In this document: positions 1-64,000 of the stretch, piece after piece
Layout: each line of letters opens with the position of its first letter
Numbering within the stretch: the first letter of the stretch is position 1
NCBI RefSeq assembly: GCF_018977255.1
Contig: NW_024704743.1
Span: 27,840,001-27,904,000, forward strand
Direction of reading: 5' to 3'
DNA length: 64,000 nt
Source: Callorhinchus milii
Lineage: Eukaryota
Notes under the pieces: generated by a model
The model's database searches: none
Told to the model about the DNA's origin: nothing
What the model saw: the letters and a program-made list of their open reading frames with translations, nothing else
Program-made: the position numbers and the translations under genes

Positions 1-79
1 CACCGCTGATAATCTGACAATGAAAATTAAAAAATAGTCGATTTTTAAAAAAAACCTTAGTATATATAATGAAAACATC

Positions 80-290
80 AGTTGCCTGATGTCTCAGTGG
101 GTAAAATGCACCATGTCGTGCTTTGTTGAGCCATTTAGAACTATACAAGTTCAAATTCAATCACTAGTCTGTGCTGGGTCAGATTATCTCAGACAGAAGG
201 GCAGAGAGGGCACAGCAATTGACATCATTGCTCTTGGCTATTGCAACCACCTGTGGAACAGTATGCAAATTTAAAGAGAGGGGAAAGTAA
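80..290 (+). mobile_element. Ancient degraded SINE-like repeat (family recurs at about 5770-5940, 26190-26270, 27520-27660, 31730-31870, 49920-50040, 51690-51766)
   Basis: Box-A-like start (GTCTCAGTGGGTAAA) and a recurring 'GTCTGTGCTGAGTTAGCTG'-like motif shared among several diverged copies in the window. Confidence 0.45.
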
Positions 291-1103
291 AAGGTAATCA
301 TTTCCCCTTTTAATTTTACTTTTAAGTTTCCTTCCTGTTTCTTTTGGCCTCTCTGACAATGCGGTACCTGGTTGAGAAGGTAGGCAGGTGACCCAGTCCA
401 AGATGTCTTTCTTTATCTCTCTTGATCAGGGCAGTCTAAAGTGCAAGAGGAGGGGAGGGCATGATTTGTTTTTTCAACCCTCATGCTGTGTGGATATGCC
501 CTCCTACTATTTTCCTTCCCCTCAACAGCACAGGCATGCAGGACATTGTGGGGCTGAATCCACATTCTCTCATTCCATTGGCATTGCAGTTTAGTGATCA
601 ATGATGCTGAGCCAGGGTGTTACTGTTTGCTTTAAAGGCATATCTTTCTTCAGCTCGTTTTATTTGTAGCAAAATGTGACCGTCGTTGAGATTGTGATTT
701 TTGTATCTGAAGATCAAAAAAAACGAACTCCTTAAAAATCCCAGAAACACACTAATCTGACAACAATCCATCTCTTGAAGGTTACGGGGTTTCCCCAGAG
801 AACAGTTCACCTTTAAGTCAGCTCACAAGATAGTTAGAAACAGACCCTCTTTTAGAAATGTTTCAATCGTACAGCCAATACATTTGTTCTTAAGAAGTTA
901 TATAAAGTGTAAGAATGGACCAACTGTTTTGCATAGTGAAACAAACTGTTCCTAGTTCCAGCAGCAAACATCTAGAAATTGTTGTTCAGAAGCAAAAGTA
1001 ACCTCATACCTCGTGAAGTTCCCATAACTTCAAATTAGCTTATTTATTCAAACGTAAGATAATAAATAAAACACATTTGTAGCGGCTCAGATTCAAAAAA
1101 TAA

Positions 1104-1497
1104 GAACATAAGAATTAGAAGCAGGAGTAGGCCATTCGGCCCCTCGAGCCTGCCCCGCCATTCAATAAGATCATGGCTGATCTTCTGACCTAACTCTAAT
1201 TACCTGCCCTATCCCCATATCCCTGAATCCCTCTATTTTTTAAAAAAATCTATCAGTCTCAGCCTTGAAGATGTTCAAGGACTGAGCATCTACAACCATC
1301 TGAGTGAAGAAATGTTTTCTCAACTCTGTTCTAAGAGGCTGACCCTTAATTTTAAGACTGTACTCTTTATTCTTCTGTACTCTCGAGAATACAGCCCTAG
1401 TTTATTCAGCCTATCCTCATAGGTCAGTCCCCTCATCCCAGGAACTAACTGAGTGAATCTACGCTGCACCCCCTCTAGGGCAAGTATGTCCTTTTTT
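1104..1497 (-). mobile_element. CR1-clade LINE 3' fragment
   Basis: AAGAACATAAGAA tail and GGCCATTCGGCCCCTCGAGCCTG (reverse of the CR1 3' stem-loop), followed by degraded RT C-terminal sequence. Confidence 0.85.
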
Positions 1498-1959
1498 AAA
1501 TAATTACATGTTAATGGACAAGACGGTGGGAGGGTCAGGTTAATTTTTAAATCTATTTCTTAACAATGCCTCCCCCTTGGATGTTTTACCAGGATCTAAA
1601 TCATGTTTATTGCTCTTTTGACCATTTTACAAGGTGACTTCCTCCTGAGTTGTTCACTGAGAGAAACCACTTTGTGTTTTGTGGAAGGTCAGGGAGTTGG
1701 GGCCAGGGTTCACGAGAAAGCAACAACAACAACAACAGAAAATCCGGAGCTGGAATTTTTCTTAAGGGAACATTTGCATTATCAACAGCATTTTCGTGCC
1801 CCTTCCTCCTACTTTTTAATGCCTGTTTCCTATTCCCTTGTCCAGAGGAGGCTGTAATCCTCTAGTTAGCATTCCAAGCTCACACAGCAGCTATTACTTG
1901 TTATAAAGTCTGGCTGAAATCGCATTACTGAAACCTGCTGCTTCTTGACTGAAACTCTT

Positions 1960-2300
1960 ACCCAGGTAATTTGAATGATATTTCAGCCATGACAAATGCA
2001 AATAGAAGGAAGCGGCTTAAATGCGCGAACGAGTCCAGTACGTTACTTTATTTCCCATTTCAAGAAGAAACACGGTGTAAACCTTTTATTTTGTGATGGA
2101 TTTGAATTTATGGCTGACCAGCGACATGTGTTGTACGAAAGCATGGGTTGGAACAGCTTCAATTCCTCCAATTGTGCCATCAATCTGAAAGAGCTTCCAG
2201 CCTCAAATATAAAATTGAAATGAATTTGCCATTTCATTAACTTGGGAGGAGCCAGGTCATTTACCGTGGCCTATCTGTAAATCACAGTGCAGCCCTTCAG
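1960..2300. promoter_or_regulatory. Candidate conserved non-coding enhancer
   Basis: Repeat-free block with ATGCAAAT (1996-2003), TGATGGAT (2094-2101), TTTATGG (2107-2113), CCATCAATC (2177-2185); conservation not tested. Confidence 0.4.
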
Positions 2301-2966
2301 AGGAAAACCCATGGTGGGTTTCAGCGATTGGAATGTTGAACCTTCGTGTCTGTGGTCTTTCTGAGCTGTGGCTGAGTGAGGATTTATACCCGGAAAAAAC
2401 TATTCATGACCTGGTGATTTAATGCGAACCATCCACTTTAATCAGCAAAGCTTGGCCTTTTGTGTCTTCACTGACAGTGGTGAAAAGTAGTGTTGAATTC
2501 AGGTTCAGTTCAGCTTTGTTGCAGTAACGTGGACACTATCATAAAGTTACATTGCTTTCCTTGCCCATCAGGCCTTCTTCATCCAAACCAATCTTGTGAC
2601 CATCGTAGCCATTTTCTTTTAACTTCATGTTTCGAATGTCTGGAACTTTTTTGTTGACTTATAATTTTAACATGTAAAACTATTTTAAATCTGCTGTCTA
2701 GCAAAGAAGCGTAAAATTGATGCTCCCTGCCTCTGAATTAAAGAAACCTCCTCCATGCTTGTTGTTTTAAATTGAGTAAGGATGTGAATATATTCCTCCT
2801 ACCTCAAACCATGGCCACTATTTGGACATTCAAAAGTCTTAGGGAGAAAGAAGAAGTTTGTTCCACATCTGTCAATAAGGACATTATTTAATCTTACTTT
2901 CTGTACTGTTTCTTGATTATTCCCAGCAATAATTAGGTAGCTGAATGTGGTTTGGAATAATACTTA

Positions 2967-3365
2967 GTGAAGTTCTGTTGTTTAGTGGTTAGAGCACTCG
3001 CCTCGCAAGGGAGAGCACCTAGGTTTGATTCCCAGCAAGGCGAAATGTTGGGCAAGTTTTCTTACTCCACATGCCTCTGTTTACCTAGCAGTAAGTAGGC
3101 AGCTGGTTGTTAGTCAATAAGCGGATCGCTGTTCCGGGGGTAATAATCCGGGGTTAATAATCCTTCCCAAAATAATAAAATAATAATAATTTGGTCACTC
3201 AATCGATGACTGTTTGTGGGACACTGCTGTGCGCAATTGGCTGCTGTGTTTCACCCTCAAAATATACAGCCAATTCTCTTCACAGTATATTCTGTGGAGC
3301 ACTTTGATACATCTAGACGATGTGATAAAGCACTATATCAAATGCAAGGAATATTATTATTATAA
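2967..3365 (+). mobile_element. tRNA(Ala)-derived SINE, long variant
   Basis: Box A/B head (TAGTGGTTAGAGC...GGTTTGATTCCC), central CTGTTTACCTAGCAGTAAGTAGG block, Deu-like GTGGGACACTGCTGTGCGCAATTGGCTGC, (TAT)n tail. Confidence 0.9.
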
Positions 3366-4493
3366 TACACTCCCTCCCTCAATTGTGCTTACTTTTAGAA
3401 GCATGTATTTATTAAATGTTACCACCCCAATCCCACACAGAAAAGCAAAACTTTGATCATTTTGTATTTATAATAATGATAATAATCTTTACATCTGGTA
3501 CAGCACCTTTCATGTCAGAAGGATGTCTCAAAGAGCTCACAAGATACAAATATAATACAAATTTACATTTATGCGACGCCTTTCATGTCAGGAGGATGTA
3601 CTATAAAGTGGAGTGACTGTGTATTTTGTGGGTGCATTTGCAAAATATTTCCACTGCAGCCTCTATCTGTCGTGACCTTCACCCCCATTGTTCGGAGCAG
3701 ACGGGGAGGTCCCCACCTGAAAGAGTTCCCCACTTCCTTGGCTGTCGCGCTTTTAGCTGCTTCAAGCAAACTCCATTCAAGTGTTGTTAATCTGTGCAGA
3801 AATCCTCTGATGTCATCGGACCTGAGATGAGGGGGTTTCCAACACTTTGCAAATCTGCTCGGAAGCTGTGTGTTTTGATCTGTTACGACAACAGGCTTTT
3901 CCATTGGTTGCATTGCTGGAGATTGCCAGGAGCCAGTAATGCGCTGGCTAGTGCCTCAGCTAACGGATGCAATTTTTTGGCCTAACTGATTCATGCTGTG
4001 CTGCTAATCCACGTTTTCTTTCTCAGTCTCCGACAGCTTCTGGGTCTTATGTCAATTAGGTCAGGGGAAGTGCAGACAACCTTCCGGATACGTTTGGTCG
4101 TGTGGTACTGGCAGAAAATAGGAAAGGCAAGTGGTCAGGCAGTTTATAAAACAAAATTGTAATTGATGTGTTGCTAATTGATCACAAATTCAATAATTGC
4201 AGAAATCACTTGGTGCTTTATGGCCATGATAAAATCCAGCACACACGAGGGCTCGGGCATAGAAATTTGAACCTGGCAGCAGGCTAGGTGTATTGGGGGG
4301 GGCCACGGTGTGAAAGAGACTAAGTCTGTCAAATTACTCAATAGTTTTTAGTTTGTTAGTTGGAACATAAAAATGCCACTGCTGTGCTGTTGGATATGAA
4401 ATGCCTTGTTGACTTTTTAATATTTAACTGTTTTCATTAAGCCTAATATAGAAATCTGCAGTGCCAGGCTCCATTAGCAGCACAATTTTTTGG

Positions 4494-4556
4494 TTTGCAA
4501 ATTCAGGTTACAAATCCTGTAGACGACATCCAGGATTTGTAACCTGGATTTGCAAA
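4494..4556. repeat. Near-perfect hairpin, 26-bp arms and 11-nt loop
   Basis: TTTGCAAATTCAGGTTACAAATCCTG (4494-4519) vs CAGGATTTGTAACCTGGATTTGCAAA (4531-4556), one mismatch. Confidence 0.9.
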
Positions 4557-5455
4557 AGATCGTCAGTGTCAAATCTCGCCAGTAATTGGACATCAGAGCG
4601 GAGTTCCCTTGGGTCAGTACAATGCATGTCTGCATACCAACAGGATTTAGCATTTAAGATCTTTCACGAATCCAAGTTCTGAATATTGTATTTTCAACCC
4701 CACCATGTATGAGCATGGTGAAACGTCTTCTACTAGGACTCTAAATTTGTCAAAACCATTGCCTTAAATTACCCATCATAAGTAGGTTGGCAGGCTTTCA
4801 GAGATGGTGGGGGTTCCATCCCATGTCATATGGTCTCTCCTTAAATCCACCATTGTATTTGATCCCATTGTTCAAACATTGTTCATGCAGAAACCTGCAG
4901 AGTAGCTTTCAGTTCATCCTGTATTGTAACAGACAGCTGGTGTAGGATTTGGCTGGAAAATGCAGTTCATTCTCTGTGATAATAATTTGTACTGCAAGAG
5001 ACTGAACCCATGTCTGCCATAGGCACTCCACTATTTGTATACTCCAGCGAAGAGGATCAAATGCAGCAGAATATTGAATTGAATTAATTAGCTGACAAAT
5101 TATTAAGAGTAGATTTCTTCATTCCCCTGAAATCAATCTTTTAGTCAACTGCTTGCCAATTTCTTAAATAAGAGTTCTTTTTGTTACTTATTTATGTTTC
5201 TTATTGCTGAATGACACAGCCTCTTGTTTAAAAATTCTATGACCATTCAGGAGACTCTTTTATAATTAAACTTTGTTGTGACAAACTCCTTTATTCTTCT
5301 CTGAAAGGCGATTCCATGAGCATCAACCATTGTGCTCAAATGTCAATTGTTCATATGTGAGCAGAGAAAGAGAGAACACTTGTGGATTACCCAGCAGTGA
5401 GGAGCCAATACCTGTCTTTATCAATTTCCCCACCTACACACTAACACTTTATCTC

Positions 5456-5766
5456 AATAATAATAACAATCCTTGTAGTTGATATAGCACTTTTCACGAC
5501 TTCTAGACGTCTCAAAGTGCATCACAGAATATGCTGTAAAGTGAATTGACTGTATATTTGTGGGCAAAACGCAGAAGCCAATTGCGCACAGCAGTGTCCC
5601 ACAAACAGTCATGGATTGAAAATGACCAATTTGTTATTGTTTTGGAAGGATTATTATTAGGCGTGTGGAGTAAGGAAACTTGCCCAAGATTTGCCCTGCC
5701 TGGAATTGAACCCAGGTATCTCGCTTGCAAGGTGAGTGCTCTAACCACTGAGCTACAGGACTCCAC
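5456..5766 (-). mobile_element. tRNA(Ala)-derived SINE, short variant, full length
   Basis: Reverse complement matches the 10207-10526 copy end to end. Confidence 0.92.
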
Positions 5767-8394
5767 GGAAGTGGTCAGGGGCAGCAAGCCTGATTTTTAT
5801 TCCTGTTGCCTTTCTACCTCTGTTACAAAGAGGCTAACTGCAGTGGTTTCTCCCCTGCATACTGAGTTATGATTAAGTAACTCAGCACAGAGTGGAAATG
5901 GAGTCTGGGTCTATAGACCAGCTTTCAGTTCAAAGCCACAATAACCAACCGATGTAGGCTTTGGCCCAAAAGTATGGTTTACCATTGAGCAGATCCGTCA
6001 TTGTTATAATAAAGTGAAACTTGTACAGTGCAAGAGACTGAGGCCATATTTTCCAATCCAGTTTCACTCCAGGCAGGTGAGGAGAGCCGTAACCAATGTT
6101 ATAGCAAATTGTTTGTTCTAGTATTCTGCCTGGCAATGTGTGAAATTCAAATCTTGACCAGCTGAACCAGTGAGAAGAACTGCCTGCGGGTGTAAGAGAC
6201 ATTTTTGGTTCGGATGGTCCCCCGGATACAAAAGTAAGATTTCTGTGATTCATCCGCATATCATTATTCAGACGTTGCTGTTTTCCAACATCGCATTGGG
6301 ATTTGTAGGACAAGTTCAAAGTTACATTTGAACTATTTTGTTTTGCACAAAGGCCATGTAAATTTTGCTCATTCATTATGAATAAGGTTTTTAAAGAACT
6401 GAAATTTTGGGTGAAAATAATTGTGGAAACTCTGGAAAATTGTCACCTCTGGATAAAGTGGAATGTGCCACAGGTGTAAACGGGCCGAATGGCCTCCTTC
6501 TATGCTGATTCTCTTATGGTTCATATTGCTGTTGCCGCCACTGTAATTGATTATGTTGACCTGTTCAGTGATATAAATTATTCAAATTAACGCAGGTTAA
6601 TATGGACCACATGTTATTGCTGATGTTATAAGAGTCTGGTGTAGATAGGGTCTGCTGTGTTGACTACATACCTGGGCAATTGACTTGAAGATTGATGTGT
6701 GTTGAGGATTCTTGAGAAGTTTTAAATTTTATAATAACGTTTCATAATTGCACTCACAGAAGTGGAAGCGCTGAACTGTTTCTGTGGCCAGACTGATGGG
6801 CTGCAGCCTTGCCTTTGCCTCGCTCCCAGTAACAGTGAGTTTAGGATTTAAAGTGAGGTTGCTCAGATCCCACCAGCCTTACGTCTGCTTCCTCGGACCT
6901 GAGTGTTCAGTGTTAGTTTCATCAGCTTGTGAAAGAAATTCTAAACCCATCTTTGAAACATCAATGCCAATTCAAATAAAGTTTATTTTACATGTTTGGA
7001 AAGTCTTTTTTTAAAACCAAAGCAATATTAAATTAGAAGGTGGTTGCATAGAAATAGATAAGCACTGAGGGAAAAAATACCAATGACATTCAGCTTGATT
7101 TGTAGCACCAGGCAATAGCACCAATACTTCAAGAAGAAAATAACCTAGACCTTAAATACCAAAAAAGTCAGGAAGAATGAGGAAAGGGTTACCTGAATTA
7201 AAGCCCTCTTCTGAGAGACAATATATGCCTTCCACAGACCCTGTCCTCCTGGTGTTTCTAAGGAAAGAGATATGCAGAGTGTCACACCCAGTTCAAAAAC
7301 AAGTTCTGGTCACTTGAGAGATTTGTGCTCCTGCTGGTAAAACCATCTGTTTATAGTGTATGCTCATTTTAGCAGCGGGAGGAGTAATAACAGTGGCTAA
7401 GAAACATGGTTACCACCAGCTAGACTTTTTTGCTCCATTCAATGTTGGCAATGGGGTGGTTTTACTAGCACACGACTCCTCTATATCTCTTAAAATCTGT
7501 GGGAGAGGGTGCAGAAAAAAAGAAAAAGTGGAATTTTTGAAAACCACAAGTTTCTTCTCTGAACCTTGTACTGCTGAGGAAAAGGCCCCATGTTGCTAAG
7601 TGCCCATAAACATCCTGCATTAATGTTACAGTAAAAAGCGCCTTGAGCATTAAGATGAGGCAGCCATGCTTGTGCCTGCAATTAACTTACTTCTCTTTTG
7701 ATGCCAGGATCTTTTCCACTGGCGGTAAAAGAAAGGCCAAAGTCAGGTCAGTTATCTCTGAACTGCCAACAAGCTCAAACCTTCTTTTTTAAATAGTGCA
7801 ATTTCTATTAGGAAGTGGGAGTTAAATGATCCTTTCCTGATAGATTCTGCAGCTGAGAGAGGGATTCATATTTCCTCCAGCGTGATAACTGGTTACTAAC
7901 AAACTCAAAGAGAAAGCTTTTTTTTATTCTGAGACATTATTTTCACCTGTTTCTGTGCAATATTTCTTATGATCAGCTGGATGCCTGCCACAGAAGACCA
8001 TCACCATGCATAAGAGTATCCAAACCAGATGGAGGAGAGTTGAAGAGTTCCACATGCTGCCTACTCATGAATTTTTTTATTTACAGAGGGATGTACCCTG
8101 CTTATCTTATTAGGTGTAGGTTGGCGAAAGCCAAGGCTTAGGGACCCCAGAATGTGTGTTGGGTATTGCTGGAATTTAACCAGCTGAAATTGCATACAAA
8201 TAACTTGCCATTGTGAGCACTTACACTGTCTGGCAAGCTTCCCACTGCTTGATAAGGTGGCATTCTGATTTACTGAGCTGGTCTGCGACTTTGGGATAAA
8301 GTTCAGTTGTCAACCACCTGTAATGCTGGATTCTGTTTGAGTACATTTGCTGATAAACTGAATGTTTTCACAACTGATTTTGAAGATTGTGTCA

Positions 8395-8988
8395 TTTTAT
8401 AACCTTTATAAAACACTTGTTAGGCCTCAGTTAGAGTACTGTGTTCAATTCTGGGCACCACACTTTAGGAAGGATGTCAAGGCATTGGAGAGGGTGCAAA
8501 GGAGATTTACCAGGATGGTACCAGGAATGAGGGACTTGAGTTATCAGGAGAGGCTGGAGAAGCTCGGATTATTCTCCTTGGGGCAGAGAAGGTTAAGCGG
8601 AGACTTAATAGAAGTTTTCAAAATTATGAAGGGATTTGATAGGGTGAACAAGGAGAAACTATTTCCCCTGGCGGGTGGGTCGGTAACCCGAGAGCACTGA
8701 TTTAAAAGAGTTGTTAAAAGAAACAGATGGGAGGTGAGGAGAAATCTTTTCACACAGCAAGTTGTTCGGATTTGGAAAGCATTGCCTGAAAGGGTGGTGG
8801 AAACTGATTCTATAACAACTTTTAAGAGAGAGTAGAGTAGATAATTATTTAGGGAGGACAAGTTTGCAGGGCTATGGGGAGAGAACGGGGGAGTGGGATT
8901 GAATTGGATAGCTCTTTTCAAAGAGCCGGCACAGACATGATGGACCGAATGGCCTCCTTCTGTGCTGTATAATTCTATGATTCTGTGA
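8395..8988 (+). mobile_element. CR1-clade LINE 3' end (ORF2 C-terminus + 3' UTR)
   Basis: Encodes LYKTLVRPQLEYCVQFWAPH...LERVQRRFTRM...RLEKLGLFSL; ends GAATGGCCTCCTTCTGTGCTGT and an ATTCTATG-type tail; premature stop at 8698. Confidence 0.95.
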
Positions 8989-9239
8989 TTTTTGTTTTCC
9001 ACCTGGTTTATCCATTTGTATACTCAAAGCTGTTCTAAGTTGGACTGTGTGGTGGATAATGCTTAACTGACGTTAAAGGACACGAGAAAGGTCAGATTAA
9101 TAATTCACTAAAGTTTCATTCAAAATACTTTTATTTATATAAAGTGATGGACGATGCATCAATTTTTAAAAAAAACTGAAAGGATCACAAAAACTGTGTC
9201 ACGTACATAGCTTTTTAAGAGCTGCGGAAACACACTCTT

Positions 9240-9343
9240 AATAATAATAATCCTTGCATTTGATCCAGCGCCGTATCACGCCTTTGAGATGTCTCAAAGC
9301 GCTTCAAAGAATATACTGTAAAGTGAGTTAACTGTATACTTTG
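9240..9343 (-). mobile_element. SINE 3' fragment
   Basis: (ATA)n ATCCTTGCATTTGAT tail shared with full copies. Confidence 0.85.
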
Positions 9344-10206
9344 ACTGGATTCAAGATTTTTCCAAATTTTTGCACGATCTTGAATTTTGAGACAAGGCCG
9401 TAAGGGTAAGAGCATAAGAAATATTGAGCCTCAGATGAATAGATTTTCACACCATTTTTACCAGGTCATGTTGCCTGGCACACACAGATCTATGAGGCTT
9501 ACAGTGCATTGGCTCTGTGTTTTGTGACACTCTTAAATGAACAATTGGGAGCTCTGCTCATCCGAGCATTTAGATTAGAAGGGAGCAGGGAAGGAGAATT
9601 TTTGTTACTTATCAAACCAGCCAGTTAGAATGGATCTCAGGGTATGTTTACTGTCATAGACTTCACGTAGTTAAGAGTTAAAATTCAGAAATTAGCCAAA
9701 TAATTAAATGTGATGCTTCAGAAATTAAGTTATGGTGAGTCAACGCCATTAAGGATTGACTTTCTGATAAGACATTGTCCTAATCAGGTAAAGGTTAGTC
9801 AGGCTAGTCCTGGCGTTTTATACTCTTCCCCTCCTTAGGAGCTCCCTGGTGCATATTACGGTTTATCAGGAGGTCCAACTGGCAAAACTCACAACTCACC
9901 CAATGAGGATAAGCAAGGTCAAAAGGCAATGTAAGTGCATAGCAAGGTCACCACTCATATCTCCTGACACCTGGGAACATATGGACAACATCATATTGAA
10001 GAGTAAATTTGAACTTTCATTTGCAATTTGCCGCACAGAACATTGGAACTCTCAAGCCACAAACTCTCAAGACATCCTAGGAACTCATGGAGGTACAGAT
10101 AGAAATTCACAAAGGCTTCAAGGAAAATAAAGTATGATGGAGGCATAGGCATCAATCATTCAATGATATCTGAGGAAGAGGCAGTATTGCTGAGGAAGAG
10201 GCAGTA

Positions 10207-10526
10207 GTGGAGTCCTGTAGCTCACTGGTTAGAGCACTCGCTTTGCAAGTGAGAGACCTGAGTTCAATTCCAGGCAGAGGGCGAAACCTTGGGCAAGTTT
10301 CCTTACTCCACACGCCTAATAATAATCCCTCCAAAACAAAAACTAATAATAAATTGGTCATTTTCAATCTACGACTGTTTGTGGGACATTGCTGTGCGCA
10401 ATTGGCTGCTGCGTTCGCCCACAAATATACAGTCAATTCACTTTACAGTGTGTTCTGTGAAGCGCTTTGGGACGTCCTCCCGACGTGAAAAGCGCTATAT
10501 CAAATGCAAGGATTATTTATTATTAT
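10207..10526 (+). mobile_element. tRNA(Ala)-derived SINE, short variant, full length, young
   Basis: GTGGAGTCCTGTAGCTCACTGGTTAGAGC head, anticodon arm with TGC, Deu-like body, L2-like tail, CpGs retained. Confidence 0.95.
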
Positions 10527-11629
10527 AGTATGCCACCATAACAATTAGAGAGATAGGTAATACCATAGATGTGAAGATCTGAAAAAAATCACATAAGCAC
10601 CAATTAACAGACAGCCACTGTATCATAGGCATAATACTGAAAGGCCATGGCACATGTTTGAAGATCAACTTTACTTAGATGACCACCATCAATCACAGAC
10701 AGCAAATAGTCCCAGATCCCACATGTTGAACTGGGCCATTTTAGAAGGCTGCTACTCTGCGTAGGAGAGGATTTTTTAAGGCAAAGGCTTTGGAGTAGTC
10801 AGGGCAGGTAAATCATTCTGCTCCAGTAGAGTACGCAACATGGGCCTTAGCAGCCAGAGCTTTCCCCAGAGCTTTCCTCTGTAAATTGTACGCTGGACTG
10901 TGTTATTGAGGGGGTTTGATCTATTTCACTTGGCAGCTGTTGAAACAAATGTCTGTGTATTATAGCTTTACATTCAAAAATACATAAATAGTAGCACTAT
11001 ACCAAAACAAAAGACACAGTCACTCCACTTTACAGTCCACCCTGTGAAGTGCTTTGGGATGATCTCCTGATGTGAACGGCATTAAACACAAATGCGAGGA
11101 TTATTATTATCAACATTTGGTATTCCTGCATAGCAAATTTATAATAGGAACCTCAACCACTCCACCCTCTCTAATGTAAAATACCTTTGCTGATTCCTGG
11201 CAGTTTGTTTCCTCAGATCTTGTAACAGAACCCAGAGCTTTGCTGATCCAACGCTTTGGAAGTTTCCATTCAATAGTGAAGCATTTAAGAGGCTTGATCA
11301 GTCCATGAATGGAGAAAGAAAAAGGGCGGTTTGAAATAATGTAACATTTTCAATCTCAAAGATGGTTTATTAAACTATTCTCATATATTTTTATTTTAGC
11401 AGCACATGACGACAATGTAAACACATTAAAAGTAGTCGTACACGTCTGGCAATGTTCGGCCAAGCATTGTGGCACAATGCCCTTCCCACACAGAACTCAG
11501 ATGCTGGTATTATTGTGGGATATGCTGTCTGACAATGTAGAGGTTCTGATATATTTTAAATTTGGTGGCTCTTGTCAAATTCCTGTTCGATATTCTTGTT
11601 TTTTTGACAATAGACAGTCTCCTTGTCAG

Positions 11630-11900
11630 TGTCTTGTGGAATCTGTCCATCAGATGAGACATTAAACTGAAGTCCCGTCTATCTGCTCAGGTGGATGTTA
11701 AAGATCCAGTGGGAATATTCGAAAAGAGAAGGGAGTTTCTCCCAGTGTCCGGGCCAATAATCCCCCAAATAAAACAGCCCAATCACCTCATGGCTGGTTG
11801 TGGGACATTGCTATGTTCAAATGTTACTTTACATTAAAATCCTGTGGTGCTTTTCAAGATGTCCTCCTGATGTGAAAGGTTCTATATCAAAAGCAGTGAT
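11630..11900 (+). mobile_element. SacSINE1/DeuSINE-like SINE, 5'-truncated
   Basis: GATGAGACATTAAACTGA...CAGGTGGATGTTAAAGATCC...GGGAGTTTCTCCCAGTGTCC Deu-domain-like sequence. Confidence 0.8.
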
Positions 11901-12108
11901 TACTGTTGTAACATTTAAGAGATGAATGCTTTGGTTAGAGGCTGAACACTGTTTAAACTAAGGTCATTAGACCTTCCTGAAACACAATGGTTCAGATATA
12001 ATTTTGCATAGACTACAAGGGAAATCAGGTGTCATGGAAACATTGCTCCGAGTCATCTAAAGTCATGCTTGACTAATTAATATTTTGGTAAGTAGGTGAA
12101 GGGGTTTA

Positions 12109-12620
12109 GTGTCAGCCTGGTTCAATTGATCACACTCGAATCTCTTGAGTTTGAAGATTGCAGTCAATTCACTTTACGGTATATTCTGTGAAGTGCTTTG
12201 AGATGTCTCGAAGACCTGATAAGCCACTATATCAAATGCAAGGATTATTATTATTATTATTATGTGTTCAAGTCCTACGTTGGGACTTTGAGTGCACAGT
12301 CTAGGTTGACACTCCAGTGCAATGCTGGGGGAGCATTGTATGTTGGATCAGACGTTAAACCAAGGCCTCAACTGCTTGCTTAGAAGGACGTTAAAGATTC
12401 TGTGGTGGTACTCAAAGAGCAAAAGGAGTTTTTCCCAGTTTCTTGTTCAACAATCCTCCAAATAACATTTGTCATTCACTTCGTGGTTGTGTGTGACATT
12501 GCTGTGCAGGTTGGCTGCTGTGCCTGCCTTCAAATACACAATGACTGCAGTAATTCCTGTGAAGTGTTTTGATAAATCTCAATGATGTGATAAATATGTA
12601 TATCAATGCAAAGTTTATTA
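12109..12620 (+). mobile_element. SacSINE1/DeuSINE-like SINE interrupted by a younger SINE 3' fragment (12161-12263)
   Basis: GTGTCAGCCTGGTTCAATTG head breaks at GAAGATTG and resumes at GTGTTCAAGTCC after a (TAT)n-tailed insert. Confidence 0.85.
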
Positions 12621-13377
12621 AATAAGAGAAGGCGATATCTGTGACCAGCTTTATAAATGCATTCATTTATTTGCTTATTTACCATATGAAACCTGAGCCA
12701 TATGAGTCCTTGTGGATTGAATGTCAGACATGAGATTGCATTTCAGTAGAGAAAAGCTCTATTCTGCTTTGAGGTAGAACACCTCTGGAAACAGCCATAC
12801 ACGAGTGCTTCTGGAAATCCTATGAGACAAGCTAAAGTTTTATAGCAGACGGCTACTGAGAACTGTGGGCCACGTTATGGGTGAATGAGCAGCAATGTCG
12901 AAAGAAGGGGTTAAAGCTGCACAAAGCAGACCTTCAGTCCATGATGGTATAGAATTAGATGTGGGCAGGGACTTCTCTCAAATTAACTGCTAATGAGGGA
13001 GTTGGATTTCAGCTGTCATCTCACCCTGAGATCTTTCAAAGCCCTTGAAGACCTGACCATCGAACTTTATCCTCCTTTTTTTGTGACCCCGTTTTTAGCT
13101 GGAAAGGACAGGAAGGCAAGCTCTTTTGACTATTTGTACCTTCGAAATGTTTGGTACTTTAAATTTCAGCGACTCTCCCTGTGTCCTATTCTATCAGAGG
13201 GTAGCCACATGCCTTTGGATTAACTCCGCAGCAGGACACACAAGGCCCAGGGCACAGTTTGGAGAATGAGATCAATATCTGTTGCCCTCTCTGAGAGGTT
13301 TTATTTCACCTCAGCACACAAGGAAGTGCGAGGGAGAGCTATCAGTGGCGCGCATGAAAATACCTACCATCTTTACT

Positions 13378-13497
13378 GATAATAAATAATAATAATAATC
13401 CTTGCATTTGATATAGCGCCCTTATCACGCCGTCGAATTGTCTCAAAGTGCTTCACAGAATATACTGTAAAGCAAATTGACTGTATATTTTGTGATC
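13378..13497 (-). mobile_element. SINE 3' fragment
   Basis: Shared tail sequence. Confidence 0.85.
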
Positions 13498-13749
13498 TTA
13501 TTTTGTGCACTGTTCTTGTATTGCTGTGTTTCAATCCTATATAGATAGGAGCAGGTGAAGCACTCAGGCACTCTTTTGAATTCAGAAACAGCAACAGAAA
13601 CTCTTCCAGGATTTCAACTGAAAAAACTGTAGACTAGAAAAAGAGCTCAACTCTTCCACACTACCATTGGGGGTTGAGGCTTCAGTCACTGCGCACTTGA
13701 TCATTGGTGCTCTTTGCCCCTATCCTCCTGCCTCATCCCCTCTCTAACA

Positions 13750-13930
13750 AAAAAATAATAATTTGGTCACTCAGTCCACGAATGTTTGCGGGACACTGCT
13801 GTGCGCAATTGGCAGCTGTGTTTCACCCACAAAATCAACTTACTTTACAGTATATTCTGTGAAGCGCTTTGAGACGTCTCGAAGACATGATAGGCCCTAA
13901 ATCAAATACAAGGATTATTATTATTATCAT
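13750..13930 (+). mobile_element. SINE 3' half
   Basis: Deu-like body plus (TAT)n tail. Confidence 0.85.
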
Positions 13931-15109
13931 TATCTGACTTTAAATCCCATCTTAAAACCTACTGTGCGTATGGTCACCTTCCCATCCTCATCCTGCCTTG
14001 CCCGGCTTCTGACCTCACCACTGTAAAGTGCTCCGAGATGTTATCCCACGTCAAGGGCATCATATAAATTCAAGCTGCTGTTGCTGAACAACCCCTGAAA
14101 TTGGTGCTGGCTCAGTAAATGCAGTTTTAGAAACTCCCAGAGGACTGTGCCCAAAACAGTTACACTGCAAGATGTATCTACGGATTCAACAACATATCAA
14201 CATTTTCCATTCACTAGTTTAACTTGTGAACAAACATGTTATCTAGTGCAGCTTTTTTTTTTAACTTATTCATTATCGTTGCCCATTAATCTTCTAGTTT
14301 AAAATGAAGCCTCACAAAAGGATTTCATGTCATCTCGTAGGAGTCTGGAAGAGAGGAATCCCCGAATGAGCCTGCTGTCTATTGAGATGCGACTCTTTCT
14401 TCCCCCAGCTGATCTCTGATGGATGGCTCTTTGATAGCATTTAAATGTAAAACAAGGGCTGAAAAGTTCTTAAGGCTTGGTGTGAAAAGGCCTTGCCATC
14501 AGAGCCGCAGCGGGCTGTGGGAAAAAAAGGAGCAGCTTTGTACCGCTGCACAGCCGAAGGTGGGAGTCTCATCAGAAGCTGACCCGGCAGAGCTGAGAGA
14601 TACCCTCCTCGGAAAGTAACAAGATAGCAGTGTGCACTGAACTCTGACTCGCTGTGAAGTTTGCCTTTCCCAAGCTGTACCAAAAAGCTAACATTATCAG
14701 GTTGCCAGTGAACATATTGTTTGCCTTCATCAGTAGTCCACTGTCTTTTCTGCATCTCCACCCATCCCCTCCACACCTCTTTGCCCCTGACAGGCTCCCT
14801 CCTTGCCCCTGAGTCACCTTGTGAAGCTGTGTTACTCACCTCATTGTTTTCCTATATTGTGTGATACACGCTGAGATGGTGAGATGTGCGTGCAGGCTGT
14901 TTTAATGGGCACATTTTATTTGTGCTCAGTGTAATCATATTTTAAGACTCTTCATTTCATAAAAAGCCATTTTTTCTTGATCGTTGTGTTTTTTGTGAGG
15001 TGGTGGGGGGAAGAAATTTGGTATATGATGTGATAATAATCACCTGGACAGAAAATGGGATTAAAATGTGTTCTTAAAGACTGCTTTGAATGAACCAATT
15101 TCATCACAG

Positions 15110-15370
15110 GAGAAGACCATGGCCCATTGTGTCTGCATTAGCTCTTTTAAAAGCAATCCTTTCAGTTCCATTTACCTGCCCTTTTCGCTATAGCCTGTAG
15201 TTTACTCCTTTTGAGATATTTATCTTATTCCCTTCTGAAGGCTAATATAGATTCTGCTGCACTAACTGTTCCTAGCATGGCATTTCATATCCTAACTACT
15301 CTGTGCGAGAGTAAAATTCTCCTGAACTCCCCACTTGTTTGTTTGCTAACTATCTTAAATTGATGCCCTT
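15110..15370 (-). mobile_element. Degraded CR1 3' fragment
   Basis: Similar to the reverse of the 8700-8960 segment. Confidence 0.7.
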
Positions 15371-16537
15371 CCCAGAACCATTCAGGAGAATGGTTTTATC
15401 CATACGCTGAAATTCTAGTGTCTGTTTTCTAATGGAGTGAGGAGCAGGCCTGTGATTATTCACGGCTGGAGGAGCAACATTTAAACATTGTTTTGTCAGA
15501 CACTGTCTTAAAATTAAAACGATGAGCTGTCACATATTTCATCCCCATTGTCCCAGAAACATTTCTTCAAGTACTTGGAGTTCCATGCGGCAGCATCTAT
15601 AATTGCCCCGGACAACATCACTTGGATAAAATTGGTTATTGGTTACTCACTTCGTGTCTGTTTATGGGACATTGCTAAGAGCAAATTGGCTGCTGAGTTT
15701 GCCGGGGAAATACCAATTCATTCCACTTTAGGGTAAACCCTGTGAAGTGCTTTGAGACATGAAAGGCGATGTATCCAATGCAATGAATATTTATTTATTA
15801 TTTATTATCTGACAGTCTGTTCAAAGGCTGTCTCTTGTATTCTCCCCCCCTTCTTATTATGCTCTTTTCAACAAAAACAACCAATGCAACCAATAAAATT
15901 TTTGGCTTAGATAATAGATTTCTAATATCATCCTCGTAGAAGACCATTACTGCAATCTTCTTATTATAGCATTTTTTCTTCGAGAAATACTTGCCATTCA
16001 CAACCTGAACTTGTACTCTATTGTCCTATTGCCTTAGTTTTACAGAAAGCGTATCGTATGAAATCTTTTGCCTTAGGGTATGAAATCGTCCGTTTCCTTC
16101 CATGGCTCTGCTATCATAGCAAATAATAACATACGGTTTGTCTATGAATCTCTTTTCTTGGCATTCTGTCAAACTTAAATGAAATAGCTATAGCCTGCAG
16201 TGGATCCAATTGGTGATGCTTGCATACCTAACATCTAAAAATAGAGTATTTTGTTTTCCTGTACCTCTTCCTAAGTATGGCACTACCTGCCGAAACCAGC
16301 ATCTATCGCATTCTTGTTCACTGACTAACTTGTGTCCATTGTATTTTCTACTGGCTCCTTTGTATAGTTTTAAAAGTGCTTCATTTAAAGGTGACATGCT
16401 GTCACTGAAGCATCGAGGTATCATGCCACAGAGGAATGCCAAACCAAGTCCAGTTACCCCTGTGCCACCAATTGTCATATTTCAGCCACACTTCTGAAGC
16501 AGTGAGGAGGCAGCGGGAGATAACAACAACAACAACA

Positions 16538-16706
16538 AGACCCTCCTCTTCGACCATGCTATTGCCCACCCCCCTTCCCCTCTCCTCCCTTTTTCCCCCC
16601 CAACTCCAGCTCGGGTCTGAAATGCTGTACACTGTCCAGCGCCTTGGGATGTCCTCCCGACGTGAAAGACACTATACAAATGTAATCTTGTTGTTGTTGT
16701 TGTTGT
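16538..16706 (+). mobile_element. L2-clade LINE 3' end with (TTG)n tail, followed by (AT)n
   Basis: CTCTTCGACCATGC...CAGCGCCTTGGGATGTCCTCCCGACGTGAAAGACACTATACAAAT; matches ends of longer L2 copies. Confidence 0.85.
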
Positions 16707-17177
16707 AGATATATATATATATATATATAGCGCCCCTGACACATTCCAGAGACTGAGCACTTTGTTTCAGGGAGGTGCTGGAAAATGCGTCGTCCCTCAA
16801 CCCCTGGTATCTGGAACAGATGTGAAGGCCTAAAAAAAAGGTTGTCTCTTCCCACTCTTGGTTGCAGTCGATCCATTACCGTGGAAAAGGAAGGAAAAAA
16901 AATGTCAGGTTTCATACCCTAGGACGAGCCAGTTCATAAGGTATGCTTGCTGTATGAAAAAAAGACTTGACAAATTATTTTGCTGCTCATTATCCAAGTC
17001 CCTAAGGCAATGTTCAAATAGATTTCTCCACCGCTTTGACTAAAAAACCTACCTTTTTTTATTACGTGTGCAGTCATTTCCCCTCACCATTCTACCCTGC
17101 TCGTGTTCTCATGTTATCCTATGTGAAGGTGCTAAATAAATGCTGATTACTGTTCTCATTTTACTATTTATTTTTCA

Positions 17178-17465
17178 CTTTGTAAGCGAGAGACCTGGGT
17201 TTGATTCCCGGCAGTGTGAAACCTTGGGCAAGTTTCCTTACTCCACACGCCTGATAATAATCCCTCAAAAAAACCAATAACAAATCGGTCATTTCAATCC
17301 ACGACTGTTTGTGGGACACTGCTGCGATTGGCGCAATTGGCTGCCGCATTTCGTCCACAAATATACGATCAATTCACTTTACAGTCTATTCTGTGAAGCG
17401 CTTTAAGACGTCTAGAAGACGTGAAAAGCACTGTATCAAATGCAAAGATTATTATTATTTATTAC
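17178..17465 (+). mobile_element. tRNA(Ala)-derived SINE, short variant, slightly 5'-truncated
   Basis: Box B GGGTTTGATTCCC through (TAT)n tail. Confidence 0.9.
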
Positions 17466-18769
17466 TAATCCATTGCAGTTTTTAACATGTCCTCTCCTAG
17501 TTTAATTTTAGTTTCCTGATCAGCTAGTTTAGTTGCACCAGGCATGACACGGAATAGTCATTGATATCTTTGGAAAGTGTTGATTTGACAGAAACACATG
17601 AGCTCACATTTTATTCTAAGACTGTCCTGTCTATTATCACAGTCAGCTTGAAGAGTCCCAAACCCTCCCCTTTCCCCACCCGAGCTCTCATTTAGGTAGC
17701 TGTCTTCTTCCATCAAGCAGAGCTAAATAGGGGGATGCAGTTGTTGTTTTCTCTGTAGAAAGCCCAAAGGAACTGGTCAGCTTTCAGACCTATTTTAATC
17801 TCCTGGAGCAAAGTTCTCAAACATATTGACAAACATCTTTGTGGAATTGTACCACAGCATAGAAGGAAGGGATTGAATATTCTATAACTGTGGTCGACAG
17901 AGCCCTCGAATGTGAAAACCATTGCCTCATCTTGGAACAGAACTCTCGCTGTTTGGTGTGAGGTACATAAGATGCAGTTTAACTTTTCTAGCGTTTTTGC
18001 CATTTAAGTGTCTTTTTTTCAAAAGCAGTTCAGGCCCATTAACAACCAAAGGGAGTATTCAGTGAAGGCTTGGAATCAAGCAGAATGTGGTAGCATCCTT
18101 AGAGGGGGAGAATCTACAACAACAACTTGCATTTATATAGAACCCTTCATGCAAATAGTGTCTCAGAGCGCTTATCCACTTAACAGTGGAAGCTGATATA
18201 AGGGTTAAATGACTTGAAGTCAGGGGAAAGTTCATCTGAGTGTCAAAGGCACCATTAGCTGTAAATTAGGCTATGCAGAGTGTAACCGGAGCCGTTTCTA
18301 TGTTAAAACCAACCTTCAGCACTTGGTACCTAACCACACGCGAACTCAGGTTTGAAAGAAAGGGACTCATCACCAATACATTCAGCCTATTGTGTTTGTT
18401 TCCTTTAATGTTCAACCAGGAGACTCAATCTGCTTTGGCAGAAGCAGTTGCATTCCTTGGGACCTCTCATGGGTGAAGATGGTAGATTTATTATTACCTG
18501 CAGCTATCTGGCACTAATGTAGGCCCAGTGCTCTCCGAAGTTTGTGCCTTTAATGTGACCTTAAACTGGATTCTCTTTATAAACACTGTGCAGTTACTTT
18601 GAGGGGTCCAGCCCACAGAACGGGCTATAACTAGCAAAAGGAAGGTGCCACATTAATTCCATACATGGTGTTGTACTGAGCTATAAAGACCAAGAAAGCC
18701 AGTGTGGACCCTGTTCACTGTGCATGCATGCAGCTGTTCCACCCTTTAGATCTCTATCCCGGAGCTGTT

Positions 18770-18976
18770 CTGCCTCGGCCCTTTCCTCCTTCAAGGCCAG
18801 TCTCAAGATCTTCCACTTTGACCGTCCCTTCAGTTATCTTTCCACAGATCCCCCATTGCCCTTCACCCCACTTGACTCCAACCCACAGCTTGGATGCAAA
18901 TCCTTGCCTGTCCAGCACCTTGGGACGTCCTCCCGATGTGAAAGGCGTTATACAAATGTAATTTGTTGTTGTTGTT
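18770..18976 (+). mobile_element. L2 LINE 3' end
   Basis: CCTTCAAGGCCAGTCTCAAG...GGGACGTCCTCCCGATGTGAAAGGCGTTATACAAAT(TTG)n. Confidence 0.8.
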
Positions 18977-20789
18977 ATTCACTTTCTATTCGACTCTTGT
19001 CTTTTTCCTGTTACAATAGCTGACCTCTGGATCATTGGGTTGCCACCAATGACCACTTCCGGCTTTGCATATTCTCTGCACACAAGAAGTGATGTTAGCT
19101 GATGACCTTGAAGTCGGTCTTTATTTTCTTTCAGCGCAAATATTGCTAAACGGAACAGGAGCTGCGTACATGCACAGTGACATCAACAATTTGAATTTAC
19201 ATAGTGTCCTTCATATATGGTTATGTCTTGGAGTACTTTAAGGGACAGGGATGGAGGCAGAACAGGGGGAGGGGGAGAGGTGGCCATAAGTGCGTTCAAA
19301 TCAGCTACCAAATCTCATTACAGTGAGCCTTCCAATTTTATGGTTCTGAACTAGTTCATTTTAACAACAGCCCACTGTATTCAAAGAGAGAAAAAAGCTT
19401 CACCTGTCCAAAAGCCAGATTAATTGATTGTTCACCTCATAACTGTTGGTGGTCCTTGCTGGCACAAGTTTCTACTGTGTTTGTCTATCAAACGATCACT
19501 GCACTTTGAGAGTAATTATCTGTGAAACACTTTGACACAATTCTCCAGTGATGAAGGGCTACATAAATAAACACAAGAATTTCACAGTCGAGTGAGTCAT
19601 TCTCTTTTTCCTCTTTCTCACTCTTTTTGTGTCCCTTGTGCTCTCCTACTTCTACCCCAGCTTCATCAAGATCCTCCCTTTCTCCACCCCAAACACTGCC
19701 AAACACAGAGGCTGCTAACTGCAGAATGACAAGCGATGAAATTGATTTCTTGTCACCCACAGCAAAGTCCGACTTTAATCTGTGTGTCGAGGACAAGAGT
19801 TATGGTTTCCAATTTGAGGCCTGACATCTGTAAACCAGTCTTCTTTGTTGCTGCCACTGTGGTACTTCATTTATCACCCGAAGTTCTAATCTTTACGCTA
19901 ATGTCAGTCAGCCAGTTAGCTCCACTGAAAGCATTGTTATATTTTATTTCTGTATTCCAGGATGAGATTACCCTGAATGGTTGGACCCTTCCAGATAGCA
20001 GAGGGAAGATTTTCATCCTTTCAGTCTTGGCTGGATTCAAATTCATGTCTCAGACATCGAAACACCGTGTGCTGACCCATCAATATCTTCTGACACATCG
20101 GGGTGAAAAATGTGATATGTGATAATATCACATTGTGGCATATTATGCTCCTGGAGGCATCCCAGTCAATAACTGTCTTGAGGAAACGGCTGCTTGGCTT
20201 TGGAAACAGCTGCTTAATATGCAGTGAAACATGTTTCACCCAAAATGTTCCACTGCAATTATTAAGCTAACTATTGAAGTAAAAGTTTTGTTCCTGCTGC
20301 CACGATGCTGGTTCAGGAAATGCCAAAAGATCTCAACTATGAAAGTTGTCACTGGGAGATCTCCAGGAACAGAATGTCCCATGTTGTGCCAATTATCGCT
20401 AGTGATTATGACATTCTGCATTTTTCACCCCATTCAGTGCTATCTGCGTTTCCATCCTGGACTGCGATGTGGGTTGGCATTAGAATTCCTTGTATCTAAC
20501 TGCTGATAGCTTGGCATATCAAATCTATAAACATCTGTAATTTTTCATGTGTCTCTGACCGTTTCATAGAACTTACTGGATACCATAAGGGAATGATTTA
20601 ATTCAGTGGAATTGGCCCTCTGATCAGTATAAGCATAAGACATAAAAAAGTTAATTACTTAGAATTGTGAGGTTGGTAGGCAATAATAAGTATTGCAAGT
20701 GCTAATAATTTCATGAATTGTCAATGGAAGCAGCCTTTTTGTTCCTAAAACCAGGAGAAAGACTCACACCTCAAAGCTAATGAAAGTGG

Positions 20790-21530
20790 TAGACTGCAAA
20801 GCTGAACAAGATAGGTTGCAGGAGGATTTGAACAAATTTGGGAATTGGGCAAACCTATGGCAGATGAAATTCAATGTAGAGTAATGCAAAATTCTTCCCA
20901 TGGGGATAACAAATTCTAGGAAGGATCTATTATTTAAATGAAAAAAATATGCATGGAACGTGAAAAAGGTCCTGATTAACAATAAATTGAAGCTTTAACA
21001 ACAATGCTTTGGTGCCAGTGAGTAAAGCAAACCAGATGTATTAAAAGATCAATATTGAGCCGAAATAGTGGGGTATTCCTGCTACTTTATAAATCATTGA
21101 TGTGATCGTACTTGGATTACTGTGTACACTCTGAGCACAGAAAGAATATTGCAGTGGTTGAGAGGATACAGAAGAGGGACACCAGAATAATTAAGGGGAT
21201 GGGTGACTGGATTGTGAGGAATGATTAAGTAACCTAGGCATGTTCACTCTGGAGAAGAGAAAGGTGGGAGGTGATATAATTGCTACTTTTAAGATATTAA
21301 AGGGGCTAGATGATGTAGACCATGATAAGCTGTTTCATCTTGTCCAGAACAGTAGAACCAGAGGACATGACCTGCGATTAAAGGACGACAAATTTAAAAC
21401 ACTATTTGAGTGAGTGAATAGTAAATCTATGGAATAGACATCCTAGGATGACAATGGAAGCAGAAAATGATGATTTTTCCAAATGCAAATTAGATAGACT
21501 TTTTTTTAGGATATAATATTTTGGGATAGA
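20790..21530 (+). mobile_element. Degraded CR1 ORF2 (RT C-terminal) fragment
   Basis: Conceptual translation LQEDLNKFGNWANLWQMKFNVE*CKIL and later ERIQKR, with stops and frameshifts. Confidence 0.85.
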
Positions 21531-21618
21531 GTACATGAGTAGTTTGGGGTATAACACAGCTGCCTGGGTGGTGGAAGGTGAAATGTCTAGCATTTTGTGT
21601 AGCATTTCCTATGTTCTT

Positions 21619-21884
21619 ATAATAATAATAATAACAATCCTTGCATTTGATATAGCACCTTACCATGCCTTCAAGACGTCTCAAAGCACTTCACAGTGCT
21701 TTGTAAAGTGAATTGACTGTATATTTTGTGGAGGAAACACCGCAGCCAATTGCGCACAACAATGTGCCATAAACAGTAGTGGATTGAAGTGACCGATATA
21801 TTATTATTTTTCTTTGAAGGAATTATTACCCCCGGAAAAGCGAACCACCAATCGACTAACAATCGGGTTCCTACTTGCTGCTAG
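21619..21884 (-). mobile_element. tRNA(Ala)-SINE long variant, 5'-truncated
   Basis: Tail, Deu-like body and GGTTCCTACTTGCTGCTAG central block. Confidence 0.88.
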
Positions 21885-22544
21885 AATATATTGCACAATG
21901 TAGATTGAGTGCCTCGAAACAGACAAGTTTCTGCTGACTGAGTGTTGTAAAACAGTATTGGTCTGACTTTTATAGTCGGTAAAATAAGTGCATGAACTGG
22001 AACCGGAAAAGATTCTCCCCCTGCCATATCTTTACATTCGTAGGTGTCCCTCAGTTGCCCTAAGATACCCTGTTTTGGGCTTTGAAACAGCTGGTTGGAG
22101 GCAGTGTGGGGTTAGTGTAGATCCTGCCCTGAGCTGACATCACAAAGTTCCCCATCAATGGCTTAATGAATGGGGACAGAGGATTCATTGTGGATTGTGT
22201 TCCCTCTTCAGGAAGTCACATCGTCGGGGGGTGGAGATATTCTGCACAAATGTCTCTATCCGCACTTCAAAGCAACTCTGTAAGCACTTCAGATGTTTGA
22301 GCGATTTTGATTTGATAAGCCTCTTTATTAAATGAGAAGGGAATTTCTCCTTGTGTCCTGGTCAACAATCCCCAAGTTAAAACCGGTCATTCATTTCAAG
22401 GCTGTTTGTGGGACTCTGCTATGCAAAGGTTGGTTGCCATATTTGCCTACAAATACAATCACAACACTTTATAGCAATTTTTGCAGAGCTCTGTAAAACG
22501 TCTTGACAAGATAAAAAGCGAAATATCAAATGCAAAGATTACTT

Positions 22545-22722
22545 CAGTGAAACTCTGATAAGAAGCCCCTGGGATAATTAGTCAACCTCACATAACTAGT
22601 CACTCACTCAATATCCAGTTATTCAAGTACTTTGGATACTATATTTTGGATAACTAGACAATTCTGAGCAGTAGTCATTTGAGTTATTTCTCTTCAGGTG
22701 ATGAGTTATCAGAGTTTCACTG
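22545..22722. mobile_element. Tc1/mariner (Tigger/pogo-like) MITE, 178 bp
   Basis: Perfect 17-bp TIRs CAGTGAAACTCTGATAA / TTATCAGAGTTTCACTG; TA on the right flank, TT on the left; partly palindromic interior. Confidence 0.85.
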
Positions 22723-22974
22723 TAATTTACTATTTAAGTGTTTGATACATTCCAGATCATTAGCCCTTTTTGACTGCGTTATTACACTGAGGTCCTACCT
22801 GACTTTTCATTCCCTCCCATATCTTTACATGTGTAGTGTCTCTTAGTTGCTCATGAGTTCCTGTTTTATTGCCCTTGACGTGCAAGTGGGCATTAAATTG
22901 TTGTCAGCTGCTTCTGACCAACAGTTTCAAAGCACGGTGAGGAGAGCTGTCTGGATATCACACAAGATTATGAA

Positions 22975-23236
22975 TAGGGAATAAAAGCAGAGGTTTCAGA
23001 AGAACATCTTCTCCCAGAGGGTTGTTAATGTAGAAAATTATTTACTAGTGGTGGCTTTAGAGCAGAGTTGATTGGGGCATTAAAAAATAAGTGGATAATC
23101 ACACGCAGAGGACGAGTATTGGAGGTTCAGGGAAAGAGTGGGGAATCAGGATTAGGGTGAATTAGGATGACTTCTTGGAGGAACAAATACCAACATGAAA
23201 TAACAGAGCAAATGGCCTCCTTGAACATTTCTGTGG
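22975..23236 (+). mobile_element. Degraded CR1 3' end
   Basis: TTCTTCTCCCAGAGGGTTGTTAAT-like ORF end and AAATGGCCTCCTT 3' motif. Confidence 0.7.
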
Positions 23237-23279
23237 TTACTTGGATCACTTTACTGAGAACAATCAGGTTTACAAGGGT

Positions 23280-23425
23280 TCTAACCCTAATGAGAAACCA
23301 TTAAATGCCAAATTATTGCAGACCCCTAACCCTAACCTCAAAACCCTAACCCCAGACATCCTAACCTAAAGGCAAACTCAATAAAGAATAAATTATTGAA
23401 CCCTAATGTGGAGATTACCTAATCC
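23280..23425. repeat. Degenerate CCCTAA (telomere-like) hexamer cluster
   Basis: CTAACCCTAA, CCCTAACCCTAACC, ACCCTAACCC, CCTAACCTAA, ACCCTAAT interspersed with unique sequence. Confidence 0.6.
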
Positions 23426-24771
23426 CAATAAAAGCCCAATTAATTTGCAAGAATTAAAAAGCTTCTTAAAACTAAATCCCCCTGACAGGAATTGCATAAT
23501 CGAATGGATATTCACACCTAGCTTTATTATTGCTTTTAACCCCCCTCCCTTTTCAATATTATGAGAAATACTACATTCAATAGCCCAAGGTAAATTTTAT
23601 GTAACTCGAGGAACAGAAGGTACCAGAAACACAAAATGTGTTTAATTACCACCAACAATTTTAAAACCTTACCCTAGTCTAGATGGTGGCCCTTTAGCCG
23701 AAGCAGAATTGTTTTGTTGTTGCTGTGGTTTTATGGAAAGCGCGACCTTAAGCAGTATTGAAAAATTAAAACCACATTAATCTCCAAACTTTATTAAAAT
23801 GTACTCAACTCTGACCACAGCACATCAGTGCAGTTAACTGACCTGCCACTGTATGCAGTCCCTAATGGGGTAACATGCCCCTGGGAGAAGCTGCACTGTT
23901 GAGCTGGAAAATACATTTCCTCTCCACGTCTGACCCAGACATAAATATTAAAGGCCATTTCTTGGCTTTTGCTACGTTGTACTTTGCAGTTTCTGAAGTC
24001 AGACTTCTTTTTCTGGGATTTTAAGCACTGAATCTCATGACTCAACTCCCAATCTCAACCAGACTGGCTTGAAGAAGGAGTGAGGGTAGGGGTGGGGTTG
24101 AGGGGGGTTGTGGGGTGAAGAAACAAAACTAATACAGAGGCCAAATCATTCTGCAAAAAGAGAAGAGGAACAAACCCTGAAATAGAGAGTGCTAACAATT
24201 TCATTGTACGCTAGTTCGTGACCCTTGATGCTTCATTAACTGACGTACAATAAAATAGTTCCTCCTGATTTGAAAGGCGCTATATAAATACAATTTGTTG
24301 TTGCTGTTCTTGTTGTTGATGCAGAATCATTAAAGATTAGGAGAATGGTATTAGAAATGTGGAGTTCTGTAGGTAAGTTTCTTCCAATATAAGTTTTAAA
24401 AACTCAAACTCCCAATGCTGTCTGGCCTTGTGGTTAGCCAACCCAACCAGTAGATGTTTCCCGTCAGCCTGATATCATTGTCAGTGGCTGATTCATTTTT
24501 TTTATGGTAGAGCAGGACTCAGAGCTTGTGTCAGGCAGGTAATGTGATAGCATCCCTGTCATCTACTGAGTGCGAGCAGGCCTCAGTTTAAACCCTGAGA
24601 GACCGCATTCACTTCAAATCATAGCGAGTCCAGCTGATTGGGAAGCTCTGCTGGGTCGACAGTAATGTTCAGCCTCACATACCAGAGTGAGTGCTGGCTT
24701 TCAAATAGCAGAGCCCTGCAGCTTTGACTAGAAGCATCAGCAGCAAGCAAAAATTGCAGTAACACAGCAGT

Positions 24772-25245
24772 GGTGTCAGCCTGTCTCAGTTCGTAGCGCT
24801 CACCTCTGAGTCAAACAGTTGTGGTTTCAAGCCATGTGTCAGGACTTTGAACTCACATTCTAAGTTGACACTCCAGCACAAGTGCTGGGAGAGCACTGCA
24901 TTGTCAAAGGTGCTGTCCTTCGAATGAGACATTAAACCAAGGTCTGGTCTGCATGTTCAGGTGAATGTTAACGATCCCGTGGCACTATTCGAAAAGAGAA
25001 TGGAGTTTGTCCCAGTGTCTTGGCCAGCAATCCTTGAGATAAAATTGATCATTCACTTCATGACTGAGTGTGGGGCATTGCTGTGTACAAATTGGTTGCT
25101 TCGTTCATATACAAATTGGCTGCTTCATTTGCCTACAAATACACGGTCACTGCACCTTACCATAAAATCATGCGAAGCATTTTGAACCATCCTCTCATTG
25201 TGGAAAACGCTATATTAAATACAAGGGTTATTTATTATTTTTATT
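24772..25245 (+). mobile_element. SacSINE1/DeuSINE-like SINE, near full length
   Basis: GGTGTCAGCCTGTCTCAGTT head, Deu domain, L2-like tail; internal ~24-bp duplication near 25086-25140. Confidence 0.88.
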
Positions 25246-27699
25246 ATTTAACTTACCAGTGGGGTGAAAAATATGACATTTCATGACAGATTTGCTATGA
25301 AATCTATTAAGCTTGTCTGAAGTCAGTGTGACCTCCAGCTGTGTTGGCTGACTGACATTGTTGATACTGAATGGGAGGATGATGTTTCATTGCCACTTTG
25401 CAGAACACTGGTCTAACTAAATCTAAGTCAGGCTAGTATTAGATAGTATTGATTAGCATACTAGCAGTGAGCCATTGGATATGCAATGTGTGAAAACACG
25501 ATTTGTGAAACTACGTGTGTGAAAATAACATGTATGAAAACATTGGCTTTTATGCCTTGGTGACATGTAGGTGGTAAAGTAAAAGCGGTCAGCAACAAGG
25601 ATCTCAGAGTCTATTTGAAACCAAGGCTTCAATACCCCGAGTGGCCCTTGACACCCGTCTCTCAGTGAAACCGTGATATGGGCAAAGAGTCACCTACTTG
25701 TTGCCATCTGTAAGCTGTAGCAGTGGTGCAGCCTCGTAGAGGGAAGTGGATATTGCCTTTCTCGAGCAGAGGGGCTTCTGTAGCAGCCAAGAGGAAACTA
25801 AGAAAGCTGGACTGAAACACAAAATGTATACCTATTTCAGTCTAAATCTTTTGGCGGATTGGCATGTTTCCTCTACCCTCTCCCGTATATATTACGTAGG
25901 GCTTTCTGTTCACACTGCGTCACTGATGAAATGCAGCCGCTGTCGGTGAAACAGACACAGCTGTCAGACACCCACATTTGCTCAAGGGCTTTTGGGAGAG
26001 AGTTCCATAGAACGGGGACATAGTGGTGGAAAGCTCACTGATGGCCATAAACACATACACGCCTCTTTCTTTATCTTCCATATTTCTATCCACTGTGGGG
26101 AGCAGTACTTTATATCTCATTGCCTGTACCTCATAGTCTGGAGTCACTTGCTACAGTCGTTCATCACATCTTTCTGGTTTTTGAGAGATTCTGCCAATCC
26201 CTAGTCTGTGCTGAGTTACCTGGTTTCGGCCCGGCCAACAGTAGGGGCGGAACAAGGATCTTGGCCAGGGAGTCCAAAAAAAACATTCCTCTGATAAAGT
26301 CTGTGCCTCTTTAAAGAGTTCACATGTTCACGCTAATGCTAGGTGAATTTTAAATTCCTCACTTCTAAGGGTATTTACCATTCTAAGCACAGAATAAAAC
26401 GTGTTTAGCAGCACAGCTTCAATCCTCCATGGGTAACATACATCTGCAGAGATCAGTTGAGGACAAGGTCAGGAGTGTGATCCTCCTTAATATCTGAACT
26501 GACAATTACATAACATAATAATAATAATAATCCTTACACTCCAAATAGCACCTTTCACGACAGGAGGACATCTTGAAGAGCTTCACATGATTCACTGTAA
26601 ATGTAGTGACTGTAATTTGTATTTGAACTCACACATGAAAAACATTTTGGTGCAAATTCCAATATCGAAATTTACACTTGAAAGAAACGTTCAAAGAAGT
26701 TTTCCAAAAAAAATCCTCTGACAAAGGCTGTGCCTCTTTAAAGAGTTGACATTTGCAGCAATTTTGTTCCTATTTTAAGAATGTGGCACGAAAACAAAAA
26801 CCTTGCAGTATATATTTTTTCAGCCAATTGAAGTGAAAAATAATACACTGTTATGGTATCATTTATCCTTTGAGGTGTATAATTCACTCAAGACGTATAC
26901 TGCTGCTTTGATAGGTTTAAAGTACAAACAGAAACATTTTCCTGGAAGGCTAGGGGGAGGGGAATATCTTCTGAATCAGCTATGGGGAGATCCCTTTACT
27001 CATTCTCGAGTGGAAAATGTTCTGCTTTTCACCAAATCCTCTAACACTTATCCTCGATTCTTGAATTCCTAAAAGTCCTCTCAATGAAAATTGCTGTGTA
27101 TGTCTTTAGCCTCTCGCTCATCCCTTGTCTGTCCCTTCACCACCCCCCTCTCCCCCACCCCCACACTCTCCCCCACCGCCTTCCACCCCTTGACTCTTGC
27201 AGAGACTGGCATTGAAGAGCAGTGTAAAATGGTTTTGCAACCAAGTCCTGCGGCTTCTGCTAACCATTAGCCCTGATTTTTTTTTAACCCCTGTGCTTAA
27301 GGGGGACGAAAGTTATTCTAAATTAATTATTGACAGGCTCCTATTTTTAATTGTCAACAGATTTTAGGATTTGCAGATTTCCCCCCCATTTTGTCAGAGA
27401 ATCAAGTCGAGCTGACCTTGGCTTTTTAAAGAGTGACTACAATGTGGAAGCAAAGAACTTACCCAACAATTACTGTTATGTTGTACAGCTCCTTCATTTT
27501 CTGTTGGTCTTTGTGGAAAATGCTTCCTAGAGATCAATTGGTAAAGCCACAGCTAAATGTAAACCACTGAGCCCTGCAAACTAAAACCATCCCAGAAATT
27601 GTTCCCTGGTCAGTTTTTAGACCTACTGCCCTTGCAGTACTACAATTGTTGACTCCTGAATACTATCCTGTGCCAGATCTTCTATCCTCTCTTTTATAA

Positions 27700-27971
27700 A
27701 CCTTGCATTTCATCTAGTACCTTACCATGCATTCAAAATTTATCAAAGCTCTTCAAAGGATTTACTTTAATGTGTAGTGACTGTGTATTTTGTAGGTGAA
27801 AGTGGCAGCCAATTTTGCACACAGGAATTTTTAACAAAGTGTCATGAAGCGAATATCTGATTTTGTCCAGGATACCAGAAACAAACTCCCTTCTCTTTTT
27901 GAGTCATGCCATGGAATCTTTAACGTTCACCTGAACAGACAGATAGGACCTCTGTTTAATGTCTCATCCAA
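27700..27971 (-). mobile_element. SacSINE1-like SINE 3' part
   Basis: Reverse Deu-domain motifs (CCATGGAATCTTTAACGTTCACCTGA; TTTAATGTCTCATCC). Confidence 0.8.
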
Positions 27972-28787
27972 TATATATCAACATTGAACGAGGACAGAAT
28001 GGGGTTTAGCTGTGGAGCTTGTTTCTCTGCTCGTCACATATCCATTGAATGATGTGACATACCTCAAAACACTTCACAAAAAAGATAGGGGAAATCACTG
28101 ATCAGGAAGGAAATGAGAGAGAGTTTAAGGCTGTTAACAAAAGACACAGGTCAAAGAGATGCACTTTTAAGGAGGTTTTGATGGCAGGGAGAGAAAGCAT
28201 AAGGTGAAGGGATATGGGTGGAGGGGGATGTTAGTGGATGAGGTGAGGGATGCTACTCCATGACAGTTTCACGGGAGCATCTACAGAATTGGATTGTTCT
28301 ACTGTGTGCCTATTATCACACATATATAAAATTAACAACAACTTGCATTTATATAGAGGCAGCACCTCGGAGTGCTAATAGATAAGAAAATAAGATCTTA
28401 AGAATTGCTAGACAGAAGAAAACCAAGGTCCATCCAGTTCGCTTTCCACCATCCTGGCAGTCACTTACACATATCATGTCCCAAAATATATACTGTATCC
28501 CAAGATATTTCCCCCAAAAATGGGTACAGACACACACACATACACAGGCAGAGGCATGTAAACGGATAGACTTTCTTGAATGCATGGAATGCTTCAAGCT
28601 AAAGTGAAAATATAACAAATGGTTGTGTCTGCAGTGATAGAACAGAAACAGAAAATTCTAGAAATGTATGGCAGGTAGATTAGAATCGGAAAGAGAGAGA
28701 TAGGATAATGCCTCAGGTGTTTGACTCTCACAATAGGTTATGAATAGGATAGGTGTTTGCGAGGTGGAGTGGATTTATTTTTGATGT

Positions 28788-29180
28788 AAAAACTAACCGG
28801 GATGAACATCAACCAGCAAAAGTGACATCGAAAAACAACCTCACAATACTCTAGGACTCACAAGGACATATAGATAGAACACTAATCTCTAACAAACCAG
28901 ATATTATCATGAAGAACCAAATAGATTGTACATGTAGTATTATTATTGATGTGGCTATTCCAAGTCATCACAACTTAAGGAATAAAATTCTAGAGAAGAT
29001 CAAGAAATATATTGATCTACAAATTGAATGCGGATGTATGTGGCCGTATAAAACAAACATAGTTCCTATAATCATTGGTGCAACTGAACTGTTAATAAGA
29101 CTATTCAGAAATGGCTTGACAAAATATGTGGTGAACAAAATATCAACCTCCTGCAAAAAGTAGCTGTTTTAGGAAGTAAT
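28788..29180 (+). mobile_element. Relic of a restriction-like-endonuclease non-LTR retrotransposon (R4/Dong-like), C-terminal RLE domain
   Basis: Conceptual translation EHQPAKV..TIL*D..DRTLISNKPDII...IIIDVAIP..HNL..KILEKIKKYIDLQIE...W....VPIIIGAT...LQKVAVLGS; PD..D catalytic motif and K..KY motif typical of RLE elements. Confidence 0.85.
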
Positions 29181-29239
29181 ATACATTCATATGTAACGTG
29201 GCAGTGTTATTGGTCTGGCTGACCCATCATTGAAAATCA

Positions 29240-29660
29240 CTTAGAATCATAAAATTATAGAATCGTAAGGCACAAAAAGAGGCCATTCAGCCCATCGAGT
29301 TTGAGCCGGCTCTTTGAAAAGAGCAATGCAATGTCAATCCCACTCCCCAGCCCTTTCCCCATAATCCTGCAAACCCATCCTCCTCAAATACCCGTCCACC
29401 ACGTTTTTAAAAGTTGTTATCGAATCGGCCTCGACCACCCTTTCAGGCAATGCGTTCCAGATTCGAACAACTCGCTGCGTGAAAAAATTTCTTCTCACCT
29501 CCCCTCTGCTTCTTTTAGATACTATTTTAAATCTGTGACCTCGAGTAACCCACGAGTGGAAACAGTTTTTCCCTTTCTAACCTATCAAATCCCCTCATGA
29601 TTTTGAAGACCTCTATTAGGTCTCCTCGTAACGTTCTCTGCTCCAATGAGAATAATCCAA
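29240..29660 (-). mobile_element. CR1 3' fragment
   Basis: Minus ORF contains GLFSLEQRTLRGDLIEVFKIMRGFDR; AGAATCAT-type tail at 29243. Confidence 0.92.
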
Positions 29661-30719
29661 TAATAGAAACTACTTCTGCAGAGTGATTTAAACTGTAATA
29701 GCATAATAATAATAATCCTTGCATTTGATATAACACCTTATCAGGTCATTCAGACATCTCAACGCTCTTTAACGCCTCCACAGCTTTCTGGGGTGGAGCT
29801 TTCCTCAACTTTCTGCGTGAAGAAATGTTTCCTGACCTCAGTTCTAACTGTCTTCGTTCTGAATTCTATCTTGGTTTAAGGCAAGAATTGTTCACTATGT
29901 AACCTTCACCTGCTGTATGCTTGCTTGTCTGCTTGGCTCAGGTGCTTGTATGCCTGCGTTCGGGAAATGGCAACAACAACAATTTTCATTTATACTGCGC
30001 TCCTCATGGAGGGTAGCGTCCCAGAGCGCTTGAGTTGTGGCTTGGGCTGTATGTTGCTATCCAAAGGGAATCAGGGATTTTTGCATTATCTCCAGAGCTG
30101 ACTGACAGGTCACAAGGTGAACAAATGTTACTCAGCAATTAAAGGGAACCTTTTTTTAATTATAGAATTTAAGTTTACTAAGGGGAAGTACTTTAAAATT
30201 AAACCAAGAAAATTCTGGGGTCATTCAAGTTTAATTACAGTTTATTTATACATAATAAAGGAAAATAACAGCAGTGCCCTGAATCTGGGTAAACAGTGTT
30301 CTGGATCAATCTTATTCAACTGCAGCTGAAGGTTAAGGCCAACAATAGAGTTACCTTTAACCTTCTTGTTGCAAGTCCAAGACTCCAAATTACCCATACG
30401 CTAATTTCAAGAATGATGCTACATGATGCCGTTTGATTCTCCTGCTGTTTACTGTATTTCTATAACAACTGCCTTTCCGTGGAATATTGTGTTTTTATTT
30501 GCAGGCATGTTTGTGTGCAGTTTCACTGGTGAGAAGCAATCTAAGATTACAACACCTATTGCACCTCACAGGATTGAATTCTTGGGTTGTTAAGATGAGC
30601 TCCAATCACACAATATAGCAAAATAATACATTGCTGGATTATGTGATGTGTGAGAGCAAAATACTTTTGTGCAAGTAATGTCCATATAAAGTAATGGATG
30701 GAGGCGGGAAGAATTGTTC

Positions 30720-31016
30720 GAGGAATCCATTACAAGGAGGCATAACCTTAAAATCAGAGCCAGGACAACTGAGGTTAAGAAGCATTTCTTCACACAGAGA
30801 ATTGCGAAGATGTGGAACACTTTGTCCCAGAAAGCCATACAAACTGAGTCAAGAGGAATGTTTCAAAAAGAGACAGGCATAATACTTGTGTAATGGAGAT
30901 TTTAAGCGATATGATGCAGTGCAATGGGATTAAAAGATTAAAAGATCTGGTAAATTGGTGGAACAGGCTTGATGGGCTAAATGGCCTTCTCCCATTCCTC
31001 TTTCCCTAAGTTCCTA
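30720..31016 (+). mobile_element. Degraded CR1 3' end
   Basis: GAAGCATTTCTTCACACAGAGA and GATGGGCTAAATGGCCTTCT motifs. Confidence 0.75.
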
Positions 31017-31405
31017 TGTGGGGTGTACATAGCACTTGCCTTTTAGGAAGAGAGGAACAAAGAGGATATTTTAGATATGACTTTCTTTTTACAAGAAAAA
31101 TGCATTTTTAATGCACCTTATCTCATTGAAATGTATCTAACCTCTTGATACATGATTACTGCTGAGCGTATGCACTGTTTTCATAGGCAAACACAGCAGC
31201 CATTTGAGCCAAAGCAATCATGGGGAGAATGACCATTAATTTCCATCAAACAGTGAAAAATGGCAAAACATGAAACAAATAGATCACATTTTCTTAGTCT
31301 ATTTTCTTCCTCCAATTTTCTCCCCTTCATTCCTCTTGAACTTGTTTTAATTCCTTTTGTTCTAGCAGGGTATGGTGTACAAGTGCCGGTAAAGGTTGGG
31401 GTATT

Positions 31406-31725
31406 ATAATAATAATAATAATTCTTGCATTTGATATAGCGCTTTTCACGTCGGGAGGACGTCCCAAAGCACTTCACAGAACACACTGTAAAGTGAATTG
31501 ACTGCATATTTGTGGGCGAACGCGGCAGCCAATTGCGCACAGCAATGTCCCACAAACAGTCGTAGATTGAAAATGGCCAATTTATTATTGTTTTTGGTTT
31601 TGGAGGGATTATTATTAGGCGTGTGGAGTAAGGAAACTTGTCCAAGGTTTCGCCCTGCCTCGAATTGAATTCAGGTCTCTCGCTTGCAAAGCGAGTGATC
31701 GAACCACTGAGCTACAGGACTCCAC
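31406..31725 (-). mobile_element. tRNA(Ala)-derived SINE, short variant, full length, young
   Basis: Very close to the 10207-10526 copy; ends GAGCTACAGGACTCCAC. Confidence 0.95.
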
Positions 31726-32889
31726 AATCATCTGCAGGGATCAGCAGACCCATGGCTGATCCTACCTTCATCCTGAATCTAGAGACACACATCTTCCAAC
31801 AATTATAGTGTCAATTATAGTGTCTCCACGTCTACCTTAGCTGAGATGAATCATTTGGCTGGTTCATTGCTACACCTGGTAGTCCACAATAATGCATTTT
31901 TAAGACTTGTTCATACCAATTCCGCCTCCCTTATGGAAGCCAAGTTGGCACCTGAACATTTTTATTACGCAAATATTGTGTCACAAAACAAACTCAAGGA
32001 AAATAGAAGTTCAACCGCAAAATCTATATTTTATTTAAAGATATCCATTTGTTGCACTAAACATAGTATTATTTTGGTAGTCTGTGCAAGGGACTGTAAT
32101 TACAATGTATAAGAAGGCAATTTGGCGAGATGAATCGTATATTTTAGAGGAAAAGAATTGTTAATTTTCTTCACCAGAGGGGTACTTTGTGACTGAAAAG
32201 CCACACTTTATTTTGCACAATAAGGCTTGCATTAAATCGGGGACAATTAAAATGCTTCCTATAGAAAAAATATGGCATGAAGGCTTGACCCTGTTTAACG
32301 TGGTCAGCAGTATATGAAGCACCAATAATACATCTGTTCCAGTGGCTCAGTACAGAACCCTTGGATACTTATTCTGTGTCTGATGTGGAAAATGAATTCC
32401 AGCTCCCACACATGCAGAATAGAGCAAGGCTTACGAGAGACAAGCAGTGCATTGTGATCTATGTAAACTATAATTTGCTTGGCATCTGAGCTGAGTGGGA
32501 ACCAAGGGGGAAGGGAGAGGAAAGATCAGAAAGTTCGGTCAAAGAGGTAGGTCTTGATATGAACCTTGAGTGCGAGGAGGGAACTGGTGAACACTGTTAG
32601 GGCTGAACATTTTCACTGCTGTATTCAATGACCAATAATACTCGACTCACCCAATGCAACGGAATCGGGAGGGAGGCATCACATCTGTGAACCGGATGCT
32701 GGATCAAGTTATCAGCTGGTCACATTTTTCACCAAAGAGTTAATTAAAACATCGCTGGATACAATTTTCATTGTGGAATTTAAGTTAATTTGACTCGGTT
32801 GATAGCAAGTCCACCATGGGTCAGAAGCTTGCCAGTGTTCTGAGATGCTACCCTGCTGAAAGGTGTTATATAAATGCAGGTTGCTGTTT

Positions 32890-33160
32890 TCACTAAAGTT
32901 TATTTTGTAGGCAGACACGGGAGCCAATTTGCACACAACAATGCTCCACAAACACTTATGAAGTGTTTTTTAACTGGATGATTGCCGGCAAAGACACTGG
33001 GAGAAACTTCCCTTCTCTTTTCACTAATGTTATGGGATTTTTAACATTCAATTGAACAGGGAACTTTGGTTTAACATCTCATCCAAAAGACGGCACTTCA
33101 ACACTGCAGTGCTCCCTCAGCACTGTTTGGGAGTGTTGGTCTAGACTGAGCTCTCAAAGT
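32890..33160 (-). mobile_element. SacSINE1-like SINE
   Basis: Reverse Deu motifs (GTTTAACATCTCATCCAAAAGACGGCAC; GCAGTGCTCCCTCAGCACTG). Confidence 0.8.
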
Positions 33161-35004
33161 ACTGACTTAGGAACTGGATTCCTGGGTCCAATTCCAATCG
33201 GAAGCTTCTCCACGCTCATCCTTCTGACTTTCAAATCAGTTTGCGGGGTTTGAAGTTTCCAACAGTAATTGATGCCAATGTTAAATGAAGCCACTGTCTT
33301 GAAGTCAGAGAAGATTGAAATGGTGGTCAATAAGGATCAAATTTATGTGCTTTACAGATAGCGATTAACCTTGCTCATGAGGAATGGAATCACAGATGTT
33401 CAGGGCAGGGTTAATACAACAAACTTTGAACCTACTCATTTTTTTTCTTGCACTGAGTCCAAAATTAACAAACAAAACTACAGAGCTGCATCGTTTGTTT
33501 CTACTGGAGACTTTGACTGACTGTCATAGGTCACTTATCACTTTAAAAGCCTCCAGATATTATATAGGTCCTCAGCTGAAACTAGTAAGTGATCAACAGG
33601 GATTCAGACACCCTTGACATAGATTGCAGCATAACCCCAAAGCAGAGGGACTGGATAGTGGTCAGGAACAGGAAACCTGTTGAAAACACTTAACTCAGGA
33701 AAGCCCAGGATCTGAACCTTCTTATTTGTGTGGCTCAGTGCTGCACCGGGAAGCTGTTTCCTATCCTTCCAAAAGAAAAAACACATATATTTCCAGAAAG
33801 TACATTGACAAAGTTATCTTGATAAAGGATTGCCCTTTTGTAACTCATGTGACTATCTGCCTCCGTACCACCATTCAATATATGTATTGTGTTTTCACTT
33901 GTCAGAAATGGAGTGTGCATTCTCTCCCCAAAGGAATGCATCTTGTTAACCTAATCCTGGAGAGTTTAGGGACAGGTTGGCAAGAGCTAAGATTTGGGAA
34001 ATCCATAGTATGCATTGGGGGTAGTGCTATAATAATAATAATCCTTGCATTTGATATAGCGCCTTATCACATCGTTGAGCTGTCTCAAAGCACTTCACAG
34101 AATATAATGTAAAGTGAAATGACTGTATAAAACTGCAGCTTTCGATTACAAATATTGGCAAGCTATTTGCCAGCTAGAACCTTTCTACCCATTAGGATTT
34201 GGGCTTGGAAGATGAACAGGAGGCAAGTGGAAAGAATCCCAAGTCCCAGTGACTGGTTTGCTCCTCTAAGCCTTGCAAAAATGGAGGCTGCCTGGTCTGA
34301 CATCAGCAGTGCCTTGGAGAACTGTGGATCAGCCTGGCTCAGGAACTGGACTACCGAGGTCACCGTAGGAAATGATCTTGACAGTATTAGGATATCAGCT
34401 GATCATAAAAAATACTTTACTTTGCCATCAAGATACTAAAGTAAAAATATATACAGTGTAATGCAGTCAAATAAAAGCAGAATTAATGATAAATATGTGT
34501 AATATGCTCATTGAATCCTGCTGCCATAGTTCCTGTGCATACGTGCAACAAATTCTAACCTGCAGGTTAAACAGCAGATGCCTTAAGGATACGCACATGC
34601 ACAATAAAAAAAACTTGCCGCACAATTGTGGGTACTGTAGAAAAATTATTACATTGCAGAAAGCTTTAGAGCCCTGAACTGAGCAAATCAACTTACCATG
34701 TATGTAGAAGCAGCTGGAAGTTTCAGTATGTGCAGGTCTTTTGTTCAGTAATTAACCACTGCTGCCTCTTTCAGTACAGTGGGCTTTTGCTGCCGGGAAT
34801 ATCTGAGCAACATAATTGTAATAAGATGTTGCATGGTAAATAAAGTCGAAATGACTAGGAGCAAAGCCCAGGATTGCAAAGTAGTTGAGTTGGTAAAATG
34901 TCCTTTTAATATGCTTTATATTTGTCACGTTACATCATGAAGGATTTCAAAGATACAATTACATGGACCGTTAAACAACCCTGGAAATAATCTAAATATT
35001 ACAA

Positions 35005-35540
35005 TATAATAATGTGATCACTCAGTCCACGATTGTGTGTAGGACACTGCTGTGTGCAATTGGCTGCTGGGTTTCTCACACAAAACACACAGTCACTGCG
35101 CTTTACAGTATATTCTGTGAAGCAGCGCTTTGAGAAGTCTTGACGTTGTGATAAGGTGCTGTATCAAATGCAAGGATTATTATTATGTCAAGAATTGACA
35201 TTGTCTCGGTTGACACTCGAACTCAGTGCTGTGGAAGTGCTGCATTGTTGAAGGTGCCGTGTTTGGGATTGGATGTTAAACTGAGGTCCAGGCTACCTAT
35301 TCAAGTAGACTTTAATGGTACTGTATGAAAAGAGAAGGCAGTTTCTCCTGGTGTCAAGGCCAACAATCTCCCAATTAAAATTGGTCATTCAATTCATGGC
35401 TGTTTGTGGAACATCAATGTATAGGGTCACCTCGAAAATACAGTCACTACATTTTTTAGTAAATCTTGTGAAGTGTGTTGAGGCACTTTCTTCCTGATCT
35501 GAAATGTGCTGTATCAAATGTAAGGATTATTGTTATTATT
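35005..35540 (+). mobile_element. Adjacent SINE fragments (young SINE 3' half 35005-35185; SacSINE1-like 35205-35540)
   Basis: Shared Deu body and tail motifs. Confidence 0.8.
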
Positions 35541-37265
35541 GTAGTATTATTTAAGATAAATTACTGCTTTTAATACCACTTTTATCCTTTGTCCGTGCAT
35601 TATGGGCTGCAATGGCAAAGTGGGAGGCATTGATGGTTCAGTGATACATTTTGACCCTGCCTCTTTTTCACTCCTGGAGTTTGTGTCTGCACTTTCGAAG
35701 TTGAAGGGCATTCGGGACGTGATGACATGTATTTTGGGTGATGACATCAGATGCGTGATGTACAAGCAAAGAGATTAGAATATTGTTTTCGTAATTGGCG
35801 CTGATACAATAACAGTCTCTGAGCCAGGAACTTAATGTTGAGAACTCATAGTCTTTCTCCTGGTTTGGCTGCTCAGAAACTGTTTGCTGTCAGTACGGTG
35901 ATAACACTCACACAAGAGGAGTAAAACTCGTGACATCGCTACTGTTAGTGTGTATCATAAACAAATGAAGAAAGGTTGATATCCATCACATATCGTGCAT
36001 TTTTAAATGTTATCTTTCCAGTTGTTTATGAATCTCAGGATTATTCTGCAAAATACAGATTACAGTCCTGTGCATGAATCTGACTGTGTTTCTTATCGCC
36101 ACAGACATGTAAAGCCCCAGGTTCATTCTTTCCAGTCCAGACAGGTTCCTTTGGAAACACTTTTGGAAAGAGCCCATCAACAAAGATAAAAACACGCAGC
36201 AGCTCATCCACCACCTGAAAGGTGCAGCTGATGTGCTGGATGCTTCTCGCCCCCAGTCACTGCGGTTATGGTGGGCGCAATGGCCTTGGCACAAAGTGTC
36301 AAACATTCTTGATATGACTTGTCAAACTATCCCTCTCCTCCCTTGTGGAATGTTGTTTGCTTGTGCAAGGATTTCTGGTACAAGCAGGCAGGCAGGTCAC
36401 TGTCGCCAGCAGCCACTGAAGAATGCAAATATACAGTCCACAGATATACAGTCAATTCACTTTACAGCATATTCTGTGAAGCGCTTTGAGACGTCTAGAT
36501 GATGTGAAAAGCGCTATCTCAAATGCAAGGATTATTATTATTATTATATACCTGCTGAGATATGCTCTCATTCTTATAGATGTGCCCAATGCATTGTGGC
36601 CTAAAACAGATTGATTTCGAACAGGCTTGTTTTGTGATGACTCGGAGTCACAAATTGGAACCCCGTCTGGTGACCGGAAGTCTGCCATGCACACACCTGG
36701 AAACCTTGCTCTGGAAGTGGATTTTGCGGAGCGGAGTTCCCGTGGGTTGGGGTGATGTACTTACAGGTTTTTGGAAGGAATACGTATTTATGATTTGAAG
36801 TCCTTATTGAGGAATCTTGTTAAAGATCCTATTGTTCCCCTGAAAGTGCATATGTCGTATTGTAACTGAAGGTGTCTGAAATTACAGTCCACTCAACATG
36901 GTGCCGGTCAACGATATCTTCCTGCTTTAAAACCACTATAACCTTCCCTTTTTCAGTCCTGTGGCATTGAGCAGAGTCATGCTGCGTCCCAGTTCAGTGG
37001 AGGAACAATAAGCTGTTCCCTCAGCCGGTCTCGAATATCAGTAACACAAGGCTGAAGCATGTTGCTTTCCCGACAGCCTTTGTGTGGGGAGAGGAATCTC
37101 GAGGTGGGGGAGAAAAATACATCAAAACCAGTAGTAAATAATCTCCTTGAGACTTTCAAATCCTTGCAAGTTGCTTACAAATGGGATACGCATCGAAAGC
37201 CACTTATTTGGTTGTGTTTCACAATTGTTTTGCCCACAGTCGATCCACTTTACAATATATCACTT

Positions 37266-37415
37266 AATAATAATAATAATCCTTACATTTGATATAGAGC
37301 CTTATCCCATCTTCGAGATGCCTCAAAGCGCTTCACAGAATGCACTGTAAAGTGAATTGATTTTGTGGGTGAAACGAGGCAACCAATTGCAGACATCAGT
37401 GCCCCACAAACAGTA
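37266..37415 (-). mobile_element. SINE 3' half (similar fragments at 34028-34128, 36443-36547, 38056-38218, 39117-39300, 50129-50235, 54958-55082, 59572-59675)
   Basis: Shared ATCCTTGCATTTGATATAGC-type tail and body. Confidence 0.85.
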
Positions 37416-38459
37416 GTTCTAGTTGGTAAGCATGCCCCCTACCCCACCACGCACCACACTTCCTCCTCCAGCGGTGAAGTATTGCGCCCACTATGTTAGC
37501 AGACGGTAACCCAGCAAACAGCCATCCATGCCTGAGAACTGTGAGCCTTTGCAGTTGGGTCACTTTGTGACCAGCCTGTCTGTATTTTTCTTCCTGAAGT
37601 GGCTTCCAGCGATTGTTAAAGCCTCACAACAGTGTGTGACCCATGCCTTCTGCTGTCACAAACCAGACGGTTCTGGAGACCACCAACGCTGAAGAGACGG
37701 TTGCCGAAGGAAAACTCCTCAGAGTTTAGAGCTTAAAACACTTGTGCATGTGCAGTGCTGTCATCAGTTCAGCAAAGTCCATAAGAACATGAAGATTTAC
37801 TGTCTGAATCGCCTTTTAAAATGTGAAATAGGATTCATTATATCCTCTGATAAAAGTTTCAAACTGTGTGTCGCCTGAGGCTGAATTATCTCCTAACTAG
37901 GATCTCAATGTCTCTGAACAAACAGCTGCTTGAGCATCAGTGATGTAGGAATCCTTTAATAAAAAGTTTGGGGCTGCTGGACATTTGTTGGACCTTTATC
38001 CATACGAGGGCTTTGCTGGACCAGGTGGAGATGTGTCGGTTTGGGAAATTTAAATATAATACTAATCCTTGCATTTGATATAGCGCCTTATCACATCGCT
38101 GAAATGTTTCAAAGCACTTCACAGAATATGCTGTAAAGTGAATTGACCGTATATTTTGTGGGCAAAACGCAGCAGCCAATTGCGCACAGCAGTGTCCCAC
38201 AAACACTCGTGGATTGAATATGGACAGTCAGTGTCATCATTCAGCACTAACTGGATACAGAGGGTGGGGAGAATGTGGAATTCAATCCTGGAAACTATGG
38301 TCGAAGCAAAAAGTATCAATGTATTTAACTTATATAGAGAGTATAGGAGAGGAAAATAAGAAGGGTATGTGCTTGTTGGAGTATATCACCAACGCAGATT
38401 AGCTGAGCTGAATATCTGTTTTCATGCCATAACACTCTATGTAACTCTGCATCTACAGC

Positions 38460-38785
38460 ATTGAGAGGGGTTTTGATAGAGTAGATAGGGAGAAACTGTT
38501 TCCACTGGCAAATGGGTCATTAATCAGGGGCAGAGATTCAAGATAATTACAAAAGAACCAGAGGGAAGTTATTACGGTCTGGAATCCACTGCCTGAAAGG
38601 GTCGTGGAAACAGATTCAATGACAACTTCCAAAAGGGAATTGGATAGGTACGTGAAGAGGAATGATTTGCAAGGATATGGGGAAAGAGCAGAGAAGTGGG
38701 ATTGATTGGGTAGCTTTTCCAAAGAGCCGGCACAGGCACGATGGGCTGAATGGCCTCCTTCTGTGCTGTAATATTCTATGATTCT
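38460..38785 (+). mobile_element. CR1 3' end
   Basis: Matches 8630-8985; ends GGGCTGAATGGCCTCCTTCTGTGCTGTAATATTCTATGATTCT. Confidence 0.92.
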
Positions 38786-39739
38786 AATGTGTCCTCCACA
38801 TTGGTCCATCCCTCTGCTCTCTCTTCATCCCTTCTCCATTACTGTAAAATTACAAGTACAGTAGTTTTATGTAGAAGCAGTTTTAAGAAGCGAAAAGGGA
38901 TTTAAAAAGAAATTAAAGCAGGAAATAACCAGTTTGATATGCATTTGAAGTCAATGGGGGAGGTTGGGCTGTTGCATTGAATTGGACCAAAGCCTTGGAT
39001 CTCAGCCAGTTAGTTCACGCTGCTGATATCAAGTTGGACTTGCAACAGGTTTGAGAGAGGCCTCCAACGTGGGAGTTGCCATCATGATTTTACGAGAATT
39101 CTTGTTGAAGGGATAGTAATAATAATAATAATAATTCTTGCATTTGACATAGCGCCTGATCACATCTTTGAGTCATGTCAAAGAGCTTCACAAATGTACT
39201 CTTTGGTGAATTCACTGTATATTTTGTGGAGGAAACGCTGCAGCCAATTGCGCACAGTAGTATTCCACAAAGTCGTGGATTGAGTGACCGTTTTTTTAAA
39301 GGAATTATTTTTTGATGGATGAAAAAGTATGACAGGCTGTTTTGTAAGCAGTCTTGCTTAAACTTTGATACATTGCAGCCATTATTACAAGGTTACATTT
39401 TCTTTTCATCAGCTCCAAAATTTTGATATTACCCCTTTAACTGGACCACTCATTGCATCCAATTTATTGAATGAATTAGTGTTGTGCGAAGGGGGAGGAC
39501 CAACAGAAGTGGCACTTTAAATGATGCCTTAACATTAATATTCCTATAAATTTAAATGATAATCTTCTGATAGACATCTTTATCCACAATTAGACACGAA
39601 AATCTGAGAATTCACAAATAGTTAACCCTTAAAAAGAAAATGATTTTTACAATGCCATGAATAATATAACTTTCCTTTTGAAAAAAAAATCCTGCACCAG
39701 AATGTATTGCAGATGTTAAACCATGAGAATGCTTTCCAA

Positions 39740-40205
39740 GGGATTCGGTGGTGCAGTGGGTTAGCAAACTGTTTTTTGCCTCCAGCAACTGGGTTTGAAT
39801 CCATCCCACATAATGGGATGAAAGTCTCCTCTCATTGCCAGCAGAAAGGGTCCCATAAGAAATGAGTTTGGGAAGTCTTAATCCAGTTTTTAGACATGTC
39901 AATTCATAGCATAAAAGTACACTGTAATGGCACAGATTATACAGAGCCTGACACAGAGTCTCACTCAGAGAACACATGATGGCTGGTTTGGGAAACGCAT
40001 GATTCACAGGGGTGATATTCTGAGCTCTTTGGATACGGGGATTAAAACATATTGCTTCAGCAGATGGGGGTTGCAGGGGCTGGGGTGGGGGGGGAGCTTT
40101 GCTTTACATCTGCTCCATACCCTGTCAGTCTAGAAGTTGAATGATCAGTTTTGAAGCTGACACCCAGTACCGAAAGTGCTAACGTGTTCCATTCACCAGC
40201 AATAC
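39740..40205 (+). mobile_element. Old tRNA-derived SINE resembling LF-SINE
   Basis: Box A (GGTGGTGCAGTGGGTTAGC), box B (GGGTTTGAATCC), then GAAATGAGTTTGGGAAGTCTTAATCCAGTT, similar from memory to the LF-SINE central motif. Confidence 0.5.
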
Positions 40206-40269
40206 CGACTCCCACCCTGAAAACACATAATAGTTTTAAAAAGGAAAAAAAAACATTGATTCACAATAT

Positions 40270-40622
40270 GACAAGATGTAAAAGACCCTTTGGTTCATTT
40301 GTTCACATCTCTCCAGAATACTCATTCTACCATCTTTCCATCACAACATCAAGTTTTTTTTAAAAATGAGTCCAGTTTCCGGGTGTCAACCACCCATCCT
40401 GGAAAAACCTGTTCCAGTTGTTAATCACCTTCTGGATACAGAAAAAGTTCCCGATGTCAGTCTTGAGATTGCCCTTTGCAATTCTAAATCTATGTCCTCT
40501 TGTTCTACTGTCTTGGTACATCTTAAGATATTGTTCTGGCTTTACTTTTTAAATCTCATTTACTGTTTTGCATACCTCTACGAGATCTTCTCCAAGACAT
40601 CTCCTTACAAGATTGAAGAGCC
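40270..40622 (-). mobile_element. Degraded CR1 3' fragment
   Basis: Minus translation LGLFNLVRRCLGEDLVEVCK. Confidence 0.75.
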
Positions 40623-40699
40623 CTAATTTGTAATAATAATCTTTGCATTTGATACAGCGCCTTTTCACGTCTTTGAGACGACTCAAAGCGCTTGTTTTA

Positions 40700-41264
40700 A
40701 CCGTTTCCCACATGACTGCTCTAACGCCCTCCTCGCCGGTCTCCCATCCCCTACCATCCATAAAATCCAAATCATTCAAAATTCTGCCTCCCGCATTCTC
40801 ACCCGCACGAAACTCTGCTCCCCAGATCACCCCTGTCCTTGCCAGACTGCACTGGCTGCCTATCCCAGAGAGGATTGATTTCAAGATCCTCACCCTTGTA
40901 TTCAAGTCCCTGTACTCCTCTGCACCCCTACCTCTCTGACCTCCTCTCTCCTGAAAACAGTACCCGTTGCCTTTGTTCCTCCTGGTCTGGTCTCCTCCTT
41001 GTCCCCGAATCCTCCGCTCCACCCTCGGCGGCCGTGCCTTCAGCCAATATGCCCCGAGGCTCTGGAACTCCCTTCCTCACTCCCTTCGTCTCGCTCCCTC
41101 CCTTCCCATTTTTAGGTCTCTGCTGAAAACCTTTCTTTTCGACCGCGTCTTTGGTCACCTTCCCCTCCCCTCCCCCTGGCTTGGTCCCGGGATCCATTAC
41201 TGTGAAGCGCTCTGAGACGCCATCCGGCGTGAAGGTCGCTATATAAATCCAAGTTGTTGTTGTT
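40700..41264 (+). mobile_element. L2-clade LINE 3' fragment
   Basis: ITPVLARLHWLPIPERIDFKILTLVFKSL and GGRAFSQYAPRLWNSLPHSLR...FRSLLKTFLF; (TTG)n tail. Confidence 0.95.
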
Positions 41265-41460
41265 GAGGCAGGAAAATCCTATAATGAGATCCCATTAAAA
41301 GCAACGAAAATCACTGAGCCCACTGGATGGGAATGGGTTAAATGTCTTGAGCAGAAAATTGCAAATGGAATTGGTTTAGCTTTTAATTTTCAAAAGGAAA
41401 ATGACACCGGCTCAAAGTAACAATAATGTTTTAACTCAAAGTAACAATAATCTTGTACAG

Positions 41461-41617
41461 AACGCAAAATACTGCAGATGCTGGAAATATGAAACAAAAA
41501 CAGAAGTCGCTGAGAACACTCAGCAGGTCAGGCAGCATCTATGGAGTGAGTCAACGTTTCGGGTCCACGACCCTTCATCAGAACCACGATCGTTCCCAGC
41601 GACTTCTGTTTTTGTTT
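41461..41617 (-). mobile_element. Penelope-like terminal-repeat insertion with inverted segment and 14-bp target-site duplication
   Basis: Flanking ATAATCTTGTACAG at 41447-41460 and 41618-41631; inverted arms 41492-41517 / 41592-41617; related copies at 45135 and 48393. Confidence 0.8.
41549..41585 (-). ncRNA. Minimal type I hammerhead ribozyme motif
   Basis: Minus strand GGTT-CTGATGA-A-GGGTC-GTG-GACCC-GAAA-CGTT-GACT: conserved core, 5-bp stem II, palindromic AACGTT stem III. Confidence 0.65.
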
Positions 41618-42289
41618 ATAATCTTGTACAGTATGCTCCTGAGCAACTCAACTGTTTGAGATCACAGAAGCATAGCCCAAATCAGTATGTACTTGCTGGG
41701 TCAATAATGAGACTAAGCCTAGTCCTATCAGACATCAAACAACACCAAGGTTTTACTCTTTACAGTGTGAGAAAGTGTTTCTGGTGATAAAAGGTTGTGT
41801 CCGTCTCATGAACAAATACAAAAGCCGGATTCTGTCCCAACAGCAGGCTGATCAGATCCCTCTTCCTTTCCCCACCCCCTCAGCACTACGCGCCTGCTAG
41901 TTGTGAATGGAAGAGGGACACATGAATTCCCTCTGCTACGAGCAGCATGGCTGAAAAGATCTTATTTTACACATCGCTTCACAAATTTCTCAACATTGTC
42001 TCATATCTCATTGCTGGAAGCTGAATATCATGGGCTAATGAGACTTGGAGAAGCATCATACAGAACTGTTTAAATCAATTGTCTGCTTGTAACAAAGCTC
42101 CCTTAATGTGATAAATACAACCATTGTTTCAAACCAACAAATTCTTGTAGCTCACTTAAAACTGCCTTTAACGTACTTTCAAATCAACAGCACTCAGAAA
42201 GAATAGTGACCCAGCCTTTGGTTAAGCAAAAGCAAACCTTCACAGGCTGCCTTCAAATAGGCAAGCTTTGAGCTTATAATATTAACTAT

Positions 42290-42560
42290 CCTTATGTTTG
42301 ATGTATAGTGTCATACTTGTCAGTGAAATTTCTCAAAGCACGGTACGTGTAGTGACCGTGTATTTTGTAGGGGAATGTGGCAGCCAATTTGGACACAGAA
42401 AAGTCCCACAAACTGCCATGAAGTGAATGATCAATTTTATTTAAAGGTTTGCTGGTCAAGACACTAGGAGAAACTCCCTTTTCCTTTTGAACAGGCAGAT
42501 GGAACATCTCACCCGAAGGACGGAACCTCTGACAATGCAGCTCACCCCTAGCACTGCAAC
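42290..42560 (-). mobile_element. SacSINE1-like SINE, internally deleted
   Basis: Reverse Deu motifs. Confidence 0.75.
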
Positions 42561-42569
42561 TCCTCTCTC

Positions 42570-42705
42570 CCTCCCTTCCCTCCCCTCACCCTGACCATTT
42601 CCCCCCTGCTCGGGTCATGACCCAACTGTGCAGCGCCTTGGGACGTCCTCCTGACGTGAAAGGCGCTCTATAAATGGAATCTTGTTGTTGTTGTTGTTGT
42701 TGTTG
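42570..42705 (+). mobile_element. L2 3' end with (TTG)n tail
   Basis: CAGCGCCTTGGGACGTCCTCCTGACGTGAAAGGCGCTCTATAAAT. Confidence 0.85.
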
Positions 42706-42764
42706 CAATGGAGTATCAAGCTACTTGTGAGTTCAAAGTCCTGATAATGTGAATTTGAACTCAC

Positions 42765-43124
42765 AATAATAATAATAATAATCCTTGCATTTAATATAGA
42801 CATCTCAAAGAGCTTTACAGAATGTATTGTAAAGTGAATTGACTGTATATTTTGTGAGTGAAACGCGGCAGCCAATTGTGCACAGCAGTGTCCCACAAAC
42901 AGTCGTGGATTGAGTGACCAAATTATTATTTTTTTTGAAAGAATTATTTCCCCCAGAAAATCAATCCGCCAATTGACTAATAACCAGGTTCCTACTTACT
43001 GCTAGGTAAACAGAGGCGTATGGAGTAAGGAAACTTGCCCAACACTTCACCCTGCCAGGAATCGAACCCAGGTTTCTCTCACTTGGGAGGTAAGTGCGCT
43101 AACAGCTAAGCTACAGGGTTCCAC
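42765..43124 (-). mobile_element. tRNA-derived SINE, long variant, full length
   Basis: Head, central block, Deu body and tail all present. Confidence 0.92.
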
Positions 43125-44019
43125 AATCTTATGACTCAATGGCAAGAGAGCTACGATCTGAACCAAGCTGACAATTATAATGAGCCTCACTTTTGATATT
43201 GTGCCTATAAGTTTGAAATATCTCAAAGTGAATCACCAGTAACTGCTGTCACATTTGGTGACTGTTGTTATAAGCAACATGCAGCCAGCACGGTCGACGA
43301 GGAAGGTCTTTAGAAGGGACTTGAAGGAGACAAGACTCAGCGGTGTGAGTGCTACCAACTGAGCCAGACCAACTCCAATTTGATTGATGCCAATGCAGAG
43401 ATCGACTGTGAGTCTGGTTATGATTCAGTGATTACTTTTCAGGAGCTCAGCATCCAAAATGCAATGGTTCTGTTTTTCAAACATAACCTTGGAAGTGTGA
43501 CAGCAGATTCATGCCCTGCTTAGCTGTTGAGAGATCTCATTATTGCTGGCAAGACTGAACTCATGTAATTGCAGGCATAGGAAGGTGTATTTCATTCATT
43601 CTGTTGAACGTAAAATTATTTTTAGGCTATCGATTGGAAAAATCCTGATTTAGGGCCAGGGCCAGGTGTGGATTTTGTGCTTCTTCATCAGATAGTGGGC
43701 TAAAAATAATTTTGAAAAGTACAACATTTGAAGTTAAAAAGATGTTCCAGCAGTTAGGATTTAAAATAACAAAATCCATTGAAAATCTAAAACAAACACA
43801 GCCAAGTCCCATTATTTGAGTCCATAAAATGAGAGTCTGGTTTATAATTCTGTTCAGTGCATGAATGACATCACATACCAGATATTTCCCCTTTGTACCC
43901 TTATTATTTGTCCTTTTCTCTTGGACACCTCAATGAGCTCTGTATCTATGGTCTTCTGACTCAGTCCTTTCCACGTTCTCATCACCTTTTTTGGTTTCTG
44001 AACTGGAATTGTTTTGTTT

Positions 44020-44880
44020 GACGTCAACAAAACCGAGGCTCTCCTGATTAGCTCCCGTCAGCGTCTCCACACCTCAGGCTTTGTCAGCATCACCATCCAT
44101 GGTTGCACACTCCACCTTGCTAAGCCAGTCCGTAATCTTGGTGTCATGTTTGACCCTTAGCTATCCTTTCTACCCCACATCCATGCCATGACCCACTCTG
44201 CCTCCCCCACCTCCGCAACATCGCCCGGCTCCGACACTGTCTCACACCGGAGGCTGTCAAAACCCTCATACATGCATTCATAACATCCAGGCTTGACTAT
44301 GCAAACTCCTTGCTTGTCGGCCTCCCCAAATCCTCCCTCCATAGGCTGCAGATCATCCAGAACTCTGCAGTCCATGTCCTCTCCAACATCAGGTTCCGTG
44401 ATCCTATCATCCCCATCCTCACCTAACTCCACTGGCTTCCCATCACACAGAGGATACAGATCAAGATCCTGGGCCTCACCTTCAAAGCTCTCCATGGCCT
44501 AGCTCCCCCCCTACCTCTGTGACTTCCTAACCCCTTACCATCCTGCTCACTCCCTCTGCTCAGTGGGCTCCAGCCTGCTTCACGTCCCCTGCCTTGCCTG
44601 CCCCACCATTGGTGGGCAGGCCTTCTACCACTCTTCCCCCACCCTCTGGAACTCCATCCCGCAGTCCCTCCACCTCGCCCCCTCCCTTGCCTCCTTCAAG
44701 ACCCATCTCAAGAGCCTCCTCTTCGACCGTGCTTTCAATTACGCTCCATCTCCCACTACCCATCACCCTGCCCAATCCCGATCCCCAGCTCAGTTCTGAA
44801 ACACTGACTGTCCAGCTCCTTGGGACATCCTCCCGAGGTGAAAGTGCTATACAAATGGAATTTTGGTGGTGGTGTTGTTT
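44020..44880 (+). mobile_element. L2-clade LINE 3' fragment (~860 bp)
   Basis: Conceptual KTEALLISSRQRL, VRNLGVMFD, SRLDYANSLL, GGQAFYHSSPTLWNSIP, FKTHLKSLLF. Confidence 0.95.
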
Positions 44881-45134
44881 CTGAACTGCCTTTCACAAGC
44901 TAAGTTTTACTTTTGATGCACCAACCAGTTTTACTTGGTCAATATTCTTTGTTACTTTGAGCCCCTTACTCAGAACACTCAACACCTTACTCAGAATACT
45001 CAACAAATGATTTTATTCCAAGTGGCATCCTGGTGAAATATCACTGGACTTCCACCGAGGTCAATATATCCTTTCTCATATCCTTCCATGCTTCAGTGAG
45101 CTGCCAAACGGTGAACCAATTGAGTTCTAACCAC

Positions 45135-45400
45135 AACCAGAGATCACTGGGAACACTCAGTAAGTCAGGCAGCATCTATGGAGAAAGGAAAGTGGGTCAG
45201 TGTTTCGGGTCCATGACCCTTCGTCAGAACCGGGGCATGTTGGGAGGGAGAGTTTTTTAAGGACTAACAGAGAGGGGAGGCAGGATAAGGAAGACAAAGG
45301 AGAAAACGGGGTGGAAGGCAGGTGGGTTAAAGAGGTGTTAATGATGCAAAACAAAGGAAGACAGCAGAGGCTGACCCGAGAAAGAAAAGGTGTAACAGAG
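45135..45400 (-). mobile_element. Penelope-like fragment with mutated hammerhead motif (45196-45230)
   Basis: Minus CTGACGA-A-GGGTC-ATG-GACCC-GAAA-CACT; flanks match the 41461 insertion; followed by a purine-rich tract on the + strand. Confidence 0.7.
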
Positions 45401-46054
45401 AGATGTTTGAAACTCAGGTAGTAGATGAGTAGGAGGCTGCAGTTCAGCAGCTTGAAGGTCTAGTGCGACGCAGAGAGCTGATTTGCCCCATTCTTTAAAC
45501 AGCAGAAGTGCCCTTATTTTTAGAATAGGAACTGCTGAAGACTGTAGCACTGTGGTATACTGTCGCCATTAGTACATTGTGTGCTTAGAGCTGGGTTTCC
45601 AAAATCCAGGCCTGCTGGCCAGACAGTCAGATAGCAAACTGTTAGGCTTGGGAGGAGAATGCGGTAGGTTTTTGTGATGGAACATGTTTACTGGAGTGTG
45701 GGGCTTTACCTGCCCGTGAGGCCTGAGCTAAAGGGAGAAAAGGTGAGAATGGTAACACAAGTGCAATGGCACAGGACAGGACACATTCGGTCATCTCTGT
45801 AAATTGTCTTGATTTAAAGATTTAGGTCAGCCCTCTGCTGCTTTACTTACATAAATGGGAGGAAAATAATTGAGGTACACTTGTTTCCTTAATATTTGAC
45901 GATGATATTTTCAGTCCTTCTATGGAGTTCTAAACGTGCATCACTTTGACCTCTGCTCTGACATGCCCACCAGGTGATTATGTGGGAACACAGTTCAAGA
46001 GTCCAGGAAAACAACTTCCAAATTAAGTCTAAAGTTTTAAGAACTTTCCAAAAT

Positions 46055-46300
46055 TCACAACATCACAAGATTGGTTTGGTTTCCACTGTCCTGGCCTCCA
46101 CCTCCTTTCTTAGCAACTTGTTCCAATCATTGATTACCCTCTGAGTAAAGAACTCCCTGATATCTGCGCTAACATTACCCTTCACAACTCAAAACCTATG
46201 TCTTCTTGTTCTACTGCCTTGTTGCATCCTTGAGTATTGATCTGTGTTTACTTTTCCAATCTGTTTTAAAAATGTATGAGGTTTCCTGAGTCATCTTCTC
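46055..46300 (-). mobile_element. Degraded CR1 3' fragment
   Basis: Resembles 40350-40600 (TTGTTCCAATCATTGATTACCCTCTGAGTAAAGAA). Confidence 0.65.
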
Positions 46301-46996
46301 CTTTAAAGATTCTAAATTCTCATAAAGCTAAGACCATGGGGATTTTGCAAGATGTCCATTATAAACTGTTTGGAAAACATATTGCAATAAATTTGCAGTC
46401 TTCTCATGTTTTGAATCACTGACTGAGCAATTTCTGGCTTGTAGCACAAAGCATACAAAACAAATAATTTGTTTTCCTAATTATTTTGTCAACTTATTTG
46501 CTCTACCGTAATATTCTGAACTGTCTGTAAGAAGCTGCTATTACCATTAATTATATCTTTCTGTGATGTCTACAGTAATTCAACTTACGTTACTATTAAA
46601 TTACTGTTATTATTTGAGAAATTGATTGCAGGTTACTTACCGAACTTATCAAAGCCGTTCATAAAGTGTTAGATTGAGGATTAATGAGCCAGTGTTCACA
46701 CTAAACCTCAGGAGATGTTCCTTCATAATTACAGATGCATCTGATAATAAGAAATTTTAATTTTAGAAGGCGAAAGGATCAGAAGTCTTTTCTCTCACTG
46801 ATTGTGCCTTCACCCACCTTCCATCTCCCAGTCGACCGTCTCTCCCACCTCCCCCTCCCCCCCCACCCCCAGCAATCCCCCACCTTGATCGGGATATCTG
46901 TAAACCATGTTGAGGTGTTTTGAAAGTTGTTGTTGATTCAAGTGTTGTGATATTGGACTAGTGTTTTTTTTACCTGTAGATTTAGTCTGCAACTTT

Positions 46997-47365
46997 AGTC
47001 CTGTAGCTCAGTAGCTAGAGCACTCGCCTCGCAAGCGAGAGATCTGGGTTCGATTCCCAGCAGGACGAAAAGTTGAGCAAGTTTCCTTACTCCACACGCC
47101 TCTGTTTACCTAGCAGTAAGTTGGAACCCGGTTGTTAATCGTTCGGGTATCACTTTTCCGGAGGTATTAATTCCTTCAAAAAATAAAAAATAATAATAAT
47201 TTGGTCAGTCAATCCACGACTGTTTGTGGGACACTGGTGTGCGCAATTGGCTACTGCATTTCGCCTACAAAATATACAGTCAATTCACTTTACAGGATAA
47301 TCTGTGAAGCGCTTTGCGAAGACATGATAAGGTGCTATGTTAAATATAAGGATTATTATTATTAT
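46997..47365 (+). mobile_element. tRNA(Ala)-derived SINE, long variant, full length
   Basis: Anticodon arm CTCGC-CTCGCAA-GCGAG (CGC = Ala), box B GGTTCGATTCC, central block, Deu body, tail. Confidence 0.93.
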
Positions 47366-47952
47366 AAATCAGTGGTTACTCGCTTGCTACCTAATATTCT
47401 TGTAGCATTCATAATGAGGATACCGTGTGATTTTTTATAGACCTTCAAAAGAGATGGATAATATTGAGTAGAAGTAACTTGTGTCGAGATCTGTTGATGT
47501 TCAGTCCTGAATCTCAACGAGTTAACCAGTTTTCCTCGCAAATCAGCCATTCTGGTGCTAACTACTAATTTATATGGCCTGATATGGTGCCAGTTCCCCG
47601 ACCACCAGTAGCGAACATTATCAGGGCAGATCTGGAATGCTATATCTCCACGTGATGTGAGGGAGATGAATATTATGATATTTACTGCATCATATCAGAT
47701 ATTGGGGTCTGATATTCAGAATTTCTGAGAAAATTATTCAGTGAGGAATCCCTTTGGAAAATCTGCCAATCCGTGGGAACACCTCTCCAGAAGTATTGTT
47801 AGAACAAACCCTACATCTGGACATTACTGTTAGTCACTGGATTAAGTCACCATTTGTGCAAGTTGATTTCTTATTGCAGGATTCGAGTAAAAAAAACACT
47901 ATAATTCAGATCCCATTTATCCTTCTGTTTGACATTTTGTAGATGGAAAATT

Positions 47953-48192
47953 ACCTGTTCAGATGGACGTGAAAGATCCCATGGCACTATTTGAAAAGTG
48001 AAGGGAGTTTCTCCCAGTTTCCTGATCAACCATCCCCCAAATAAAATTGGTCATTCACTTCATGACTGTTTGTGGGACATTGCTGTGCCTCATTCACTTT
48101 CAAAATACCCAGTCAGTACATTTTACAGTAACTGCTTTGAAGTGCTTTGAGACCTCCTCTCGACATAATATGCTTTATCAAATGTAAGGATT
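47953..48192 (+). mobile_element. SacSINE1-like SINE 3' part
   Basis: GGACGTGAAAGATCCCATGGCACTATTTG Deu motif. Confidence 0.8.
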
Positions 48193-48392
48193 GTGCTAGT
48201 ACTGGAGAGCTGAAAGTTTAGTAGGAAACAAATCCTTACCACATAGAAATAATGCTTAAAGAAAAATTGCCACAAAATGCCTCATTCACACAGCATCAAA
48301 TTGTGCTCGCCCCATATTGTACTGTTTATACTCAGGTAACACGTGGATGCAAGAAAAAAGAAAGATGCAGGTGTTTCAGAATGATGTTGAGG

Positions 48393-48520
48393 ATAAAAAC
48401 AAAACACTGCAGATGCTGGCATCTGAAACAAAAACAAAGAGAGCTGGGAATACTCAGCAGGTCAGACAGCATCTTTGGAGAAAGGAAAGTGAGTCAACGT
48501 TTTGGTTCCACAACCCTTCT
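48393..48520 (-). mobile_element. Penelope-like terminal fragment, hammerhead core decayed
   Basis: ACTGCAGATGCTGG...ACTCAGCAGGTCAGACAGCATC...GTCAACGTTTT matches the 41461 copy. Confidence 0.75.
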
Positions 48521-49208
48521 GATGTTGAGGATAGTTTGTTTCACGTCAGATCGATAGTAATCTAAAATGTTGGACTTAGCACTGAAACCCTTAAGACCCA
48601 AAAATAGAGCTAAAAATAGTGAACTGTTCATTGTTTGTATATGGTGTATATGGTCATGATCAAGCAAGGAAATGATTGTTCTGAACAGATTGCTATTTTT
48701 AACAATCAGCAGGTCTGATAGATTCTCAACGTGCAGTTTACCAAAAGCTATATCTAGAAGTATTGTGGAAGATTTTGCAACAGCCATATCACTGCCAATA
48801 ATTGACTGAACTCCATGGCTTGGAGTGCTACAGTACTAAATGGTGGCAGACACAGCACCCATTACTTTCTCTGTGGTTGAGGAAGATTCAGATGGAACAT
48901 TACGTCTAGAAGATTTTCATCAGTTTTTTACTTCATTATTCAGTTATTAATAGTGCAGTAAGAGAAGCACTTCCACCCCTTTCCCCTTCCTACAACAAAG
49001 AGAATTTACAATCTTTTTGAGGGCATTTACCTTTGCTTGAAATTAAATATTGGGAATAGAAAGTATTCATAATTTGAAGGTTGCTTCTAGACCTGCAACC
49101 CTGGGAAAATATTACAGTGATGATTGATCCCACAGTGCAGTAACAGCAGGAAAGAGGAGTCAGCGGAAGAGCTGTCAGAGCAGTCTTCAATGTCCTCGCT
49201 TTTCACAG

Positions 49209-49341
49209 TTGCAGTAAGCACACATGCCAGGGTGCACCAAGCTGCCCATGTAAAGTTTAATGAACTCAGTTCGATGACTAACTTTTTGTGCAAGGAGACT
49301 CTGGACTTTGCTCATCACCTGCAGCTTCTGGAGACTATTAT
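49209..49341 (+). other. Possible isolated spliced exon (coding status unknown)
   Basis: Pyrimidine-rich acceptor ...CCTCGCTTTTCACAG and donor AT|GTGAGT; one open frame; peptide not recognised. Confidence 0.25.
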
Positions 49342-50974
49342 GTGAGTGTGGGCCAATAGGGTTTTTGTGGGTATAACTTGAACAATACATTTATAGATTT
49401 ACTGTACTCATCAAAAAGAACTCCACTATGTAGCCAAATTCCCTTGTTTCTAAGCAACTGAAGAGTGGTTGGAAAAGAATTTTTTGAGTTGGGCTTGAAA
49501 CAAGCAGCTCTGTTATTATCTGCTCAGAACTGGTTTGGCACAATTTGATTTCAACCTTCCGTTTATACATGCATCCCTTGTAAAAAGATGATATGTGGCA
49601 GTGGGTTGTTGAGTTTGAAAAAAAATCTACTCAGCGAGTGGCCTGACCCACATTATCCGTGAATGGGAATGTTTCTCATGGCTTAATGTGTTTGTGATGG
49701 TTGGGTTATGACGAATTGAATATTTTTCACGATTGCCAATCTTCCATACAAGCGACTGTTTATTGCTACTTCAGACTTTTGTTTTGCTGTTTGCAAGCGC
49801 TTGTTTTTTTGCTAGTTTTTTGTTCATAAGCTGAATAACTTTCCCAAATTTGGAATTGCAGCTAATGAGATTGGGTGAAAGAGTAGAAACTGTCTCACAT
49901 CCTTGAAACATTAAGTGATTACTCTGGCAGTTCAGTGGTTGAGTGCATTACAAGTTTAATCTCTATTCTGAGATGAATTAGCTTAGCTCAAGTAGGGTTG
50001 GCCTCAGTGCCTGTGGGTATGGAAGGAGGTAAAAATTTGGCTTGGAAATGCAATATGTGATGTGATGATTATCGTTGGTGAAACACATTGCTCCCCAGGC
50101 AGCAACAGTGACTGCAGTCAGAGGCTTCTAATAATAATAATAATCCTTGCATTTGACACAGTACCTTATCAAGTCATTGAGACGTCTTGAAGCGCTTTAC
50201 AGATTATTCTATAAATTGAATTGACTGTATATTTTTGCTGGCTAAACTTTCTGCCAGCTTTCAGCCAAACCATTGTGGTCAAGTAGAAACGGTGTGAGGA
50301 GGGTATGGATGTGGGGAGGGTGTGGGTGGGGGATAGTATTTCACTTTCTTAATGTTTGGTGACTCTAGTGACTATCCTCTTTGGCTAGTGACTATCCTCC
50401 TTGGTGACTTAAATGCATGTGGTAATGTATAGGCTGAGTAGCAGGTCTGTTGTCACAAACTGTACAAAGTTGCCTTCAGTCTTGGTTGGAAAGGATGAAG
50501 AATGTAATAACCTCTTATGTAAACTCACACTACAGAGCCAGTTCTATCATGCAGAGTACTTTGATACCTGCACCAAAAAACGTTTTGACTCATGGCCTAT
50601 ATTTATCAGCAGTACTTTGTGCTCTTCCATTTGTTGGCCTTATCATATCTTGGAATGGAAAACATTCCCAACCAACCCTCATTTAGATTCCAGTCAAATA
50701 CACAATGCAGGCACTGATTACTGAAGTTGTCAGGACCAAAAACTGTCACCACAGGTTCTTTGTGACAATAGTGCTGCCGTTCGTAGTTAGTGTGACCTTG
50801 ACCCGATCGAGATTGAGTGAGTTCACCAGTGTTCTAAATGCAGTTTATAGATTGAAGCTTCCTGGCATTGGGCCCTAGAAGGCTTCAGATGCATTGCTTA
50901 GCAACTGGACTGCTAACATTAAACTTGTGCTAAAATTTGATTTGTTCTGGGTAGTGATAAAGCTAAAACTGGTG

Positions 50975-51108
50975 GGTTGGAGACTAAGGAGGCAGTGGAA
51001 CCAGGGTGAGAGACTAGGCGGACCTGGGACCATGGCTAGAGACTGAGGAGGAGGTGGAACCAGGGTTGGAGACTGAGTAGAAGTGGGACAGTGACTGGAA
51101 AGTGAGGA
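50975..51108. repeat. Degenerate ~29-30 bp minisatellite, about 4.5 units
   Basis: Units like GGTTGGAGACTGAGGAGGAGGTGGAACCAG. Confidence 0.8.
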
Positions 51109-51766
51109 CCCCAAATAATCAGCTTCCAAGTTAAAACAGAATTTTCCAAAATTTTGCAGAACTTAAATTTTAGCATAATCATCTTAAGGCTAAGATCATG
51201 ATTATTTTCAGCGTTCTAGAGTCTCGTGCCCTGATGCCAACTACTGGGTATTTCCAAAGTTAGAGACGGATCAGTTTAACCTGCACAGTATGCATTTGCA
51301 GACATGTAGGTTACACTGATTATTTTGTACCTGTACACAAGCAGGTTTCACACACAAAATCTTGTTATAGTTTGGAATGTTGTTGGATAGGATTAGTTCA
51401 TTGAATGACCAAACTTCAGATTTCCATTCACAAAGCAGAGTACAGATCATTTGCTTCCTTTGATTGTTTGAACTATTTGATTGTTTTATAACCTCACGTG
51501 GGGTCTGCATTCTACAGATTGAGGTAATAAGCATCATTACCAAAGACCAGGAAGTTAGATAATTTCCAGAGGGTTAGATAAAGTACATTATAAGATGGTC
51601 ACAATGAATGCACAATGGCCAGCAGCAGGCAAGTCACTTGTAGGTATTTAAACGAATGTGTCTAGCTTCCCCAATTCCCAAGTAGATTAATCCATTGAGG
51701 ACTAATCCATACATACCATAACATTGGAAGGTCCCCATCCTGCCTGTGCTGAGTTAGCTGGCATCA

Positions 51767-52240
51767 GGTGTCAGCCTGGCTCAGTTACTAGCACTTTGCC
51801 ACAGAATCAGGAGTTCATGGGTTCAAGCCCCATATCAAGACTTTGAAATCACAGTCTAGGCTGACACTTGAATACAATCAGTTTATATCTAATATAGAAA
51901 ATGTTCTGAGTAGATGGAGCAATGGTGAAAGATGCTGGGAGTGCTGTATTGTCGGAGGTGCCATCCTTCGGATGAGACAATAAACCAAAGTCTGGTCTGC
52001 TTATTTAGCTGGACGTTAAATTCTGGCACTACTCGAAAAGAGAAGGGAATTTCTCCCAGTATCCTGGTCAACAATTTCCCAAATAAAAATTGGTCACTCA
52101 CTCCACAGCTGTTTGTGGGACATTGTGTGCAATTGGCTGTCATGTTTGCCTGAGAATAGTTACTCCAGTTTACAGTAAATCCTGTGAAGTGCTTTGAAAC
52201 AACCTTCCAACGTGATAAGGCGCTATACCAAATGCAAGGA
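51767..52240 (+). mobile_element. SacSINE1/DeuSINE-like SINE, full length
   Basis: GGTGTCAGCCTGGCTCAGTT head, GGGTTCAAGCCC box B, Deu domain, tail. Confidence 0.9.
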
Positions 52241-52255
52241 AATGCAAGGATTATT

Positions 52256-52742
52256 ATAATAATAATAATTGCATTTGATGTAGCGCTTTTCACATCTTCT
52301 AGACGTCTCAAAGCACTTCACAGAGTATACTGTAAACTGAATTGACTGTATATTTTGTGAGGGGAAATGCGATAGCAAATTGCACACAGCAGTGTCCCAC
52401 AGTCGTGGATTGAGTGACCAAATTATTATTGCTTTTTTTGAGGGATTATACTGTAAACTGCATACTGTCAAGTGAATTTACTGTATATTTTGTGGGGGAA
52501 ATGCGATAGCCAATTGCGCACAGCAGTGTCCCACAAACAGTCGTGGATTGAGTGACCAAATTATTATTGGGTTTTTTTGAGGGATTATTATCCCCAGAAA
52601 AGCGATCCGGCAATCGACTAATAACCAGGTTCCTACTTACTGCTCGGTAAATAGAGGTGTGTAGAGTAAGGAAACTTGCCCAACATTTCGCCCTGCCGGG
52701 AATTGAACCCTTGCGAGGTGAGGCTCTAACTACAGGACTCCA
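52256..52742 (-). mobile_element. tRNA-SINE long variant with internal tandem duplication of the body
   Basis: Segment ATACTGTAAACTG...GAGGGATTA occurs twice (about 52327-52448 and 52449-52586). Confidence 0.9.
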
Positions 52743-53284
52743 GAAGCATACATTCTGCTTCAAAAATGCAAGTTGTTGTTTATAAATACAAGTTATTGTT
52801 ATTGTTGTTGACATTAAGCATTTTTCTCACGATAGGATTCTATAAAAATTGTGCTTTATAGGTGGTATCAAGCTCCACAAAAATCACTAGCTCACAAATT
52901 AACTTGTTTTCTGGCTCCACAGAATAAAGAACACTACCCCATGAAAATAATATGTCCATTAAATGATCTTCCACTTAGCCACACAAAACGTAACATCCTC
53001 AAAAAGGATCCTGTTTCAAACACAATTTTGGGTGAGTGAGAATTGTTTAGTAATAATCTTTTTAAAATGTATCAAATTCAATTGAATGGGATGACAAATC
53101 AAAAACAAAGCAAGCTGGAGTATCGCCAGCCCGCAGTGAGGCCTGCCTCTGCAAGTTCCAGTTGTACATCTGAGTCTCGCGCTGTCACCCTTCCCATCAC
53201 ACACACACATTGATGCAGAGTGTATGCTTCCCTCTTTCACCCACCATTGCTCTATCTATCCAGAGAATTGTCTATTTCCATATA

Positions 53285-53645
53285 CAATACAATACAAATT
53301 TACATTTATACAGCGCTTTTCACATCAGGAGGAGATACCAATGCCATGGACAGTCCAGAGTTTGCACCTGAGCTGGGGGTTGGGTGGCAAGGGGTAGGAT
53401 GTAAGGTGGCCGAAGCCATGGTCAAAGAGGAAGGTCTTGGTGTTCACTTGGGACGTCCTCCCGATGTGAAAGACGCTATACAAATGTAATGTTGTTGTTG
53501 ACCTTGAAGGAGATGAGGGAAGAGGTGAGTTTAAGAGACTTGTGGATGGAGTTCTAGAGATTGGGGGCAGATACGTTGAAAGACGAACTGCTGATGATGG
53601 GGTGGGTGGGATTGGGGGACATGAAGCAGGCTAGTGCCCATAGGT
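53285..53645 (-). mobile_element. L2 3' fragment with a second, opposite-strand L2 tail nested at about 53445-53500
   Basis: Host sequence GAAGGTCTTG...ACCTTGAAGG interrupted by CTTGGGACGTCCTCCCGATGTGAAAGACGCTATACAAAT(GTT)n. Confidence 0.8.
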
Positions 53646-54489
53646 CTGTTTGCCACAAGGGATCCTTGTGAATTACGATAACAACTACTTTCAAATATAC
53701 CAAGGAAACAGAACCAGAAGTTACTTTGAAGAGTAGTTGTAGGAGAAACATCAGGAAGCTGTTCTTTACACAGATGGTGGAACACTAAGAAGGGCACTGA
53801 ACTTAATTAGGTAACAGTTTGATGCTGGAGTGATCCAACAGAAAGGTGAGTATTCAGGAAAGATGAGATACAATGAGCAAAGGTTTTCTTTATCCAGTCA
53901 ATGAGGGCAGAGAGCATCAATTTAATATTGTTAGCATGGAAGGCAAGGGGGAGATGAGGAAGAGTTATTAGGATGTGGAATGTCATGTTGCATGTGGTAG
54001 TTGATGCAGAATCCATATTATTTTTTTCAATTTAGAATTACATATTTATCTAAAATAATTAATTAGCAGTAAATCACCTCACTACTATACCCGTGTCACT
54101 CTAGTGCTCTATTTACATAAATTCATTCAGTGCCCCTTCCTTGGTGTCCCAGCCTGTGCCTTATGTAACAGAATGGCTTTCTTCTGTCCTGTAAATTTTT
54201 ATGGCTCTGTGGTACATCTGAACCTCCGTTGTTATCTTGTGAACTCGGACTCAGAGTTGTCAATTCCAGAAATGAATGGTTGAAGTAATTGGACAAAATT
54301 AACCAACTATAATCCTGTAAATTCCTTTAATTTCACCCATGCAGAAGACAATCTAATTTTAGTTTCTAAAATTATTGTTGATCAACCTGTTTATCAAATA
54401 CCTTCAGGCAGATTTCATTTCTAAAACATGCAGGATAAAAAATAGAAAGTTCATAACAAAAAGGCTGCGCATCCACTTCCAAAATCCTT

Positions 54490-54880
54490 CTTAGTCAGAA
54501 GGTTGTGATTCAAATCTCATGCCTTGGAACTCATACAGCTTTGTTTGACACTGCAATACATTGCTGGGGATGTGCTGCATTGTTGGAGGTGCTGTCCTTC
54601 AGATAAAATGCTACAAAGTGAGGCCCCACCTCCGTGTTCAGGTGAATGTAAAGATCCCAAAGCTATATTCAAAAACTATTAAAGAAGTGAAGGGAGGTTC
54701 TCCCAATGTCCTGGCCAACAATCCCCCAAATAAATTGGTTATTTACTTCATGACTGTATTGGCTGCTGCATTCGTCCACAAAGCACATAGTCATTCACCT
54801 TCAAAGTAAATCCTGTGAAGCGCTTTGAGACATACTTCTGACATCAAAAGCTCTATATCAAACGCAAGGATTATTATTGT
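54490..54880 (+). mobile_element. SacSINE1-like SINE
   Basis: AGTCAGAAGGTTGTG head remnant, Deu domain, tail. Confidence 0.82.
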
Positions 54881-55834
54881 TAAAATAATTTGAGCATTTT
54901 AGACCCTGAAAAGTCAGTGTGATTTGGGGGATTTTAATGTTACTGTGAGATCAGGCGATATAATAATAATACTAATAATAATCCTTGCGTTTGATATAGT
55001 GCTTTTCACATCTTAGAGATGTCTCAAAGAGCTTCACAGAATATACTGCAAAGTGAATTGATAGTACAGTTTGTGGGCGAAACATATGGGTGAGATGCAG
55101 CTTATATGTACCATTTATCACTATTGTTAGCTTACAATTCTCGGCTTCTTCGAATGCCATTATTCTGCATGATAATGATCACTCTTTCCAGTGCTCCGAG
55201 ATGCTATCCTGCATGAAGGCTGCTACAAAAATGTAAGTTGTTGTTGTTGGGCAGAATAAAGTGACAGAACCATCAAACTTCAAAACAAGGCTATTATTTT
55301 GCATTCTGAGCTGAAGACTTGGGTTATTTGACACTATCGGAGACTTGATGGTTGTCCAACAGATGTGAATATCTTAAATCAACAATCATTTCTGCTAAAA
55401 TATTTTTACTTGGAAATCCCATTATAAAGACTTAGTGAAAAAGATAGTTATTAACATAGTGGCTATTGAGGTTCCATGAATAGAATCATTCAAAAGTGTA
55501 ATGGATAAGTAGTTAAGCAGTAAAAATATTAATTATTTTTAAGGAAAGAGCTGGGAAGCAGAATTAATAAAAGGGACGACTTAACAGAACAAAGGAATCA
55601 GTGAAACAGACACGATGGGCCAAATGGCCTTCTTCTTTGCTGAAAATGTCTAGGTTCAGTGCAGAGCATGTGATACAGAGAGGGGGAGTGCAAATTACAC
55701 TACTAACAAGATTTTTTTCAGGCTTCATTAATAAAAGACTAGTTCTTGGCAATGAAGCCAAACTTTTCAAAGTGAATGGGAGTTCATTAACAGAAATGAT
55801 TGATCACTATCTTGCATTTACAAAATTAGCACGT

Positions 55835-56063
55835 TCAAAGTTAGCGGGGAAAAAAAGGTTGTGATATGATCAAATGTGACCTAATTATCACATTAGCCAA
55901 CAATGTAGTCAAAGTTATCTCTGGCTTTGTGGTGGAGGGAATTGGGAGGTGGGGAGGGGGGGGGGGGGGGGGTTGTTTCCCCTTAGACCAATGATAACTT
56001 TCGACAGAACTGATTGATAGGTAATATTGTCACATTTCACATTCCTCCCCCCATAACTTGTGC
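55835..56063. mobile_element. Decayed palindromic (MITE-like) element with central G-run
   Basis: Nested inverted matches AAGTTAGCGGGG/CCCCCATAACTT, AAATGTGAC/GTCACATTT, GTCAAAGTTATC/GATAACTTTCGAC. Confidence 0.6.
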
Positions 56064-57047
56064 AAGACCCTTTTCCAGAATCGTGCAGCACAAGTCAAAA
56101 GTAGCCAACACTTCGCTATATAGACTGGAGCCAGCAAACTCATTCAATCTCAGTCTATGGAGATGATGCTGAGTGTAAACCAATGATCTCAGACTTTGGT
56201 TATGGAGTACTAAAACACCTCTATCGTTTTTGGAAATGAATCAGTAGTTCAACACTTTAGCCTGATCTACACCTAGTATTTGTGTGTAGATGATACCTAC
56301 AGAAACACATTGTCAATTTAGTTATCGGTATAGATTAGTAGATTAGTACTCCAATACATGCTGAGGAGTGGTGAAGTGCTATCCCATTACCTCAGAATAT
56401 GGTAGAGATGTACAGGCCTTATGCGCTAACACACTGTCTACACTGTCTGTCATAATCTCCGTCTGTGATTTAAAGCAAAAAAAAACACGGTTTATTTTAA
56501 TTGTTAACCAAATTGAAAATCTCTGAATTTTTATAGTGGATTTTGGTTTTAAACGACATCTTGACATGTGCTCCTTATGAGAATGCTAGGAATATGTAGT
56601 TAATCACTGCCGATTATGTTTTGTGTTTATATACATGGAGGGCCTGAAGATGCGCCTCACAGGACACTTGTGTTTCTGCCTTCGGGAAAGGAGGGGCATG
56701 AGATTCAAATTGAAAGGAAACCTGAAACCCCAAACAGCTCTCGGTGAGATTTTGAACGGGGGGAAGTTATAGATGCGGCGAACAACCTGCAGCCTGGATA
56801 ATCTAAAAAAATGATTTGATTTACCTTTTGAGGACTGCCCTGTTGGAGAGTTGAGATGTTTGATTCAAATTGAGGCTCTGTTCAGGATTGGAAAAGGCAT
56901 TCAAAACAAAATGCAGAAATGTATAAAAACTGTGCTCTGTCCAAAGGGGGATTTTTCAAGAGATTCAGGGGAATGAATTTATTGTATTAATCGGTCACAA
57001 ACAGGATCAGGCTCTAATGAGCTGGTTGGGGAGGTGAATGTTCTTTT

Positions 57048-57470
57048 TCAGCCTGGTCTATTGGTAGCACTCTCACCTCCGAGTCAGAAGGTTGTGAGTT
57101 CAAGCCCCGTATCAAGACTTTGATCTAGGTCTAGCCCTGCACTCCAGTGCATTGTTGGAGGAGGGCTGCATTGTCAGAGATGCAGTCCTGTAGATGCAAC
57201 GTTAAACTGAGGTCCTGTCTGGCTGTTTAAGTAAATGTGAAAGATCCCTTACATTTTTCGTAAAGCGAAGGGAGATTTTCCTGGTGTCCTGGCCAACAAT
57301 CCAATAGATAGAATTGGTCACTCACTCCACGGCTGTTTGTGGGATATTATTGTGCACAAATTGGCTGCTGAATTCACCTGTAAATAAATACACAGTTACT
57401 ACACTTTACAGTAAATAGTGTGAAGAGATTTGAGACAGCGTGACAATGTGAAAAGGCAAGGATTATTATA
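57048..57470 (+). mobile_element. SacSINE1/DeuSINE-like SINE, full length
   Basis: TTGGTAGCACTCTCACCTCCGAGTCAGAAGGTTGTGAGTTCAAGCCC head and Deu body. Confidence 0.88.
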
Positions 57471-57930
57471 TATTTATATAGCTCCTTTCACATTGGGAGG
57501 ATGTCACAAGGTGCTCAATAATACTTTCTTGGTACCTGAGCTGAGGGTGGGAGCTGAGAGGGTTCAAAGATGATCAAACGCACGGTCAAAGAGATGAATC
57601 TTGAGATGGACCTTGAATAGGGTGAGGGAGTGAGCAAGTCGGAGGGACTTCGGAATGGATTTCCAGGGAGTGCGGATAGATAGGTTGCAGGCTCCCGCTG
57701 ATGGTGGGACAGATATGGTGGGGGGTGTGAAGCAGGCTGGTGCCTGATGAGTGAAGGTGACAGCCAGATCGATATGGTTTGAGGAGATGATGGAGGTAGA
57801 CCACTGAAGGATTTAAAGGTGAGAATGAGAATCTTGAACACGATCCACTGGGGAATGGTGAGCTAATGGGTGTAAGCTCACGGAGATTAGTGGAAACGGG
57901 AACAGGCTGCAGAGTTCTGGATAGTCTGGA
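57470..57930 (-). mobile_element. L2 3' fragment
   Basis: Minus translation FKILILTFKSF, matching other L2 copies. Confidence 0.85.
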
Positions 57931-60574
57931 GCTTGTCAAATTAACGCAATTCCTAAAGGTCAAGCATTCTTAGTGTCCTGGAATAAAGTGCTCATTAATT
58001 CATCTTTCACTACAACATCTTAAAGATATAATAGGCCAGACACTACTCCCAGTGCAGCATTGCAAAAGGCTACTTGTGAGTCTCACACAATTAGCAGGGA
58101 ATCTGAGCTTCTGTTCACATCAGCGCTCTTCCTCAATACCCCTCCCCCTCTGTTTCCACTGTAAGCACCACAGCTCAGCAGATGGGGAAAGGGGGAATGT
58201 GCCCTCCCTCTCTACCTCGTTTTTTTTTAAATTCTGAGAGTAACTAGTCGGTGTCTCCAACTGTTCAAGTATATAACACTGTCTAAAAGTACTGAGTTCT
58301 TGGAATATTCAGAGCCAAGTGAAAAAAAACTTTGGACCCGAGCCACATGGCAACCCGCAAAGTTTGTCTGGGAGCATCTGGCTCCTTCAGAATAACATCT
58401 TAGGAGACAAGTTGAAACATATTGCAGTGAGACCAGAGTGTTGCAGGTTACTGAGTCAAAGATCTGGTGGAGGAGAGATAGGAAGCAGCAAAGAGTGGTA
58501 CATTAACATGAGAGGTGTTGTTCTTCCTCATTATCTTCCTCATTAATACCCTATCTATTGACAGACTTATGGATATCCCATACTAATCCTGGTGAAGTGT
58601 TTTTCATGCCAGGAGGACATCCCAAAGTGCTTTATAGGATATATTGTGTTTTGTGGGTGAACGGCACTATACCAAATAGGAGGATTATTTTGCTGATATT
58701 GCTAATCTCACGTTAGACAACAATAGAGACTTGACCTAAGGAAACTGTGGGTTATATATTGGATCCTATTTGTACATTACCTGTATACAACCCAAATGTA
58801 CACTCCTTCAATGTGGCAAAATCTCCAGTTGATCTATTGAGACCAAATGCTCTGTGAGATTCATCTTCTGCTACTGCAAGCGAGCAAGATTCTTTGTATT
58901 CTCTACGAAATCCTATTCAAATGCTACTCAGCAATGCAGATTTTCTGTGCTGTGCTCAGTACCTTACACTAGTTGTGTTGTATGCTAACTGTCTGGCCAG
59001 CAGATTCTTTATTTTTAATGTAATATTCATCATGTTGGAATGCTGCTCTCTTCGTACCTCCTGCCTCTGATCCTGCGTCAAATAAGCTGTGCAGTATTCA
59101 GTCAGCCAACTGTAATTAAAGAAAGCTTACGTTATTTTTGACACTGCTGCTAATTGAACACAGGGATAGCATCTTTGTAAAATAAATAGCACATCAGTTA
59201 CTGAACAAGGGAAAGAATCCTCGAATACCAAATCCACTGAGCTTTGCTGTGTGCAGTCCAGCAAGGTTTAATCTCGTCCTGTCTTTCACATGCACTGTGC
59301 AATGACTGGAGACGGATTTTTTGGTTCATATGTTTATTTGTAATGTGGTGAGGCTGTCTCGTGTCATGGGAAAGGAACCTTGGTTCAGCTTGTGGCATTT
59401 CAGTGTTTGTTGCACACCTTGCTGTGCAGAAGGTTTCCCCTGCAGTGTTGCTTGATAGTGCAAGACTATTACAATATTCTGTTTATATCCCCAACCATTT
59501 ACTTTGAGTTTCAGTACCATGTTCCATTTCCTCATCATGTCTGTACCATTTTCCCCTCCAGGAATATATATAAATAAATAATCCTTGCATTTGATATTAT
59601 GCCTTATCATAATTGTGGAGACTTCTCAAAGTACTTCACAGGATAGTAAAATGGTGTGACTGTGTATTTTGTGGGCTTTGAATCTCTGTTCACTAGAGGA
59701 ATTTTAATCCTCTGTTAGACAGGGTGCATAATGTTTCATTTAAGCACTCCCTTTCTTCCCTCCGGTAGACTAGGCTCATAATTAGGGCTTCTGATTTTGG
59801 GGGGTTATTAATTTGGTTTTTTGGAGTGTATTTTAGCAATTTAAGTGTTTATAAATCTGGGGTTTCAGGACTTCCATTACTGTAATGAGAAGACGTGTTT
59901 CTGCATGTGCAACAGCAACAACAAATTTATGTTCAGTAGCCATTTCCAGTATTTTTCCTGTGTTTATTGGATAAACAGCAATTTAATTTTTTGGGGCATA
60001 TGGAAATGTTTTATTACCAGTTGAAACCGACAGTCAGCAGCCCTAGTGTTACTCAGAATGCCCGCTTTTGTCATGTGACCCAAATAAAATGCTGTTAGCT
60101 AATATTGTTATAACAGAGAATATGAATTCCCATGATAAACTTTAAATAAATATAACTAGTACTTCAACAACAACAATGTGCATTTACATAGCACCCCTCA
60201 GACAGGGTTGTGTCCATGAGCACTACTAACCTGTATTATAAATATCTTAGTACAGATTATAAAGGAGATGTTTTTTTAAGGAGCATCAAATGAAACACCC
60301 TTCATTTATGTTCTCTGACTCCTGTACTCTGTGTTGCGTTAATATTCTGCATATGTGCACTGAATTTTCCAGGCAGGAGCCTTTGATTATTTCTCAGTTA
60401 AACCTGTCACGAAGGCCAAGCAGTAATATTCTCTTGTGAAGGTTAGAGCGTGCAAAATTGATAATCAGCAATATTCGATAGACTTCCTGACCCAAATAGA
60501 ATTAATGGGTGATTTTATGGGATTTCATAATTAGATCCTTTGAGGAAAAACTTATATTTATAGCATCGAGCCAT

Positions 60575-61000
60575 TTCTTAAATGAGTTCAGTGTGCTGGC
60601 CCTGACCAACCATAATGTCCAGATAACCAGCTCCAGCTGTTATTTAGCCTAGGTGTGACAAAATGCTTCATGATATCTGCCCTAAAATTGTTTTCAGCAA
60701 CCTTCAACCTGTGACCTCTTGTTCTGCTGCCTTTGCAAATCTGAAAATTCAGATACGCCAAAGCACCAGGACAAGAGAGGACTGGGTTCAAGATTGCAAA
60801 GGGCAATTTCAAAACGGGCATCAGAAAATATTTATTTACATCAAGGACAATTGATGACTGAAAAGGGTTACCAGGAAGGGTCATTGAGACTAGAATGCTG
60901 AGTTACGAAACAGCTTGAAGCTGTAATGGGAGAATGGTAGGGTGGGTATTCTTGACAGATGAGATTAAATGGTTTGTTGGGGCCTTCTTCATTCAATTGT
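60575..61000. mobile_element. Two degraded CR1 3' fragments in opposite orientation
   Basis: Minus SRTRGHRLKV...MKHF (60575-60730) and plus GCACCAGGACAAGAG...GGGCCTTCTTC (60760-61000). Confidence 0.65.
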
Positions 61001-61263
61001 CTCTTTTGAATTTTTTGTTCTGGATTTACCTTCTTGAATCCATTTAGCATTTTATAAACAGTGGAAACTCACTACTGAGGGTAGTTTGTAGACTGATCCA
61101 ATTTACGCTTCTTTAGGTGCCTCATTGGTGAATTTGAGATTGGCGTTACTATCAGTTTCAAATGAAAACATAACTATGAGTTGCCCTAAGTGTTCAGAAA
61201 ATGAGATTCAACTCACTCTCTAATAAGGTCCTCTCTGAGATTGCTCTTACATAGAATTTAGAG

Positions 61264-61446
61264 CAGTGCCGGCGAAACTACGTCCAAGAAGCACCGACTC
61301 CCCCACCGAACATTCGCACGAGTCTAGATAAGTCTGTGTTCGATAGATGGTGTGTTTCAATGTTTTTCTTGATTTAATAGTTATTGCTTTATGACACAAA
61401 TCAAGAAAAGTTATTTAGTTGGCGACAAAAATATTCGCCACCACTG
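61264..61446. mobile_element. hAT (Charlie-like) MITE, 183 bp
   Basis: 13-bp TIRs CAGTGCCGGCGAA / TTCGCCACCACTG (2 mismatches); 8-bp flanks ATTTAGAG / AGCTAGAG (6/8 identical, resembling the NTCTAGAN target). Confidence 0.7.
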
Positions 61447-62076
61447 AGCTAGAGCATCAAACCATGCTATTTGGCCCAATTGTTCTGTGCAGTTGTTTAT
61501 ACTCCAAATGAGCCTCTGCTCATCCTAATCTTCCCTCCGAAAGGCTAGAACCCTCACTAATGCACTAGTTCCCCATTGCTCATCCATCTTGCACTGGGAA
61601 TCAATCACATTTAAGAAAACCAGGAGAAAGTTCATGAACGTGTTGTAGTCTTGCAGTATGGCTGATGGCTACAAACTGCATGAACTTCACATTCGCTGCT
61701 TATGAAACCACTTAAACACATTGATTAGATTACAGTCACATAACTCACTTCCTGCTATTCATTATTCTGTATTGATGTAGTAATAGAGCTCATTATGAAG
61801 CTAACCACAGCTGAATTGCATTTGTCATATAAAAACACCAGGACTTCTTTACCCAAACAGTCTAGGTGTGAATAGCTGTAGGCTAATTTTTATGTATAGG
61901 CTCAGAAAAAGCATTACTGCAATATTAACCACCATCTTTCATCGCTTCCCTCCTTTTCTGGAACATTTCACTCTCCAGAGTTGGGTATACAGTGTTCATA
62001 AGCCGAAATCACTGTGACTGTGCTAACAGCAGCTTCTGATTGGCTAAATTTACTGCAACACCAAGTCCTTTACAGT

Positions 62077-62200
62077 CAACCAAACTCACTACAGCACCTT
62101 GACACCTCAACCAAACTCACTGCAGCACCTTGACACCTCAACCAAATGCACCACAGCACCTTGACACCTCAACCAAATGCACCACAGCACTGTCACACCT
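62077..62200. repeat. 31-bp minisatellite, 4 copies
   Basis: CAACCAAA(CT/TG)CAC..CAGCACCTTGACACCT x4. Confidence 0.95.
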
Positions 62201-62619
62201 TTAGGTAAGCAGAAGCTGAACTGCTCTAAGATGACGTAACCGGCCACAGAATGTTGGAATCGAGTTGATCCTCTGTGGCGTTCTCAATTGGCTTGTTGTT
62301 GAGCAAAGCGGATCTACAGTACTCCATGGATTGCTGATGATAGCCCACCAGCCTGACTTATTGGTAGGACTTGGTGGGCAAACTGGTCAATGAGGAGCAG
62401 GGATTCTTCCTACTCACCCCTGTTCACCCCACAAGCTGAAGTCCTAAAGGGTTGGATGGTGCCAACTGGACAAGCAGTGGGAAAACTTGCCAGACAGTCA
62501 ATGACAAGCTCTGCAATTTTAGTTGGTTAAACAACACCGTACCCCAGCGCACACTCTAGGGTCTCCAAGCCTTGGATCTTGACAACCTGTGCCTAATACC
62601 TCCCTAACCATCCCCATAC

Positions 62620-63000
62620 AACAATAACAACTTGCATTTATATAGCACCTTTCAGGCGGAGTGCTTAATGGTGGCGGAGTCTGACCCCGAGCCAGGGGGA
62701 GAAGGAGGGTGAAGCTTGATCAAAAAGGAAGGTCTTTAGGCGGAATTTGAAAGTGGGGTAGGAAGAGGCAAGGCAGAGGGATTGAGGGAGAGAGTTCCAG
62801 AGTTTCAGGGTGTAGTGGCTAAAGGCATGGCTACCGATGGTGGAGCAGAGAGGATGAGGGATGAACAGGAAGCTGGAGCCAGCTGAGCGGAGGCAGTGGG
62901 TGGGGGAGTGGGAGTATAAGCAAATCGGATAGGTAGGGAGGTGCAAGGGCATGGAAGGATTTGAAAACGAGTGAAAGGATCTTGAAATCGATCCGTTCAG
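62620..63000 (-). mobile_element. L2 3' fragment; a further + strand L2 tail lies at about 63045-63110
   Basis: Minus ERIDFKILSLVFKSFHALAPPYLSDLL and KLWNSLPQSL...FKFRLKTFLF. Confidence 0.92.
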
Positions 63001-64000
63001 TAATCTCTGATCCCAACTCGCAATTCTGGAGCGAACCCCTCATTGTCCAGGGCCTTGGGATGTCCTCCCGACTTGAAAGGTGCTATACAAATACAATCTG
63101 TTGTTGTTATGATAATACACTCTCCAGAGCTAGGTAAGGAGGGTGTTTCCTCTCAGGGAGAGAGTGCTCAAACATGTGAAATTTCCATGTGTAGGTGACA
63201 TACATGTGTGGAACTCTGTGTCCAGTTTGGATACTATTAAGCATGTTAATGGGTTTTCATCACCCGGCAGACCAAAAAAATTAAACTCACCAGGGCCTCA
63301 TCCATATTCCTAACTATAATTTTTGTACGAGGACTCCTGCTTAGTTGAAGCCCGTGGGAAGAAGTCACTTAGGTGGGAGAAGGCATAAATTATTTTCACA
63401 GGTTGAGAAGAAAAGCCACCAGAATCAAATGATTAACGTGATGATGAAAAACAAGGCAGTGGCACATCTGTTTGTTCAGTCCCAGAAGTCAGACCCATTT
63501 AACGGAAGTCCCTGAGGCCTAAACGTTTAACTGAAGTGAAGGTCTTCCGCTGGACCAGTGACTGATGAACAGTTCCCTTCGGGCACATATTTCATAGCTA
63601 CAGGGAAAGACAGTCTCTGAACACTGCAGTCTGTCAAATTTAGGCTGATGTATTACACAGATAACCCTTTGCTTACTGCTACTCAGGAGTATTCAGGAGA
63701 AAGGGCTTGCAAACATTTAAAAGAGAAGCACAACACTCTTAAAGTTGGGAATTCCTTCAGTCTCAAAGTGCTCAACATGTTGAAAGTCCCTTCAGTTTGC
63801 ATGAACTTGTCATTATATTTAAAAAATAAAGATTATTGACATCATATTTGTTCTTACTATTTCTATGAATTTGATACTGAACCAACCTAGCATGTTCTAA
63901 TTACTGGCAATTTGCTTTCCTTTCACCTACAAAAAACTCAGTCGATACACTTTATCCTGTGAAGTAGGAAGATCCCGATATAAATGCACCATATCCGATT

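Follow-up and report, generated by a model that had tools for sequence, protein, structure and literature searches.

Structure of the insertion

A 157-bp insert lies between two exact 14-bp copies of ATAATCTTGTACAG in the window (the whole stretch of 64,000 nucleotides that was analysed), as set out in Table 1. Exact 14-mer direct repeats spaced 60–400 bp apart numbered 11 in the real window, most of them within other repeats, versus five in all 30 dinucleotide shuffles of the 64-kb window, a mean of 0.17 per shuffled window. Seven of the 11 come from a local duplication of ca. 120–140 bp within SINE-like sequence at 52326–52590.

Alignment with a sibling copy confines the likeness to the repeat family to 41461–41585, and the insert is therefore read as a main copy, a junction and an inverted arm. 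The main copy is 125 bp of the 3' end of a repeat. On the sense (minus) strand the order is the 26-bp inverted piece, which lacks the tail, the 6-bp junction, the hammerhead motif, 61 bp from its cut site to 41492, and the 31-bp tail (41491–41461). The initial annotation had described the end of the insert as an inverted copy of an internal 26-bp segment (41492–41517); the inversion holds, but the copy is not exact, with one mismatch in 26 nt (25/26). At that mismatch, opposite 41513, it is the arm that carries the letter of the family majority. The junction and two bases of the arm form an 8-bp palindrome (41586–41593), and a 4-bp inverted match lies on either side of the junction (41581–41584 and 41592–41595). 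The ATG at 41538 is common to all three copies in the window and would fit the start of an ORF inside the end repeat, making it a candidate start for the parent ORF.

Table 1. Coordinates of the insertion, its parts and the sibling copies in the window
Feature	Position	Strand	Evidence or remark
Left copy of the target-site duplication, 14 bp	41447..41460	.	Exact repeat; the X9 empty site has a single target motif
31-bp tail, a 3'-terminal extension at this insertion end only; stops at the distal 3' end of the family	41461..41491	-	Length; cluster of loose ends at 41457-41464 in each of the four runs; sibling 48396-48519 in the same register
ATG-led 26-codon frame, open to the insert end; candidate start of the parent ORF	41461..41538	-	ATG common to both siblings
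Element end, from the hammerhead to the proximal 3' end; 9 bp missing relative to siblings and family reads	41492..41548	-	Three-copy alignment; loose ends at 41545/41546; proximal-end cluster at 41491-41496
Hammerhead motif of the minimal type I, with an intact core; cleavage predicted after U17 (41553)	41549..41585	-	Fits the published consensus (Fig. S3 of PMC4209133)
Junction of 6 bp linking the main copy to the inverted arm	41586..41591	.	Sequence and alignment
Inverted, 5'-truncated 26-bp copy without tail; 3' end at the proximal family end (register 41492)	41592..41617	+	Inverted repeat; same register as the start of sibling 45129
Right copy of the target-site duplication	41618..41631	.	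Exact repeat; junction spanned by contigs in runs X5 and X2
Longer sibling, ending at the proximal 3' end and continuing past the hammerhead for ca. 200 bp upstream; 5' limit uncertain	45129..45460	-	Cleavage-site region mutated
Tail-ended sibling, truncated within the hammerhead core, no inversion	48396..48519	-	Own exact 14-bp duplication, 48382-95 / 48520-33

Sibling copies in the window

Two siblings lie within 7 kb of the insert and are ca. 78–79% identical to it over the aligned parts; a profile search of the window found no further credible copy. The three copies have three different 5' ends, and 14-bp duplications are present at two of the three, equal in length in both short copies. 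For the longer sibling no convincing target duplication was found, the best candidate matching at 9 of 10 positions among many tries. Its 3' end coincides exactly in register with that of the inverted arm (41492), its stem III and cleavage positions are changed, and the ca. 200 bp upstream are a pyrimidine-rich tract. Nine bp kept in both siblings are missing from the studied copy.

Directly before the shared ATG there is a pyrimidine tract followed by AG (45176–45195 on the minus strand, and in the same place in the other copies), which resembles a 3' splice site. The 9-bp deletion of the studied copy takes out much of this tract. A two-copy 21-bp tandem repeat at 44964–45005, 120 bp from the longer sibling, has a short resemblance to the element end.

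Empty site, age and family size

Four of the 24 sequencing runs listed were aligned to 41270–41990 at 80% likeness: X5 and X2 from organism A, X9 from organism B, and X10 from organism C. One contig of X9 covers 41296–41448 and 41653–41861, with 17 and 24 differences (ca. 11%) and 30 letters between the two parts. Compared by eye, these bridging letters match one copy of the target and the right flank, with 23 of 30 in agreement. The contig is an empty site in organism B. Because it joins the flanks with one target copy and no insert, the 14-bp repeat is a true target-site duplication, and the duplication around a 157-bp insert that the initial annotation had proposed is borne out.

In both same-species runs, X5 and X2, a contig extends from 41556 to 41990, through the arm and the right duplication, with 3 differences in X5 and 1 in X2; presence of the insert in these runs is read from the right junction, the left junction having no cover in either. 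No empty joint was seen in X5 or X2 among the 15 joints listed (of which there are 66 more). In X10, both flanks have equal depth; organism C was not counted as having an empty site, since no such joint was among those listed. None of the listed runs is recorded as RNA; X2 is only guessed to be RNA, and its cover was therefore not counted as transcription.

With the site empty in organism B and filled in two of two runs from organism A, the insertion postdates the split between A and B and can serve as a presence/absence marker separating them. The insertion had earlier been called recent, which is true only in this relative sense, for flanks that have diverged by ca. 11%; it is present in both same-species runs and differs from the family majority at 41489, 41513 and 41577 and by the 9-bp deletion, among the differences listed (16 more).

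The family is large. Contigs belonging to it number 8677 in X5, 2921 in X2, 15,433 in X9 and 16,249 in X10, which are counts of contigs and not of copies, with depth almost wholly over 41445–41594. It was active after the A/B split and is common to organisms A, B and C.

The left flank contains a tandem near-duplication of 24 bp (41411–41434 and 41435–41458, alike at 21 of 23 positions), which extends into the left target copy. Since the X9 contig aligns without gaps through most of the pair, the near-duplication may be older than the insertion. In the right flank there is an imperfect 19-bp inverted repeat with a 24-nt spacer (41857–41918).

The hammerhead motif

The minus-strand CTGATGA/stem II/GAAA-CGTT motif of the initial annotation is present at 41585–41549. 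It consists of GGUU (41585–41582), CUGAUGA (41581–41575), an A, GGGUC-GUG-GACCC (41573–41561), GAAA, CGUU (with U17 at 41553) and GACU (41552–41549). Stem II has 5 bp and a 3-nt loop, and stem I has 4 bp, two of which are G-U pairs. A relaxed hammerhead descriptor matched once in the real window and in none of the 30 shuffles. Stem II is identical in two of the three window copies and decayed in the third. One of the majority changes listed (16 more) falls within the core, at 41577, which is the freely varying position N7.

According to Cervera and De la Pena 2014 (PMC4209133), minimal hammerheads of metazoan Penelope-like elements (PLEs) conserve an unpaired base between positions 9 and 10.1, a short helix I and a palindrome at 15.2–16.2. 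The sequence features of this type are present here: the consensus core CUGANGA, one unpaired base after A9, G10.1-C11.1, stem II, GAAA, the palindromic remnant of stem III and a short stem I. The consensus in the supplement of that paper fits the motif position for position, and its Tetraodon Poseidon row has the same C-G-U-U ending; supplement file 2 of the paper has no shark, Callorhinchus or Leucoraja entry. Differences are slight – the 5-bp stem II is at the short end of the published range, and stem I has its two G-U pairs. The extra A and the 3–4 bp stem I, earlier listed as peculiarities, are therefore real (with a stem I of 4 bp), but they belong to the published consensus and are not an oddity. 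A search with covariance models had also been suggested; Rfam models gave no hammerhead match at the gathering threshold in the whole window, nor at E up to 10 over 41300–41800. Because the motif fits the published minimal consensus, this miss is attributed to a limit of the models.

The predicted fold with stems I and II lies 3.5–4.4 kcal/mol above the best fold, and in the whole insert the predicted probability is 0.18 for stem II and at most 0.06 for stem I. The inverted arms are predicted to form a 26-bp hairpin, and the energy gap of the active fold is unchanged by the arm. The ACGU palindrome would allow an intermolecular stem III. In PMC4209133 a tested PLE motif showed no cleavage as a monomer and low cleavage as a dimer, and for dimer cleavage PMC6765202 cites Lunse et al. 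The two siblings lie on the same strand, but their cores are broken, which leaves no nearby partner for a dimer in cis.

The hammerhead belongs to the end repeat of the parent and is most likely an inert passenger at this locus. Retention or co-option of the copy by the host, as a functional ribozyme or an RNA hairpin within one of its transcripts, is extremely unlikely. It is the sole copy in the window with an intact core, and its arms could supply the hairpin, but a young copy is expected to have an intact core in any case. The insert is also lineage-specific, being missing from organism B; the active fold is disfavoured, as described above; the siblings, as potential dimer partners in cis, have broken cores; and no host gene was found by Pfam among 182 ORFs of the window.

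Two 3' ends and recurrent inversions in the family

At the 3' side of the element, the 24 loose ends listed (735 more) include seven at 41457–41464 and five at 41491–41496. Most have a median length of 228–255, an agreement of 0.37–0.46 and an A-rich consensus; genuine ends that run into unrelated flanking sequence would be expected to be long and of low agreement. The family thus has two 3' ends ca. 30 bases apart in all four runs, and the studied insert uses both, one for the main copy and the other for the inverted arm.

Inversions recur as well. Ten of the 15 joints listed (66 more) link opposite strands, and nine of these ten end at 41581–41585, while the far side varies from 41499 to 41546. 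The studied copy, in which 41517 is joined to 41585, is a member of this class, which occurs in all four runs. Clustering near 41584/41585 is a biased measure of the 5' side, because anything beyond 41585 is clipped where likeness to the reference ends; only the joints at 41581 and 41583 fall inside the reference likeness.

The same cluster bears on the nature of the parent, which might be a short, non-autonomous, SINE-like PLE derivative that starts just upstream of the hammerhead and is mobilised in trans, in which case the 125-bp copy would be near full length. The main copy does stop at the 5' edge of stem I, where the nine listed joints also end, the loose ends behind 41584 are long and of low agreement (0.35–0.41) in all four runs, and non-autonomous PLE partners are described in Chlamydomonas (Craig et al. 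preprint; PMC9977147). Such a parent is nevertheless improbable. The pile-up at 41584 is partly forced by the reference, and the longer sibling continues for ca. 200 bp upstream, into sequence that agrees with the consensus of the X2 loose ends behind 41584 and resembles that of the X5 ones. The other sibling stops inside the core, and three copies with three 5' ends argue against a fixed start.

Probable assignment to Penelope-like elements

The insert is very probably a 5'-truncated copy, dead on arrival, of the 3' end of a Penelope-like retrotransposon that is abundant and bears an endonuclease. Its PLE marks are 5'-truncated copies with common 3' ends, a one-sided 31-bp tail and an adjacent inverted 5'-truncated copy. 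Tails of 30–40 bp on one end only were applied as a mark of membership, and here the tail is 31 bp and the arm has none; a target duplication of variable length was counted as a further mark from the 14-bp duplications and the X9 empty site.

The search for linked GIY-YIG or reverse transcriptase (RT) ORFs that had been proposed earlier came back empty. Pfam gave nothing at its cut-off for the 182 ORFs of the window, and three matches below it, none of them RT or GIY-YIG. These ORFs were all 174 of at least 72 aa together with 8 of 31 shorter ones near the longer sibling, a set in which short exons would be missed. There is no full-length copy within the 64-kb window. An alignment of the three ATG-led frames, used for a homologue search, yielded 85 candidates and no homologue at E up to 10; the query was weak, because half of each frame is flank. 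Pattern scans found no loci in viral contigs and none in metagenome contigs. Three loci in prokaryote genomes were rejected as chance matches of 21–22 nt in DNA of 66–68% GC with no further likeness. With no RT or GIY-YIG ORF linked to the insert, PLE membership rests on architecture; the earlier proposal, that of a Penelope-type insertion whose 5' end is inverted, is upheld by that architecture and by the behaviour of the family, but not by a linked gene.

The architecture itself is well documented. In the rotifer Penelope elements of Arkhipova et al. 2013 (PMC3846280), an inverted pLTR is adjacent, a 31-bp tail is found at one end, target duplications are 8–10 bp, palindromes occur at junctions, and the first residues of the ORF run into the pLTR and tail. 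Craig et al. (bioRxiv 10.1101/2021.04.23.441226) give the inverted pLTR and one-sided tail as the general structure of PLEs, and PMC8969392 repeats the inverted end and tail as curation guidance. The insert shares with these endonuclease-positive units (PMC3846280, Craig et al.) a head-to-head inverted and truncated 5' copy, a 31-bp tail at one end only, a target duplication of variable length, a palindrome at the inverted junction and an ATG-led frame running into the tail. It is far smaller (157 bp, with no ORF), and its duplication is 14 bp versus 8–10 bp in the rotifer examples. De novo PLE insertions in Chlamydomonas have a median of 128 bp (PMC9977147).

The Poseidon element of Anolis carolinensis was described by Frangieh et al. 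2024 (PMC11167929), who reported two internal RT start sites that bound the tail and the cutting and extension of both strands, together with a predicted dimer, hammerhead cleavage assisted by protein, and uncut RNA as the main template. Like Poseidon, the family here has a tail that lies downstream of the hammerhead and is delimited by two 3' ends, an AT-rich target and copies that span the uncut hammerhead. The Poseidon ORF starts at stem II, whereas in the present element the corresponding frame is closed immediately, and its candidate ATG is 15 nt past the cut site, a comparison made by description only.

The initial annotation had also offered a non-autonomous, retrozyme-like unit as an alternative, and as a monomer of a non-LTR retrozyme the insert would derive from a tandem hammerhead repeat that is expressed as circular RNA and then reinserted. 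Non-LTR retrozymes (PMC7229834, Cervera and de la Pena 2020; Li et al. 2026 preprint) are, like the insert, non-coding, PLE-related and equipped with a type I hammerhead; a cDNA that crosses the cut site would be expected from a circle; and solo monomers and a chondrichthyan retrozyme family have been reported (bioRxiv 10.64898/2026.07.22.740005). A retrozyme origin is still very improbable. No tandem of the unit exists in 40500–49500, the three window copies differ in their 5' ends, there is a single hammerhead of minimal and not canonical type, the sequence upstream of the hammerhead is not a wrapped-around tail, and both the tail and the inverted arm are characteristic of PLEs.

Read as a PLE copy, the insert is a new specimen of an insertion pattern that has already been described – real, well formed and ordinary. 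No published description of this particular family was found in a listing at the level of titles, and Repbase or Dfam may already include it.

A model for the insertion

The insert was probably produced by priming at two nicks. A protein that we infer to be the element's own would nick the two strands of an AT-rich target at positions 14 bp apart. One of these nicks would prime reverse transcription at the distal start site, and 125 nt of what is presumed to be uncut RNA would be copied, from the tail through the hammerhead cut site, until synthesis halted at the 5' edge of stem I. From the other, a second copy, only 26 nt long, would be primed at the proximal start site. The two cDNA ends would then be joined head-to-head via the short palindromic junction, and repair would fix the duplication. 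Two-nick priming would account for the one-sided tail and for an arm that stops at the second family end.

An alternative in which synthesis folds back and the stretch between the 4-bp matches beside the junction is then deleted seems rather unlikely; it explains the junction, but leaves the end of the arm at the proximal site unexplained. In LINE-1 twin priming the arm does not repeat sequence that has already been copied, unlike the arm here; because the present arm does repeat such sequence, a second RNA, or re-use of the first, is required. A junction templated from loop II was rejected, the 6-nt match being within chance.

More tentatively, the family as a whole may work in this way, with the target nicks primed at two different RT start sites by a protein dimer, and with the upstream edge of stem I, not the cut site, as the usable 5' limit of the uncut RNA. 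If this is true, thousands of duplication-flanked mini-insertions would let the origin of PLE inverted ends and one-sided tails be tested by counting. The single locus matters little, being one of very many dead copies. It is a tidy specimen, with an intact core, an exact duplication, a relative with an empty site and both 3' start sites used within 157 bp. The family could be used to test models of how PLE inverted ends form and whether the hammerhead cut precedes reverse transcription.

Other repeats in the window

A SINE-like repeat with a tRNA head has many copies in the window, including 2971–3366, 5456–5766, 10207–10530, 31402–31725, 42759–43124 and 46997–47367. Six of the heads pass the Rfam tRNA threshold, and the one at 46997–47068 scores 68 bits. 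Another repeat, at 40826–41266, has copies elsewhere in the window; it ends in a TTG run ca. 180 bp to the left of the insertion, and it resembles the 3' end of a LINE.
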